From Hyphochytrium catenoides (Eukaryota; Protista; Hyphochytriomycota), in assembly GCA_900088475.1 (NCBI GenBank), contig FLMG01000261.1:145493-209492 (forward strand): DNA of 64,000 nt, given 5' to 3'. The translations under genes and the position numbers were made by a program. Positions 1 through 64,000 of this stretch are shown here, in pieces (the first letter of the stretch is position 1; every line of letters starts with the position of its first letter). The notes under the pieces are model-generated. The model did no database searches, was not told where the DNA came from, and saw only the letters and a program-made list of their open reading frames with translations.

Positions 1-143
1 GTCGCCCTTTACTCTAAAACATGAAGTTGCCAAATCTTACCCTTGAATTAAAGAGCTTTTCCTTTGATATATTCTTTCAACCTCATGCACCTCATCTCTG
101 GCTCCTATCGGTCCGTCCGTATATTCGTCTCTGTTCAAGACAG

Positions 144-3100
144 CTCAGCACTATCCAACATATTGAACTCTTGCTATCCAGGAAATCAACAAAAGGCACC
201 GGAAGAAGAAGAAGACGAACGCTTTTGCTTCCCTTCCATCCCCAAGCGCGCGCGGGGTCCAAGCGGTGATATATTAGAGCGAGAAGCAAAGAAGAGAGAT
301 GGATCCCGACTAAATGAGTTCAAAGGAAGAGGACGGAAATGTATGGACACACACTATTGTTATCTCATTCTCTGAACCTAAATGCCCTTGCCACAGCGTC
401 ATCTCTGAGAGGAGTGGAAGGGACAGGCCGAGAGAATAGATCGTCCTTCCCTTTTGGCACTTCCCCCGCAATTACCTTTACCAAGGCGGGGACTGGGCGT
501 TTGCCATGTTCACCTGGAGACGAAACAGGTGACGAAACTTTGTCGTTACGTACCTTTACTCCTTTTGCGACGGGTTCCCCATGCCTTACTCGCCCATCTT
601 CCCATTAACTTTCTGCTGTAGTGGACCCAGACCTTATTCCAGAACTTGAGGGAGTCGTCCTCACTTCCATCCAGCCTGGAATCTACAAGATCACAAGTCA
701 AAAGACCCGGCTAGCTCATTTCGGTCAGCTTGCTCCTATTACCCGGCGCCCTCCCTCTTCTCTTCTCTCTAACCGCAGTTGACTGTCTTTCCTCGGATAT
801 CTCTGCTCCCTTGCACTCTCGTATCAGGAATAACTTGGAACATCGAAACCTGTGCTTCTGAGATCAGGAGATCGTTGGCAGAAGGAACTCATCCGCATCA
901 GAGGCTTATGGCGGAAGTCGAGAGGGAGGGTCTTCATTCAATAGTGATAGAAGTTATACAGGTTTACTTAGCGTGGGACTTCATCAAGTCCACTACGAAC
1001 TCCTTACTCCTCTTAGTCCTATATGGTCCTTCTTTTTTCTCCTTGTCTCCGTGGCTAATCACTCTTCTTTCATCCTTTGTGGGCATTACCTTTCTACTCG
1101 TCACCCAGCTTCCGTTGCAGAGGTATTACCCAGTTACGTCGTTCGCCTTCGTCATTAAGACACCAGTGCTCTTGTTGCTTTCAGGCCGTTAGAGTCCCGT
1201 TCAACTTTGACTTCAGACAAACAGAAACATTGCTTCAGCGAAAGCTCTCACAGTTCCAGTATCAGCATGCTCTTAAGTTGTTTGTTTGTGTCAATTCGGT
1301 CTATAAGAGGAATAAAACCAAGGTGACTGACGTTCGTTCGCATTTGCCCATCAATATCCTGAACCTTTGATTTGCCTGACGGATTGATGGTCTCGTGGTT
1401 GCTTCTTGGCTTACTTCAAGCCTGTTCACTACGCCACTAGCAATTTTACATCTGAAATAGTTTTGCGATTTACCACCCTCTTGGTCTCCCTTGAGTCTTA
1501 TATATTCCATAAGGCTCTCTGACCTGTTACCTGATGACATCCCCTCTCAGCCTGCGTTGTCTTCCTGGAGGACCAGAGTGCATTATCAAAAAGAAGCAGA
1601 GTTAGATGCTGCAGTAATCCACATCCAGGTGCCCCCAAGCCCAAGAATTTTACACACGACGCCCTCTCGTGTTCGGATTATCAATCTTTCTAATGTTCGC
1701 TCTTCCTCTTTGGTGACTGTTTAAGACAATCTTCCATGATTTGTAGGTTTATCATCTTGCGTCTCTATTCCGTCGCGTATTGATCTAGACACCATTGACT
1801 ACGTCTTCTGTGGCCATGTCTTCATTGCTTTCAGTGTGAAGATGTTTGTATAGCTCGTAGACTCTACTGTATCTGCCTAATCTTGGACTGAAATGGATCG
1901 CGTGTTGTGGCAGTCCTTCTGGCGAGGTATAATTCATTCTCGCTTGGCGAGGGAAAGAAAGAAAGAATGGGCGGTCCGTCTCATCCAGAGGTTCTTTAGA
2001 GGTTATCGAACGCGCTGCTTTTACAACGAAGTCAGAGGATGGACTAAACGCATCCGCGCTGCCACTCATATACAGAGGGTCTACAGAGGCTTTTTAGATA
2101 GACGATTAGGTAAACTGTAACCCAGCTTTTGTGGGACGATCCGTCGTCGTCTTCATCGCTATGCTCATTGTCTCACGTTGTAGAAGCCGCTTTGTCCCTC
2201 TTTATCATCGACCTACATAGCTAACAGTTTTCGTGCCTATCTGTCTTGCATCTCTCTCCACGCCTCGTCTTATATACCTCCTGCGATTCCAGTGCGACCA
2301 CCATGTCGCCTCGGCCTTCATCCCATCTTGTTTATCATCTCCTCCACCAAAGCGTTTTGGTTGATTGCTTGCCCTGCTGAGTTTCCCTTTGTACCCTAGC
2401 CACCAGGTTCCGTCGATATTATACCCACAGAAAGGCTGCCATCACTATTCAAAGCGTCGGAAGAGGCTTCTTAGTGAGGTGGAGAAGGAAGAGACATCAA
2501 GAATCTGTGAAGAAGGAAGCGGCGGCTCTGGAAATTGGGAGGATCTGGAGAGGCCACAGAGCTAGGTCTTTTGTGAAGAATATCAGACGGCTTGAGGGAA
2601 GAAAGGTCAGAAAGAAAGGGACCTGGAAATGCTTGAATGAACACCCGACGTAGGACGCGTTTGATGCCCCAGCCAGGAAGAAATTTCCCATATCTCTGTT
2701 CCCTATACAGAACTTAAGATCTTGACCAATCCTACTATTGCAATGTGGACTTCCATCTGCTCTGAAAATCATGCACTTCTTTGTGATCTCCTTTACCCTC
2801 ATCCTCAGGCATTCTTATTCCTTCCTTTGCTCTTTCATCACCTTTCTTCAAAGTGTCATTATTACGCGACTTCCCCTGGCTCAATTATAACGTCTGTCCT
2901 CTGGTCCTCTTTCTCCACTGTCCCGCCTCCAGTTGATGGTTCTCGCTGCTGCCCGCTGCATATGGAAGAATTATAAGATCTATAGAAGCAAGCGGTTCTT
3001 GTCAGTGATCTACATGGCGCTGGCGCTAAGAGGAAGAGTTAGAATGATTTGGCACTGGTGGAGGAGGCGGAAAGGAGTCAAGGCTCTGGAAGATAGAATA

Positions 3101-6100
3101 AGGAAAAGGAGGGAAGAGAGAGAAAAGGAGAAGATAGTACTCTTCTTCCGCTCTCTTCTCTGCAGAAAAGTTATAGGAAAACTGCGGAAGCGAAAGAAAG
3201 AAGGCAGTGCTGCACGTAGAATACAAGCACTATATAGAGGACAGCAAGGCAGAAAGCTCTTCGCGGTATTGAGGGAAGAAGAGGAAGGCAGAAGAAGAGA
3301 ACGGGAGAGAGAAGATTCTGCAGTTTTTATCCAAAGGCGATGGAGAGGTAAGGTGCAAAGTGATCCTCTGTCCCACAAAGAAAGGAGAGGAAAGTAATGA
3401 GATGAATTTCGATAAGTATCAACTGTTAGGAGCATTGTGAGGATAGGGGCAATCAGATTAGAGATTTTTTTGAGAGCATTCCTCTGAAAGCAAAGGGAGG
3501 GAGACGAAAGAAATGCGATGGAATTAGAATTGGGCAAATGCTGCACCTTTACTTATCCCCTTTCTCTTTCAACCTGCTGTGTCCCTTTCCTGCTCAACCC
3601 TAGCATGGCGGCAAGGGCGGGCAAGCCGGGCTCTATATCGGGCGCTCAGAGAGAGAAAGATGGCCACACGCATTCAGCGACTTTACGTCTCCAGAAAGCG
3701 TAGAAGAGTCGGCAGACTCTTCCTCGAGGAAAGGAAGAGACAGAAAGCCGCGACAAACATACAAAGGATTATAAGGGGTAGACGAGGGAGGAATAAGGCT
3801 CTTCTAGTGCGTGTGATGCGAAAGAATAGAAGAAGATGCGAAGAGTGCAAGGAAGCGGCTTCCTCTCTCTATTCTCGCTCTTTTGAATTAGAGCTTTGCG
3901 ATTCATGCTATGAGAAGCTCCTGCTCCTTACGAAGGAAGCTGACCCGTACTTTCCTCTAGAGAATGAGCCTGTCCCACTCCAGGACTTTGAGCGGTACAG
4001 CTTCAATCTCAGTACTCTTTCCTGCCACTTTCACGTTTAATCTTCTTTTACCTCTTATCCTATGGTTAAGTGTTTCCTGTCTTGTTTCGCCACCATGATG
4101 TCTCATCTCCCCTATTTTGCGGAGGGGGTCTGACTTGAAGTCCCTCGACACAAGCTTCTTCTCCCTGATGTTGAGGGTTGTGCCTTCAGTACAATCTAAT
4201 GCTGGTCCCGGATTGTCCTTGCTGCCTTTTAGTTTAACACAATGAGTTGTTGACTGTGTGAGTCACTCGAACGCTTTCCCCCTTGTCCACAGCTTTGTTT
4301 GTTCTATTCGGCCCCTTCAGCGTCGATACCATCAACATCAGCAGCTACTCCTGTCCGAATTTGGAAGCTGCCATGACTGCAGTAGGGCTGGCAAGCTATG
4401 GTGCAGTGACAACTCAACTGTCAACTCTATCACCCTTCTCTTTGTTTGTCCACTTGGTCCTTCTGCTATCCGGCTATTTTACCTCGTCTTTTATCTGTGT
4501 TTTCGGATACTTCCGACAACTGAGAATCTGTCACTCCTCACTTGGCGATCACGAGCGGTATCTAATATTTCGCTCATCACCTCTAGGTGCTTTACCTGTG
4601 GATGTCAATATTGTCTCTGTTGCCACTCGAGACTTCACGAGGAAAAAGCTTTTCGTTCGCACTCTTCTCAGAAACTGCCCTTATATCGCAGAAGCTGTAA
4701 GGCGGCCACTGTCATTCAGAAGCGGTGAGCGATATTGCCTCTTCGCCTATAGACTCAGCTTGCCTGAGCTTCGGTTCGCTTAGTATGGTTGTACTCACGT
4801 TTGTCTGGACATTTTGACAACTTTTTTATTCAATTGAGGGAGTTGCTGTCAGCCCTCCAAGAACATCTCTAATGGACATGGACCTTCATCTTTACGTTGT
4901 TCTCTTTATGTTCCTACAAATTTCCTCAGTCGTTACAGAGCTCTTCACTCTGTTGATCTCTCTTCCATCCCGGTCGATGCTCTATTGCCATCGCCCACTT
5001 TCTTACTGCTCAACCTCCTGCTCAACCTCCTCCTAGTGTACGTGGATTTCTTTGTCGGAAGCACCTGTGGCAGACAAGGGTATTACGGCGAAACCTTGCC
5101 GCGACTGCAATTCAGCGAGCCGTTCGAGGAAAATTGGCTCGCGTTCTCTTGGAGCGCATGAAGAGCGAGTACCCTGTCTCTGCTAACGTGATCCAGAGGG
5201 CCTATCGGGCATATAGAACGAAGACTCTCATGAAGAGAAGAAAACAAAAGGAGAAAGAAAACAAAGCCGCAATCACCATTCAAAAAGTATCTGACTTTAA
5301 CAACTGGAAGGCAACTGTCTCAATTGATCTCCTTCTCCCTCTCTTCATATCATCTAGCTCCCGAACCCTTGTGCTTGATCGTCCCTGCATCGTCTGCCTT
5401 GTACCGACCCTACCTCAACTCTCACTAAGTCACGATTTTCTGCTGCAGCACCCTCATTGTTTGGCTTCTTGCCATCCACTACTCATTCTCACCACTGTCT
5501 GTCATGATTTGCGTTGGCTCGTATCAATGGTCAAATTCATTACAATGCTTGCTGACCTACTCTGCTGCGGCCTCAGATATGGCGGGCTTACTGTTCCCGA
5601 GGGTTATATGGTCGCCTGCTTCGACGACGACAGGAGGAGGCCGCTGTGTCGATACAGAAGATCTGGAGAGGACATCAAGCGAGGTCAAGAGTGACGAGGA
5701 TACGTCACAAGAAAAAGAAGAGACAAGACGCTGCACTAAGAATACAACGAGGATACAGGCTCTATCATTGGAAGGTAAGGGCGGCTTTCAGGTCCTTTCT
5801 CCTTGCGCCTATAGATTAACCCTTTCCGCCTTCCCGATGTGCCTCTATTTGATCCTACACTAGAACGAAAGAGCGAGAGCAGCATTCGTTATCCAAAAAG
5901 GCTATCGCAGGCACCTAGAAGAAAAGAGATCCTTAAGGGAGGCCATGAGACAAATGCAAGAGGAGGAAAGAAGGCAGCGAGAAGCGGAAATGAAAGAGCT
6001 AATGCAAATGAAGGAAGAAGAAAAGACCCAGAGGGATACGGAATGGAAACGTGCAAAATTGGTAGCGGAGCTACGCAAGAAGCTTATGCGCTCTTTAGGT

Positions 6101-7889
6101 TTGTCGTTTGTGCAGGAAGGTTTCGCCCGCATATTCTCCCTCCTCTCTGCGAAATTGGAGAGGGAGAAGCAGAAGCAGAGAGAAAAAGCCGCCATCTCTA
6201 TACAAGCGACAATCCGCATGTTTGTCAACTGCAGGCGATACCATAAGGCTGTCGCTGCGGCGGTTACCATTCAAGCTGGAGTAAGAGGAATGATAGCTCG
6301 GAGGAGGGTGAAGGAGATTTCCAGGACTAAGAAGAAGGACAAGGTCANNNNNNNNNNNNNNNNNNNNNNNNNNNNNNNNNNNNNNNNNNNNNNNNNNNNN
6401 NNNNNNNNNNNNNNNNNNNNNNNNNNNNNNNNTCTATCTCTTGGATCCTGGACTTGTGGATTTCTTCTTATACCCTCTCTTCGGTGTCATTGCAGCCTGG
6501 TGGCTATCGCGTCAGCGTGAGACAGAAGAGAAGAGAGGAGAAAGAGCAGTACAAGAAAAACCAAGCTGCAAAGAAGATCCAGGCAGTGTTCCGTCGGTAC
6601 TCCGCCAAGAAAGCTTATAAAGAACGTATCCGGAAGAAGCAGACAGGGTCATCAGGAAATCTCAGCGCTCCATCTCCATCTGCCGGGGATGCAAAGCAAG
6701 GCGAGGGGGCTAAAGATGACGAGGAGGAGCTCGTAGATCCAACCTCAAGAGTGGCCTCTGCTCTGATGAGCTCCTTCTCAAATATCAAGGACGATGCAGA
6801 GGAAGAAAGTAGACGACGAGCTGCTGTCTTGAAGGAGTATGAGGCTAGCCTTCAAAGCCCGACGGACGGAACGTCCAATACAGAATGGGAACAAACAGAC
6901 GGAGAGAGAGCGTACTCTGAAGTGTTGCAGGCTTGGCAGCAGTACTATGACGAAAACGCTGGCGGTTATTACTACTATAATTCACTTACAGGTGAAGCGC
7001 GATGGGAGCCACCTCAGGAGCTCGTAGCAGCTCAGCAGCAGCAGCGAGAGTTGGAATTGCAGTGGGAACAGGTCCTCCTCTTTCCCTACTTCTGCATTGG
7101 CGTCATGGCGCCATTCAGACTTCGTCTGCCTATTGCCCCGGTGTATCCCTCTCGAGCCTGTCACTATTGGCTATCTGATTCTTAGATTTGTCAGGTCTAT
7201 CTAGTTGTGATTGTATTGCTCCCAAAGCTTTCCATTTTCGTCCTTTCAGCCCTTTCTCTCAGCTGCCTAGATGTCTCTCTTTTTGCCTTCGGCTGCTACT
7301 TGCGGTAGATAATCAACTCCATACTGCTCCTGCCAGATCAACCGAAGCTGGCAGCAATTGTGGGACGAAGCGAATCAAGCTTACTACTTCTATAACCCCT
7401 ATACACAGCAGACGGCCTGGCAGCTGCCTGAAGGTACTTGAGTGACGACCGAATTTGCTAGATGGGGTGTAGAGAGGTGTAACGAGAGCCAGAACAAAGG
7501 ATCGTGCACCTTCGGGGAAGTCCGTCTCCCTAGAGATAGGAGATCGGTTGGGGATAAGACGGTTAGACTCTAAGACATTCGCCGATCAGATCTCTCATAG
7601 GCCAATTGAGCCGACTATCCTCCCTCTCCATGTTTCTTGCATGGAAGGGGCATTGACCTCCATTTATTTCTTTTTTGTCCCCATAACTGACGCTGAAGTT
7701 TATTCGTCAGGCTGCCAGCTTCACGAAGACTACTACACGTCAGGAGGTATTGGTGAAGGGGATCAAGCTGCCCTAGATGGCCACAGTTCACCATCCTATT
7801 ATGGTCAAGCAGCAGCAGTCTCAGGGCTGTACAATGAGTACGATTATTACGCGAATCAAGGGAGTCTCTTGTCCCAGCAACCCACTTAA
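144..7889 (+). CDS. IQ-motif (calmodulin-binding) repeat protein with N-terminal degenerate GIY-YIG domain, two B-box-like zinc fingers and two C-terminal WW domains; multi-exon, 5' end probably outside the window
   Basis: Phase-consistent GT-AG exon chain: ~144-340, 397-528, 622-723, 828-961, 1185-1276, 1577-1628, 1913-2109 and onward, ending at TAA 7887-7889. More than a dozen IQ-like motifs (IQSFWRG, IQRFFRGY, IQRVYRGF, IQALYRG, IQRIIRG, IQRAYRAY, IQAGVRG, IQAVFRRY). B-box CHDC-x7-CFTC-x4-CLCC-x4-H-x7-H at ~4370-4662 and a degenerate one, CEEC...CDSC, at ~3837-3909. WW domains WQQYYDENAGGYYYYNSLTGEARWEPP and WQQLWDEANQAYYFYNPYTQQTAWQLP. Confidence 0.85.
6348..6432. other. assembly gap (N run) inside an intron of the IQ gene
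   Basis: Run of n immediately after the donor AAG|GTCA. Confidence 0.99.
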
Positions 7890-8390
7890 GCGACCCAGAA
7901 ATACCGAATGCAGAATTCGTCAGAAGAGCGAGAACAAGCCAGCCCATATATTCTCTCTCAGGGGTGTCGTCGCGGCAAATGTGCCCACTCTGATCTGAAC
8001 TGGGTGTTTGGCAAGCCCCACACACTGCTTCCGTATAACGGAGGAATCCTCCCTGTTTCTCAGAAAGGAGAGCCTTGTTAAAGCGGGAGGGACCTCGTCC
8101 AGAAGTATCTATAGCAAAGGGAATTGAGAATGCCAGTCCTACGCAATTTTGGGAGATCAACAGGCGATGCTGATCATTTTTGAGATAGATGAGGAAGGCA
8201 GGTGTAGATATATGTATATATATTGCCCCCCGCAGTTGAATAGGCGAGCAACCTTAAAGTACAACGCTGTTGAAGGCCACAACCATCATCCTGGGATCGT
8301 TTCTCTCGCGATACTCCGTTCACCAGCCTTAACGAGCTTTAGAATTTTTCACTCACTGTCTCAAGGAGTCGCGCTGCTCATAAAGCGAGC

Positions 8391-11300
8391 TTAGGAGTAC
8401 TGTTGGTTTATCATTGTCTTGAGGCCTTCTACTTGTGCCCGTAGCATGGCGTTCTCATCATGTACGCCTAACAGGGGCTGCCAGAGTGAGAAGGTCGAGA
8501 AAGTAGGTCAGCCATCCATTTGCAGGTAAACGGTCACCCTGTTCGTCAAAAGGGAGTATTTGAGCAGCTTTTGTATCGTAACTGTCGACATACGAGAGAG
8601 GAAGCCTGTGGGGAAGCTGCGTACCTTGTATTGCTCCTGAATAGCTCTTACTCTGCTTTCATAAGTGGCTTCAACCTTTGAAGAAAGCCCGAGTGTCAAA
8701 CACATTGAGAGAAGTGACGGTGAAGGTAGCTGCGACTCAGCCTATTGCAATTACCGTGGCAAGCTGCTGCTTAAGATATTGAAGCTGGTGCTCCGCTCCC
8801 CGAACCTGTGCCTTCATCTGATCCACAAGCTTGTCTCGAGCATTCAACTATGGCACGACCAAATAACAGTAAGCAACACGATAGGACTGTAAGAAGGGGA
8901 GGGGACTGCAAAAAAGGGAGAGAACCGTAAATAAATAAGCAAGAGTGGCATCGACCTAAGAAGGCGAAAGGGTCTCTTAATTGGCCACTGCCAGTGAACA
9001 AGAAGCCAGGGATACAGGTCAGTATGGCATGAAGACGATGTGTGGGTCTCTGACATAGCCACTGATATATCTGACCTCCTGCTGCAGCCTGTAGGCAGCA
9101 TTTACATGGATTTGAGCCCTATTATTTTCCTCCTCTAGGACCTTGATGCGGCTTTCAGACTACGGAAGAGGCAAGCAAGGTCAATAGCATGAAGGTGAAG
9201 GAGGATGTCGAATAGAACAAGAGGTACACAAAGGAGGAGAGCGCCTATGAACCGTGGGACCACCACAATTGAATTCTCCGCTAAGCGCTCATTCAAACGA
9301 AGTTCACGAAAGAAACAACATTCGACGACAATCTGACCAAACCCTGCTCATCTGTTGACATACTTCCTGCAACTTCAACTGGAGTTCTTGGGAGTCTTCG
9401 CTAGTGCGCTGCGGCAAAACAAATCCAAGGCTTATAAGTCAGACGCCATAGTACAGAAGGAAGAGAGGAAGACTGTGTTGTGATAGCAATGTTGAGACTT
9501 ACATGGCCGTTCTGAGGCCCTTGCTCCGCCTCGGCCTCCTTTTGTTTCAGGAGTAGTTCATCCCTTTCTTTCTGAACAGAAAGAAGGGTCTGTTGCATAT
9601 CGCCAACTTGCTTGGCCTGTCGTGCCAACTGCAGAATTATCGCACTTTTAGTGAAACCGGTCGTAAGCGATGACCTATTACCAGCCATGGCAAGCTGATG
9701 AAAGGAAAGCGCGGATTCTGACGGACCTTAATACGGAAGGTAGATGCGACAGGAAGGTATGTCGGATATAGCAAAAAGTCAACCAAATGCCGTCAAAGTC
9801 GAAGGAGCGTCCAAAGATGGGTCTCACCTCCTCTGCCANNNNNNNNNNNNNNNNNNNNNNNNNNNNNNNNNNNNNNNNNNNNNNNNNNNNNNNNCACTTC
9901 TGACCTCAAACATGACACTTGCTCTTGACCTGCCTTCTGTATCTGGATGTAAGGCGGTGTAATAGTGAGAAAAATAACAACAAAGGGATGAAACAGATGT
10001 GCGCTAGAGGAGGACAGTTGCGTGGCAAGCGAACATGGAGAGGAGTTTTGAAAAAGCTTATCAACAGTGAAGCTAAGAAAGATGAAAAGTTTAACACCTT
10101 CGACTACCTTTTCGAGCGCTATGTCCCGGGCTACCTGGCTTTCCCTTAGTTGCTCCTCAAGTTGCCCTATTGTTCTTTCTTGCTCCTCTGCTTTGATCTG
10201 AAGTTCTTCTATCATTTGGGAAGCCACTGGCAGAGGACTTATCAGCAATTTCTCTAAAGAGAGGACTTTGACATGGGCAATGGGGCCCATACGGAAGGAA
10301 TAAGCTAAGTACCACCACAAACAGGCGAAATAAGCTAACCCAAAGGACCTGGAGGTCAGAAGATGTCGTTCCCAGCTTCCCGGAGTTGACCCCTTAATGA
10401 TCATCCTACGTACCACCTACTGCTCCCACAACAGCCGATGCCGCCGACTCATCCGATACCGGAGAGAGGGTTTCTGCACCTTGCGTAGAAAGCAGTGCTT
10501 TTAGCTCTTTTATAGCCTCCTCTTTCTGAGCCAGCTCTTCGTGCCTATCAGCCAAGTTGGTGTCGGCAGCCTCTAGCTGCTCTTTCAGGACTTCCACTTC
10601 CATAGCCAGAGAGGCAATTCGCTCTTTGGCTCTCTCTGCCTGTTCAACTTTCTCTTCCAAGGGTGCTTGGGCGTTTGTCTACGGATCATCGGTTAAGACA
10701 AGGACTAGAAATTGCTGGAGACTTGCCGGCCAAAATGGCTAATGAAAACATACAGTTTAAAAAGGCACAAGAGCGTGAGAGTAGCAATAAACAAGGCTAG
10801 AGCAGAGCAGTTATGCCAGAAATAAAGGAAGGCTTGGAGGCAGAGCAATTCTGTCAAGAGTTTATGGCAGCCTTGTGCCCACCTTCTCCTCAAGGATTCT
10901 CTTCAAAGTAGTAACACTAGCCTGTAGCTCGCCAAGAGTATTCTCCCTTTCTCGTAGCTGACTTTCTCTTTCTTCAATTTCCTTCAACAATGTCCCCGCT
11001 CTTTCCTCCGCTTCTACCAATGGGACAACATGCCAGTCAGGGGAGGAAAGCGCGCGTAACGTTGGGTAGACTAGTATCAGCGCAAAGTATGATGGGACTA
11101 GGGAGATCCCAGGGGGCGACCAACCTAGCATTCGCCGTTCCATCAGAGCGATCCTACGTTCTGCTTCACTACGGACAGTTGCATGCTCCACCTGGTACTT
11201 ATGCACGGCGCTTCGAAGACCTGGACGAGGGTGCAGGCAGTCGTCAAATCATCATGGTGGCGCTTCGAAAGCTGGAGCTACAGCATACCGGGCAGCTCCG

Positions 11301-14300
11301 CTTCCTGCTTATCCCACATTTCTCGGAGGGCAGCCAGGTCTCTCTCAAGTTGGTCACGCTTACTACTTTGCTCTTATGTGAGACGGCGAAGGAAGAAGGG
11401 GTTGGTCACCTCCGCAACACAGAGCTTAATCACTTCTGAAAGATATAAAGTGGCGGATTGGAAGAGGATATAAGAGCTATGATAGCCTACCTTCGACATC
11501 CGCCTCAAGCTTCATTATTGCCTGGCCATAGTCCACCAGTTTGTCGTCTTTCTCCCTCAACTCCTTTTGGGCAAGCTGCATGGAAACTTGAAGTTCTGCG
11601 GAATAGTAAGGGCCGGTCTGCCCTATTGGTTTAAAATGTCGAGGTCCCCAACTTTACCTTGCAGCTCTTCTGCCGCACTATCGCTAGCCTCCACTTTGTA
11701 TCTCAGCTCTTGAAATTCGTTCTCTTTTTCTTGCATCTTTTGTGCCACTTTTTGCACTTCTTTTTCGAGGTCTACAAAAGCCCCAAAGAGGTAGATTAGA
11801 CCTAAAGACGGCTCCCAATCCTGCTTGGAAGAGGTAACTGGAGAGACACTTGCTCTAGCTTTAATATCTCCATAAACTCCACCTCTCAGGCCCTTGTTGG
11901 GACAGACGGCGATCCCACAGCGCGGAACAGAGAGGTGTAAAGATTGAAGCCAAAAGCTCAGTCACACAGCTCTTCTTGTCCAGAACGCGATATATAAAGA
12001 TAAGGTGTCTGACAATTTTTCCACATAGGCGGAGTGATCCAAGGCTGACCTGCTATTTTCTCGTTCTTGAGGCTCATTGCCTGGTGATGTGACTCTCTCT
12101 CCGCTTCCAAATCTGCGTCTCTCCGCTCAATAATTTCTTTCGCCAGATGAAGCTCCTCTCTTAGGCCTGATTTCCATGGGACAAAACAAAGCCTTAAGGG
12201 CTTGGAGAGAACAACTTACGAAGTGAGTATAATGGCCGCCACCTTCAAACTCCTTTAGCTGTTCTATCGTCTTCTCAGTCTCTGCAAGCTTCGCAACGGT
12301 TTCCGCCAGAGCCGTTCGAGCCTCTATTGAGGTAAGTAGTATTAGAGCATGGCGATGTGTATGGGGAAAAAGCTGCAAGCTATGGAAGACAGAGGGTCCA
12401 GAAGGCGGCCACATCGTGTGCGAGTCTCAGATATAGTGCAAGCTTCATAGGTCTCGTCAAAAGAGGCTCCTCAACGGGGATAGCATAAGAGTATAGATAG
12501 GGATACTAAAGGAGTAATACATACCTTCCAGCTCAGTTCTCAACAGCTGGATGTTGCCAAGGAGCTCTTCTTTTTCTAGCTGCCACTCCTCTTCTTTTGC
12601 TTGTGGAGCAGCAAGCCGTAGCGAAGGGAGGCAGAGCACGTGCAGTAGGGTAAGGGTCGGCCACGACGAAGAACATCCGTAAGGAGGATGTCATTACGAC
12701 CGGCTCGTCGAGCCAAGTCAACTCATCACGAAGTGACTATACGAAGGATCATTTTTGAGAAGAGGATCTAACACGGTGGACTTACCCTGAGTGACGCCTC
12801 GTAGCTCATTGAGCTGTGTTTGGAGCGACAATACGCCCGATTCCTCAGCTACTCTCTGCATTCTATATTTCTCTTGTTCCTCCTCCAATTGTTTACGTGT
12901 TGTTCGTTCTGATGCAAGAGCTGCTTCTAGGCTCTCAAGCTCTCTAGTCAACTTCTCCTCAGTGGAACGGAGAGTTGCCACTTCCTCTACTATCGCGCTC
13001 ATCCTTTGTGTGCTTTCCTCGGCCAAACGCAACGCGAATGTATCCTTTTGCTGATCAGCCTCCATCTGCAGCTCCTGGACCTTCTTTGACATAGCTTTTG
13101 CAGCTTGCCTCTCTGTAGCCAGCTAACGGTCACAGAAGAAACAGAAGTCAGACCTTTCTAGTCACTGAGGTTGATATAGCCTGCCTATAATATGCCATAA
13201 GCGATGCACTTCATCATCATCATCGTTGTCCATACCTCTTCTTCTGCGCCCTTCAAGGTATCTCTTAGATCTTTGACCAGTTGGGTGTGAGCTTGAAGCT
13301 TATCTTCATAGCCTGCCTTTGCGTCACGAAGTGCTAGTTGAAGCTCTTCTATTTCCCTTTGATACCTTTCTCTTTCCTCTCTAGCTGCTTTTTCTCTACT
13401 TGCTTCATCTGAATCAGCCAACTGGGGCATGGAGGATAGCTGCGTCCTAAGGCTATCGTTTTCGGCAGTCACCTCCGCAAGAGAACCAGTTAATCGCTGT
13501 ATCTATTGGTGAACCAATGGACGCGATCAGCTGCAGGTATAGAGGCTTTTGAGCACCTATGCTTTCCTCACCTCAACGTTGAGCTTCGCAACTCCTTCCG
13601 CCTGGCTGACTCTTAGTTGTACTATCTGATTGGTCAAAGACTGCACCTCTGCCACCTTAGAGTCATAAGACGCCTTTACCTTAAGGATAGAATTGGGTGA
13701 ACATTAGCCAGACAAGCACTGGTTGAAATGAAGAATGTGGAGCCTCCACCCAATCCAACTATGGAGCAATCTACCATAGATGTTTCCGAAATTTTGGCGA
13801 TCGAAAAAAGCATAGCGAACAGGACAGGTAAGCGAAGCTTGCAGTCAGTGCCATTGAAGGGCAGGGAGACCGAAGCTTGGCTCGGAAGCGGAGGAAGTTG
13901 GAACACAGATACCAAACGAAACGACGCGACTATACCTGATGGGAATTGGATATTGCGGCTTTGGAGGCTACTAGCTGGGCGCTCAAGTGGTCAAGTTGAG
14001 ATCTTAACTGTTTGACTTCTGTCTGTTGAGCCAAAAGATCCTCTTTGAGCGCTGCCTCTCGTGTTTCTACCTCTCTTACAGTTGTTTCTTTTAAAATCGC
14101 TATCTCACTTCGTTCCTGTTCCAGTTTCTTTGCTATTTCTGTCTTCTCCTCTTCTGTAGCCAACTGTTGAGCCTGTAGATCCTTATGAGCGTCCCTTAGA
14201 GCCTCATAAGCCAACCTACGAGTGTCCTCTTCTTGTCTGAGGTGTTCCACCTGGAAGAAAGGTTTGTCAGAGGGCGCTCTAACTGCTATTGCCCTTTCAA

Positions 14301-16154
14301 AGTAGCAATATGCATAATCGTGGCTACGCTACCAGACTCACATGCAGAGCGACAGAGAAGTATGATAAAGGGTCACGTCACATGCATCAACGCAGAGGAA
14401 CGCAAAAGAGTGCACGCCGACTCATTGTAGATAATGGAGAGTACCTCCTTGTTTAGATTGTCTAACTCTTCCGTCTTGGACTGTTGATGAATCTCCCTTT
14501 GCATCTGGTTCAATTGAGATCGAAGCAGTGTGTTCTCGTCGTCCGTCTGCTTTTTTGCGCCTTGGAGAGCTTCCAGTGACTGAATGAGCTGTTCTTCTTT
14601 AGCTCTAAACATTGCTTGAGCTTGGGCGGTGAGTGTACTCCTTAGTTCTTCAGAAACGTGCACGATCTCAGCTGCTTTATCTGCCTCCGCAGCGGCAAGC
14701 TTTCGGCTCCATTCTATGCTCTGCTCTTGTTCCCTCCTTCTGGATGCCTCTTCCATCCTCTGCCTCTCCTCCTCCACCGCTTGTTGCAACGCTTTCATCG
14801 ACGCTTCATTTATCTCAGAAAATATCCTCCTCTCCTGTTCCACCTCCTTTATGTACCTCTCTTTGTTCTGCATCTCGTCAAGCAAAGAGTGGATCTCGAC
14901 TTGCTTTTCTCGCAGTTCTTCCTCTACTAGCCTTTTGTCCTCTCTTGCGCCTTCCAACATATTCTTGTATTGTTGAGTAAGTTCCGAGATTTCCCGATTG
15001 CTGTCTTCCAAGCCTATCTCAAGTTTGGCGATCCTCTCCTGTTCGTGGAGCTGGACCAGAGGAGGAGCAGAGATAGTGGGGTCATGACCCTCTTTCTCCT
15101 TTGTCTCCTGCCCTCCTACTGCAGCAGGGGTCTGCAGTAGACGCATAAGTAGAGCTTCTGACTCATTGTTCTTCTTGGCCAGCTCTTCTTCCAACTGACA
15201 AACTTTACCCTGAAACTTTGACAATTGCTCCAAAGCCTCAAGTTGGAACTTCTCTTTTTTATCTGCTTCCTGTTTCCATCTCGCGGCAATCGAGCTCTGT
15301 TCTTGAAGTTTGTCTTCGAGCACCTTGACCTGTAATCGAAGAGCTTCCAGCTCTGCAGAGGTCGAGGACGATGAAGGACGCAGCGTGGCAGCAGTCGTTT
15401 TACCGGCGCTAGGTCGACAAGACGTTGACCCAAATGCAGGAGCAGGGCCCGACCTGCTCAGGCCTGGAGTTTTGCCTGGGACTGGCTTGCTTGTAATGGC
15501 AACCGGGGACGACTTGCTGGATAGAGGATAACGAGTGGAGCTAGCTGACGCGCTGGGCTTGGCTACGCTTGTGGAGACTATTGTCTTGGTATTTGGCGCT
15601 GTTTTTGAGTCGCCCCCAAGAGTTCTCGTCCTAGGAGCTGCAAGGGGACACATTAGATTTCTAGGAACACTGAAGTGGCTTATGAGCTCGAAGACCTGAT
15701 AGAGCAGTCATTGGTGCAGTTGTGTTGATGAAACAGTAGGGTAGAACATATAACTCAGCTGAGCAAATGGCAATTTGGAGAGTTTCATCGCACCAGCAGT
15801 TCCTTTAGCAGCAGGGCTCACAGAGGGTCTAGCCACGGCATTCTGATTCCTAGTCCCAGAAGTCACTTTAGTAGTGCTCAGTGACAAGGACCGCGCAGAG
15901 CTTGCCGACCGAGAACCAAAAGCGCTTGTCGAAGTCCTGGAAGCCCTTTGAGCGGCAGGACCTAGAGAGCGTCCACTTGGAGGCATTTGCTTGGACCCGG
16001 AGAGTTTCCTTTTCTCTATTACAGCTGCAGCAGTGTGCCCTAAGAGGGTCTTTGTCTCTTCCGGCAACGCGCCATTGGATTCTTTAACGACCTCACTGAG
16101 GTTTGAGATCACCGAGGCCAGCTCTTGCGGGGTTGCAGAGTGTCTCTTCGCCAT
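8391..16154 (-). CDS. large coiled-coil protein with basic Ser/Thr/Pro-rich N-terminus (cytoskeletal/centrosomal-like, family unassigned); multi-exon
   Basis: ATG at 16154 with an in-frame TAG just upstream. The S/T/P/K-rich head is followed by many E/K/Q/L-rich heptad exons (e.g. 14373-15653 ORF, 12718-13092, 10406-10660). Last exon VHDENAMLRAQVEGLKTMINQQYS-TAA ends at 8391. Confidence 0.8.
9839..9894. other. assembly gap (N run)
   Basis: Run of n. Confidence 0.99.
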
Positions 16155-16925
16155 ACTCTACGAGTCCTCTGACGGATTCTACCTTATAGACCTCGGTGTT
16201 CCTGGGCAGGTAGCAACCTGAAGAGCAGGACAATTGCCAGTGGCAGAGTGCCAATGAGTTGGCGCTGCTTATGAGTTCTGATTCTTGAGATGTTTCTTAT
16301 GAATTCAAGTCCTCAAGCATCTCAACCTCTGTAAACGCTCAGGAACATAACGTCGCGTACGCATCAGAACACATTCTTTCTTTCTAATAAATAAAGCCAT
16401 TGATTTTGAGAACGCGCATTTGGGACCTGAGCTTACATTATGGGTCAGGAGGGGCTAACGCCTAGTAAGACAGCGTGTTCTGATGGTCTGATGCAGACAC
16501 CGCTTTGCATTTGAAGTGTGCAAGACTGGGCAAGGTCCAAGGGTAACGGCGAGGCCAGCAGCAGGAGTGCTCACTCAGAAGAGACTCCCGCGCGCCTGTG
16601 ATGAGCGTGAGCAACTGTGAGACACTGGCGAGACACCAAGGGATGTGTGGAGCGTAAAGAGCGGCCCGGGTCTAGGAAGCGACATTGGTCGCCAATATAG
16701 CAGCTGCTGAGTTTGGTCCGGACATCAGCGAAGGCAATGGAGAGCCTGAGTGTCGTTAAGAGAATGAGCTTGTATAAAGAGGAGCATCGGCAAGAGAAGC
16801 TCTATTATGAACTCAGTATGGCAAGCAGAACAAAGTATTTATCAACATCGTAGGCTTCTTTCTTTCATTAGCCCTAAGAATCTATAAAGCGACAAGCTCG
16901 CTAGATGAGCTACCGTTTAATAATG

Positions 16926-19900
16926 CTATTTGAGTGTCAGATCTTTCCTTGTGGCGACATACTCTAACATGAAGAAGCCGTTCATGAGGAGAGGCAGAAC
17001 TAGATTATCCATCTGTGCCGTAACTGCCTCCACTAGAGTGGTCAGAAGGATCCCTAACAGCCGAAAGGCAATCTGCCTCGACAAGAAAGGGAAGAATTGG
17101 TGAGTTTTTGAGGTAGATACGCCGTGCAAGAGACGAAGAGAGAGACACGACGGGAGGCGGGCCCTAGTCTTCAGCTAAAGTATGGACTGTAAGAAGTGAG
17201 ACCCTACAACGAGGGAGCAAGTGGAGAGAGGGGCCATCTTACCAGAGTGGCCCTATCGCACTTAGGGGCATTGCAAGCTGACCCAAAGCCGTCCAGATAG
17301 TAACAGAAGAGGGCGGATGACACGAACATTGCGATACTGCCCTCTAACGTCCGCCCAGTCCTGAACCAGCGCCACTTTCCTATGTACGTACCGACAATAG
17401 CACCCTTCAGAAGAAGGGCAACGGGTTAGTCGGAGAATTGAGACTTAGCATACATGAAGGACAGCGACATAGGCCGAGAGCCCATATATCAACTACTCCG
17501 GCAAGACAGACAGCAATCAAGAAGGAAATCTTAGGATGCGTTCAAGGTATCAGACACGCCTATAATGATGAGAATACCGAGTTATCACCTCTTACCATGG
17601 CGTCACCTATACCCACTGCTATTATTCCCGCGAATGGGCCTAAGCTGTCGGAAGGAAAATTGACGTCTAGCCAGAGGGGGAGAGCACAGCCCAATAGAAG
17701 GTAGAAATGTGACAGAATTGCTGGGCCTGCAATGCAAATGTTACGAGATGCGGAGGGTGCATATATATATTGAGCAACACCCTAACACCATCCCTGCGTC
17801 AAAATGTTCAGAATTACCTTGATCCCTATTGTCCACGTAGCTGACCATATAGCCATGTAGGGCTTCGCCCAGCCAAGGGACATTGAGGACTCTTAGGCAC
17901 TCAACAGCTACTAAGCCTGCAAAAGCCACCCCATAGCTGAGGCGTAACATATCCCGCTGTTTAAGAGGGCAACAAAATAGAAGGACCTATGGTCATGGTT
18001 CTGCAAACTTCGGGAGTATCAGGAGAGCTCTAGCAAAGGTTCAACAAGCAGCAGCAATTGTCTGACAAAGTAAGGATGGCAGCACTTGTAAACGATTGCA
18101 ACATGATTGACCCATGCAACCGGGGAAACCACAAAGCAGGCAAAAGCGTGGCGACATTGAGCGTTAATCGCTGCTTCTATCTTACCGCATAAAAGACAGC
18201 TGGAGTGAACATCACGACCGCCAGGAAGTGATATAGCTTTCTCGCTACAATCTTTCTGAGTCTGAGGTGCTCCTCCAGCAAGAGGAAGTAGGCAATGCTT
18301 ACGAAGAGCACGAAGAGCCAGTACAGGCAACAAGCTAAGTTCCTGACCAAATCTTGTGCTAAGAAGGATAATACCCTGGGAACATAGGTCATAAATGAGT
18401 ATCAACTTTGATGGCATTGACGCGGTGTCAGAAAGGTCCATCTCAGTCACAGCAAACAAGGGATATGAATAGCTCATTCCATCCATAAGAACGCAGCAAA
18501 ATAATGTGACGCCGCAAGGAGTACGACAACCCTACCACAGGAACAGGTTTGTGCCAAGCAATATGTGACAAAGGGGAAGAACTATCAGCCCAACAGAGAG
18601 CAAAAAGGCAACGTAGAAGCGGATTGAGGCGGATAGCGACAGCTCCTCGCTTTGTATATGGGCGGAGCCACTGCCATAAGCCTTGAAGAAGGGAGAGAGT
18701 GAAGCCGCAAGCAGAAGGACACCACAGACTCCGCCTTGAAGGGCTGCGTGGACCTCATCTCTCCCTGATGGATGGATAAAATAATAGCTAAGCCAGCCAA
18801 CAGAGCCCGATACCTGGGAGCAGAGTGGAAGCGCAAATGAAGCTGTTAGACAAAAAGAGTAGCAAGGACGAGTTGCTAGAAAAGTCTGATGCTGGACAGT
18901 CCACTCGTGAAGTCAAGGGTTACTGAACAAACTGATAGTAGAAGGGCGTAGGAAGAAGCATGAGATGTATTTTGTTAAAGGAGGAGGAGGAGGGGGAGGG
19001 AGAGAGGAGAGAGGAATATACGTTTACAGCGAAGCACCACCGATAGTCGCTAGCTGGCCGGTGTGCTACACACCTTAAAAGAGACCATTAACAGTGCATC
19101 AAGGCTATAAAGGGTGAGCATTTGCGAGAGGATACTGGCTTCTCCAAACGTGAAGGACTTTTTCAATCCCACGAGACATGTCAGCGTGATAGCATCTAGC
19201 AGCAGCAAGGCTAGCAGATAATGTGCAATCCCCTGACCTGACAATGCAAAAGGTAGGACTATTTTAATAGATGGATTGCAAGGCTTGCTGGTGGGAATAG
19301 AGTATTCAATCAACGAAGCACAGAAGAGATAAGGATGCTGAATCCGGTGGCTACCAAGGAGAGATACAAGGAGGCTACTAAGGATTTGAGGAACACTAAT
19401 GAATGTCGGCCAAGACCATACCACTTACCGGCGTCTAAGACAGCGACTGAAAGCATGGTAATGAAGGCATACTTCACGAGAACCAAGACACTCCTATAAG
19501 GCACACCAAGAGCGAACTGCAGAGCAGAGCTCGCACTAAGGGCAGTACTAAGGCAGACGTTCCATAGCAAGTAATCTGATAATTCCACGTTAGCCACGGC
19601 AGCGAAGATCGAGAATTTCGCGTTAGCCAAGCCAGCGACGGTCGACAGAGAGCAGGCTTATCGCCTGATATCACATCCTAAAAGTCCCACCACCAACTTC
19701 TTGGCTCACTAACCTTCGGTCTGAGAATCCGCAAGGTGCTCCTGATTCCGATAGCGCACTGCGAGATAGGCCGCCGTAAGGGAAAACGGGAGGACGAAGG
19801 AAGACAACGTCATTCCTTGGTCGATCAAAGGCCTATGCATCAGTCAGTGTCCATATTTCGACATGAAGCCCTAGGTTTAGTACAGGGTAGAATGTTTTAT

Positions 19901-20314
19901 GTATGAATATGTTACCCAAAGAGGTGCATGGCGGAAACAGAGACAGCAGACGACTAGAGAGCACAGAACGGCGAGAAGCAAGGGTCATATTGTCAAATCG
20001 GCCTACCTTAGCAGGGCAGCATATGGAGAACTGATGCTGAGAACAGAGCTACCGAATGATAGGCAGGTAACCAGCAAGACCAACGCCATAGCTTTCAAAG
20101 CAAGACTACTTCCATCATCTGAGGAGGAGGAGAGATGCAGGAGCCATAGCAGAGGAGCTGCGTAGGCAAATAGAACAACCAGCTCAAAGAGTTTTCGAGC
20201 TACGTCTCTGTGCCTAGTATGTGCTTTACGTTTACTCTTGAATTTGACATCGGACTCCATCGTCTCCTTGCTTGGGCTCCTCCGTACTCTAGCAACTTCA
20301 AGCTCGCGGTCCAT
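16926..20314 (-). CDS. DOLK: dolichol kinase (SEC59/DOLK family, CTP-transferase superfamily); multi-exon, start uncertain
   Basis: Spliced motifs [74 protein letters not shown] and EAVTAQMDNLVLPL, plus many hydrophobic TM segments. Confidence 0.92.
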
Positions 20315-21279
20315 ACTATGGCGCAGGTGTCCCTGTAGCACTTGCGGCGGTCCAGTGACGCTGCTGGGCGGTTCGATTGGTCAACGCGAAGAGCATCTTC
20401 TCCCCAGACATCTCATGATAATGCCATTGGCACCGAGGACGTTCGACAGAGCAATCTCTGCGACAGAGCGCAATGATGGATGCACTCCTTGAACAATAGT
20501 CTTCCGTCTGCACGTAGATCTACGAGGATCTTTCTTCAGAGGATCCAGGCTCCGCCGTGTCACCCAGCGTGGCTTTCCACCATCGCAGCAGCCTTCATCA
20601 TCATCCAAGACGTCCAACAAACATCTTGGACAAGTGGATTCCGAGGGGACGCTAACGGCTATCCTTGTCAAGCGAGGAAGGATGTTCAACAAAATGTGAA
20701 AACTCTGATGAAGAAAGTTGTGGTGTTTGATGTTTGTCCTTTGTCCACGATAATTGACTGACGGCATAGGGTGAGGTTTGGGCATATTTGACAGATGGTG
20801 GCTGTAAATTGTCAAGAATCTGGGCGATAGAATCTTTTGTGCTGGATTGATGATTCTGGCTCTGGCACCCAACAGACACACAGACACGGCTCTCACAAAA
20901 GTGCATCTCGCTCTTTCTAAGGAAGCCTCTCTACGACTCGCTCCTCTTCCTGCTGGTGGGCGCAGCGGCTGGTTGTCACAGCGTTGAGCCTCTGTCCCTA
21001 TATTCTGTGTGCACTGGACGAAGCGTCCGGGCACCTTAGTGCAATGCCTTTGAGCTCAAAGCAGTGATAAGGATGCTCTAAAGTGGAGGAAGGCAAGTAA
21101 AGCAGTGCAGCGACAGGTGAGAGGAAACCGGCCTGCTTCTGGAGGTAGGAGCTGCTGATGGAGGAGGCGGAGACACGAAGACCGCGTCCTAGATAAGTAC
21201 TGATCCCGTCTTGCAGCCAGCAGGGTTTTGCTTATTTGTCGCCATACTGAGAAGCTTGAAGACGTTGACCTTGGTAGAC
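20315..21279. promoter_or_regulatory. putative bidirectional promoter / 5'-UTR region between DOLK (-) and the metallophosphoesterase (+)
   Basis: Head-to-head gene orientation with a gap of about 1 kb; no specific motif identified. Confidence 0.35.
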
Positions 21280-24200
21280 ATGGCTGGGGGCACTGAGGAC
21301 AGTTCCGTCGTACGTCAGCTATCTCACCATTTTTGGCCTGCTTCTGTTTTGCAAAAGAAACTCTGCTTGTAGGGCTAGTATATAGGAAAGTTGTGCTCTG
21401 CAACCGTCTCCGCTTTACTCATTTTTCTTCTCTTTCTGCCCGATTCAGTACACGTCGTTGGGGGCAACCCTAGTCCTGCTGGTTGCCTTCTATGCCTTCG
21501 CTGCTCCATTTCACGACTGGACAGAGCTCAGAAGGGAGTGGACACCCTACGTTTACTGCTCTTTGTACCTCTATTGGTGGCTTCTTTCTGCCATTGCTTT
21601 TCATGCGTCCGGTAACCTCTCAGGGCTTTTGGACTACGACATAAAACAGCCGGTGAGTCAATAATGGGCGATTGACGAATAAGCCACTGAAACAAGGATA
21701 TAGAGAAAGACTTGAGCAACTATTTAAGGGTCGATGCTATGGCTTGCTACTTGTAGCATGTGGTATGTTATGGAAGGATCATGGTCTATCCCTCCCACGG
21801 CTACATCTACAAAGCGTAGCTCATTGTTTACACCCGCTAAGGTCACTCTTCTATCTCCACGCCCAGATCTCCTTGTTCTTCCCGATTTTTGGAGTAACCG
21901 TGGTGCTCCTACTGGTGGTCGAGCTTATCCTGGTCCTTGCCCGACAAGTCCTTACTTTCTTCAACAACAACTCCTTGCAGCGAATCAGGTGGCTCCTCTT
22001 ACTGCAGAGTCTTTCCTGTCAGCTTTTACTCTACTTGATCACCCTAACCTTCCTATGTACCTATTTAGCGCAATTACCTCTCTCGTTCTCTCAGGTTCAG
22101 TCTTTTCTTGTTGGTTGCTGTTTATCCCTCCTAGTCTCTCTCTTTCTCACCTTCCGAAGGATGCTCTTCGGGTTCCTGAGATTAGCTTCCTGCTGCTCTT
22201 TTCAGCGTAATGCACAGTATTACCACAGTCATTTTCAATGCCGGGCTCGTTAGTGTCGCTTGCTGTCTTGTCTTTCTGGAATGCGATGGAGAGCTTTCGC
22301 AGGTTTGCTACTCAGTGTCCTTTACCGCTTAAGTGTATACGTTATGATAGATCCAGATGATTGGGTTGTTCATCTATGATAGACTGCTATCATTCTCTCA
22401 GCTTGCCTTGTTTTTAGCTGACCACCAGCGTGCTAATGCGTTGATGCCAATTGTCAACGATTTTAGACGAAGGCAGACGTCCTGACGAGTAAACAAATGG
22501 CTTGCTCGAGTATCTTCGATTTCACCTCAAAAGGCATCAAGCTCACCGGGCCGTCCAGGTAGAGTTCCATTTGTCCTTAACATCATCTCAGAGCAAGATA
22601 GAACACGCGGGGCTTCCATGCCGTCTCTGACTCGAACGTCTGCCTGAAGTTGCCCTGTCTTATTAAGCTTCTTTGCTGCGGTAGTATTTCACTCCCTTGT
22701 ACCGTTAGCTGTATGACTTCATGCTAATCCTAGATGTAGTTGGAATGTAGTCCTTTTGGTATGGTGTACTGGCATGGTCCTTGTCATCGCTACTTTTCTT
22801 GTCGAGTGGCTCGCGTGGTATTCCTTCTTCTACGAGGATCAGTACAGTCCGCAGGATTACGTAGATGACAACACGAAAGCCCCTTCTGTGTCAGAGGCTC
22901 TTCCAATGGTGTCCTGGTATTCGATGGTTATGTTTGACGTGGTCTTTGACGTAAGTGCTACCTCCGAAGTTAGCCGTCATCCGTCCCTTGTACCAGCGAT
23001 TTCTCCTCCGTCAAACCTTCGCTTCTTCTCTTTCCCCCATTCCAGTCAGATGCCCTTTCCTCCATACTCTGGCCTATCACACTCTGTCTTTTCTTTGGAC
23101 CCCGTTCATTTGAGTTGATCTGCCAAACAAGACTGGACTTACTAAACTTTTGCAAACGTCAATTTCTGTCATGTCACCGAAAATATCAGTTGTCCTTCAT
23201 CATTAATGACCGGCCTTACTTTGCTATGTACCGCTAACCGGCTGAGATGCTCTTTTTGCCCTCATTCTTGTCTCACGATAGCTGCTGATCTCCCTTAAAG
23301 TCTTCTTGGGAAGGTAAGGATCACTTTGAGTTCCTGATGCTACTAGAGTCCCTCTTGCCACTTACACTTCCCAATGTATTCATCTGTTTGTTTGGTCAGA
23401 TTCGACCGTCGTATCATGCAGGCGGCCATTCATAAGGACACTCCACCAATATTTGAACATCTTGCTCATAAAGAAGAACTCTGGCGTAAGTAAAAAACGA
23501 GGACTTGTTGTTAATATCGTTGTCTACCTCAATTCTGTGACCCTTGTGTGTACAGAACCTTTACGACTTTTGCATATGGTTTACTGCTAGCTCCTGTGCC
23601 ATGAGGCTTCACGTCAACGTCGTTTTCTACGCTCCAAATGTGGTTGCTCTTACATTCCTGTCCTATGAACTATTCCAGGAAGCTTTGCAAGTCTAACGTC
23701 ATTCTCTCATACCTAGTTGACTTTATGGCTGACTGCGGAGATGGCTTCAACTCAAGCTATCAGGTTGCTCGAATGTTAGCACAGCCCAAGCTAGAGGTGA
23801 CGTATAAGGCTAGGAAAGATCCGACAGCAACTAGGGGCTCACAAGGAGCCTTGGAAGAAAAAGAAGATGATGAGGATTTGTCGACATATGAGTCGATGGT
23901 CCTCCCTCGTGGCGATTGTCTGGTAATTGGGGGAGATCTGGCATACCACCACCCGACCGCAGATAACTATGAGGTATTTCTTGCTCGCGTACTGCTTCTC
24001 TACTGCCAGGATGTTTCTCACTGAATTAAAGCGGATCTGGACATATAACTTCTGCCGCTTTCCATTAGCCTATGGTGAATGCCGCTTTCCATTAGCCTAT
24101 GGTGGACCTCTCGCCAAACCCGTGCAAATGTCGCATCCTTGGTCTGGCTTTTGACTTTTCCCTCCAGCTCTGCGAAGCGTTTAGCCTCATGCGTTCTCTG

Positions 24201-27200
24201 TCCCGCAACTTGATGTTAGAGGCGTTTCTGGCGCGTGTTTGAGTACGCGATGATCCCTCCTCGAAACTATAACCCAGAGCAGATAGCCATTCAGAAGCCC
24301 CATATACCTGAAGGGCACGCTTCACTGAGCGAATACCCTGGGCCTACTGCCTTCTGCATACCAGGTACTTGTCTAACCCCAGCTGATATGCTTGGCATTA
24401 GAGCTTCATGCCTTACTTCATTTTATCCCTACTAACCCCAGCACCGTTTGCCTTGGAGTTTTGCTTAAAATATGATGAGGGATGTGCTCTCAAGCCGTAT
24501 GCATACTATTAGGCAACCACGACTGGTATGATGGGCTGGGCACTTTCCTACGCTTTGTTTGCCACAGGAATTGGTTGGGAGGTTGGCTCCTACCTCAGTC
24601 TTCGTCTTACTTCGCACTCAAGCTGCCTAACGGCTGGTGGCTCTTTGGCTGTGACTTGGCACTGGAGGATGACCTGGACTTGCCCCAATACAAGTTCTTT
24701 GCAGATGTATGTTTGGGAACTCATCTATAATACCTCAGGTTCCCCTAACCTTACGGACGAGCTCATTGCCATCCTCGTATACCTCTCTTCCGCCGCGTCT
24801 CCTCCACCTCTTACGCTGCCGCTATAATGACCTCTCAAACCTCCCTTCTTAACTGTAACCCTAAGACACCCAACCAAAGAGCTTAGGCTACTTGTTTATG
24901 TTCACTCTCCTTACCTTGGTAGATTGCAACATCCCGAATGAAACCCTCAGATCGGGTGATCCTAGTAACGCATGAGCCTAATTGGATACTTGATGCCTAT
25001 CACAGACAAACCACAGGTGGGTCAGAGACATATAGGGAATTCTAGGGACATCACGCTCTTTTCAAAGGCTACTCACTGTCTGCAAACCCGCCAAGTTTTT
25101 AACCTGGGATACATGACCCTATTTAAATGCCTCTAACGCCACACTTTTCTCTACAGGGGAGAACCTCCGCCACCTCATAAATGTTGTCCTAACGAACCGT
25201 GTTGCCTTGAGGTAAGTGAGGAGTGGAAATAGAAGCAGGAAGAGAACAGGTCTGGAAAGAGAAGACAAAGGAGGACGAGGACACGCTCCCAAACAGTAAT
25301 TTTTTGAATACGATAACCTAACTATGTTTTTACACAGGCTGGCTGGAGACATCCACAACTATCAGCGACACTCCCCTCTGCAAGTAAGCGCAGAAGGATT
25401 GGCCTCCCCTTTATGGCGTTGCTTCTTAAACTCTCCTCTAAACTGGCTATTCTTTCTTTCTCAGAGCGATAGGGATTTGTTTGCATGGGCAGGACAGGAG
25501 CAGAAGCCACCCCGTGCACAGTCCTTCGTGGCGCTCAATACACAACCAGATCAAGTTACAAGAGATGGGCCCAGCAGGGAAACCGACGCGCGTAACAGAG
25601 CCGAGATCATTGGAGATGTGTTCCCTTCCCTGATTTCGAGCGCGTCTGCTTCTTCTCTTGCTCTCTCTCCCCGGTACTCATCCTCTTTCTTCTCTCTAAC
25701 AAGAGAGCAGCGCTATCACCAGCCTCCTGTGCCATCTAAGCACCCAGTACTGGTGGTTGCAGGAGGGGGTGGTGCCTTTCTCCATCCAACTCACGCTCCT
25801 GATATGGAGGGCATCAATGTTGACGGGGTTACCTACAAGAGGAAAGCCACATTTCCCTCAGAGACGGTTTCCAGGTACGATACGACAGAATGGACCAGAC
25901 GGTGGTGGGCAAGAGATGATCATAGAGACCCACAATAAGCGCTTGGTACTAGAAAGAAGAGAGTTACCAAAGCGGGGATTGGCACTTTATCAGCTCACAG
26001 CTTTTATCCAGGCAGTATGCCCTACTTAACATCTTTGGCTTTCGCAAGCGTCATTGGCGAATAGACTTTGTCAGCGCTATCACGGTGAGATTTTTGGGTC
26101 TAAGTTGTCTTGTCAGGAATGCGCTGATTAACGCCGCCGTAATGAATGTTCTACCGTGTGACTGCTCTCTCATCTCTATCGCCCCTATCCTGTCAGTACT
26201 TTGGCCTTGCCCTATCCCTATTACCTCAGTGCAAGACAAGAATGTACCACGTAAGTTACTTGTACGCGCCCTGCTTATTTTCCGGACTCTTGTATGGATC
26301 GCACCGTCATGGGAGTCCTTCAGTGATGCTTCCACTCATCGCCATGGCGGCATGTCATTATTCAAAAGAGCGATGAGGAGTGTTTGCGCAGCCTGCGGCC
26401 ACCTCTGCTAATCCCTAGCTCTTCTGTTATCCTTTTGTAGGACACTAATGGGACATTTCTGAGCCGCTTTATCTCAACTGTGTTTGAGATGGAGAGGACC
26501 CTCCTTCTGGAGTCATACGTCTCTCTCGGAGCGATGATCATGCTTTCTATGCACCTGGTGCTGTTCTCGGACTTCCGGTACGGGGCCTCTGCCGGCCGGT
26601 CGTTGTTTAAAGTCTTATTCACCTTCAGCCGGTCTCGTTCCTTCAAGCATCTGCTACTGTGCCGTGTCTACTGTCTTGCAACTGTGCTGAAACTTCTCAT
26701 CTGTTTTCATCGTTTCGGGACTCCTTTCATTAGATCGACGCCAACGCGGCTCTTGTCAGGGATATGTCACTGCTTCTGCCACGTCACAGCTGCCTTAGGA
26801 ACAGCAGCCGCGTTGGAGTCAATTATTGATCTTGGCATATCAGGGTGGGTACCATTCCCTCTCAGTATGGGACCACTTTTCTTCTGTTCTTATTACTTTG
26901 GTCACTCCTATGTTTGTAAATCTTTGTTCTTAACACACATAATGCTTTTGCTATGATTCATAGCGGCGGCCTAGGGACGCAAGGCCTTGACTCCATCTGG
27001 CGGTTGCTGACTGCGAAGCTACCACAAGAAGTTCCTGAAGACTTGTCGGCTTACGATCTCTTGGGGTTGGGAAGGACACTTATCCAACTTATTCATCAAC
27101 TTACAGTCCTCTATAATGGTATCCACCTTCTCCAAACTTTTCCACCTTCCAGGCCTTCGTTCACTGCTCTCGAGCACCTCTAGCTCATGGAAGTTTACTC

Positions 27201-28426
27201 TTCTGTATGGATTGGTACTTTTTGGGATTGTAGTTCAGTCCTTACTGAACTCCACCTTGTTGCATAATCCTCATGTCTAATGCCTCTTAAATTGCACTTC
27301 ACTAGTCCCCGAGATGCATGCTGAGGTTCGGATTAAGGTTAGTGAAGGGCTTGTGAATTGCTTTATGTCATTATTCAGTCTGAACATGGCATGCCATGTG
27401 GACATGCGTCATGGCCCCTGTCAGACGAAGTGATCATTCGCAACGTCCCAAGCTTTGCTCCCCTACGTTTCTCTCAGCCATTCGCCTCACTGTTGCGCCG
27501 GACTTGCTAGGCTTGTAAGAGCGGCTTTGACTCTTTGAGCAGAGGGGAAGCAATCACTTTTTATGTCACGTGGTTCCTCTACTACTTTATTATGGTGAGT
27601 GCCAATACCCGGTTGTTTCACATCTCTCTTCTTGGAGACAGACGTCACAGTTACTGCCGCCCACTTGCTTATCTCTCGCCCCAACCTTATACACTGCGGT
27701 GCTGTATTTCTGAGTTCAAATTCTTAGCGTTTCTTGTTAGTGATTAACACCCGTTAATCCCAAGGCGGCGCCCGTCTGTGCTGTAGTCTTCGGGACTTAT
27801 CTCTACGTATCAGTCAACTTTTTTGGAGTCCACTATAACGAGGCTTTCTCGTCATTGAAAATTGAGAACTACAAGCACATCGTCCGCATACATATCAACA
27901 GTGAAGGGGAGTGCGAAGTGTTCACATTAGGAGTGGAGAAGGTGCCTAAGAAGTGGATAAGGTCAGTCAGCGCGAACACCTGTTTTGGTTTTGTTGCTCT
28001 CGCTTGTCTCTGTGGCTCACTACCCATCGCGAGCGCTTCATTGGAGCTTCTTTTATTCTTCTGCTCTCGTCCCTGGGCTTCATATCTCTCAGCACTATAT
28101 CTGACTTGAGACACGACATGCACCCTCGTCCTCCTCATTACTTTCTCTATCTTCACCAAATTTACCTAGCTACTGATCGCTGAACCCCTTCTCCTCTTGT
28201 GCATGTATCTTTTAGGGATGACCAATGGTCTGGAAGCAACCGACTTAGACACCTTCACGGCGAGATCCCTTCCTATCAGCATCATAGACCCAGTAGGTGG
28301 CAGCCGCGGAATAGCAGGCTTGAGGATATTCTGAGGATTGATTTCGATGAGACCGCCGGTGAAGAAGAGAAGAGGAAAAGGAAGGACCGGTACGAAGTAA
28401 AGGTGGTTGACTACTTTAGCGTATAA
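21280..28426 (+). CDS. multi-pass membrane calcineurin-like metallophosphoesterase (resembles the plant At4g11800/At4g23000 type); multi-exon
   Basis: N-terminal TM exons, then ELWLDFMADCGDGFNSSYQVARMLAQP, LPRGDCLVIGGDLAY, PGNHDWYDGL, LGGWLLPQSSSYFALKLPNGWW, ILVTHEPNW, LAGDIHNYQRH and LVVAGGGGAFLHPTH. Further TM segments and HYNEAFSSLKIENYK follow; stop TAA at 28424-28426. Confidence 0.9.
24053..24104. repeat. 27-nt-period tandem duplication in an intron
   Basis: tgccgctttccattagcctatggtg occurs twice, separated by aa. Confidence 0.95.
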
Positions 28427-28648
28427 TTCAGAGAGAGATAGGATACAGAAGTGAGAGTGAGAATAGCCTTTGATGATCTCTATTCGACCTTGCTGGGGCG
28501 AAGGTGAGAGAGGGTCACAAGAGACCAAAAGGAAGCAGGCAACGAGTAGCACAGGTGTGGGACCAGGGACTAGATTTTTTGTAATGCTTTCGCCTCACTA
28601 GCGAACTTACAACTCTCTATTGGCAAAACAATGTCTATATTTGTAGCG

Positions 28649-31600
28649 TCATCTCCCTGCAGCACTGGCTGCCCTTTCTGCTGCCGCCATCATAGCGGCC
28701 GAGAGATTTCTTAGCAAAGCGCGAGTGGTTAGGGAGAGAGAAGCTAGTAGAGATGCAGTCCAGCTTGCTCTTGTTAGCTGAGAACGGGTGGCAAGCTTCA
28801 CTCGTTGATTCTTGAGATCTTTGTTTTGAGCTCCGCTTTCCCTGCTGGCACCTGCTTCATCTTCTCGCTTCACCCTCTCTCTCTCCTCTTCGTCTCGCTT
28901 CATCTTCTCTCGGTACTGTGCCGCTGCTGCCTGGACTTCCGCCTCTGTGTCATTGAAGTCTATTGCACCGGGTATTTTGAACGGCCTTGACGGTTCCCTA
29001 TGTAAAACATATTCGCACATGCTGCGAAGGTCGTTCCTACCACCCAATGGATCTGTTGGGCATAGCGTGGAGGAAACCAGAGGAGCAACCTCAGCAGGAT
29101 ACAAGAAAGAAAGAGCTCAATCGACCACGACCAAGGCTTATGACGATAAAAGGGGCTGTATTGTGGACATATAGGAAACACTGCTTAGCGAGAAAGGATA
29201 ATCGTCTGCAAGACCGTGTTGAGATCAAAGAGAGCATCTTTGGTACCTCTTTCCACCTCCTGGCACAAATCTTGGTACTGCTCCTTGAGGGCGCAAATCT
29301 CACACGCAGCCGTCTTCGTACAGAGAGGACATGAAGAAATAGTCTCGCAGTCCTTGTACTTCTTGTATGGCCTGGAAAGGGAATGGTGAGAAACACCCAA
29401 GGACCTCGTAAGAAGACAGGAGGAAACTAAGGCTTCTCATGGTCAGGTATCAATTGTTGGCAAGAAGATGACAATTAGAGAGTAAACATCAGGCATTCCT
29501 ACATACAATGGTCCGCAAGACGGGCACGTGTTAAAGATAGGGTTGAATTAGAAAAGGAAAGGAGAGCGACGAGCAGGAGTTGGCTAAAACGGGGACGAGA
29601 AGTTCAAGGGCCATCAAAGTAAAGTCGCGTCTGCATGTGTGATCCCCAGAGGTCCACTTACTGCTCATAGCAGCTCAACTGGCGAAGTACTTTCATTGCA
29701 TCCGCATCTGCTTTGACGGCACTGACGTAGCTGCTTTCCAACTCACTGCGGTATCAGCTTCAGTACACTCTGTCTGATTGAATCCTTCCATCTCTGCTTG
29801 CTCTCTCCCTGACCGGTGAAATCCAACTTCTACCTCAATATCTTTGTGGCTCCTAAAGTGCTCCGTATCTTGTATGTCATTCTTTCACTCTTCGCTAACC
29901 CTTCACACTCACCTCAATCTATTTTCTGGCCGGACGGTAACCATCGTTGTTCCCTCGCCACAGTGGACGTGCTTCACCTTTCCTACGCCTTCGTCTGCAG
30001 CTGAGGTGCCCAGCACTTCCACCTGACCCAGGTGCAGATATTCAATCTATGCGCAGCACAAATAGCAAAGAAATGTAATAAGACACTAAGCGGACGAGCG
30101 GAAGGCTGGTGATGTTGATGATAGAGGTTAGGAAGAAAATGGTCAGGGGTAGTGCTGTTCAATATGTCCTCTCCATCATCCCCAAAGTCTCTCGGTTGCT
30201 CATAGCCTTTGTGCGTTCCACCTATTCAATTGTCGAGAGGGCGCTACCTTGTCCACAACTATTGAGATGTATCGTCCATAGCTTCGAGCGGGAAGATCCC
30301 ACCTGTGAGGTTAGGGTGACCCATTTATGTCACATATAGGACACAAGTTAGAAAAAGACAAGAAGCGTGTCAGCCGAGTCTCTACCTAGATGAGAGTGAC
30401 TGTAGCGTTACGGAGCATGCTAGGATGGGAGGCCGGAAATCCGACCAGGACTAAGACGGGCCGTAAACAGAGGAACATACGTGAGACTGCTTCTAACAGA
30501 CTGACACAATTTGATCCAAGGACACATAAGATAGAAAGGAGGTAGTGATGAAAGAAGCATGAAAGAAGACAGAAGAAGACAAAGGCATCCATCGGCTGGT
30601 CGAAGCTGCCGAGGAAGGCCGACCAGATATCACCTGAGAACCATACCGCCTGACTTGAACTTTGTGTAGGTAACAGATGTCGATATTGTCGCGTCAAGAG
30701 GACTACGACCGCCTTTAGATTGCAAATATGTGCCAGATTGCCGGAGAGAAGGAGCCCAGGAGGTGTCAGAACAGAGTTGAGAGCAACTTCAAACGAGAGG
30801 AAAGAAGAAGGGCAGAGGAAGGCACAGCTCCAGTGACTCGCCAGCAGAGTCTTGAAACACGTGGCACTGCATGCTATGAAGTGAGGAGGCGCGTCCATAA
30901 TATTATTCCTAGCTAATGCTAACCTTTCTCTGTGGTTAGAGGAGGCTTCTTTTCCGAAAGAAGTACATAACAAGGGAATAGTCTCGACTGATACTCATCC
31001 TCCTTCAACGACTTGTCAAACGGCTTGTCCGTGCGGTTACATATTCTAACGCTGTAGACGTGGGAGAGAGTCCCAAGATCCACCTTGAGGGCAAAAAGAC
31101 ACGGAGAGACAACCGGGTGGAGCATACAAGCAAGATACAGTGAGATAATACGGGAGGTGGGACGAGTCTGACAAGAGAGGAATAACAACGAAGGCCCTGA
31201 TTCTTACGATCCGCCTATAAGACCCCTATTCCCAGAGTGTAAAGCTGTCTTTAGAGTCAAGAAAGAGTAAAGAGGTTTAAGAAGCATGGAGAAAGGCTAA
31301 AAGGTCGTCGTATCTTGTCCCTCAACAATGGGCACTGAAGAGATGTAGTACGCGCAGAAACTGGGGTTGACTTTAACTTTATCATGGAGGCGGACTCGAG
31401 GAAGGAATGACGAGTAGCGGAGCACTGAGAAGAGTAACAATTCTGTCTCACCTGCCACCACGGTCGGTCATCTCGCTGGGCACGTTATGAGTCCAAGAAC
31501 AGAAGATAGTGATTGAGTCAACGGGAATCAGTCAGTAGCAAATACAATACAGTGACGGAGTAGAATAAAGTGGTACGACGTAGTAGGGAGGCGACCTGAA

Positions 31601-34600
31601 GCGAGAGATGAGAAATCAGTCCTTCACCTGTGTATGGGTGCAATTCTCCTCGCCGTAGCAGTTGAGATTCCCGTCATTGGCGTACAATGCCTTTCAGGAT
31701 GCAGGTGGAAAGTGTCAGGAACAACATGGAACATCGCATGCGGACGAGACGAACTAGGGAACAATAGACGCTGCGCTATTAACTATCCTTAAGTCACATA
31801 TAATGAACAGAGGATGAAAACATTCTTGGCCAAAGAGAGCTCTAGCCGTACTTCTCTCTTGTTATAGACCGAGCTCTGATACGCCGGGCGACGGAGCGCA
31901 ATGTTCGCTGGGGAAATGTGCAGGCATCTCACCAAACGCGGAAAAGGGATAAAACGCTCGGCGAGAGGATGTCCGCAACAGCTTAAGAAAGTATTAGTGT
32001 ACGTTGCGTTAAAAGGAGAGACGCTCTGACACAGAGGGAGATGGAAAGACGCCAACTCATGGTAGAGAGATACCAGCAAATACAAATTGGAAGAAGGAAA
32101 CGACTTGTAGAAGTACAAGAGAAGGAGGACAAGGGTGAGAAGAAAGAGATAGGGAGGAAGTAGCCTGGGCGTTTACCCATTATCGTTTGTTCCCCACGTG
32201 TACAGCTCACCCTCTTGAGTGAGGACGGCGGTGTGACTGGTCCCACAGCTTACTTGAGTCCCACACTGTTGAGAAAAAATGTAGATAGGTAGAGGTCGAT
32301 TGAGCAAAGAGTGGAGGTTACTAAGAGTGAACAGTGACAAGACAGAAAGAAAATTATATTGCTTCTTCCATGGAAGAAGCTATGGAAGCGTTGGAAAGAG
32401 ACAGAGAGAGAAAAGGAAGAGATGAGCTAGCCCAAGGCGACCCGATCCACATAAGGTGTCAAGTGCCCTTTCCTTACCTTCCCCAGTTTGGATAAAATCG
32501 CTATCTCCGTGAATACAGGGCAGAAGACACCTACAGCACCAGGAAGGTAACTATGTTAGAGCAAGACAGCCTTGAATGCTAGGCTAGATCTACGCAATCC
32601 ATTCAAGCTAACATGAAGAGGTCAGGAACAGCAGCGGCCCGCTAAAAAGAGAACAACTATGGCTAGTTTTTTACAGTATCGGCATGATCGATACACAAAG
32701 ATGGATGACAAGTGCAGACATCAGCTCCCTCGTGCTTGAGACAACCTAGAGCTTGTGCAGTCCCTGCCACGTAAACCTTTCCTCCGACGAACACCTCATC
32801 ATCGTTGGCGTTACTTCTGTCTCTTCTTCCTCCGTTCGTTTGTCCTTCTTTCCTTTCAACCACCGTCACGACTGCCGAATGATAGCCACCACAAGAAACC
32901 TTAAAATTGAGAGGTGGCCACAAAGTGATGACCGGAGAGAGTGCGCGTGAAGGATTGAGTTGATGAGTAAGAGAGAGTCAGAGAGAGAACTTGAGTGAGT
33001 GGTGAGTGGAGGAAGTGAGGGAAGAGGTGCATAGGAGACAACGTAGTGGGCGTCTACACTCTTAAGACAAACAACAGGATAAGCTACTGTTTAAGATAGG
33101 GAAGAGGAAGATGACTGGAGGGTTTGCGAGGGCCCACCTGCCACACTCTTTCATGAGTCAACCCTTGAACTAGAGTCGGCCTGAATAGAGTTCTAGAACG
33201 ACCCTGGGAGGGGAGAAGAAGGCTCTCTTTCCTCTTGTCGTCGTCACCGAGGCCCAACCTGCCGCCATCGTTACTACCCCATACCCAGAGCTGACCAGTG
33301 ATCGAGACGGCAGCTGAGTGAGAGAACCCGCAGGAGACCTACTGCGACGGGAGGACGTAACACCGTTGTTGGTCAAGATATTCTTTATCGTTTTCAGCAT
33401 TGAGATAAGCGATGGCCAAATAGGTCCGGCACATACGGCAGGTAGAAAACCGCATGATAAGAAAGGACGAAGCGGATTCCTGAAAGGACCTAGAAGAGGA
33501 CTGCAGTCTCACAGTGAACAGGTCAAGAAAAACGGGAGAAGGATGAAAAATTCTCCCTTCACTTCCTTATACAAGTATTGGCTTGCCTGTCTTATCTTGA
33601 CTATCTCCGAGAAAGCGATTGGAAGAGGTTGGGAAGTGAACCATTCGTCGACTCCTTCTTCTTCCTCTCCTTCAACTTTGCCTTCATCTACCATCGTTCT
33701 GTCAAGACCATGAGCCCAAGGATCTACCCCTAGCTTTCCGCCTCCTCCTGACCCCCAGGCATAGAGTGTGCCATCAAAGGTCACGGCTGCACTATGAGAG
33801 TGGCCTAATGAAGAGCAACGGAGAGTGATGGCCATGAATTGGTGGGCGCTATCGTGAGACAAAGGAGAAGGTTGAGTCAAGAGATGTGAAGAGAAAATAA
33901 CGAGAACAAGAGCAAAAAAGGAAAGACCAAGGGCATGACAGAAAAAAGCGACTTGAAGTCAACAAGCGCAGAGGAAAGACGCTCTCTGCTGACCGCAATC
34001 AACTTGGGCTATCCTTTCTCGCGCAAAAGCTCTTATCTTCTCGGGTCTTCCTCTATCAAGACCTGCAGTACTCTCCTCTCCATGGCCCAGACGGCCAACA
34101 AGACCTAGACCCCAAGAGTACACTTGACTAGAACCACAGGTCAGAATGGCACAAGCAACAACGATGCAGAAAAAGCAACAACGATGCAGAAAAAGGTGGG
34201 GAGAGAGGGGGAAAGCAGGCAGAGAGGAGGCAAGTAACGATAGAACGACGTCACTAGAAACTGGCCTACGTGTCAAATAGTTGCCTGATTTGGGGGATAG
34301 TAGACTGAGGGACGGTTTGAGACGTTAGACAAGGAGTCTCCGAGGGGGACACACATACCCTGAACGATGTAAAGCACACGCGTGGTACGAACCCACAGCT
34401 ACCTGTAGAGCAAGTGCGGAGAATCAACAAAATAAGAGATAGTGAAGGGAAGGAAAGCAAGAAGAAGCAAAACATACACGTTGTAGAAGGAAGGACAGTT
34501 CTCATAGCACCGCCGTCGTAGTAGCTAGATGAAAAAAGGTAATAGCCACTCCCCTAAAGCAAGGCCCAATGCAGGAGGACAGGTGAGGCCAAGCCTTCAG

Positions 34601-37600
34601 AGCATCTTCCTCGGTGGCACCTGAACAATGCTGCTGCTTCCCGACATGTGTTTGATAGCAGAGCCTCTCGGGGTAATTCCACTCGTGTCAACAGAAACCT
34701 CCCTCTTCTGTTTCTCTCGCCCTTTCTCGGTCCCGTCTTTGCTGGTACTATTGTTATTGCTGGGCATATCCTATACGGTAAGAAGGTAATAGAACAGTTT
34801 CCGCTCGATCAGAAGAAGCAAGGCAAACCAGCACACAGAGGCAGCAAAAGCGGGTGCTAGAAAGAAGAGAAAGCCTAGTCTAAGGCAGTGTGGTTTGACA
34901 CTGAGAGACAAGATTGACGGAAGGGCGAAAGGCACATTAGTGAACGCCAGATTCTGGCAGGACAAGGGACAAGCGATGCGAGTGGCGAGTCATCTGCAGT
35001 TTTTACCTCTCTCTTTATCTTTTTCTCTCTTTGTTGCCTCTTGAAGTCCGCTTCGACCTGCTTCAAGGCCTGAAGTCTTTCCTGCTGTTTTTGTAGCTTT
35101 TCCTCTTCGAGGTTAAGAACTATGAGTCAAAAAATGCTGTCCGCTCTTTCACCTCCCTCAAGACTCGACTATCCTCTGAGCATTCCTTATTGGCGCTTCA
35201 TTCTTCTCCTTGTCTTTGTCTCTGCTCCTGCTCCTGCGCTCTCCCTCTCGTTCTTCTTCTCCTATTCGCTTCTTCCCTGCCCTGTACCACTACTGAGGAC
35301 CCCTTTCTTCAAGGATAGGACGATTACTGCTAGTCTTTCCTGCTGTACGTCCCCAAAGGCTACTCTATTGTTTGCTCATTTCCTTTTTTATAGCCGTGAC
35401 TGACCTAGGAACTCTGCGTGCTTCTGCCTCGACAGCTCCCCCCAGTATTTCATGAAGAACTTCCGGTGCCTAAGGAAAGGAGAGGAGAATGAAGGAGAAA
35501 GAAGGACATCTGTACAAAGACAAACTGGTGGACGATCATCCCTTCATGGCCCCGAAGAAAAGCGTGAAAATAAGGAGAGGTGAAGGAGGGAACTTTTAAG
35601 ACCATAGAGAAGCGATAGGGAGGATCGCATAGAGTCACTACGAATGGTAAGACCGGAAAGCCGGTCTTTTTGCTTCGATTCCTCGGCTTACCCCTCCCTG
35701 TCATCCTTTAGGTGCTGCTGTCTTCTCTCCTTGATGCCTTTCTCTCTCTCCTTGAACTCCTTATGCAATTCTGGGCCTAGGAAATCTAGCTCAAGGGCGA
35801 AGAGATCCTCAAGAAGCTGCAGAAGGAAGAGACGGGACTTGGAGCGGCAGTCGAAGCCGCGCATCTGAAGTAGAAGAAGAACCTCTTGGTCAGCGAGCCA
35901 ACTAATGCCCAAACTGCAATGTAAGGTTAAGAAGAATAAAAACGTGGCTTTGTGAAGAGAGGGAGTCGTAGCGATAGAAAGGAGAGTAGACAGAAGAGCA
36001 GCATTAAAATGTTACCATTGCCGAGAGATTGAGGTCATCCTTGGTTATGAGCGGGTAGAATTTGTTCTTAACGTAGTCCTCCATCGAGAAAGAGCGTTGT
36101 CTTTGCTGGGCTAAAGACGGACTTTCCCACTTATCATAGTACTCAGCCACGGTTCGAGACCTGGAGACCGGAGAATCCCGGGGAGAAGAGGTGTAGCACG
36201 AACGGTTACACAGCTGTCCCGGGATGAGATGTCTACTATTTCTTGGCTATTGATGGCCACTTGGTGGAAAAGAGATAGAATTCATGGCCCTAGAGCGGAC
36301 AGCGGAAAGATTGGACGGAGGCAGCGTGACAGAGGGAGTAGAGCTCTGATAACACGGACTGAATAGAGAAAGAGGAGAAGAGATGGAGATATTGATGTGC
36401 TTACTTGGAGGCTGGCGCCTTGCTGGATGCCATGCTGAAGGCACTCCCCAGCCTTCTGAGGCTTAGGGCGCTTCCCACCCTTCCTTCTTCCTCCACCTCT
36501 TCATCTTTCTCCTTTTCCTCATGAGCAGCCAATGCAAATGAGCGACCTCCGCTAGATCCTCCTCTTTCTCCGGCCTCCCCAACGGCGCCTCTTGGCATCA
36601 TCTTCATCAGTCTAGAGCGCTCCGTCAGTGGACCTCCTTCCCCTACAATTTCACGGGACGCTGAGCAGACGGGAGCACAGTGAGAGATAGTGTGGGCAGA
36701 AGGGGAGAATAGGAGACGGCGTCGCAAACATGGGTGGGGAAAGGTGAGAGAGAAACGCTTTATCAGGATGATAAGAAAGGACAGATATCAGGGTTTGTTC
36801 ACCCAAACACAAAGCAAGGTTCACTCTTCGCTTTGCCCTTCTCCATTCTCACTTGGACCGGTTTTCAATCTCTCTCCACCCAGATCTCTCTCCTCATGTT
36901 ATATGACATCACCTTCTACTTCAGTTCCTCTCCTCACTAGATTTTCTCTTCTCTCTACTATTTTTTTTTCTCTAGTCTACTACAAAGTCGTCATACCTGG
37001 GCGCAGGAACTTTAGCTTCCTCTTTGCTGACTGCATGTCCTCCTGATGGGCAGTGTCAGCGGTCCCCGGCCGCTCTCCAATGTTGACCTTCCCCTTTTCT
37101 TCACGTTTTCCTTTTCTCTTCTGAAACCCTTCCTCCATTGCCTCTATAATTTGCTCTTCCCAGTGGTGCTTCTCTCGCCCTCCCCAAGAGTAAAGTTCTC
37201 CCAGGGATGAGAGGGCGTAGGCCACTCTCCTTCCCCCTCTGACCTCTCTGATCCCTTGGCCCCATAGCCACACGCTGTGGGTTGCTACCGCCAGACCAGC
37301 AAAAGCCCTATATCGCGGGTCTACTTCTAAAATTTCTGCCAGATGCTCCTCTTCTTCCTCTCTCCTCCTGCGAAGTTCCTCTTCCTCTTTCTCTCCTCTA
37401 CGTCGCTTTTCTTCCCTTTCTAGCTCATACTTCCTCTGTTTCTTTGCAAAGAAGCGCTCGGCAGTGACGCTGCCTCTCTTAATGACATCCGAGAGTTCCC
37501 CCACTTTCTCTTTTCCAACCGTCTTTGCTTCTGCCATTACCGTTCGAGCTTTGAGTTGAGCCTTTTGTGCTTCATACTCTGCAAGGGAGAATTGACATGT

Positions 37601-40600
37601 CATCGTTAGTCAGAAAAGGAAAGGAAACAAATAAAGGACAGTGGCGACGATAGATTTTAGGGGGATCCATAGGAGCAGATCACTGAGGAGAGAGCGCATC
37701 TTCAAGCTCCAAATGTCAGAAAAGGAGCGGCTGCGAGGGGTAAAGAAGGGAGGTTGAAGAAGAGTAGGAAAAAGGAAGAGAGCAACCAGATAAAAGTCAA
37801 GGAGAGGAGACGCTCACAAGAAGCACACGAAAGAGAAGAATAACGAGGCATCGCAATCGATGATTCTTCAGTGGCTACCTATCTTGTCCCCGTAGCTTTG
37901 GAAGCGAAGAGGACCACGTGACCGAAAAGACGCCATCTGCCGAAGTTGAGCCAAAGGACTCGACACATTTTCTCTGCCTCCAGGCGGGTTTATAATCTAG
38001 GGTTCACCCAGTCAGAGGTATCGCATTCATCTTTACTGTTCCTCATCAACCTTTCCTTCTCTTCTTGCTCCGTTCCTGCGATTCTCTCCTCACTTCTCTT
38101 CTGTTCTCTTCTGGTTAACTTTCTCTTATTTCTTATTTCGGTCTCTCCTTTTACTGATAGAGTGTGCTCTAGCCGCTTAAGCTTCGCGTTATTCCTTTTC
38201 TCGCCTTATAACAGTACTGCGTGCTCTCCTCTCAAGTCACCTTGTTCTGGCTTCTCTCAACAAGGACGCGGCTTTCTCCCTCCTCTTACCTCACCCATCG
38301 CGTGCTGCACTGCTTGACTCCCCTGATCGTCGGGCTGCGCCTGAGCTTTAGCCGATGAGATCGTGGTCCTATCTTCCTCTCTATGAAGCTCTTCTAGCGT
38401 CGGAAGAGCAACACGCTTGTCCCAAAGGTACTTCAGACGCTGTGAGCCGTACAGATCGGGACGGTCCCGGGGCTGAAGAGGACGATCAAGACAGCACGAA
38501 GTTCCGTTGGATCTCATTAAAAGAGGTTTTGACCAGATGTTCAAGAAATGATAGCGAAGAAGGAGGACTAGATGAGAGGCAGCGTAGGATGGAAAGCGAA
38601 GGCGGACGGACAAGAGTGGCTCCATTTACCGGGCCAATGAACTGATTATCTGTGCCATAGCCAAACACATAGACTTGTCCTCCCGCGTCCATAGCATTGT
38701 ACAGCTCCTTCTGCAGAAACAAAGAAGAGATTCAAGACAATGGCGGACCGAATGGTGAGATAAAGGACAAACTAGAGAAAGAGCGGAGAGAACAGAGGAG
38801 GAAGGGCGAGACAGAGAAAGAGAGAGAAAGAGACGCACAGAGAGAGAGGTAGAGAGAGCGGGATTGAAAAAAGGTTGGTTTGCACGGATCTAGAGGACGC
38901 TGGAGATGATTATCTCACCTCTGCTCTCGTCAGCGCGGCTTTGATATACTGCAAGCGACGCTGCCTAACAGAGCAAACTGAGAAGTAGATATTGAACATG
39001 ATAGGGATAGTTCACCTGGGAGAGAAGAAGAAGAGAGCGAAGGAGGAGACAAAGAGGGAGAAGAGGAGAGAAAAGAGGAAGAGAGGAGACGACAGAAAAC
39101 AGAGAGAGAGGACGAGCGGCCCGGCAGAAACATAGGGACGAGCGAATAGAATAGCAGTAGAGAAATAAAGGATGTAAGGGCCGAGTTAGCTGCGGAGTCT
39201 ATCACCTCTCCTCGTGCCAGTTGGTGAGCCATTTCGCTTCCTGCAACGCCTTGTCCTCTTCTTCATGCTCCACGTCAAGCGCCTCCTGCAAGAGCTGTAC
39301 AAGCCTTTCGTGCGGAGTAAAGCGAGAGAAGGCGATATCCCGCTTCTTCAGCTCTTCAGGAACGTTTGTGAGCTAGAGGAGGCAGAAGAGTAGCATCTTG
39401 GTTGTAAGCGGAAAGGAGAGGTAATGTACTAGTACTAAGAGCTCATCTGACGTTCCCTCTCTGTATCATCTCTTTCTTTCACACTTCTTCCTTCTTCTTT
39501 CAACGAACTCTCTCTCGTCTTTGGTCTGCTAATCAAGGGTCTCTTCATACCTGCAGCCAAAGCTTCTGAAAGCTTTTGAAGTTGATGTATCCAGTGCCGT
39601 CCTAAGCAATGAGCAACATCAGTCAGTCAGTAGACAAGAGAATGTTAAAGGTAGTGGGATGAAAGTAGAGGAAACAGAAACTCCACCAAGGAGGGAAAGC
39701 TAGAGAGAAAGAGGCAATATGGGGAGAGGTGTGGAGATAACGCAGTAGAAGAGAAGGTGAAGAAGAATAGCGGATGGAGACTTAGTGTGGGAAGCACAAT
39801 CGATAGAATTCCTGCTTTGGTATGGTTCATATGACGTAAGTGAAGAGAGCAAGATAGAGAGAGAGGGAGGGAGAGAAAGGAGAGAACGAACAAAATAGAG
39901 TTAGATATCCGTACCGGATCGTAGCGATTGAACAGCTCTTCCTGCTGTTCGTCACTCACTTTGAGCCCAAGGCCCTCAAGCACCTCTGATGAGATATACA
40001 ATAAGAGTTAGCACGAGAGCATAAGTAACATGGAGGAACAGGACCAAGGGACTTTGTTCTATCTTTGCTGATTGAGTGACGAATGCCAATAGCTCTCCTT
40101 CTTTTCGCTCTTCCTCCTCATGGCTGAGACTCCCTCCTGTTAATCCCACCCTCACATTTTCCTGCAGCGACTCTCTCTCTCTCCTAGTATTCCGTTGATT
40201 TTAGCACGTGGTCACTTCAGCTCACCTGCAAACTCATCTTCGTCCAGCCTTCCACTGCCGTCTCTGTCATACATATCAAAGGCATCTTTAGGATGAATGA
40301 GCTTGTTCGGACTGAAGCCTAAGATGTGATCTGGGTCCTGTGGGTCTGTCGTGTACAGCGCAACACGGAACTCTGCAAAGTCAATTTGCCCTGGGGAGAG
40401 AGCGAGCCAGGAGGCAAGAGAGAGAAAGTTGTCATGGGAAAGACCTTGGTGGAGAAGAGTAGGGTCAAGGAGAGGAGACAGCAAAGAGACAAAAGATTGA
40501 AGTAGAGCTACGAATGGAGAGAGAGACAAAGAGCAATGAGTGAGGGGGAGTGAGAGAGGGGAAGCAAGAGAGCGGTAAACCCAGGAGAGAGCTCGAGGGA

Positions 40601-41598
40601 GACACGGATGATCCATTTCAGTGTACCATCGTTGTTCTGGTCGCACTGCCTAAAGTATTTGAACATCTTTGGCTCCGCAAGCTCGATGCCGAAAGCAAAT
40701 AGTAGCTGCTTGAACTCATCGTAGGAGATGCGGCCGCTCTTGTCAACGTTGAAGTGAGAGAAGAGCTGTGGACGGACAGCAGAGACGGTCAGGAGGCGCA
40801 GAAGAGAGACAAGAACAAAAGACGTGTAGCAAAAAATAAAAAGGATAGAGCGTTTCTCAAGAACATCGCGATAGATTACGTCCCCCTGAGGAGGAGGAAT
40901 GAAGACTAGCAACGACGCCAACAAGGTACCGTGTTGCAAGAACGGAGTGAGAGCAGAAAAGAGAGAGCGTAGTCATCTTTTCGAAAGATATGTGTTTGGA
41001 GGGAGCAGATGAATGGGATTACCTCGTGAGCAGAGAACTGACTATAGTCTGTCCTTTTCTTCTTAGAACCAACTGAGAGGTCTCCGCTGTCTTGCCGTCT
41101 TGCTCTTTCTAGCTCCAGGAGCTCAGGGGGAAGTACTTTCTCAACGGAGAACTCAGGCTTCTTTTTTCTCTTCTTATTCTTCCTTGTCTTCACCTTTCGC
41201 CCGCCCTCCTCAAGCTCCTCCTCCTCCTCCTCTTCTTGTTCATCTTCTCGTCCTTTTTCATCTTTTTCTGGGCTTTCCAGAGCTTTCTCAGCCTTGTCAT
41301 TGCCCTTATCTTCCACTTTCGCTGCCTATTAATGGCCAGTAGCAAGAAATCAGAAAAATCCATGAATTAGGCGGACAGAGAGGAATAGAGACGAAAAAGA
41401 AAGGGAAGGAAAGGGCTTGAACAAAGGTTCCAAGACAGGCAGACAGCGGGGAGGAGGCCGGGGCATTGGCATGAAAGGACATATAGGTTAGAGGCAGCAG
41501 GCTGCAGAAGTAGGGACGGAGCTACTTAAGGAGACAGAGAAACACTGAGCGGTCCTCGAGGTTCTGGAGGCGTTCTCAACCTTCAATATAAAGTTCAT
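28649..41598 (-). CDS. EF-hand + RCC1-repeat protein with inserted F-type lectin (FTP/F5_F8-type C) domain and C-terminal CxxC-x4-CxxC motif; multi-exon
   Basis: Probable 18-nt first exon MNFILK (41581-41598). Four EF-hands: NVDKSGRISYDE, DQNNDGQIDFAE, DRDGSGRLDEDE, DPDGTGYINFKS. RCC1 blades: GQVYVFGYG, GELYSWGG, VYSWGLGLVGRLGHG, GTLYAWGSGGGGKLG, VSCGFSHSAAV, VSCGGYHSAVV, VSCGTSHTAVLTQEGELYTWG. Lectin domain NIALRRPAYQSS...ANDGN...CTHT...PWWQVDLG...NRTD...GRY...VEV. CPLC-x4-CEIC near the C-terminus; TGA at 28649-28651. Confidence 0.88.
34153..34195. repeat. 20-nt tandem duplication in an intron
   Basis: aagcaacaacgatgcagaaa x2. Confidence 0.95.
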
Positions 41599-42921
41599 GG
41601 TACAATGGCTAGTGACCCATTGCCATTGGCATGAAAGCACAATCAGAAAGTTGAGCTAGGCTGGAGTCTCTTTTGTTGGTCGAGGAGAAGCAGGGAAGAA
41701 ACGATGCTAAGAAGGAGGACTTCCTCCTAGAAAAGCAGAGCTTCAGACGCGATCCAAGTGATGTCTCTAAGAACGAGAGGCACCGAACGAGCGAACAGAG
41801 ACAGCACCCCCAAGAGCGAGAGCTGAGAGCCCAGGAGAGAGACGAGACAGAGGACGATAGAGAGTAAATGAAAAGAGAGATAGAAAGAGGAGAGATGACG
41901 GCCATAAATAGAGGAGAAAGAGCAAACGGAGCGAGCCAGAGTGCTGAGGACCCAGTGAACTGGCAGAGGTGACTAACAATCGAGAGAAGAAAGAGAGCGG
42001 GAGAGACAGAGTGCGTGAGAGAGCAGAGAGGAGGTTAGTCGTCAAAGGTCAAAGCAGACAAGAGAGAGACCAAAGAGAGAAGGGGGTTGGGGGGGGGGGA
42101 AGAGAGAAGACCCTTTCCCTAAGATAAACGCAGTGACCAGAGAGGAGACAAGACATCAAAAGGACATTCTGAAACGGTCTTGGACTACGTCTGATAATCA
42201 CTTCCCAGATCTAATTGATCACTAGACTGTCGGTTGTAACGGTAGAGCGTACTAATTGTCGCCAAGAGGTAATTCCTGTGTAGAAAGCGCACCTTCATGG
42301 GCGCAATGCGCACAACAAGAGTAGCGCCAAAATCTGGAATGGATTGCTGTCTCTGTAGAACTAGAGCTCCAGAATTTCCTGATAAAGCTCCAAAATGCAG
42401 ACTCTATAACGATGACAACGGACCTTTGGAGCTTCCTCCGAGGCATTTGCAGATATTCTTCGGCAGTGCTGATCAGATACAGAGACATAGAACAAGATAG
42501 AACTAACCTAGTCATTAGTCATAGGAGGATTGATGGTCGTAGTGAATAGTTGAACCCCGTCTCCCCTAAGGGGAGCTAGCGAGCGAACGGGAAGAAGGTT
42601 GATCAAAGTGAAAATATTAATCCACTACGTGTGATACCATAAATAGTGCGGGTGCTAGGACTAGCTAGTCCTGATAGTGCTAAGCCTCAAGATCACAAGA
42701 ACAGAGACAGAAATGTGGTTCCTCGTAACAGCCTTGCTGATGAGGACGGGCAGGACGGTTTCCTTGTTGCAACAACTTTCTTCAGATCACCGCTCAACTG
42801 CAGTCTGCGACCGGCTAGCCTTTTTGAGGCACCGACAAAGCTCAGTTCTCGGGCCCCACCTCCTTCTCTGTGAAATGTGGGTCTGCTACGTCGAGCAGCC
42901 TATTATAGATGGGTTAAATTG

Positions 42922-45900
42922 CTACTTTTTGGCCTCCTGTACCATCTGCAGCAGGAGCCGACTTTTCTCATTCCCTGGATTGAGTTGCATAGCTGAGAGA
43001 GCCAGCTTCTCTGCCCTGTCGGTCTGATTCAATCTAAGAAAGGAGTACGCGCAGTTGTGCACGACATCATGGCGGCGAGGATTGAGGAGAAGCGATGTCG
43101 TGCAAAGCTCCGCGACTTTGGCTGGTAAATAGGAGACAGCAGAGGAAAGAGAGTCAGGGGAAAGGGGACACAGAGAGAGGAGATTAGAGAGAGACCACGA
43201 GGATAATGAGAGAAATGCGATAGAAAGGGTTGGTGACGTCTGTTCATGATGGAGAAAAACTCTTCTGACATAGAGCCTGAGGCATCAAGGGAGACACGGA
43301 AATGATCGGCTCACGTACCATCATCACCTTCCTCCTGATATAGCTCCGACAGGCGCTGATAAAACTGGATCTGTTGTGGGTGCAAGGCTATCTTTTCCGC
43401 GTGGGGAAAGAGTTAAGGACTGTTGACAAACGACAAGGCTGAGGCACTGGATCCAGAATGACATGATGGAACGCCACATCAGAATGAGAAGGGCATAGAA
43501 GGTCTGTACAGAGAACGATGGCCGGACTACACGTCAACAACAAGGGAAGGCAACACGCAAATCGACCTGGGCCCGCAATTGCAGAGCTAGTAAAAGACAA
43601 AGAGAAAGGGCGAAGCATAACTAAACAGAGAGGAGCGCGAGGCGATAGACGAGACGACTCAAGAGCAAAGAAGCATTGGGGCTTGAGGAGGATATGAAGA
43701 ACGATTTGGCAGCACTCCGTCCGCTATGGCCCCAGATGGCAACACCTAACGCATCCAAGGCTGCCATGCTGTCAATCTTTCCTCTCGCAGGCGGTTTGAG
43801 CTTGTCATTTAACGCGATCGCACGAGATATATAGCTGCCAAGAGAGATAGAGTCAGAGACTTCAGAGAAGTGCAATGTTGTATGGCAGCAAAAGAACGAA
43901 CAGAGTCCAATTGATACGAGAAGATCAATAAGACCGACCCAGCCTAGAAGAATAAATAGACGTGGTAAATGGGCTATTGCGTTGGATCAGACTCGAGCCA
44001 GATTAACAGAGGAAGAATGGAGAGTCTACGAAGGGAAGGGAGGAAACGCTCGAAGCGGCATAGAGCAAAGTAAAGACATAATGGGTGTAGTCAAGATATG
44101 GTCAAGTTTCAAAGTGTTTCCCAGGTCGTATTCACACCTTATCGCTTCTTGATACTTATCTCTATTGATAGCCACGATCCCGGCATAATATAAGTGGCAG
44201 GGATATACGTTGCCGTTCCGAAAGGCGGCTTCAAGGGCAAGGGCTGACCATGCAAGGAGGTCCTTGAGGCGAGGCGAGGAAACAGTGGGAGACAGGGCTG
44301 TCCAAACATCGAAGAGAGCTGTACCCAAGTTGCCTTGAAACTATGGGACGATAATAGAGGACAAGGTCTATCAGAGCCTGGTCCTCCCTCTCCACATTCG
44401 TAGGCCCTCCAGTTGTACCTCCTCAAAAGATTCTCAGCTCTCTTTCGTACTGGAAGCAGTTGCTACTAGTTAAGAAGTCTCTCTGTAATATTCCCACTCT
44501 CTTCCATGTCTGAAGCATCGACCCTTGTTTGAACACTTACCGCTCCTCTTGTGCGTTCTGTCCTCACACTTCTTGCTGCATAGAAGACTGCCTCCTGGAG
44601 CATTCCCTTCTTGCCATAAGCAGCTCCCAGCGCTAAGAAAGCTTCTCCGTATCTTGGTTGCAGGGATACAGCTCGATGAAGGAGCTGATCAAGATCAAGT
44701 ACCGAAAGAAGTCGTTAACAGCAAAAGATTGGGAGGGGTTAGTCTTCGCAGCTTTCCTGAAATGCGCCCACGACTCGCTCACATCCTCTTGAAGTCTTCT
44801 CTTCCCACCTTATCTAATGCCTAAGGCTCGTCCCTCACTGCCGTTGGCATGGCGGGCTTGGGCTTGCCGTGGGGTTAGATTGTTCTCTTCTTTGATGTAC
44901 CATTGCGAGCGCCTCTCTCTCTCTCTCTCTCTCTCAATTCCACTTCACAGAGCTGGGTTCTATCCCTCTCCCCCCAATCGTCAAGCCGAGGCGCTTACCT
45001 GCACAGAGCGGTCGATGTCCTCATCTATCAGTGAAACTCCCAAATTCTCTAGAACTTTGACATTATCTGGGGCGATAGAAAGAGCGCTTTCAAAAAGAGA
45101 GCGATGGGAGAGCCAGTCTTGGTTCCTTCTGTAGGTGCGGAGAGAAAAGAGAACCAATATGGTGCAGAGAAAGAACATGACCATTGTCTTGGGGGTCTGC
45201 TTCGTTTGCCCTAAAGCCCGATCTCCTCCTGGGAGCTTCTCTTTGTAAATCTCTCCTTGGGCCGGGCCTACATGGGTCCGGGATAGAGAGCATCCTCGAG
45301 GAGACTGGATAGACACTCTGGAGGTCGTAGAGGTAGGAATGAAGACTGGAGAGCAAAATAGAAAGGGCGAAGAAAATGCATATTCGAATCTGTTTGCAAG
45401 AACATCAAGAAAGTATCCTGCGACCAGGCAGAAGCCCATACTGGGGATATAAAGCAGCCGCTCAGCCACAGCTGTCCCCACCGAGAGGAAGATATGTGAT
45501 AGCGGAAGAAAAGAGATGAGAGAGAGAGCAATGGCGGCCAGTAATGGCTTACTCCTCGCTTTGACTGCAAGGAAAGTAAACCAGAAAATGAGAAGATAAG
45601 AGGTGGAGATAGAAATGAGGCGAGGGTCCGTGTAGCCGAGAACAAAAGGGATAGAATTGAAGCCCCAATCCAGACAAAGTCTATATACAGGAGCCAAAGG
45701 TGGACATGACGGGAGGGGAAACGGACACGACCATTGTGAGTCACTAGTCGATGAAAAGCCATGCCAGGGTAAGTACGACGGAAGAGCAGAGAAAAAGAGA
45801 AAGAGAAATCGCGAGGAAGGAACTGCCACAGACTGCTAGTGGCCCTCAAAGAGACGGTTAAGGAAAACGTTCCATCTACGGACAGCTTACGATGAATGCC

Positions 45901-47903
45901 ACTAACAGATAAGAACATCTCTTAAGAAGGCTATCGGAAGACAGGCCAGGAAGAAGACCCCTACCTCTGTGGCCACACTAATAGCCAAAAGTACTTGGCA
46001 TGAGTGAGGGCCAAGGAGAGAGTCCTCTCCTTCCCAGGCGGGAGAAGAAGAAGCTGATTTTCATTAACACCCCAGGCCTTCACCTTCTGAGGACCATTCA
46101 CTCTAAGCCTCAGATATAGGCAGAGGAGGCAGACAAGTCCCAGAATGAGGGGGCGAAGCAGATGTCTCCGCCTCTTGCTTGTTGCTTCCTCTCCGCATGT
46201 GGGAATGCTAAATAAGGAGAGGAAGCTCCCTAGAACAAAGACAGGTCAGGTCGGCGGAGTCTCCAGACGTCTTCTACCCTTCAATCTCTCTTTTTGTTCT
46301 TGGCGATTGTGACTTTCTCTTTTTAGTTCCCTCCACCATTCCATCATGGACCTTCTCCCATTATACGGCTTTCTATTCAGTTTTTCCTGTTCCTTACCTC
46401 TAAGCAAATGAGTTACCAGCTCCTGATACATTTGGTGGTGCTCTAGGACATCTAGGGCTATGCAAAGTGCAAAGGAAGGGAAGCAGGTCTCTTTTGATAA
46501 TGTTCCTGTTCATCATGAGGGAAGTCATTGCAGAGTGAGACAACAAATGAAGGAGGAGAGATCTAGAAGAAGATTAGGTTGGCAGGTGCCAAAGGAGGAC
46601 CGCCACAGTGCTTGTGAGTGCGCGGAGCTCGGACGGATGCAGCAAATAGGTCGGACATGGGGGCAAAATGTGCTTTAGAGCCTGCTTCCTTACCCATCAC
46701 TATGGAGAGCATGGTAAGTACCAGTCCTAGCCATCTTCCAAAGGCTGCTTCTCCTCTCATTGCCCATAAATAAGTCAAGAGGGAAAGAAGACAGAAAACG
46801 CCGCTTAGGACATCTGCTCTCCCTACAATGGATGCCACAGCATCACAATGGACAGGATGAGCTCCGAAGAGAAGGGCTGCAGAGACTGCGGAGAACCAAG
46901 TGAACTTTAACCCGCGAGCCAGAAGAAGGAGCAGCACCGAAGCGACTCCGTGAAGAATCTAGAGGGAAAGAAGTAAGGGGAGAAAGGCGTGAGAGGAAAA
47001 GAGAGTGGACAGTGAGAGACGAGAGTCAGCAAAACACCATTGCAATCTACCCGAAGTAAGCAGCTTCTGCTAGCGTAGCGAACGGTAAGCGTAGCGAACG
47101 GTAAGCCTCAAACGTTCCTCCCTCTCTTCCTTTTCTTCTCCTGACTCTCTCCTCTGAAGGTTAATCCATTATGGGGTACCTACAATGTTCACAAGGTGAT
47201 AGCCTGCAGTTGCGTGCCCATGGAGAAGGAAGTTGAGCCTGTGGAGAACAAGGGACACGGCTTAAGGTCAGCAACTGGAAAAGTATGAAAGGAGAAAGAA
47301 GTCAACACAAAGTACTGGCTGCTGCTTCAGATGAGTAGACTTTCCTCTAGCTCGTCTCTCTTCTTTCCTGTCACATCTCTTCTCTCTTTCTCTCTAACTG
47401 TGGCACGCGTGTTCTCCCAATCTTTCTCTCGTCCTTCTTTCAACGCCCATTCCCCTGTCTCCCACTCTCTCTCTCTCTTATTTTCACTCTCCTATTCGTT
47501 ATATTGTCATATGCTAAGTAATGCCCCTTTGTGTCCAAGAGTGGCTCTTCTCCTCTCTGTTTAGCATCATTCCCGTTTCTACATTCGTGCGTTCGCACCG
47601 TCTCTCTGTCTTTCCCTCTCTGCCCCTTTCTGACACGAAGTCTTTCCTTCTCACCTAAAAGAGAGAGAGGTGATGGGTCTGTAGCTCTTATGGCTCGTGT
47701 TAGACTGGATGTCCGCTCCCCAGAAGTCATGGCGGAAGATGTCTTCGATAGTACTTCGCCCTGAATCGTCCACAATGTCTTTGTTGGTCAGAATAGCAAA
47801 CTCATCGTCCCAGATGAAATCTCCTCTCAAAGTATTGAGGAACAGGGTGCAGGAGAAGAGAAACACAAGGAACGGTGGTACAACAGACCTTGTGGGTGAG
47901 AAA

Positions 47904-47934
<31 letters not shown>

Positions 47935-48178
47935 CGGAGAGAAAGAGAGAAAGGGAGAGAGAGAGAGAAAGGGAGAGAGAGAGAAACAGGAAGCGAAGAA
48001 GAGTTTGTGTGAGAATGAGGGGTAAGAGCGTGTTTGAGACAGAGAAAGGGAAGATCAGGGGACATCAGTAAGGCAAAGATAAAGGTCCCAGGCGATAAAG
48101 AAAGAGCTATACTTCCGAGTGGACGGTAAACGTTGTAGGCCAAGGCAGCCCTTAGGAAGGAAACTGGCTGAGATAGCT

Positions 48179-48216
<38 letters not shown>

Positions 48217-48526
48217 AGAAAGAGGGAGGAAAATGGAGAAAGAAAGAGAGAGGTTAGGCGGTGAGAAAGAATGAGTTACTCAGAAACCCTTCAAGGCCAA
48301 ACAGATAATATTTCAATAAGCTAGTGAGCAGAGGAGAGTCAGAGAGAGGGAGATTTGGCTCGTAAGAAAGGCTAGAAAGGAAAAAACAGACTGAGAGAGA
48401 GACAAAGAGACTTAGAAAGGAGAGTAGAGTCGAACGTAAGAAGGAGCGTCCACGTCCACAGATCCCCTACCACCGTTGTCCTGTCTGTTTGCCCGCTTCT
48501 GCACTGGGAGGAGCCTTCCTCTTCAT
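42922..48526 (-). CDS. TMTC: TMTC-family protein O-mannosyltransferase (GT-C membrane domain + TPR repeats); multi-exon
   Basis: FIWDDEFAILTNKDI, DFWG...SHKSYRPITSLSFRLN, ALLFGAHPVHCDAVASIVGRADVL, LCLDWGFNSIP, VGTAVAERLLYIPSMGFC and RNQDW...LFESAL...PDNVKVLENLG, then TPR-like exons (AVSLQPRYGEAFLALGAAY; AMQLNPGNEKSRLLL) ending at TAG 42922-42924. Start MKRKAPP at 48526 is inferred. Confidence 0.92.
47072..47106. repeat. 16-nt tandem duplication in an intron
   Basis: agcgtagcgaacggta x2. Confidence 0.95.
48180..48213. repeat. (AG)n microsatellite (CT on the TMTC sense strand)
   Basis: Perfect ag dinucleotide run; a second, imperfect array lies at 47900-47985. Confidence 0.95.
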
Positions 48527-49605
48527 CCTGTGGAGGTGTCTGGCGAAGAAGAGAGCCACCAGGATGACGCACTATCGGCCGTGTAGAGAAACTCGCTCAG
48601 AAGTAGGAGCTACAAGCATGCACCAGACTGGAAGAGAGACTACCCGCTTCTCCCCCGCCAGCCAGAAGCAGCAGCTTCATGCGGAAGGCTTAAGAGAGAG
48701 ATTGTTTGTGCCACACTGCCAAATGGCCCCGAGAATTCCTCCTTCCCTGTCTCACATAAGCGTGTAGCACGGGAGGAGACAGAGAGCAAGCCCGATGCTG
48801 TTGGCTCGAGTCCCCTGCACAGCCCTAATGCACGCAGAGCCCTAATGCACGTCATACGCAGGAGCATCGGAAGAGAGAGAGAGAGAAAGACGGGAGAGAG
48901 GAAAGGAAAGAGAGAGGACCTCTCTCTCTCTCGGAAGTTGAAGCGAAGAATCTCCATCTCGCCTTCCCTCCAGCTTCAATCACCCCTTGGCCAGCGTACT
49001 ACTATACGCTATCTGAGACAATGGGGTATAGAAGTCGCGTATTACTACTTCATGTAAAAGACCGCTAACGACGAGAAGGTTTATTGAAAGGCCATCAGAG
49101 ATGGCACTGGTAGGTTCTTTGCAAGTCGTCGGCAACCCCGAGCTCTCTCTCTCTCTCTCTCTTTTCTCCTCTCTCTCATCGTCAAACTCTAACATCTGCT
49201 AGTGAGTTCTGCCGCTGTGGGCCATTGCCGGTATCTTCTCCAGTTCTTTCAACTTAACTCATAGCGTTGCAGTCGTCTTTAGGTCTTTTCAGGGTCCATA
49301 GATTGGATATGGTCCAAGTTGACGGCAAGGTAGGGGTCTAAGCGATGTGGGTACTCGGGAACACAGGCAGCGAGCGAGAGAGGGCGAGAGAGAGAGAGAG
49401 GCCAAACCAGAAAGCAGAAAAGAGAGTTGCGACTGTGTATGTCGTCGCCACTTCCCCGCAATGCCGTGCAAGAGTAAGGCTGCTCCTGCGCCCTGATATA
49501 GCAGAAAAGAGGAAGACAGCACACGGCAGGAGAATAGGTCCCGCAGTCAGAACAAGAGCGGCACGAATATCGGAAAGGATCGGGAGTTGGAGAGAGTGTT
49601 CACGT

Positions 49606-51494
49606 CTAAGAGGAAAGAGGAGTAGGCAGAGAAGGGTCCGGCTTTTGCGCTTGCATCTTCTCGGAGATCTCCTGTCTCTGAGGTAAGGGAACGAAGAGGT
49701 TGACGTGAAGGGGAATGAGGTTGACGTGAACGGTTAAGAGAGAAAGGAGTAAAGAAGAGGGGCGGTTGTAAAGGGAGAAGAGCAGCAAGTGTAACAAGGA
49801 GAAGAAGAGGACACAGCCGAAGAGGGAGGGGAAGCAAGAGAAAGGAGAAGAAGGGGAGTGAGTACAGATACAACTATTGCTTTGAGCGCTTGAGGCTTGG
49901 CCTATCCCTATCCTTTAGCCCTAGCCCTACATCTCTCCTATCCATACACTTTATCACTGACTCTTCATACCTCTCTTCGTATCTGACGTACAGCTGTGAG
50001 CTCTCTTTTGTCCCTTCTTCCTGCGCGTCATTGGGCCTATGCATCCTTCCCTGGTCGCCACCTCCCTCTTACCTTCTTCATCATGGAAAGGAGGTTCTCA
50101 TCCCTGTAGGGCCGCGTTTCGGTCATAATCTCAAGGGAAACGAGCTCCTCTGTGGAGAGAGGACTGTCCAGACCACATCTAGCAAGCACCTAGGGCGAGG
50201 TCTGTTAGGAGAGAGACATATGAAGCTGAGATAGGAGAGCGATGACAGAACTTACAGACAAGTCCTAGATAAGAAACAGTGGCTTTTCTATCAGTAGAAC
50301 CGCTTGCCGATGGGCGTGAAGACCATATAATATAAGCAAACCAAAGGGGAGAGTAAAGAGTTAGGATGACGTTTAGCGCGTAGGAAACAAAGAGATAGAG
50401 ACTCAAGAGGGAGGAACAGGAAGAGGAAGTGCTTACCATCCAGTCAAGTTCTGTCTCAAACATGCAGATCTGGTGCATAAGGAAGATATAAGAGTCCACC
50501 AAAGAGCACTGACAGCCATAGGGCCCGCGATAGATAAGATCTTCGGCTCCACCCAATCGCATTAGCTCTTCAGGCAAGCGGCCAACATGCAGGAGGATGA
50601 AGGTGGGCAGCATGACGAGATGGCGGACATAAGAACTAAGATAAGAGGTCAAAGCTCGTAAGAGAAGTAGCACAATGGAACAACAGAAGAGAGAGAAAGA
50701 AAATGAGAGACAGACAGCCAAGGAGAAAGAAAGAAAAGGTTTCGAACCAGGACGATCATCCTGAGGCGTTGAATAGAGAGGAGTCGCCGCATAGGAAGGG
50801 GTTGAGAGGAGGAGAATGCTAGGCAGATACAATGGTGCAGCAGAGGCCAGAGGTGATAAAAGCGGTGGGGAAGGTAGCTGGTAGAGTCGAGACCCAAAAG
50901 AGGAGGTCAGAATCTCAAGGAAGTAAACGCTAGAGTAGCTCTGTCCCCTCTCCCCCTCATGTACCTGTCATCGTGGCTCCCATCCCTTCCTGCAGAGCCT
51001 TCATCTTCTCCAGAAGAGACTTCAGCTGCTGAAGGCTACGCTTGAGCTTTCTGGTGTTCTCTTCATAGTCCGCACAGCGGGCTGTGTCGATGACATTGCC
51101 CCCGTACCCGTGCAGGCCCTCGAGCTCTACGAGGGCCAAGGAGGCAATATAAGATACGACCCAGCACGACTAGACAGAGACCAGAGCGGAAGACAGACGT
51201 CAAAGGAGAAGTAAGAAGAGTGAGGGACAGACTAGTGCTTGATTGCAATTCGATGTTGGAGTGTCAGTTGAGAAAGCCGGGAGAGAAGGGAATGGCACTG
51301 GGATAGAGCTTGCCTCTTGGCATTTCATCCTCGTTCTTCCTTGTCTTCCGGATGAGCTCATTCTGCTGCTTGCGAACCTCTATCATGATGCACATTGCTG
51401 TCCCTGCCGCTGTTCTTTCGGCCTCCCAGGCCCTTGCTAGCTCATCCAGTTGGACCACGGCCTCGCTGGTCATCATCGGCCCGTCATCCTTCAT
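49606..51494 (-). CDS. hypothetical alpha-helical protein; five inferred exons, start uncertain
   Basis: Phase-consistent exons MKDDGPMM...EDEMPR / ELEGLHGYGG...GATMT / ELMRLGG...ELDWM / VLARCGLDS...RPYRDENLLSMMKK / RQEISEKMQ...PLSS-TAG, separated by pyrimidine-rich introns. Confidence 0.7.
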
Positions 51495-52145
51495 CTTTGA
51501 CTTCAGCTCAAGCTCTGCGCCTTCCGCTTACAGAGCTCCTAACCTGCCTATGGGCAGACTGTTGCTATCGTTGTCTCGGGCTCTTTCTCTATCTCTCTAT
51601 CGTCATTCCTTGCCCGCTGCTCCATGTCCTTGACACTTCCTGAGCCTCAGTTCGTGAGCATCAAACAATTTTCCATCAAACACTTTTTCCATCAGGAGAG
51701 ATACAGACAAAATAATGAATAGGGCGTCCTCTATCAGGGATGCGAATGATTTTGGCTTTTAGCTAAAGACCTGAAAATGACTGAAGTTGTAATCACTGTC
51801 AATGGTTTTGCCTGTTGTCTTGGGTTTCTGGAAACTTACTATAAGGTCTTTGAATGGTTAGCCACATTCAGGATAGAGGCTGTGGATATCAATGAATCTT
51901 CTTCATTTGACGATTGATCGATCATTTGTGAGATGATGTCCTCAAAGGCAGGAGCCTGCTCTTTGACGGAGTTTGTCCAGCACGCAGACAGACGAGCAGA
52001 CGAGCGAGAAGAGATGCAAGGAGAGGAAGGCCTTGGACAATAGTCACTACCTGAGCTTCCAGATACGCACCCCTTGAGGTTAAGAGGAGAGCTCTATACA
52101 TCGATCAAGTCAGACCGGCTGACGAGACAGAAAGACAGACAGGCC
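51495..52145. promoter_or_regulatory. putative bidirectional promoter between the hypothetical gene (-) and LSM5 (+)
   Basis: Head-to-head genes with a gap of about 650 bp. The spacer is AT-richer, and the purine/pyrimidine skew flips here. Confidence 0.4.
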
Positions 52146-53682
52146 ATGGCTTCCAGACTGCTCCCTCTCGGTAAGCGCCGGCTTGCCCGAAGCAAAAGCT
52201 ATTTGAGTTCCTTTCATGTTCCTCCTCGTCGACTGTTTGACCACACGCATCGCCCCTTCCATCTGCATACGCAGGGGAACGTCAATCATCGTCTTCAAGC
52301 GTTTCTGCACCTTGCTTATACTCCTTGACATCCTTCTTTGACCTCTGCCGTTGCTCGTATCTCCCTAACATCTTGGGGAACATCTCTTTGTCTCATTCCC
52401 TTCACGTTCTCGCTTTCGGTGGCTTTGCATCTCTCTTCTCAAGTTGTTTGTGTCTCCTCCTGCAATCCCTCTTTAAACTACTCTTCACACCTCCTCCTCT
52501 AATCAACTCTTGCCACGGAACAAATATTATCTAGAGCTTATTGACAAATGCATCGGCTCTCGTTTATGGATCGTTATGAGGGGAGACAAGGAGCTAGAAG
52601 GAACACTCCTTGGCTTTGATGAGTATGTCAGTATCCTTGCCCACCCCAAGCACCTTTTGGTCGACGAATCCCATTCGCTTTCTTTCTACTCCATTGGTAC
52701 TTCTGTCTCTGTCCCTCTCTCTTTCTCGCCATCTTTTGCTTTCCGTCGTTCTAGCAGTCTCTCCTTCTCTCCCTCTCTATGTTCTTCCGAACTCGCTGCC
52801 GCCCTTTTGCCTTCTTGAGCTTGCACCTTTCTTCTCTTCCCATGGTGTCTCTTCTCTTTGCCATTCGCTGTTCTGGGTTCTTTGTCTATATCCTGCTCCG
52901 CACTGGAAGTTGGTTATATGAAGTGATCGGAGATCTGTCTCCCTTAACTCAACCGCCTTAAGATATGGTGCTAGAGGACGTCATTGAATAGTGAGTGCAA
53001 CCTTCCCGGATGGCTTATAGCACCTCTCTCTCTCTACCCTGCTTGTCCTTCTTTGCTTCCCTCGCCTGTCCCTTCTCTTCTCTCCCTCTCTCTGGCTCTC
53101 GCTTTGTCCCTTTGTACTTCTCGTCCCCCGTTCCTCTCTCTTCTTCTTGATTCTCCATTGCTTCGTCGTTTATTCGCTTTCTAGGCGCAAGTTCGACATT
53201 ATCTTCTCTGAATATTGCTATCGTTGCTTCAGTTCCGTTGCTATCTCTCCATTCAGCCAGGCACGTCGTCGTTCTCTAGCAATTTTTCTGTTTGGCTGAT
53301 CCGCGCTACTTTCTTTTACATCTGCTTGTCAGTTTACCGACATCCTTGCAAATCGACACAGCCTCATCCGTTTGCCATCCTTCCCCTTGTGCCTCTTTCT
53401 CTCCCTCCACTCTCTCTTACAGCGAGACGACAGCGGGAGGGAAGATTGCTCACCGGTCGGACCAGATCTTATTGAACGGGAACCATGTCTGCTTGGTACT
53501 CATCACTTGCCCTTCATTTACTCGGTCCGCCTATGTGAACGTCTCATATTCTTATTATTCTCTCATCTCATCGGTATCTGGGTCTCCTGAGCTTCTTCGC
53601 CTCCTTACGGGCTCTCACTTCTCTCCGACTCACTCTGTCTCTGCTGCAGCTTGTCCCAGGAGGCGTACCTGAACAGAGCTAG
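52146..53682 (+). CDS. LSM5: U6 snRNA-associated Sm-like protein LSm5; 5 exons
   Basis: Spliced product [84 protein letters not shown]. Confidence 0.96.
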
Positions 53683-54435
53683 ACACCTTCTTGTCAAGCC
53701 TACTCTCATCGCTCTATGTCAGCTCTCCTCTCCCTTGGGATACTTCCATACCCAAGCCGTGAAGTCGCACCAGATTGCTGGCACCAACAAGCAACCTCTT
53801 CCCAATTTGCCAGGAGAATGCTAAGATAATGCTTTGACGACATGGTTATGTCGATAAGGGGAAGATAGAGAGGTGTCTGATAGTTATCTTAGACGTTGGG
53901 CTGAGAGCTTAGTGACTTCACGAGGGAACTTTTGAGATCTAATTGAAAAATCTAGAAGGAAAAGGGAGCCTCCCTGTGACCGATAGCAGCCAACTGAGGA
54001 TAGAGTGGCCGCCTTGCTTGATCACTTGGAGGAAGGGAAGTGAGTTCTCTTGCCACTCTTTTTACATAGCCAAAGGGCTACGTTACCCCGCGATGCGATG
54101 CTTGCTCTGAAGATAGTCCTCCGATCCTCTGATGAAGGCGAGGAGGCAGACAAATCGCCATACAGTCAAAGAAGAGAGGCTTGATTGGCGCTTGTACTGC
54201 GCTAAGGTTATAAGATTCAGAATAACAGTGCCTTTGGACACGAACAAAGGTATTGTACGTACGTACATGTTTAGATGCCAATACAGCACAGTATCTACTG
54301 TACTTTCAGCGTGTTCATGCCGTACAACTGTACCTCACAATGCAACACTGTACGTCTATCCCAATCGGAATATACCCGTTCCTATCTGGAATAACGTTGG
54401 GTTGCTTCGAGAGGTGAAAGGGCATGACGGTTGGG

Positions 54436-54437
<2 letters not shown>

Positions 54438-54474
<37 letters not shown>
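54438..54474. repeat. (CT)n microsatellite upstream of IFT20
   Basis: Perfect ct dinucleotide run at the start of a pyrimidine-rich tract. Confidence 0.95.
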
Positions 54475-54475
<1 letters not shown>

Positions 54476-55060
54476 AAAACCTCTCTCTTTCGCTAAATCG
54501 TTTCTCTCTTCCTGTCCCTCTCTTTGTCTGTGTCTGTCTCTCGCGCTCTCGCTTCCGTCTGTCCCTCTTTTTTCCTCTCTCTTCCTTTGTCTCTTTCCTC
54601 CTCTCCCTCGTTTCTCTTTCTCCCGCTGTCGCGCTCACTCTCTGTTCCACTCCATCTCACTCTCTCTCCATTTCCTCATCGCTTTCGCTAGCATTGAATG
54701 CCTATTGACCTTCTGTTCATTTCTTGTCTCTCAACCTCTGCCGAAGTCTTGACCTCTGCCCGAAGTCTTGATAATAAGAGGCCTTTCTCTCTTTCCAAGC
54801 TTCTGAACCCTGTCTACCCTAGGCTGTCGTTCTCTATAACTCTCCCCAATTGACCTCTTCTCCGGATTCTCCCTAGACCATCTCCCACAGACCTCCAGGA
54901 GAAACCACGTCGCACACCTCAAAGCTCTAGAAGAGAGTCCCAAGAACGGTTGCAGAGTCTCTCTATCTTTCTCTCCTCTCTCTGTCTCGCTGTCTCTCCG
55001 CGTTGACCGTCTCTTTAACTCCGCCATCGGCGTCAAAGTCATATCCTTGCCTCTGTCATA

Positions 55061-56157
55061 ATGGACTTGGACAAAGTATCGATCAGCTTTGATGATGACG
55101 GGCGAGTGAGAGTCCTAGAAGCCGATAAATTCAGAAAGACAGAGGAGCTGCATAAAGAGGCTTTGGCCTTCGTGACGAGTAAGAGGACAGCGTTCTCTAG
55201 CGTCTCTCTCTTTCCGGCTCCTTGTTCTCCTCCGTTCTCTCAATTTGAGCCTTTGCTCGTTCCCTGCGCCTGTCTTTTCAGGTCAAGCTAAGAGAAAGGG
55301 TCGCCTTTACCTTTACTAGTATTCGTTGTGTTCTCTCTGTCTGTCTCTCTTTTCTCACTCTTCCCTCTTTCTCTCCACTCCGTTACTCACCTCTACTCTG
55401 CACCTGGCTGGCATATCACAGAGATCAGTGACTTCAAGCAGACAGTGCAAGGGCTCGTGGAAGTTCTTGAAAATCTGTCCAAGAAAATAGAGAAAGAGAA
55501 GCTCAAGGTTGTTTCTCCTCCCGTAGAGCTCAATTGAGGCGATAGGATAGTTTCCAGCATTCCAATAGTCTCCGTCTCTCGGTCCACAATGTCACTGTGC
55601 CTCTCGCCCCTCTCTCTAACTTTTTCTCTCTCTTCTGCTCTCACCTTCTCGACGGTATTACGCTCCCTTTTCTCTCTCTCTTTTCTCTGTTTCGCTTCTC
55701 TCTTTCTGCTCCTGTCCCTATTTGTTCCGCTTCTGGCTTCTAGTACCTTATATCTGTCTTTGCTATGTTCTGGCATTCCTCGATTGTTAGTTTGCAACGC
55801 AGTAAACCCTACTCATCGCATTTGTTGACGCGAGAGGCTTCCTTCTTCTCCAGGCGATTGGACTGAGAAACAAGCTGCAAAGCGAAGCTGAAAACAAGAC
55901 TAGGCAGCAGTTCCAGCTTCAGGCGGTCATCCTTGAAAAGATGGCAGAGCTTGAAAGGCAAGAAAGCGCATCGACTCCTTCCTTCTGTCCATTTCAACGT
56001 TGGCTCATCTCTCAAACTCTCTTGGTTTTAAGCTCGAGCTACTGACACTGGCGCCTCTCTCCAATGCCACAGGTACAACCAGCAGTATTTATCCCTTCAA
56101 CGAGTCGAGGCGGAGCAGCTTGCTCTCATTGATAAACTGAGCAACAATGAAGCATAA
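55061..56157 (+). CDS. IFT20: intraflagellar transport protein 20; 4 exons
   Basis: Spliced product MDLDKVSISFDDDGRVRVLEADKFRKTEEL...FVTKISDFKQTVQGLVEVLENLSKKIEKEKLKAIGLRNKL...ELERYNQQYLSLQRVEAEQLALIDKLSNNEA. Confidence 0.94.
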
Positions 56158-56359
56158 CGACCCGATCTTCTTTCTCTCTTACTCTGCACTCTCTTCCTTC
56201 TATCTTGTATAAGCATACGCAGTCCCTTATACAGCCATCTTCTCCTCATTGTATCTCTGCTTCAGTTGCACGCAGAAATGAAACGTTATAGTAAACTGCA
56301 TCCTCGAAGACGTGGTTAAGGTTGTCCTTTACATAGGCCATGGAATCCCTTCCCTAGTG

Positions 56360-56990
56360 TTAGCCTCTTCTTTCATTAGCAGCACTCTGTCTTTGAAGCT
56401 GTTCACACCATACAGCATAGGCTGACCTCAAAGCTACCGGGTTACTCCTTGAGTCCCTTACTTCAGAGAATCCGCTAGTTCGTCTGCCTGCAAGAACAGT
56501 TTTGATAGTGGGCTTTGATGGTGCATCTTCGGCGGTGTTTCCTTTTCGCAAAGTTCCATTGCGATGGGATAGGCAGATTGTCCTGCCCGTTTATTGCCCT
56601 GCCGGCATATTGGCCAGCTCTCCAGGGTGTGCACGACTTCTATAACTTTCTTGTCTTTAAGAGTGATGGCCGCTTTTCTTGACATCTTCAAGGTCTGTCG
56701 GCCACTTGACCTTCTTGTCACCTCCATGTTCTTCAGAAATAGGCTTCTCTCCTTCGTACACGTCATCAAGCTCCGAATCTTCTTGCCCTCTCTCTCCAAC
56801 AAAAGAACCTGATCCTTGGAAGCACTAGCCATTTCCTCTCTTCTCCTTGGTCTTACCTCTTGTCTCGCCCTCCTTCCACCCCTGCTCTTCCTCTTCTTCT
56901 CCATTATCACACGCTCTCTCTCTCTCTTTCACCTCTTCTTCTCCATTATCACACGCGCTCTCTCTCTTCTTTATATCCCTGTCTTCCTTT
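56360..56990 (-). pseudogene. possible decayed coding remnant (acidic, low complexity)
   Basis: One minus-strand frame reads protein-like (EEEEEQG...QEDSELDDVYEGEKPISEEHGGDKKVKWPTDLEDV...) but is broken by in-frame TAG/TAA stops. Confidence 0.25.
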
Positions 56991-57360
56991 GTACTTCTGA
57001 CCTCTCTTTCCTTCTTTCTCTATTGAGATTCTTATCACATCTTATCAGTCTTTCTTCATCTCTGCCGCTCTCCATCCTCCTTCCTACTTACTCTCTTCTG
57101 TCTTCTAACTCTGGCTCCCCGGCGATGATGAAGATGATAGATTTTTTATTATTTCTTCAGTTTTCTGATGAACTCATCATTAAATGATCGCCAAACCGAT
57201 ATTTGTCGATTCTATGTCTAATGAACCATTTTCAGGAAGTAGATGGGTGGGGAATGTAGAGTATGTGGGATGAGGAATGGTATGAGAGGCAGGATGGGTG
57301 GGCGTAGGGGACACTGAAAGGACATTCAGAAACTTCTGCACCTGCTTCTCTTTGCTTTCT

Positions 57361-57411
57361 GTCCTCTCTCTCTCTCTCTCTTCAGCGCTCGCTCTTGTAC
57401 TCTCTCTCTTA

Positions 57412-57450
<39 letters not shown>

Positions 57451-57490
57451 TCTCTCTTCTCTCGTTCTCTCTCTCTCTCTCTCTCTCTCA
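57361..57490. repeat. imperfect (CT)n array upstream of MAEA
   Basis: About 130 nt of interrupted ct repeats. Confidence 0.9.
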
Positions 57491-57822
57491 CACTTTCTCT
57501 ATCCCTCATGCGAATCTCTCTTCTTCCCCCACCACTTTTTGTCATTGCTTCCTCGTATCTCTTGTCATCTTCTCTCGCGCGCGCGTTCTCTCTCTCTCTC
57601 AAACCTATTGTTCATGTTGGGATCTTTCCCTTTCTTTATCCTGCCTCGCTCATCACTTCCACTCCTCACCTGCGGAAGCTCGTCGATGAGAATCTGCAAG
57701 AGATCTGTCCCTTACCTACGCCAGGAAAGAGACAGAACGAGAGAAGAGAGAAGAGAAAGGGAGAAACTGAGAGAGAGAAGGGGAGAAACTAAGAGCGATT
57801 GCCAACAGGTACACGTGGAACT

Positions 57823-60800
57823 ATGGCGGAGCTTACGGAAAAGAAAGCGTCACCTTCGATCTCTTCTTCCGCTGCTGGACCTCTTCTCCTCGACCTGGAG
57901 CAATCCTTCCTACGGATCCCTCTCGAGTCTCTCAACAGAGCCGTGCGAGCGACAGCGAAGACACTTCTCAAGGACGTGAACTGCGTCTCGCAAGAGATTA
58001 ACAAAGTTGTCGCTCCCGTAGGAAAGAGAGACGAGAGAGAGAGAGAAGAATCGATGAGGGAAGAAGAGGAAGCAGACGACGAAGAGAGAGATGAGGAAGA
58101 GCGTCTGGATAAGCTTCTGAAGCAACTGAAAGGTATCAAAGCCTCGTTCCTCGCCTCGACAGAGGAAGAGAACAAGTACCTCGAGAGGCTGACAACCAGG
58201 ATTGCCCTTCTTCGAGAGGGAGAAAGTGCTTCTCTCTCTTCTTCACCAGTGTCCTCTCTCTCGCTGGGAAGTGCGTCACTAGGGACAGCATCTTCTCTCT
58301 CTTCTTCCAAGCAGAAGTCTTACAAGCGCAAGCTTTCTTCTCAGACGGAAGAGACAGAAAGACAAGAGAGAGATGTACCTTCGTCTTCTCTCTCTTTTAA
58401 GCGGAAGAAGAGCCTAAGCTGGCAGGAACAAAGAGTGAATCGGCTCATACTCGGATACCTTCAGCGTGAAGGATATATGGACAGTGCTAGAAGCTTAGCA
58501 TCCCTGGCAGGTTCTCTTTGCTCTCTCTTTCTCTGGTCTCTCCTCCTGCCTCCCTTTCCTCTTTTTCATCTACGTCTTCTCTTTCTCTCTCTCTCTGTCT
58601 CTCTCAGTCGATTGCCTCAATTCTAACCTCTCTCTTTTCCTCTCTCTCTCTCTACTCATTCCTCTCTCTTCAACTCATCCCTCTGATCTCTCTGCACTAT
58701 AGCTCTTCCTTAGTGGAAAGTTTTCCTGTTCAACAACTAAGTCCTTCCCTTCTAATGCCGGTCCCTTTATCTTCCGATTCTCTCGCTTTGCTTGGTGGGC
58801 CTCCCCTCTCTCTCTCTCTTTCTCTCTCTCTCTCTTTCTCTCTCTTCGTCTCTCTTTTCCTATCACCTTGTCTCTCACTCCTTGCCTCGCTGCCCAGACT
58901 TGCCTGACTGTATAGACGAGGAGGTGTACGAGGCTTCTAAAGTTGTAATAGAAGGACTAAGAGCTAGAGACTGCGGTCCAGCCCTGAACTGGTGTAAGAC
59001 CTACGCCAACAAGCTCAAGGCAGCTAACAGGTAGAGAGACATTGCATGCAGGAGACAGAAAGCCGCAAGTCATGTCGTTGAGGATGAAGGACAGATAGAG
59101 AGAAAGTTCACAGAGACTGTGAGGCAAGAAATTGAGGAGAAACAGGGGCAAGAAGGCCATCGGGCCTATTTCATTTATCTCTTGACGCGTTCTCGCTCTG
59201 TTTCTCTCTTCTCTCTTTTTATTCTCTTGTCTCTCTTTCTATTCTCATGATTTCGTCGTCAATCGGTCTTTCTCGTCCCGTTATTTTACTTGTCATATCC
59301 ACTGAACGCGGTTCGGCCCGCTTGTTTAGTTCTTTTGAGTTGGAGGTTCGGCTTCAAGAGTTTATAGAGTTAGTCAGACAGAGCAAGAAGGCAGAAGCGA
59401 TGGCCTATGCCCAGGTACAGCCCGCAATACTCTCCTTCCTACTCTCCCTCTTTCGTCCTCTCAATCTCTCCCGCCGTCGTCTAGTCTCTCACCCCGGATC
59501 ACTCCTTGTCGATCTCTCTCCGCGTTCTTGAATTATCGCTTCCTCTCCCTCTCTCTCTCGGTCTCTCTCTCTCTCTCACACCCTCTTCTTGTCTTCTTTC
59601 TCTCTTACTCTCTCTCTGTCTCTCTCCCCCTCTCCTTAGAGGTTGCCGACTGTTAAGCCAAATAACTTGAGCGGGGGAGTGGTCCCTTCCTCCTGTTCCC
59701 TATGCTTCTACTTGCTGGCTTTGCATTTGACCGTCTGCTCTACTTTACCTGCGCTCTCACAACCATCCCGCAGTCCTACTTGTCACCGTTGGCGCAGAGC
59801 AATGTCAAGACGCTCCAGATCGCAATGGCCGCCCTTATCCTCGAGAATCCTGCAGAGAGTCCTCTCTCTGAGTATAGGGCGATGTTCGCTCCCGATAGGT
59901 GGGAAGAGCTGGCGCAGCGCTTTATAAAAGAGAGCACAAAGGTGAGGAAGACCCTGGTGGACAGCGTAAAGCCATTGTTCTACCCTGTTCAGGTTCCATT
60001 ACCAGGCGTCGCTCTCATTCTTTCTAGGATTCCATTGCTGCTTGCCGCTATAGTGCCATAAAACTCTTCCTCTCTCTCGTCTCTTACTCTCTCTCTCCCG
60101 TCTCTACTTTCTTTCCTTTTCGATTTAGAACCGACCACGTCTCGTAAGATTTGAAGAGTACCGCTTGTTCTCTGCTCCTATCCTCGTTTCTCTCTCGCGC
60201 TCGCTGCTTTCCCTGCCTTTATAGACCTCCTCTGCAAATCTCAAGCTCTTCTCTGACTTCCTCCTCTACGAATTCTTCAGGTGACCTCGATTTCGAGTGT
60301 GAATGAGATGTTACTGGCCCTAGAATGTGGTCTCTCTGTCCTAAACACTCCGCTGTGCCACGAGGAGTCTACTAGGCAGCTCAGGTGAGAGGATAACACG
60401 CCCAGCTCCTCAAGAAGCCCGTTGGCTGATTTATGGCCCCTTTCTACCCCTCCTGCTGGGGGCTTTCTATGAAAGATAGTTGTCATTACTTCCTCTCTTT
60501 CTATGATTGACACCTCATTAACTGCTGCTGGGTCTCTTTCATCCTCTGTCCTCTTCTAATTCTGTCTCCCTCTCTCTTTCTCTCCCTCTCTCTCCCTCTC
60601 TCTGTCTCTCTCTCTTGTTGTGTCTCTTCTTTCTGTCTCTCTACATCTCTCTATGATCTCTTCTTTCTCTCTCTTTCTCTCTCCCTGTGTGTCTCTCTCC
60701 CTCTGTCTTGCGCTCCTTTTCTCTCCGTCTCTCCTAGTCTTCCTTCCCCTCTCTCGCTTCTCTGTCTCTGTCTTGCTCCATGTCTCGCCGCGCATTTCTG

Positions 60801-61156
60801 CGGCTCTTCCGGCTCCATATCTAGCTGCGCATTCACATCTTATAAGGGTGCAAGAGGTCCTTTCTCTAACCCATACCCTGGCTGTGTAATTTATCAGGTG
60901 TCCTTCCTGCACGAAGGAAGGGAGAGAGATAGCGAAGGGCCTCCCCTTGGCTCATCACGCACTCTCCTCTCTCCTGTGTAGCGCCACCGGAGAGGCCATG
61001 GACGGCCATAATCCCCCCATGGCCCTTCCTAATGGCCAGGTGTACGGCAGAAAGATGGTTCTCAAGAGTGCGGCAGAGAATAACGGGATGGTGATTTGCC
61101 CCAAGACAGGCCAGAAGTTTGCCCTCTCAGAAGCCGTCCAGGTTTACATCATATGA
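57823..61156 (+). CDS. MAEA: CTLH/GID E3 ubiquitin ligase subunit MAEA (Gid9/Fyv10); multi-exon
   Basis: LEQSFLRIPLESLNR N-terminus; LisH (RVNRLILGYLQREGYMDSARSL); CTLH (DCGPALNWC...FELEVRLQEFIELVR); CRA; degenerate RING tail (CPSC...GLPLAHH...S.LLC..TGEAMD.HNPPMALPNGQVYG...VICPKTG). Confidence 0.93.
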
Positions 61157-61733
61157 GAAGGATGATTGAGATCCCGAGGGGAGAGACGTGAGAGCACTCC
61201 AGAGATCACTTGCTCTCCTCTATTGAGGGCCTAAGGGATGCCTCGGCAAGGGAGAGACATCCCAATATCAGATATCTAACCCGTACGTCTTTCTGGCAAG
61301 AACAAGCCTCAAACCGGAAGGGAATCTGAGCTCCAGAGGAGGCATAACTCGAACGGCAAACACAGGCAGAAGAGAGCACAGCCTGCCAAAGAGCAATACT
61401 CTTGATGCTAGACCACGATCTTGGCAATATTTGGATTGACAAAGACAAGATGAGGGAGAAAGGTAGGGAACAGGGACAAGGAGAGAGTGCAGGACCAGGG
61501 CTATCAGGAACTTTTAGTTGATTTATCAGTTTTAACCTCTTTTATATATAGAATTGAGCCGTCTTCCTTTCTCTTTCTCTCTTTGCCCCGTCGTCTCTGC
61601 TTCCATCCTCCTCATCCCTTCTTAGTTTTAAATAATAGCCAGCTGGTTATGGGACTGTCCATGTTGTCTTTCTATGCAATGCTCCACGCCTATCGTCAAG
61701 CACGCCCAGAAGGAGAGCAACCAGGATCTCTTC

Positions 61734-63332
61734 TTAGTTCCTTCCCTCGCCATCGTCGACGATAATATCCTTTAGCGTACTCCTCATTGGCTTCTGCATC
61801 TTCTTCAGCAGCTCCTTTGCTACTCGCACACCACTGAGGAAGCCTCCGTGTACGTAGCCATTATATTCGAGAGACGTGTGCTCCCCTGCAAAGTGCAGTC
61901 GCTCCACATTCTTTTGCAGAAGTCTCAGGTTCTCGGTCGTCATTCCGATGGGCCAGTTAGAGTAGGAACCGTAGAAGAGGTCATCGCTGTACCAGCGAGG
62001 GAAGAAGAAGGCATTGGGCTCCGGGATATCAGGTCCATACATTGCCCTAAGAACTTCCATCACCTCAGCCTGGACCTCCTCATCCTTCATTCTCTCTATG
62101 CGTCTGGACTGCTCGTCCGTCACCGTGACCATGTACACGGCGGACCCTGGACGGCCGGCAAAGTCTCCATAGAGACTGATATCAAGGTCCATCCACACAG
62201 GGTAGTAGCCTCGTGCTTTGGGGTCAGCATACAGACTGAACTGGTGCCCGTTGGTCCAGAAGTTCTTCTCAAACGCAAGGAAGATCTTCGTGTACGTTGC
62301 CATACCGAAGCGGATGATCTCATCGGTCTTCCACTCTGGCAGAGCAGGAGAGAAGAGAGTCTTCATCTTGTGCTTGAGCACGCCCACACTGAAGGTACAG
62401 ATTGCATAGTCTGCGCTGTACGTTTGGCCATTCTCAGTCTTCACCGTGACGCCTCGCCCGCTGTAGTCAATAGAGATAACCTTAGAGTTCAGCTTGACGC
62501 GAGGATCTGTCTCCGCATTGACGGGCTGGCCCTTGTTGCCTGCTTTTAAGGCTCGGTCCAGCAGCTCTCTGGCGATGAGAGAGTAGCCTTTAGGGTCAAC
62601 GACAAACTCACTCTCATCTGAAAACTTTGTGAAGGTGGCAACGTTTGTCGTCATCTTTAGAGAACTCTGAGCTGGAGGTTCTGCAAACTCGAAGTCAAAG
62701 CCCATGAACTCGACAGCTTTCTCGATCGGAGAGAGCGCGGTCCAGCCCTCATACTGCAGCGCCGTACGGACGTTAAGGTCCTGCTTTCTGGAGTCCTTGT
62801 ACCTTTGTCCTCTCTCCGAAGCAGCCTCATACGCCTTCTCAAAGCGAGAGAGTGCCTCCTCATACACCTTTCCACCCAGTGTCCTGTCCTGGTTGATGAG
62901 GGTGATGTTTGAACTATCACTTGGAACGGTCTTCAGTCCGAACTGTTTGGCGAGGAGGTTGATCGGGTTCTTCCCTAGTCCCTCGATCCAGTTGGCGCCC
63001 AGCTCGATGGTCCTGCCCGCGAAAGTGCCTTTCTTCAGTCTTCCGCCAATATAATCACTGGCCTCTACGAGGAGAAAATCGGTGACGCCGCTTTCTGCCA
63101 AGATGTTAGCGGCAGTGACGCCTGCAATGCCCGCGCCAAGAATGAGAACCTTGGCCTTGTTCTTCTTCCTCTCTGCCTGAACCTCGGCAGGAGCGGTTCC
63201 TACTGCCTGCGTCGCCTCTTGTGGAGAAGGAGAGACAGCAACCTCTGCGGAGAGAGGCTGAACGTTGGGCTGGAACGCGAGCGCTAGTCCAGCGAGGACG
63301 AGAAGCGCAGCGGAAGGGGAAGCGATCCTCAT
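61734..63332 (-). CDS. PAO: flavin-dependent polyamine oxidase (maize PAO1-like) with predicted signal peptide; intronless CDS
   Basis: 532-aa ORF with hydrophobic leader MRIASPSAALLVLAGLALA; ILGAGIAG and EASDYIGGRL (FAD binding); ELGANWIEG; DFEFAEPP; MATYTKIFL; FYGSYSNWP; HFAGEHTS...GYVHGGFLSG. Confidence 0.93.
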   Translation of the reverse strand: MRIASPSAALLVLAGLALAFQPNVQPLSAEVAVSPSPQEATQAVGTAPAEVQAERKKNKAKVLILGAGIAGVTAANILAESGVTDFLLVEASDYIGGRLKKGTFAGRTIELGANWIEGLGKNPINLLAKQFGLKTVPSDSSNITLINQDRTLGGKVYEEALSRFEKAYEAASERGQRYKDSRKQDLNVRTALQYEGWTALSPIEKAVEFMGFDFEFAEPPAQSSLKMTTNVATFTKFSDESEFVVDPKGYSLIARELLDRALKAGNKGQPVNAETDPRVKLNSKVISIDYSGRGVTVKTENGQTYSADYAICTFSVGVLKHKMKTLFSPALPEWKTDEIIRFGMATYTKIFLAFEKNFWTNGHQFSLYADPKARGYYPVWMDLDISLYGDFAGRPGSAVYMVTVTDEQSRRIERMKDEEVQAEVMEVLRAMYGPDIPEPNAFFFPRWYSDDLFYGSYSNWPIGMTTENLRLLQKNVERLHFAGEHTSLEYNGYVHGGFLSGVRVAKELLKKMQKPMRSTLKDIIVDDGEGRN

Positions 63333-63489
63333 TCTTCCTTTATCCTTTATAGCGCTGACAGAGAGAGAAAGAGAGACAAAGGAGGAGACCTGAGTCCTGC
63401 TTGTCCAAATGGATAATGATCATTAGCTGTCTGATATTCATAGGTAGACTCTGCATAGTGGTCGGTGAAAGGAGAAGAAATAGAGCAGG

Positions 63490-63495
63490 AGAGGG

Positions 63496-63548
<53 letters not shown>

Positions 63549-63570
63549 GGAAAGAGAGCAAGAGAGAGTT
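63490..63570. repeat. imperfect (AG)n array upstream of PAO (CT on the PAO sense strand)
   Basis: Interrupted ag repeats. Confidence 0.9.
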
Positions 63571-64000
63571 CAAAGAGATTGATGGCAGACGAAGCAGAGA
63601 GTCGTAAGAGAGGAATGGGTGAGTTCCGAAGGAGTTCACGCCCCTCATAAGTGAGAAAGAGCTAATGACCTAGAAGGCGGAAGATTGAGAGAAAGAGGGA
63701 AAGGGAGAGAGAGAGAAAGAAAGGAAGAGAGAGAAGGAGAAAGCGACAGGAGAAGAGGCATAATCACAGAGTAGGGAAGCGACCCAGAAAGAGAACAGAA
63801 AGCAGGAGAAGCAAGCTAAAGAATCAAAGAAGAGAAAGAAAGCCTTGACATCTAGGAAGATACAAGGATAGCTCAGCCTCTCCACGAGAGAGAAGAAGAA
63901 AGAAAGACGGCGAGTGGTTGAGGACGGATCAAAAAGCAAGGGCAAGAGAGTTAGGGAGAGAACGTATGACTTCCTGCTGCCACGAAGAAGAGAATGCCAC

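What the first reader, a model, noticed from the sequence alone, without database searches (positions are those of the whole stretch)
30010..31910. F-type (fucose-binding) lectin domain with an exact HX26RXDX4K motif inserted into an RCC1 propeller of an apparently cytosolic EF-hand protein
Seen: seven exons join to NIALRRPAYQSSVYNKRE-ALYANDGNLNCYGEENCTHTQ-RDDRPWWQ-VDLGTLSHVYSVRICNRTDKPFDK...SRLFP...GRYISIV...LHLGQVEVLG. Exactly 26 residues lie between the His of CTHT and the Arg of NRTD, followed by x-D-x4-K. Established: HX26RXDX4R/K is the fucose-binding signature of F-type lectins, and the DG element (here ANDGN) is their Ca2+ site; the characterised members are mostly secreted or surface proteins. 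Seen: the domain sits between an RCC1 ...FPRLV linker and the next VKHVHCG...T strand, so it is inserted within the repeat series. The protein starts with a charged N-terminus and has no evident signal peptide or TM helix. Inference: an intracellular, Ca2+-modulated fucose or O-fucose reader, possibly recognising nucleocytoplasmic O-fucosylation of the SPINDLY type known in plants and some protists. The third ligand could instead be the Arg of SRLFP after a loop insertion.
Basis: partly seen in the sequence, partly recalled or inferred. Interest (0 to 1): 0.75.

Follow-up and report, generated by a model that had tools for sequence, protein, structure and literature searches.

The report
Lectin domain inside a cytosolic propeller protein
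A water-mould-like protist has a calcium-sensing protein, evidently kept inside the cell, whose propeller domain carries a real but remodelled fucose-lectin domain; the family is widespread in related organisms, unstudied, and its sugar binding is unproven.

Summary
On the minus strand, seven GT-AG exons with consistent phases (31981-29913) encode a true F-type lectin domain (FTLD). It lies inside a large EF-hand plus RCC1 gene (about 41598-28650).

- **Family membership.** No run on record as RNA was listed, so the exon model rests on a gap-free match to orthologues. A profile of 20 orthologues hits only solved F-type lectins strongly (3cqo E 1e-26, 1k12 E 1e-13). The 11 best fold matches of an orthologue model are all F-type lectins.
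- **Insertion.** In a model of the Chrysophaeum orthologue, complete RCC1 propellers align from residue 14 to 840 (HERC2 RLD2, Z 44.6). This spans the FTLD at 656-821, so the domain is a true insertion before the closing strands.
- **Location.** More than 20 orthologues show no signal peptide or membrane helix, and the FTLD disulfide cysteines are gone.
- **Correction to the motif.** The "exact" H-x26-R-x-D-x4-K is partly coincidence. The family has a 10-residue insertion after NRTD, and the Lys lies inside it. The invariant Arg of SRLFP is the true third basic residue.
- **His conservation.** His is kept in about a third of family sequences, including two oomycetes, and is Ser or Cys elsewhere.
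- **SPINDLY link.** No SPINDLY orthologue was detected.

Fucose binding is possible but untested. The scan noted a paralogue elsewhere in this genome.

The parts
28652..41598 (-). Approximate span of the whole multi-exon gene: EF-hands, RCC1 propeller with inserted helical region and inserted FTLD, and a Cys-rich C-terminal region. The start (ATG at 41598, MNFILK, spliced to 41325) and the 3' end are inferred.
   Evidence: tblastn of the full-length orthologue P0015 (1439 aa) is colinear from 40768 down to 29197. The start was read from the sequence.
40627..40765 (-). EF-hand exon (FNVDKSGRISYDEF loop)
   Evidence: Pfam EF-hand_1, E 7.8e-10, 38 bits, above cut-off
40226..40390 (-). EF-hand exon (end of one EF-hand, then the YDRDGSGRLDEDEF loop)
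   Evidence: Pfam EF-hand_1, E 2.3e-9. 56% identical to P0015 137-189.
38606..38707 (-). First propeller strand (GGQVYVFGYG). In the orthologue model its equivalent belongs to the same propeller as the two strands that follow the FTLD.
   Evidence: tblastn to P0015 304-337. The equivalent strand E16-21 of the P0035 model lies inside the RCC1 superposition 14..840.
37160..37285 (-). Second propeller blade (LGELYSWGG)
   Evidence: tblastn to P0015 410-449. Weak Pfam RCC1-like match.
32176..34144 (-). Several exons encoding RCC1 blades 3-7
   Evidence: Pfam RCC1 / RCC1_2 above cut-off for exons 33980-34132, 33749-33850, 33132-33338 and 32176-32268
31852..31981 (-). Exon B: end of the last RCC1 repeat (CCGHP...FPRLV), a linker, and the first FTLD strand (NIALRRPAYQSSVYNKRE)
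   Evidence: Splice sites read. 43.8 bits to the family HMM and a match to positions 5-23 of the bacterial FTLD HMM.
31628..31690 (-). Exon C: cation-site element ANDGN and CTHTQ. The His codon is at 31636-31634.
   Evidence: Aligns to 'AvDGn...vtHT' of canonical FTLDs.
31452..31475 (-). Exon D: 24-nt microexon RDDRPWWQ
   Evidence: AG/GT flanks, phase 0. Fills exactly the 8 columns between TQ and VDLG in the orthologues.
30924..31083 (-). Exon E: VDLG...CNRTD, then the 10-residue insertion, then SRLFPCYVLLS. Arg of NR at 31035-31033, Lys at 31014-31012, Arg of RLFP at 30984-30982.
   Evidence: 56.3 bits to the family HMM. The bacterial FTLD HMM aligns it with a 10-residue insert, placing the RL Arg on the canonical third Arg. 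Single copy in the genome plus one weak paralogue.
30634..30712 (-). Exon E2: middle strands of the FTLD (GRSPLDATISTSVTYTKFKSGGMVL)
   Evidence: Needed to restore the phase between E (phase 1) and F. Its length matches the orthologues. Weak on its own: 1.8 bits to the family HMM and no significant match to the bacterial FTLD HMM.
30248..30302 (-). Exon F: WDLPARSYGRYISIVVDK (the GRY strand)
29987..30046 (-). Exon G, first part: last FTLD strand (IEYLHLGQVEVLG) and a short linker
   Evidence: Aligns to 'LsLAEVqV' of canonical FTLDs.
29913..29986 (-). Exon G, second part: VGKVKHVHCGEGTTMVTVRPENRL, the two strands that close the propeller
   Evidence: Aligns to P0035 1058-1076. In the model these are strands E825-830 and E834-839 and lie inside the RCC1 superposition.
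29197..29747 (-). Two exons of the conserved C-terminal region: SYVSAVKADADAMKVLRQ (29747-29667), and YKKY...CPLC...CEIC (29388-29197)
   Evidence: tblastn to five or six orthologues. No Pfam family.

Best explanation
The stretch encodes a genuine but remodelled F-type lectin domain. It lies in the loop between the last blade of a seven-bladed RCC1-like propeller and the two strands that close the propeller. The host protein is a large intracellular protein with N-terminal EF-hands, a long helical insertion and a Cys-rich tail.

The protein belongs to an uncharacterised family found across stramenopiles: brown algae, pelagophytes, oomycetes, and this probable hyphochytrid.

Compared with canonical FTLDs, the domain has lost all three disulfides and has gained a conserved, acidic 10-residue insertion in the loop after NRTD. 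The basic triad is present at the homologous positions: His of CTHT, Arg of NRTD and Arg of SRLFP. The Lys that completes the textbook motif sits inside the insertion and is incidental.

Inferred mechanism. The propeller with its EF-hands acts as a Ca2+-responsive scaffold or exchange-factor-like platform, and the FTLD is its ligand-recognition head. In lineages that keep His (this organism, oomycetes and others), the pocket may still take a fucose-like sugar with an axial hydroxyl. I give that about 0.3. In lineages with Ser or Cys the ligand must differ or binding is lost, so the function the family shares is probably not classical fucose recognition.

Shown: domain identity, insertion topology (in an orthologue model), residue homology, the conservation pattern, and the absence of secretion signals in orthologues. 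Inferred: the Ca2+ response, the scaffold role, and any ligand.
For: Domain identity:
- The profile of 20 orthologues against PDB hits FBP32 3cqo (1.1e-26), lectinolysin 4gwi/3le0 (about 1e-19), SpX 2j1r (4.9e-16) and eel agglutinin 1k12 (1.1e-13). The next hit is at 0.038.
- The Foldseek top 11 for the orthologue FTLD model are all F-type lectins, at E 6e-12 to 2e-10. Then comes a gap to CBM32 at 4e-7.
- The window's exons map in order onto a canonical bacterial FTLD HMM.

Insertion:
- In the P0035:236-1100 model (pLDDT 77), HERC2 RLD2 aligns with Z 44.6, rmsd 2.2, 338 residues, model range 14..840.
- The FTLD at 656..821 aligns to 3le0 with Z 18.0, rmsd 2.2, 138 of 142 residues.
- The closing strands have pLDDT about 42 when folded without the propeller and about 90 with it.

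Triad homology:
- MAFFT and the HMM place a 10-residue insert after NRTD and put the RL Arg on the canonical Arg.
- The RL Arg and the NR Arg are invariant in 20 orthologues.

Family and location:
- Orthologues are named from Chrysophaeum, Ectocarpus, Discosporangium, Sphacelaria, Phytophthora, Pythium, Aphanomyces and Aureococcus.
- Orthologue N-termini are acidic or hydrophilic and have no 19-residue hydrophobic stretch typical of a membrane helix.
- EF-hand and RCC1 exons pass Pfam cut-offs.

Fucose supply: a GDP-mannose 4,6-dehydratase gene is present, so GDP-fucose can probably be made.
Against: - No transcript evidence exists for this gene model.
- The structural evidence comes from orthologues, not from the window's own joined protein, which was not folded.
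The loop could occlude the site or tie up the Arg residues in salt bridges.
- The window's copy departs from residues that are invariant in the 20 orthologues: WNR is CNR, and GRYVRIQLE is GRYISIVVD.
- The cation site is only partly canonical: ANDGN, with Asn for Ser49 and Gln for Glu147.
- His is replaced in about two thirds of family sequences.
Confidence: 0.72

Rival explanations
1. The domain is an active, Ca2+-modulated intracellular fucose or O-fucose reader that recognises SPINDLY-type nucleocytoplasmic O-fucosylation.
For: - His, Arg and Arg are all present at homologous positions in this copy, and also in the oomycete orthologues from Phytophthora and Pythium.
- The tree suggests His is ancestral and kept along several deep branches.
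- A GDP-fucose synthesis gene is present.
- The protein is intracellular by all sequence signs.
- Stramenopile GT41 enzymes form an 'intermediate' clan of unknown sugar specificity (PMC10027727), so O-fucosylation there is not excluded.
Against: - His is lost in 50 of 73 family sequences.
- The vicinal Cys-Cys that contacts fucose in the eel lectin (PMC5712786) is replaced by Lys-Pro plus a 10-residue insertion.
- No SPY orthologue was detected. Of the three GT41 loci, one is OGT-like, and in the other two only one exon each was tested against the PDB.
- The two O-fucose papers I read never use the word 'reader'.
Confidence: 0.12
2. The FTLD has been taken over as a non-sugar interaction or purely structural module (protein, lipid or metal binding through the conserved acidic insertion). 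The His in this copy is a relic.
For: - The most conserved family-specific feature is the inserted loop, D-E-P-x-D...D-x-F, with an invariant Asp and a near-invariant Pro. The His is not among the conserved positions.
- Ser, Cys, Ala, Leu and Met occur at the His position.
- The review notes FTLDs that are 'coopted' or have lost sugar recognition (PMC5712786).
- Related folds such as APC10/DOC appear among the distant structural neighbours.
Against: The two Arg and the Asp of the sugar site are invariant across the family. His is retained in several deep lineages rather than lost at random.
Confidence: 0.4
3. Artefact. The exons are not a real expressed gene (a pseudogene or chance open frames), or the microexon is wrong.
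For: - No sequencing run on record as RNA was listed.
- Exons E2, D and F score weakly on their own.
- This copy deviates at several residues that are invariant in the 20 orthologues.
Against: - The tblastn segments and modelled exons stay open with consistent GT-AG phases, and are colinear with a 1439-aa orthologue over about 12 kb.
- The junctions leave no gap in the alignment.
- Related members come from transcript-derived collections (MMETSP, Tara).
Confidence: 0.04

Closest known systems
Canonical F-type lectin domains with solved structures: eel agglutinin 1K12, striped bass FBP32 3CQO, lectinolysin 3LE0, S. pneumoniae SpX 2J1R
   Same: - Same fold and clear sequence homology.
- Shares NxALxxxAxQSS, DG, (C)THT, PWWxVDL, NRxD, RL and GRY...EVEV.
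- Same His-x26-Arg spacing.
   Different: - Intracellular host protein, and embedded in another domain.
- All disulfides lost: Cys82-Cys83 become Lys-Pro, and Cys146 becomes Gly.
- A 10-residue acidic insertion precedes the third Arg.
- Glu147 becomes Gln and Ser49 becomes Asn at the cation site.
- No binding data.
Bacterial tandem FTLD proteins annotated 'discoidin domain-containing protein'
   Same: These are the closest non-eukaryotic sequence relatives, at 30-37% identity. They share WWEVDLG...WNRTD...RL..F.V.VS..PF...GRYVRIQL...LAEVQV.
   Different: In the 17 of 25 checked that carry the motif, it is the strict H-x26-R-x-D-CC-xx-R form without the insertion. They are multi-domain, and presumably secreted or surface proteins. 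In the tree they form a separate clade from the eukaryotic family, split with 100/100 support.
Uncharacterised stramenopile RCC1-FTLD proteins: Chrysophaeum taylorii CTAYLR_001943, Phytophthora palmivora 'Regulator of chromosome condensation (RCC1)', and Pythium insidiosum P43SY_004752 (whose UniRef name begins 'Fucolectin tachylectin-4 pentraxi...', truncated in the output)
   Same: Orthologous family with the same order of parts, the same loop insertion and an invariant RL(F/V)P. The two oomycete members with a clean His call (Phytophthora, Pythium) also keep His.
   Different: - About 45-50% identity over the domain.
- This copy has CNR instead of WNR and GRYISIV instead of GRYVRIQ.
- The Lys that mimics the textbook motif is present here and in only some members.
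- I found no experimental study of any member.
HERC2 and RPGR RCC1-like domains
   Same: These are the best structural matches for the propeller (Z 43-45). HERC2 also combines RCC1-like domains with a galactose-binding-like beta-sandwich, the DOC domain (from general knowledge).
   Different: In those proteins the sandwich is a separate domain, not an insertion within the propeller. It is a DOC domain, not an F-type lectin domain.

Membership tests
F-type lectin domain (FTLD / FTP, SMART SM00607) | Sequence homology to the family across the whole domain | tested here: met
   - The orthologue profile hits only F-type lectins strongly in PDB.
- Six of the window's seven exons map in order onto a canonical FTLD HMM; exon E scores 18.9 bits and E2 gives no significant match.
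- Pfam PF22633 is above cut-off in orthologues.
- The SMART FTP model itself was not available.
F-type lectin domain (FTLD / FTP, SMART SM00607) | F-type beta-barrel jellyroll fold | tested here: met
   Tested on orthologue models, not on the window's own joined protein. TM 0.75-0.86 by target for single-domain lectins (0.42 for the two-domain 3cqo). Z 18, rmsd 2.2 Å over 138 of 142 residues against 3le0.
F-type lectin domain (FTLD / FTP, SMART SM00607) | His of the basic triad (eel lectin His52) | tested here: met
   CTHTQ, codon 31636-31634, aligned to the His of canonical FTLDs. Across the family it is His in only 23 of 73 sequences.
F-type lectin domain (FTLD / FTP, SMART SM00607) | Arg-x-Asp (Arg79, Asp81), 26 residues after the His | tested here: met
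   NRTD. The spacing of 26 was counted exon by exon. The Arg is invariant in the family.
F-type lectin domain (FTLD / FTP, SMART SM00607) | Third basic residue four residues after the Asp (Arg86) | tested here: inconclusive
   A Lys is at the literal position, but it lies inside a 10-residue insertion. The homologous residue is the Arg of SRLFP, ten residues further on. Whether either one reaches the pocket needs coordinates.
F-type lectin domain (FTLD / FTP, SMART SM00607) | Vicinal Cys82-Cys83 disulfide packing on the fucose ring (frequent, not universal) | tested here: not met
   Replaced by Lys-Pro here and by Glu/Ile/Ser-Pro in most orthologues. The review notes other FTLDs that lack it.
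F-type lectin domain (FTLD / FTP, SMART SM00607) | Cation motif h-h-D-G-x | tested here: inconclusive
   ANDGN: the Asp, the Gly and the final Asn fit, but the second 'small hydrophobic' residue is Asn. The Glu147 equivalent is Gln and the Ser49 equivalent is Asn.
F-type lectin domain (FTLD / FTP, SMART SM00607) | Binds L-fucose or fucosylated glycans | not testable with these tools
   No docking or coordinates were available. This needs a binding assay.
RCC1-like seven-bladed propeller | Seven RCC1 repeats closing into one propeller | tested here: met
   RCC1 / RCC1_2 Pfam hits on the window's exons. The orthologue model aligns to complete RCC1-like domains at Z 37-45 over the range 14..840.
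EF-hand calcium-binding proteins | Canonical 12-residue Ca2+ loop with flanking helices | tested here: met
   Two exons pass EF-hand_1 cut-offs at 38.0 and 36.6 bits. Ca2+ binding itself was not tested.
SPINDLY-type O-fucose system (as the proposed partner) | A SPY-clan GT41 enzyme in the same genome | tested here: not met
   PF13844 finds three loci. C3288 is OGT-like (448 against 130 bits). For C499 and C1683, one exon each was tested; both best match OGT/XcOGT and SPY is not hit. This is weak negative evidence because the search works exon by exon, and an intermediate clan exists in stramenopiles.

The most novel reading that the evidence does not exclude
In the His-bearing lineages (this organism and the oomycetes), the domain is the first endogenous cytosolic reader of fucose or O-fucose. 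It would link a glycan or sugar signal to Ca2+ and to an RCC1-type GTPase platform. The sugar might be written by the 'intermediate' stramenopile GT41 enzymes, whose specificity is unknown.
Probability: 0.1. Interest if true: 0.85.

Novelty: new variant of a known kind. Interest (0 to 1): 0.5.

Why it matters
F-type lectins are treated in the reviews I read as secreted or surface fucose binders of animals and bacteria. Here there is a cysteine-free version built into the propeller of an intracellular EF-hand protein, conserved across brown algae, pelagophytes, oomycetes and this pseudofungus.

If the His-bearing members bind sugar, they would be a starting point for finding readers of nucleocytoplasmic glycosylation in protists, including plant- and animal-pathogenic oomycetes. 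If they do not, the family is a clear case of a lectin fold turned to another use, with a natural His / Ser / Cys series for testing what the pocket does.

The work also corrects a trap. A literal match to the textbook motif can arise from a loop insertion while the homologous residue lies elsewhere.

Databases already flag the domain in at least one orthologue. The gain is therefore the architecture and the residue analysis, not the discovery of a new fold.

Tried and rejected
- **Pfam on the five longest FTLD exons singly:** no hits. They are too short.
- **Exon E alone against PDB:** only a spurious spike-protein match at E 1.6.
- **Pfam PF22633 on the whole genome:** other loci are hit but not this one. 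The exon-by-exon search misses it.
- **RNA evidence:** no run on record as RNA was listed.
- **The best phmmer hit, P0001:** a fish cadherin fragment with repeated short matches, hence spurious.
- **Literature:** no paper holds both 'F-type lectin' and 'RCC1'. The search adding 'EF-hand' gave nothing relevant. The Bishnoi 2015 survey is not in the library; only its summary in PMC5712786 was read.
- **My first regex for the key residues:** matched nothing and was replaced.
- **Assigning the window's copy to a subfamily:** summed per-exon BLAST scores show it about equally distant from all, at 45-50% identity.
- **Atlas feature search:** one bacterial 'putative lipoprotein' cluster with RCC1_2 plus F5_F8_type_C at score 0.84, below the level the tool calls reliable. 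It stays a lead only.
- **SPY search:** see the membership table.
- **Secreted isoform:** considered and rejected for lack of any signal peptide in the orthologues. It cannot be excluded without transcripts.
- **DOC/APC10 or CBM32 identity:** considered and rejected because those score far below F-type lectins.

Full report
**What is in the sequence.**
- The finding lies on the minus strand.
- Reading the reverse strand gives seven exons, all with AG/GT borders: B 31981-31852, C 31690-31628, D 31475-31452 (24 nt), E 31083-30924, E2 30712-30634, F 30302-30248 and G 30046-29913. The phases fit (0, 0, 0, 1, 2, 0, 2).
- Counted exon by exon, 26 residues separate the His of CTHT (31636-31634) from the Arg of NRTD (31035-31033). 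T-D-KPFD-K follows.
- No sequencing run on record as RNA was listed, so splicing rests on homology.
- Single exons gave nothing in Pfam.

**The gene and its family.**
- A phmmer search with exon E against 1.8 billion representatives found a family of metagenomic protist proteins. A cluster look-up gave a full-length member, P0015, of 1439 aa.
- tblastn of P0015 on the window is colinear from about 40768 to 29197. The order is EF-hands, an isolated first propeller strand, a second blade, a long helical region, five RCC1 blades, the lectin domain, two more strands, then a conserved region with CxxC...CxxC.
- The window's EF-hand and RCC1 exons pass Pfam cut-offs.
- Word searches added named orthologues: Chrysophaeum taylorii CTAYLR_001943, Ectocarpus, Discosporangium, Sphacelaria, Phytophthora palmivora, Pythium insidiosum (UniRef name beginning 'Fucolectin tachylectin-4 pentraxi...'), Aphanomyces stellatus and Aureococcus.
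- The family is therefore widespread in stramenopiles and already flagged automatically, but I found no paper on it. The review PMC5712786 says only that diatoms, brown algae and Phytophthora have FTLDs joined to other domains.
- The assembly statistics (61 Mb, 4759 contigs) fit Hyphochytrium catenoides (4758 scaffolds; PMC5795050). This is a circumstantial identification.

**Is it an F-type lectin domain?** Yes.
- A profile of 20 orthologues (A2) hits 3cqo at 1.1e-26, 4gwi/3le0 at about 1e-19, 2j1r at 4.9e-16 and 1k12 at 1.1e-13. The next hit, a CBM32-type module, is at 0.038.
- An AlphaFold model of the His-bearing orthologue P0045 (pLDDT 76.5, above 85 in the core) has F-type lectins as its 11 best Foldseek matches, followed by a gap of four orders of magnitude.
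- Six of the window's own exons map in order onto an HMM built from canonical bacterial FTLDs; E2 gives no significant match.
- All seven tile the orthologue alignment without gaps at the junctions.

**Is it inserted in the propeller?** Yes, in the orthologue model.
- P0035:236-1100 was folded with 13 sequences (pLDDT 77.2).
- VIA-align places complete RCC1-like domains on model residues 14 to 840-843: HERC2 RLD2 at Z 44.6, rmsd 2.2, 338 residues, and RCC1 1a12 at Z 37.8. The FTLD occupies 656-821 (3le0: Z 18.0, rmsd 2.2, 138 of 142 residues).
- The two strands after the FTLD have pLDDT near 42 when folded without the propeller and near 90 with it.
- The window's VKHVHCGEGTTMVTV aligns with these strands.

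**The motif.**
- 17 of the 25 bacterial relatives checked carry a strict H-x26-R-x-D-C-C-x-x-R-L. The reviews print 'HX24', but their own residue numbers (His52, Arg79) give 26.
- Against the bacterial domains, both MAFFT and the HMM place a 10-residue insertion in the eukaryotic family directly after NRTD. The window's Lys lies in that insertion.
- The Arg of SRLFP (30984-30982) falls on the canonical third Arg and is invariant, as is the Arg of NR.
- The literal x4 position is K or R in 34 of 73 family sequences, so a 'perfect' motif is unremarkable.
- The His position reads S 28, H 23, C 18, A 2, L 1, M 1 (the set has some near-duplicates). Phytophthora and Pythium keep His; the Aphanomyces call is unreliable (IREHWQ, not CxHT). 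Brown algae have Cys and Chrysophaeum has Ser.
- In a tree with bacterial domains as the other clade (split 100/100), His-bearing members sit on several deep branches. This fits an ancestral His lost at least three times (the root is at the midpoint only).

**Other site features.**
- The disulfide cysteines named in the review (Cys50-Cys146, Cys82-Cys83) are not paired here: Cys146 is Gly and Cys82-Cys83 are Lys-Pro.
- The cation ligands are Asp38 = Asp, Ser49 = Asn and Glu147 = Gln.
- The window's copy also departs from residues invariant in the 20 orthologues: CNR for WNR, and GRYISIVVD for GRYVRIQLE.

**Location.** More than 20 orthologue N-termini are acidic or hydrophilic, and none has a membrane-like hydrophobic stretch. 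One begins MGQSSS, a possible myristoylation site. The window's inferred start (MNFILK spliced to a highly charged exon) agrees.

**The SPINDLY idea.**
- The genome has three GT41 loci.
- C3288 is OGT-like (448 bits to human OGT, 130 to SPY).
- For C499 and C1683, one exon each was tested; both best match bacterial or human OGT, and SPY does not appear.
- PMC10027727 reports that stramenopile GT41 enzymes form an intermediate clan with mixed key residues, so the written sugar is unknown.
- A GDP-mannose dehydratase gene is present; its exon scores sum to about 510 bits against a cut-off of 415.

**Verdict.**
It is unproven on sugar binding and unsupported on SPINDLY.
- A paralogue with the same insertion exists at C883. 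The scan noted it separately.

**Left out.** The joined seven-exon protein of the window was never sent to a search or fold tool. Orthologues with database ids stood in for it.

Noticed in passing
G000:C883:17965-18563 (loci L005, L007): A second RCC1-FTLD gene in the same genome. An RCC1 repeat end (GCLGF...PRLV) is followed by NLALGGKASQSSVYN, ANDG, CAHTQ and VYNRTDRPTDP...KRLFPFWILIS. It has the same 10-residue insertion, His is present, and Pro sits at the x4 position. An assembly gap interrupts it. This is probably the scan's finding s1-336210.
   Followed up: partly
window 31452-31475 (-): A 24-nt microexon (RDDRPWWQ) carries the conserved PWW of the lectin fold. An ab initio gene model could easily miss it.
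   Followed up: yes
window 29197-29747 (-): A conserved C-terminal module follows the propeller: AY.RAV.AD..NA.ILRQ, then YDKYGRGE and C..C......CE.C. It is shared by all full-length orthologues and matches no Pfam family. It may be a small zinc-binding element.
   Followed up: partly
window about 35700-37100 (-); P0035 model residues 169-340: A long, mostly helical insertion (one helix is predicted at 60 residues) lies between the second and third propeller blades. The propeller therefore carries two large insertions, not one.
   Followed up: no
G000:C3288:250227-251516; C499:41443-43284; C1683:48453-49503 (L008-L013): There are three GT41 glycosyltransferase loci. One is a clear OGT-type enzyme in a single 592-aa open frame. 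The other two are divergent, intron-rich copies that may belong to the 'intermediate' stramenopile clan described in PMC10027727.
   Followed up: partly
G000:C4030:8482-10466 (L014-L016): A five-exon GDP-mannose 4,6-dehydratase gene. Its exon scores sum to about 510 bits against a cut-off of 415, so the organism can probably make GDP-fucose.
   Followed up: no
G000:C1218:15749-15940, C4108:17804-17938, C121:79375-79518, C3299:47410-47544 (L001-L004): Four further matches to the discoidin-like family PF22633 occur in larger open frames. They may be other lectin-like genes of this genome.
   Followed up: no
ESM Atlas cluster: A bacterial cluster ('putative lipoprotein', 572 aa, 56 members, mostly Pseudomonadota) in which every member carries RCC1_2 plus F5_F8_type_C. 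It hints that the propeller-plus-lectin pairing also exists in bacteria. The score of 0.84 makes it a lead only.
   Followed up: no
Literature (PMC5712786, PMC12221842): Both reviews print the motif as HX24RXDX4(R/K). Their own residue numbers (His52, Arg79) and the motif-bearing canonical bacterial domains retrieved here give 26 intervening residues.
   Followed up: yes
whole assembly G000: 61.0 Mb in 4759 contigs fits the published Hyphochytrium catenoides assembly (4758 scaffolds of at least 1 kb, plus a mitochondrial genome; PMC5795050). That paper's lectin survey did not include F-type lectins.
   Followed up: partly
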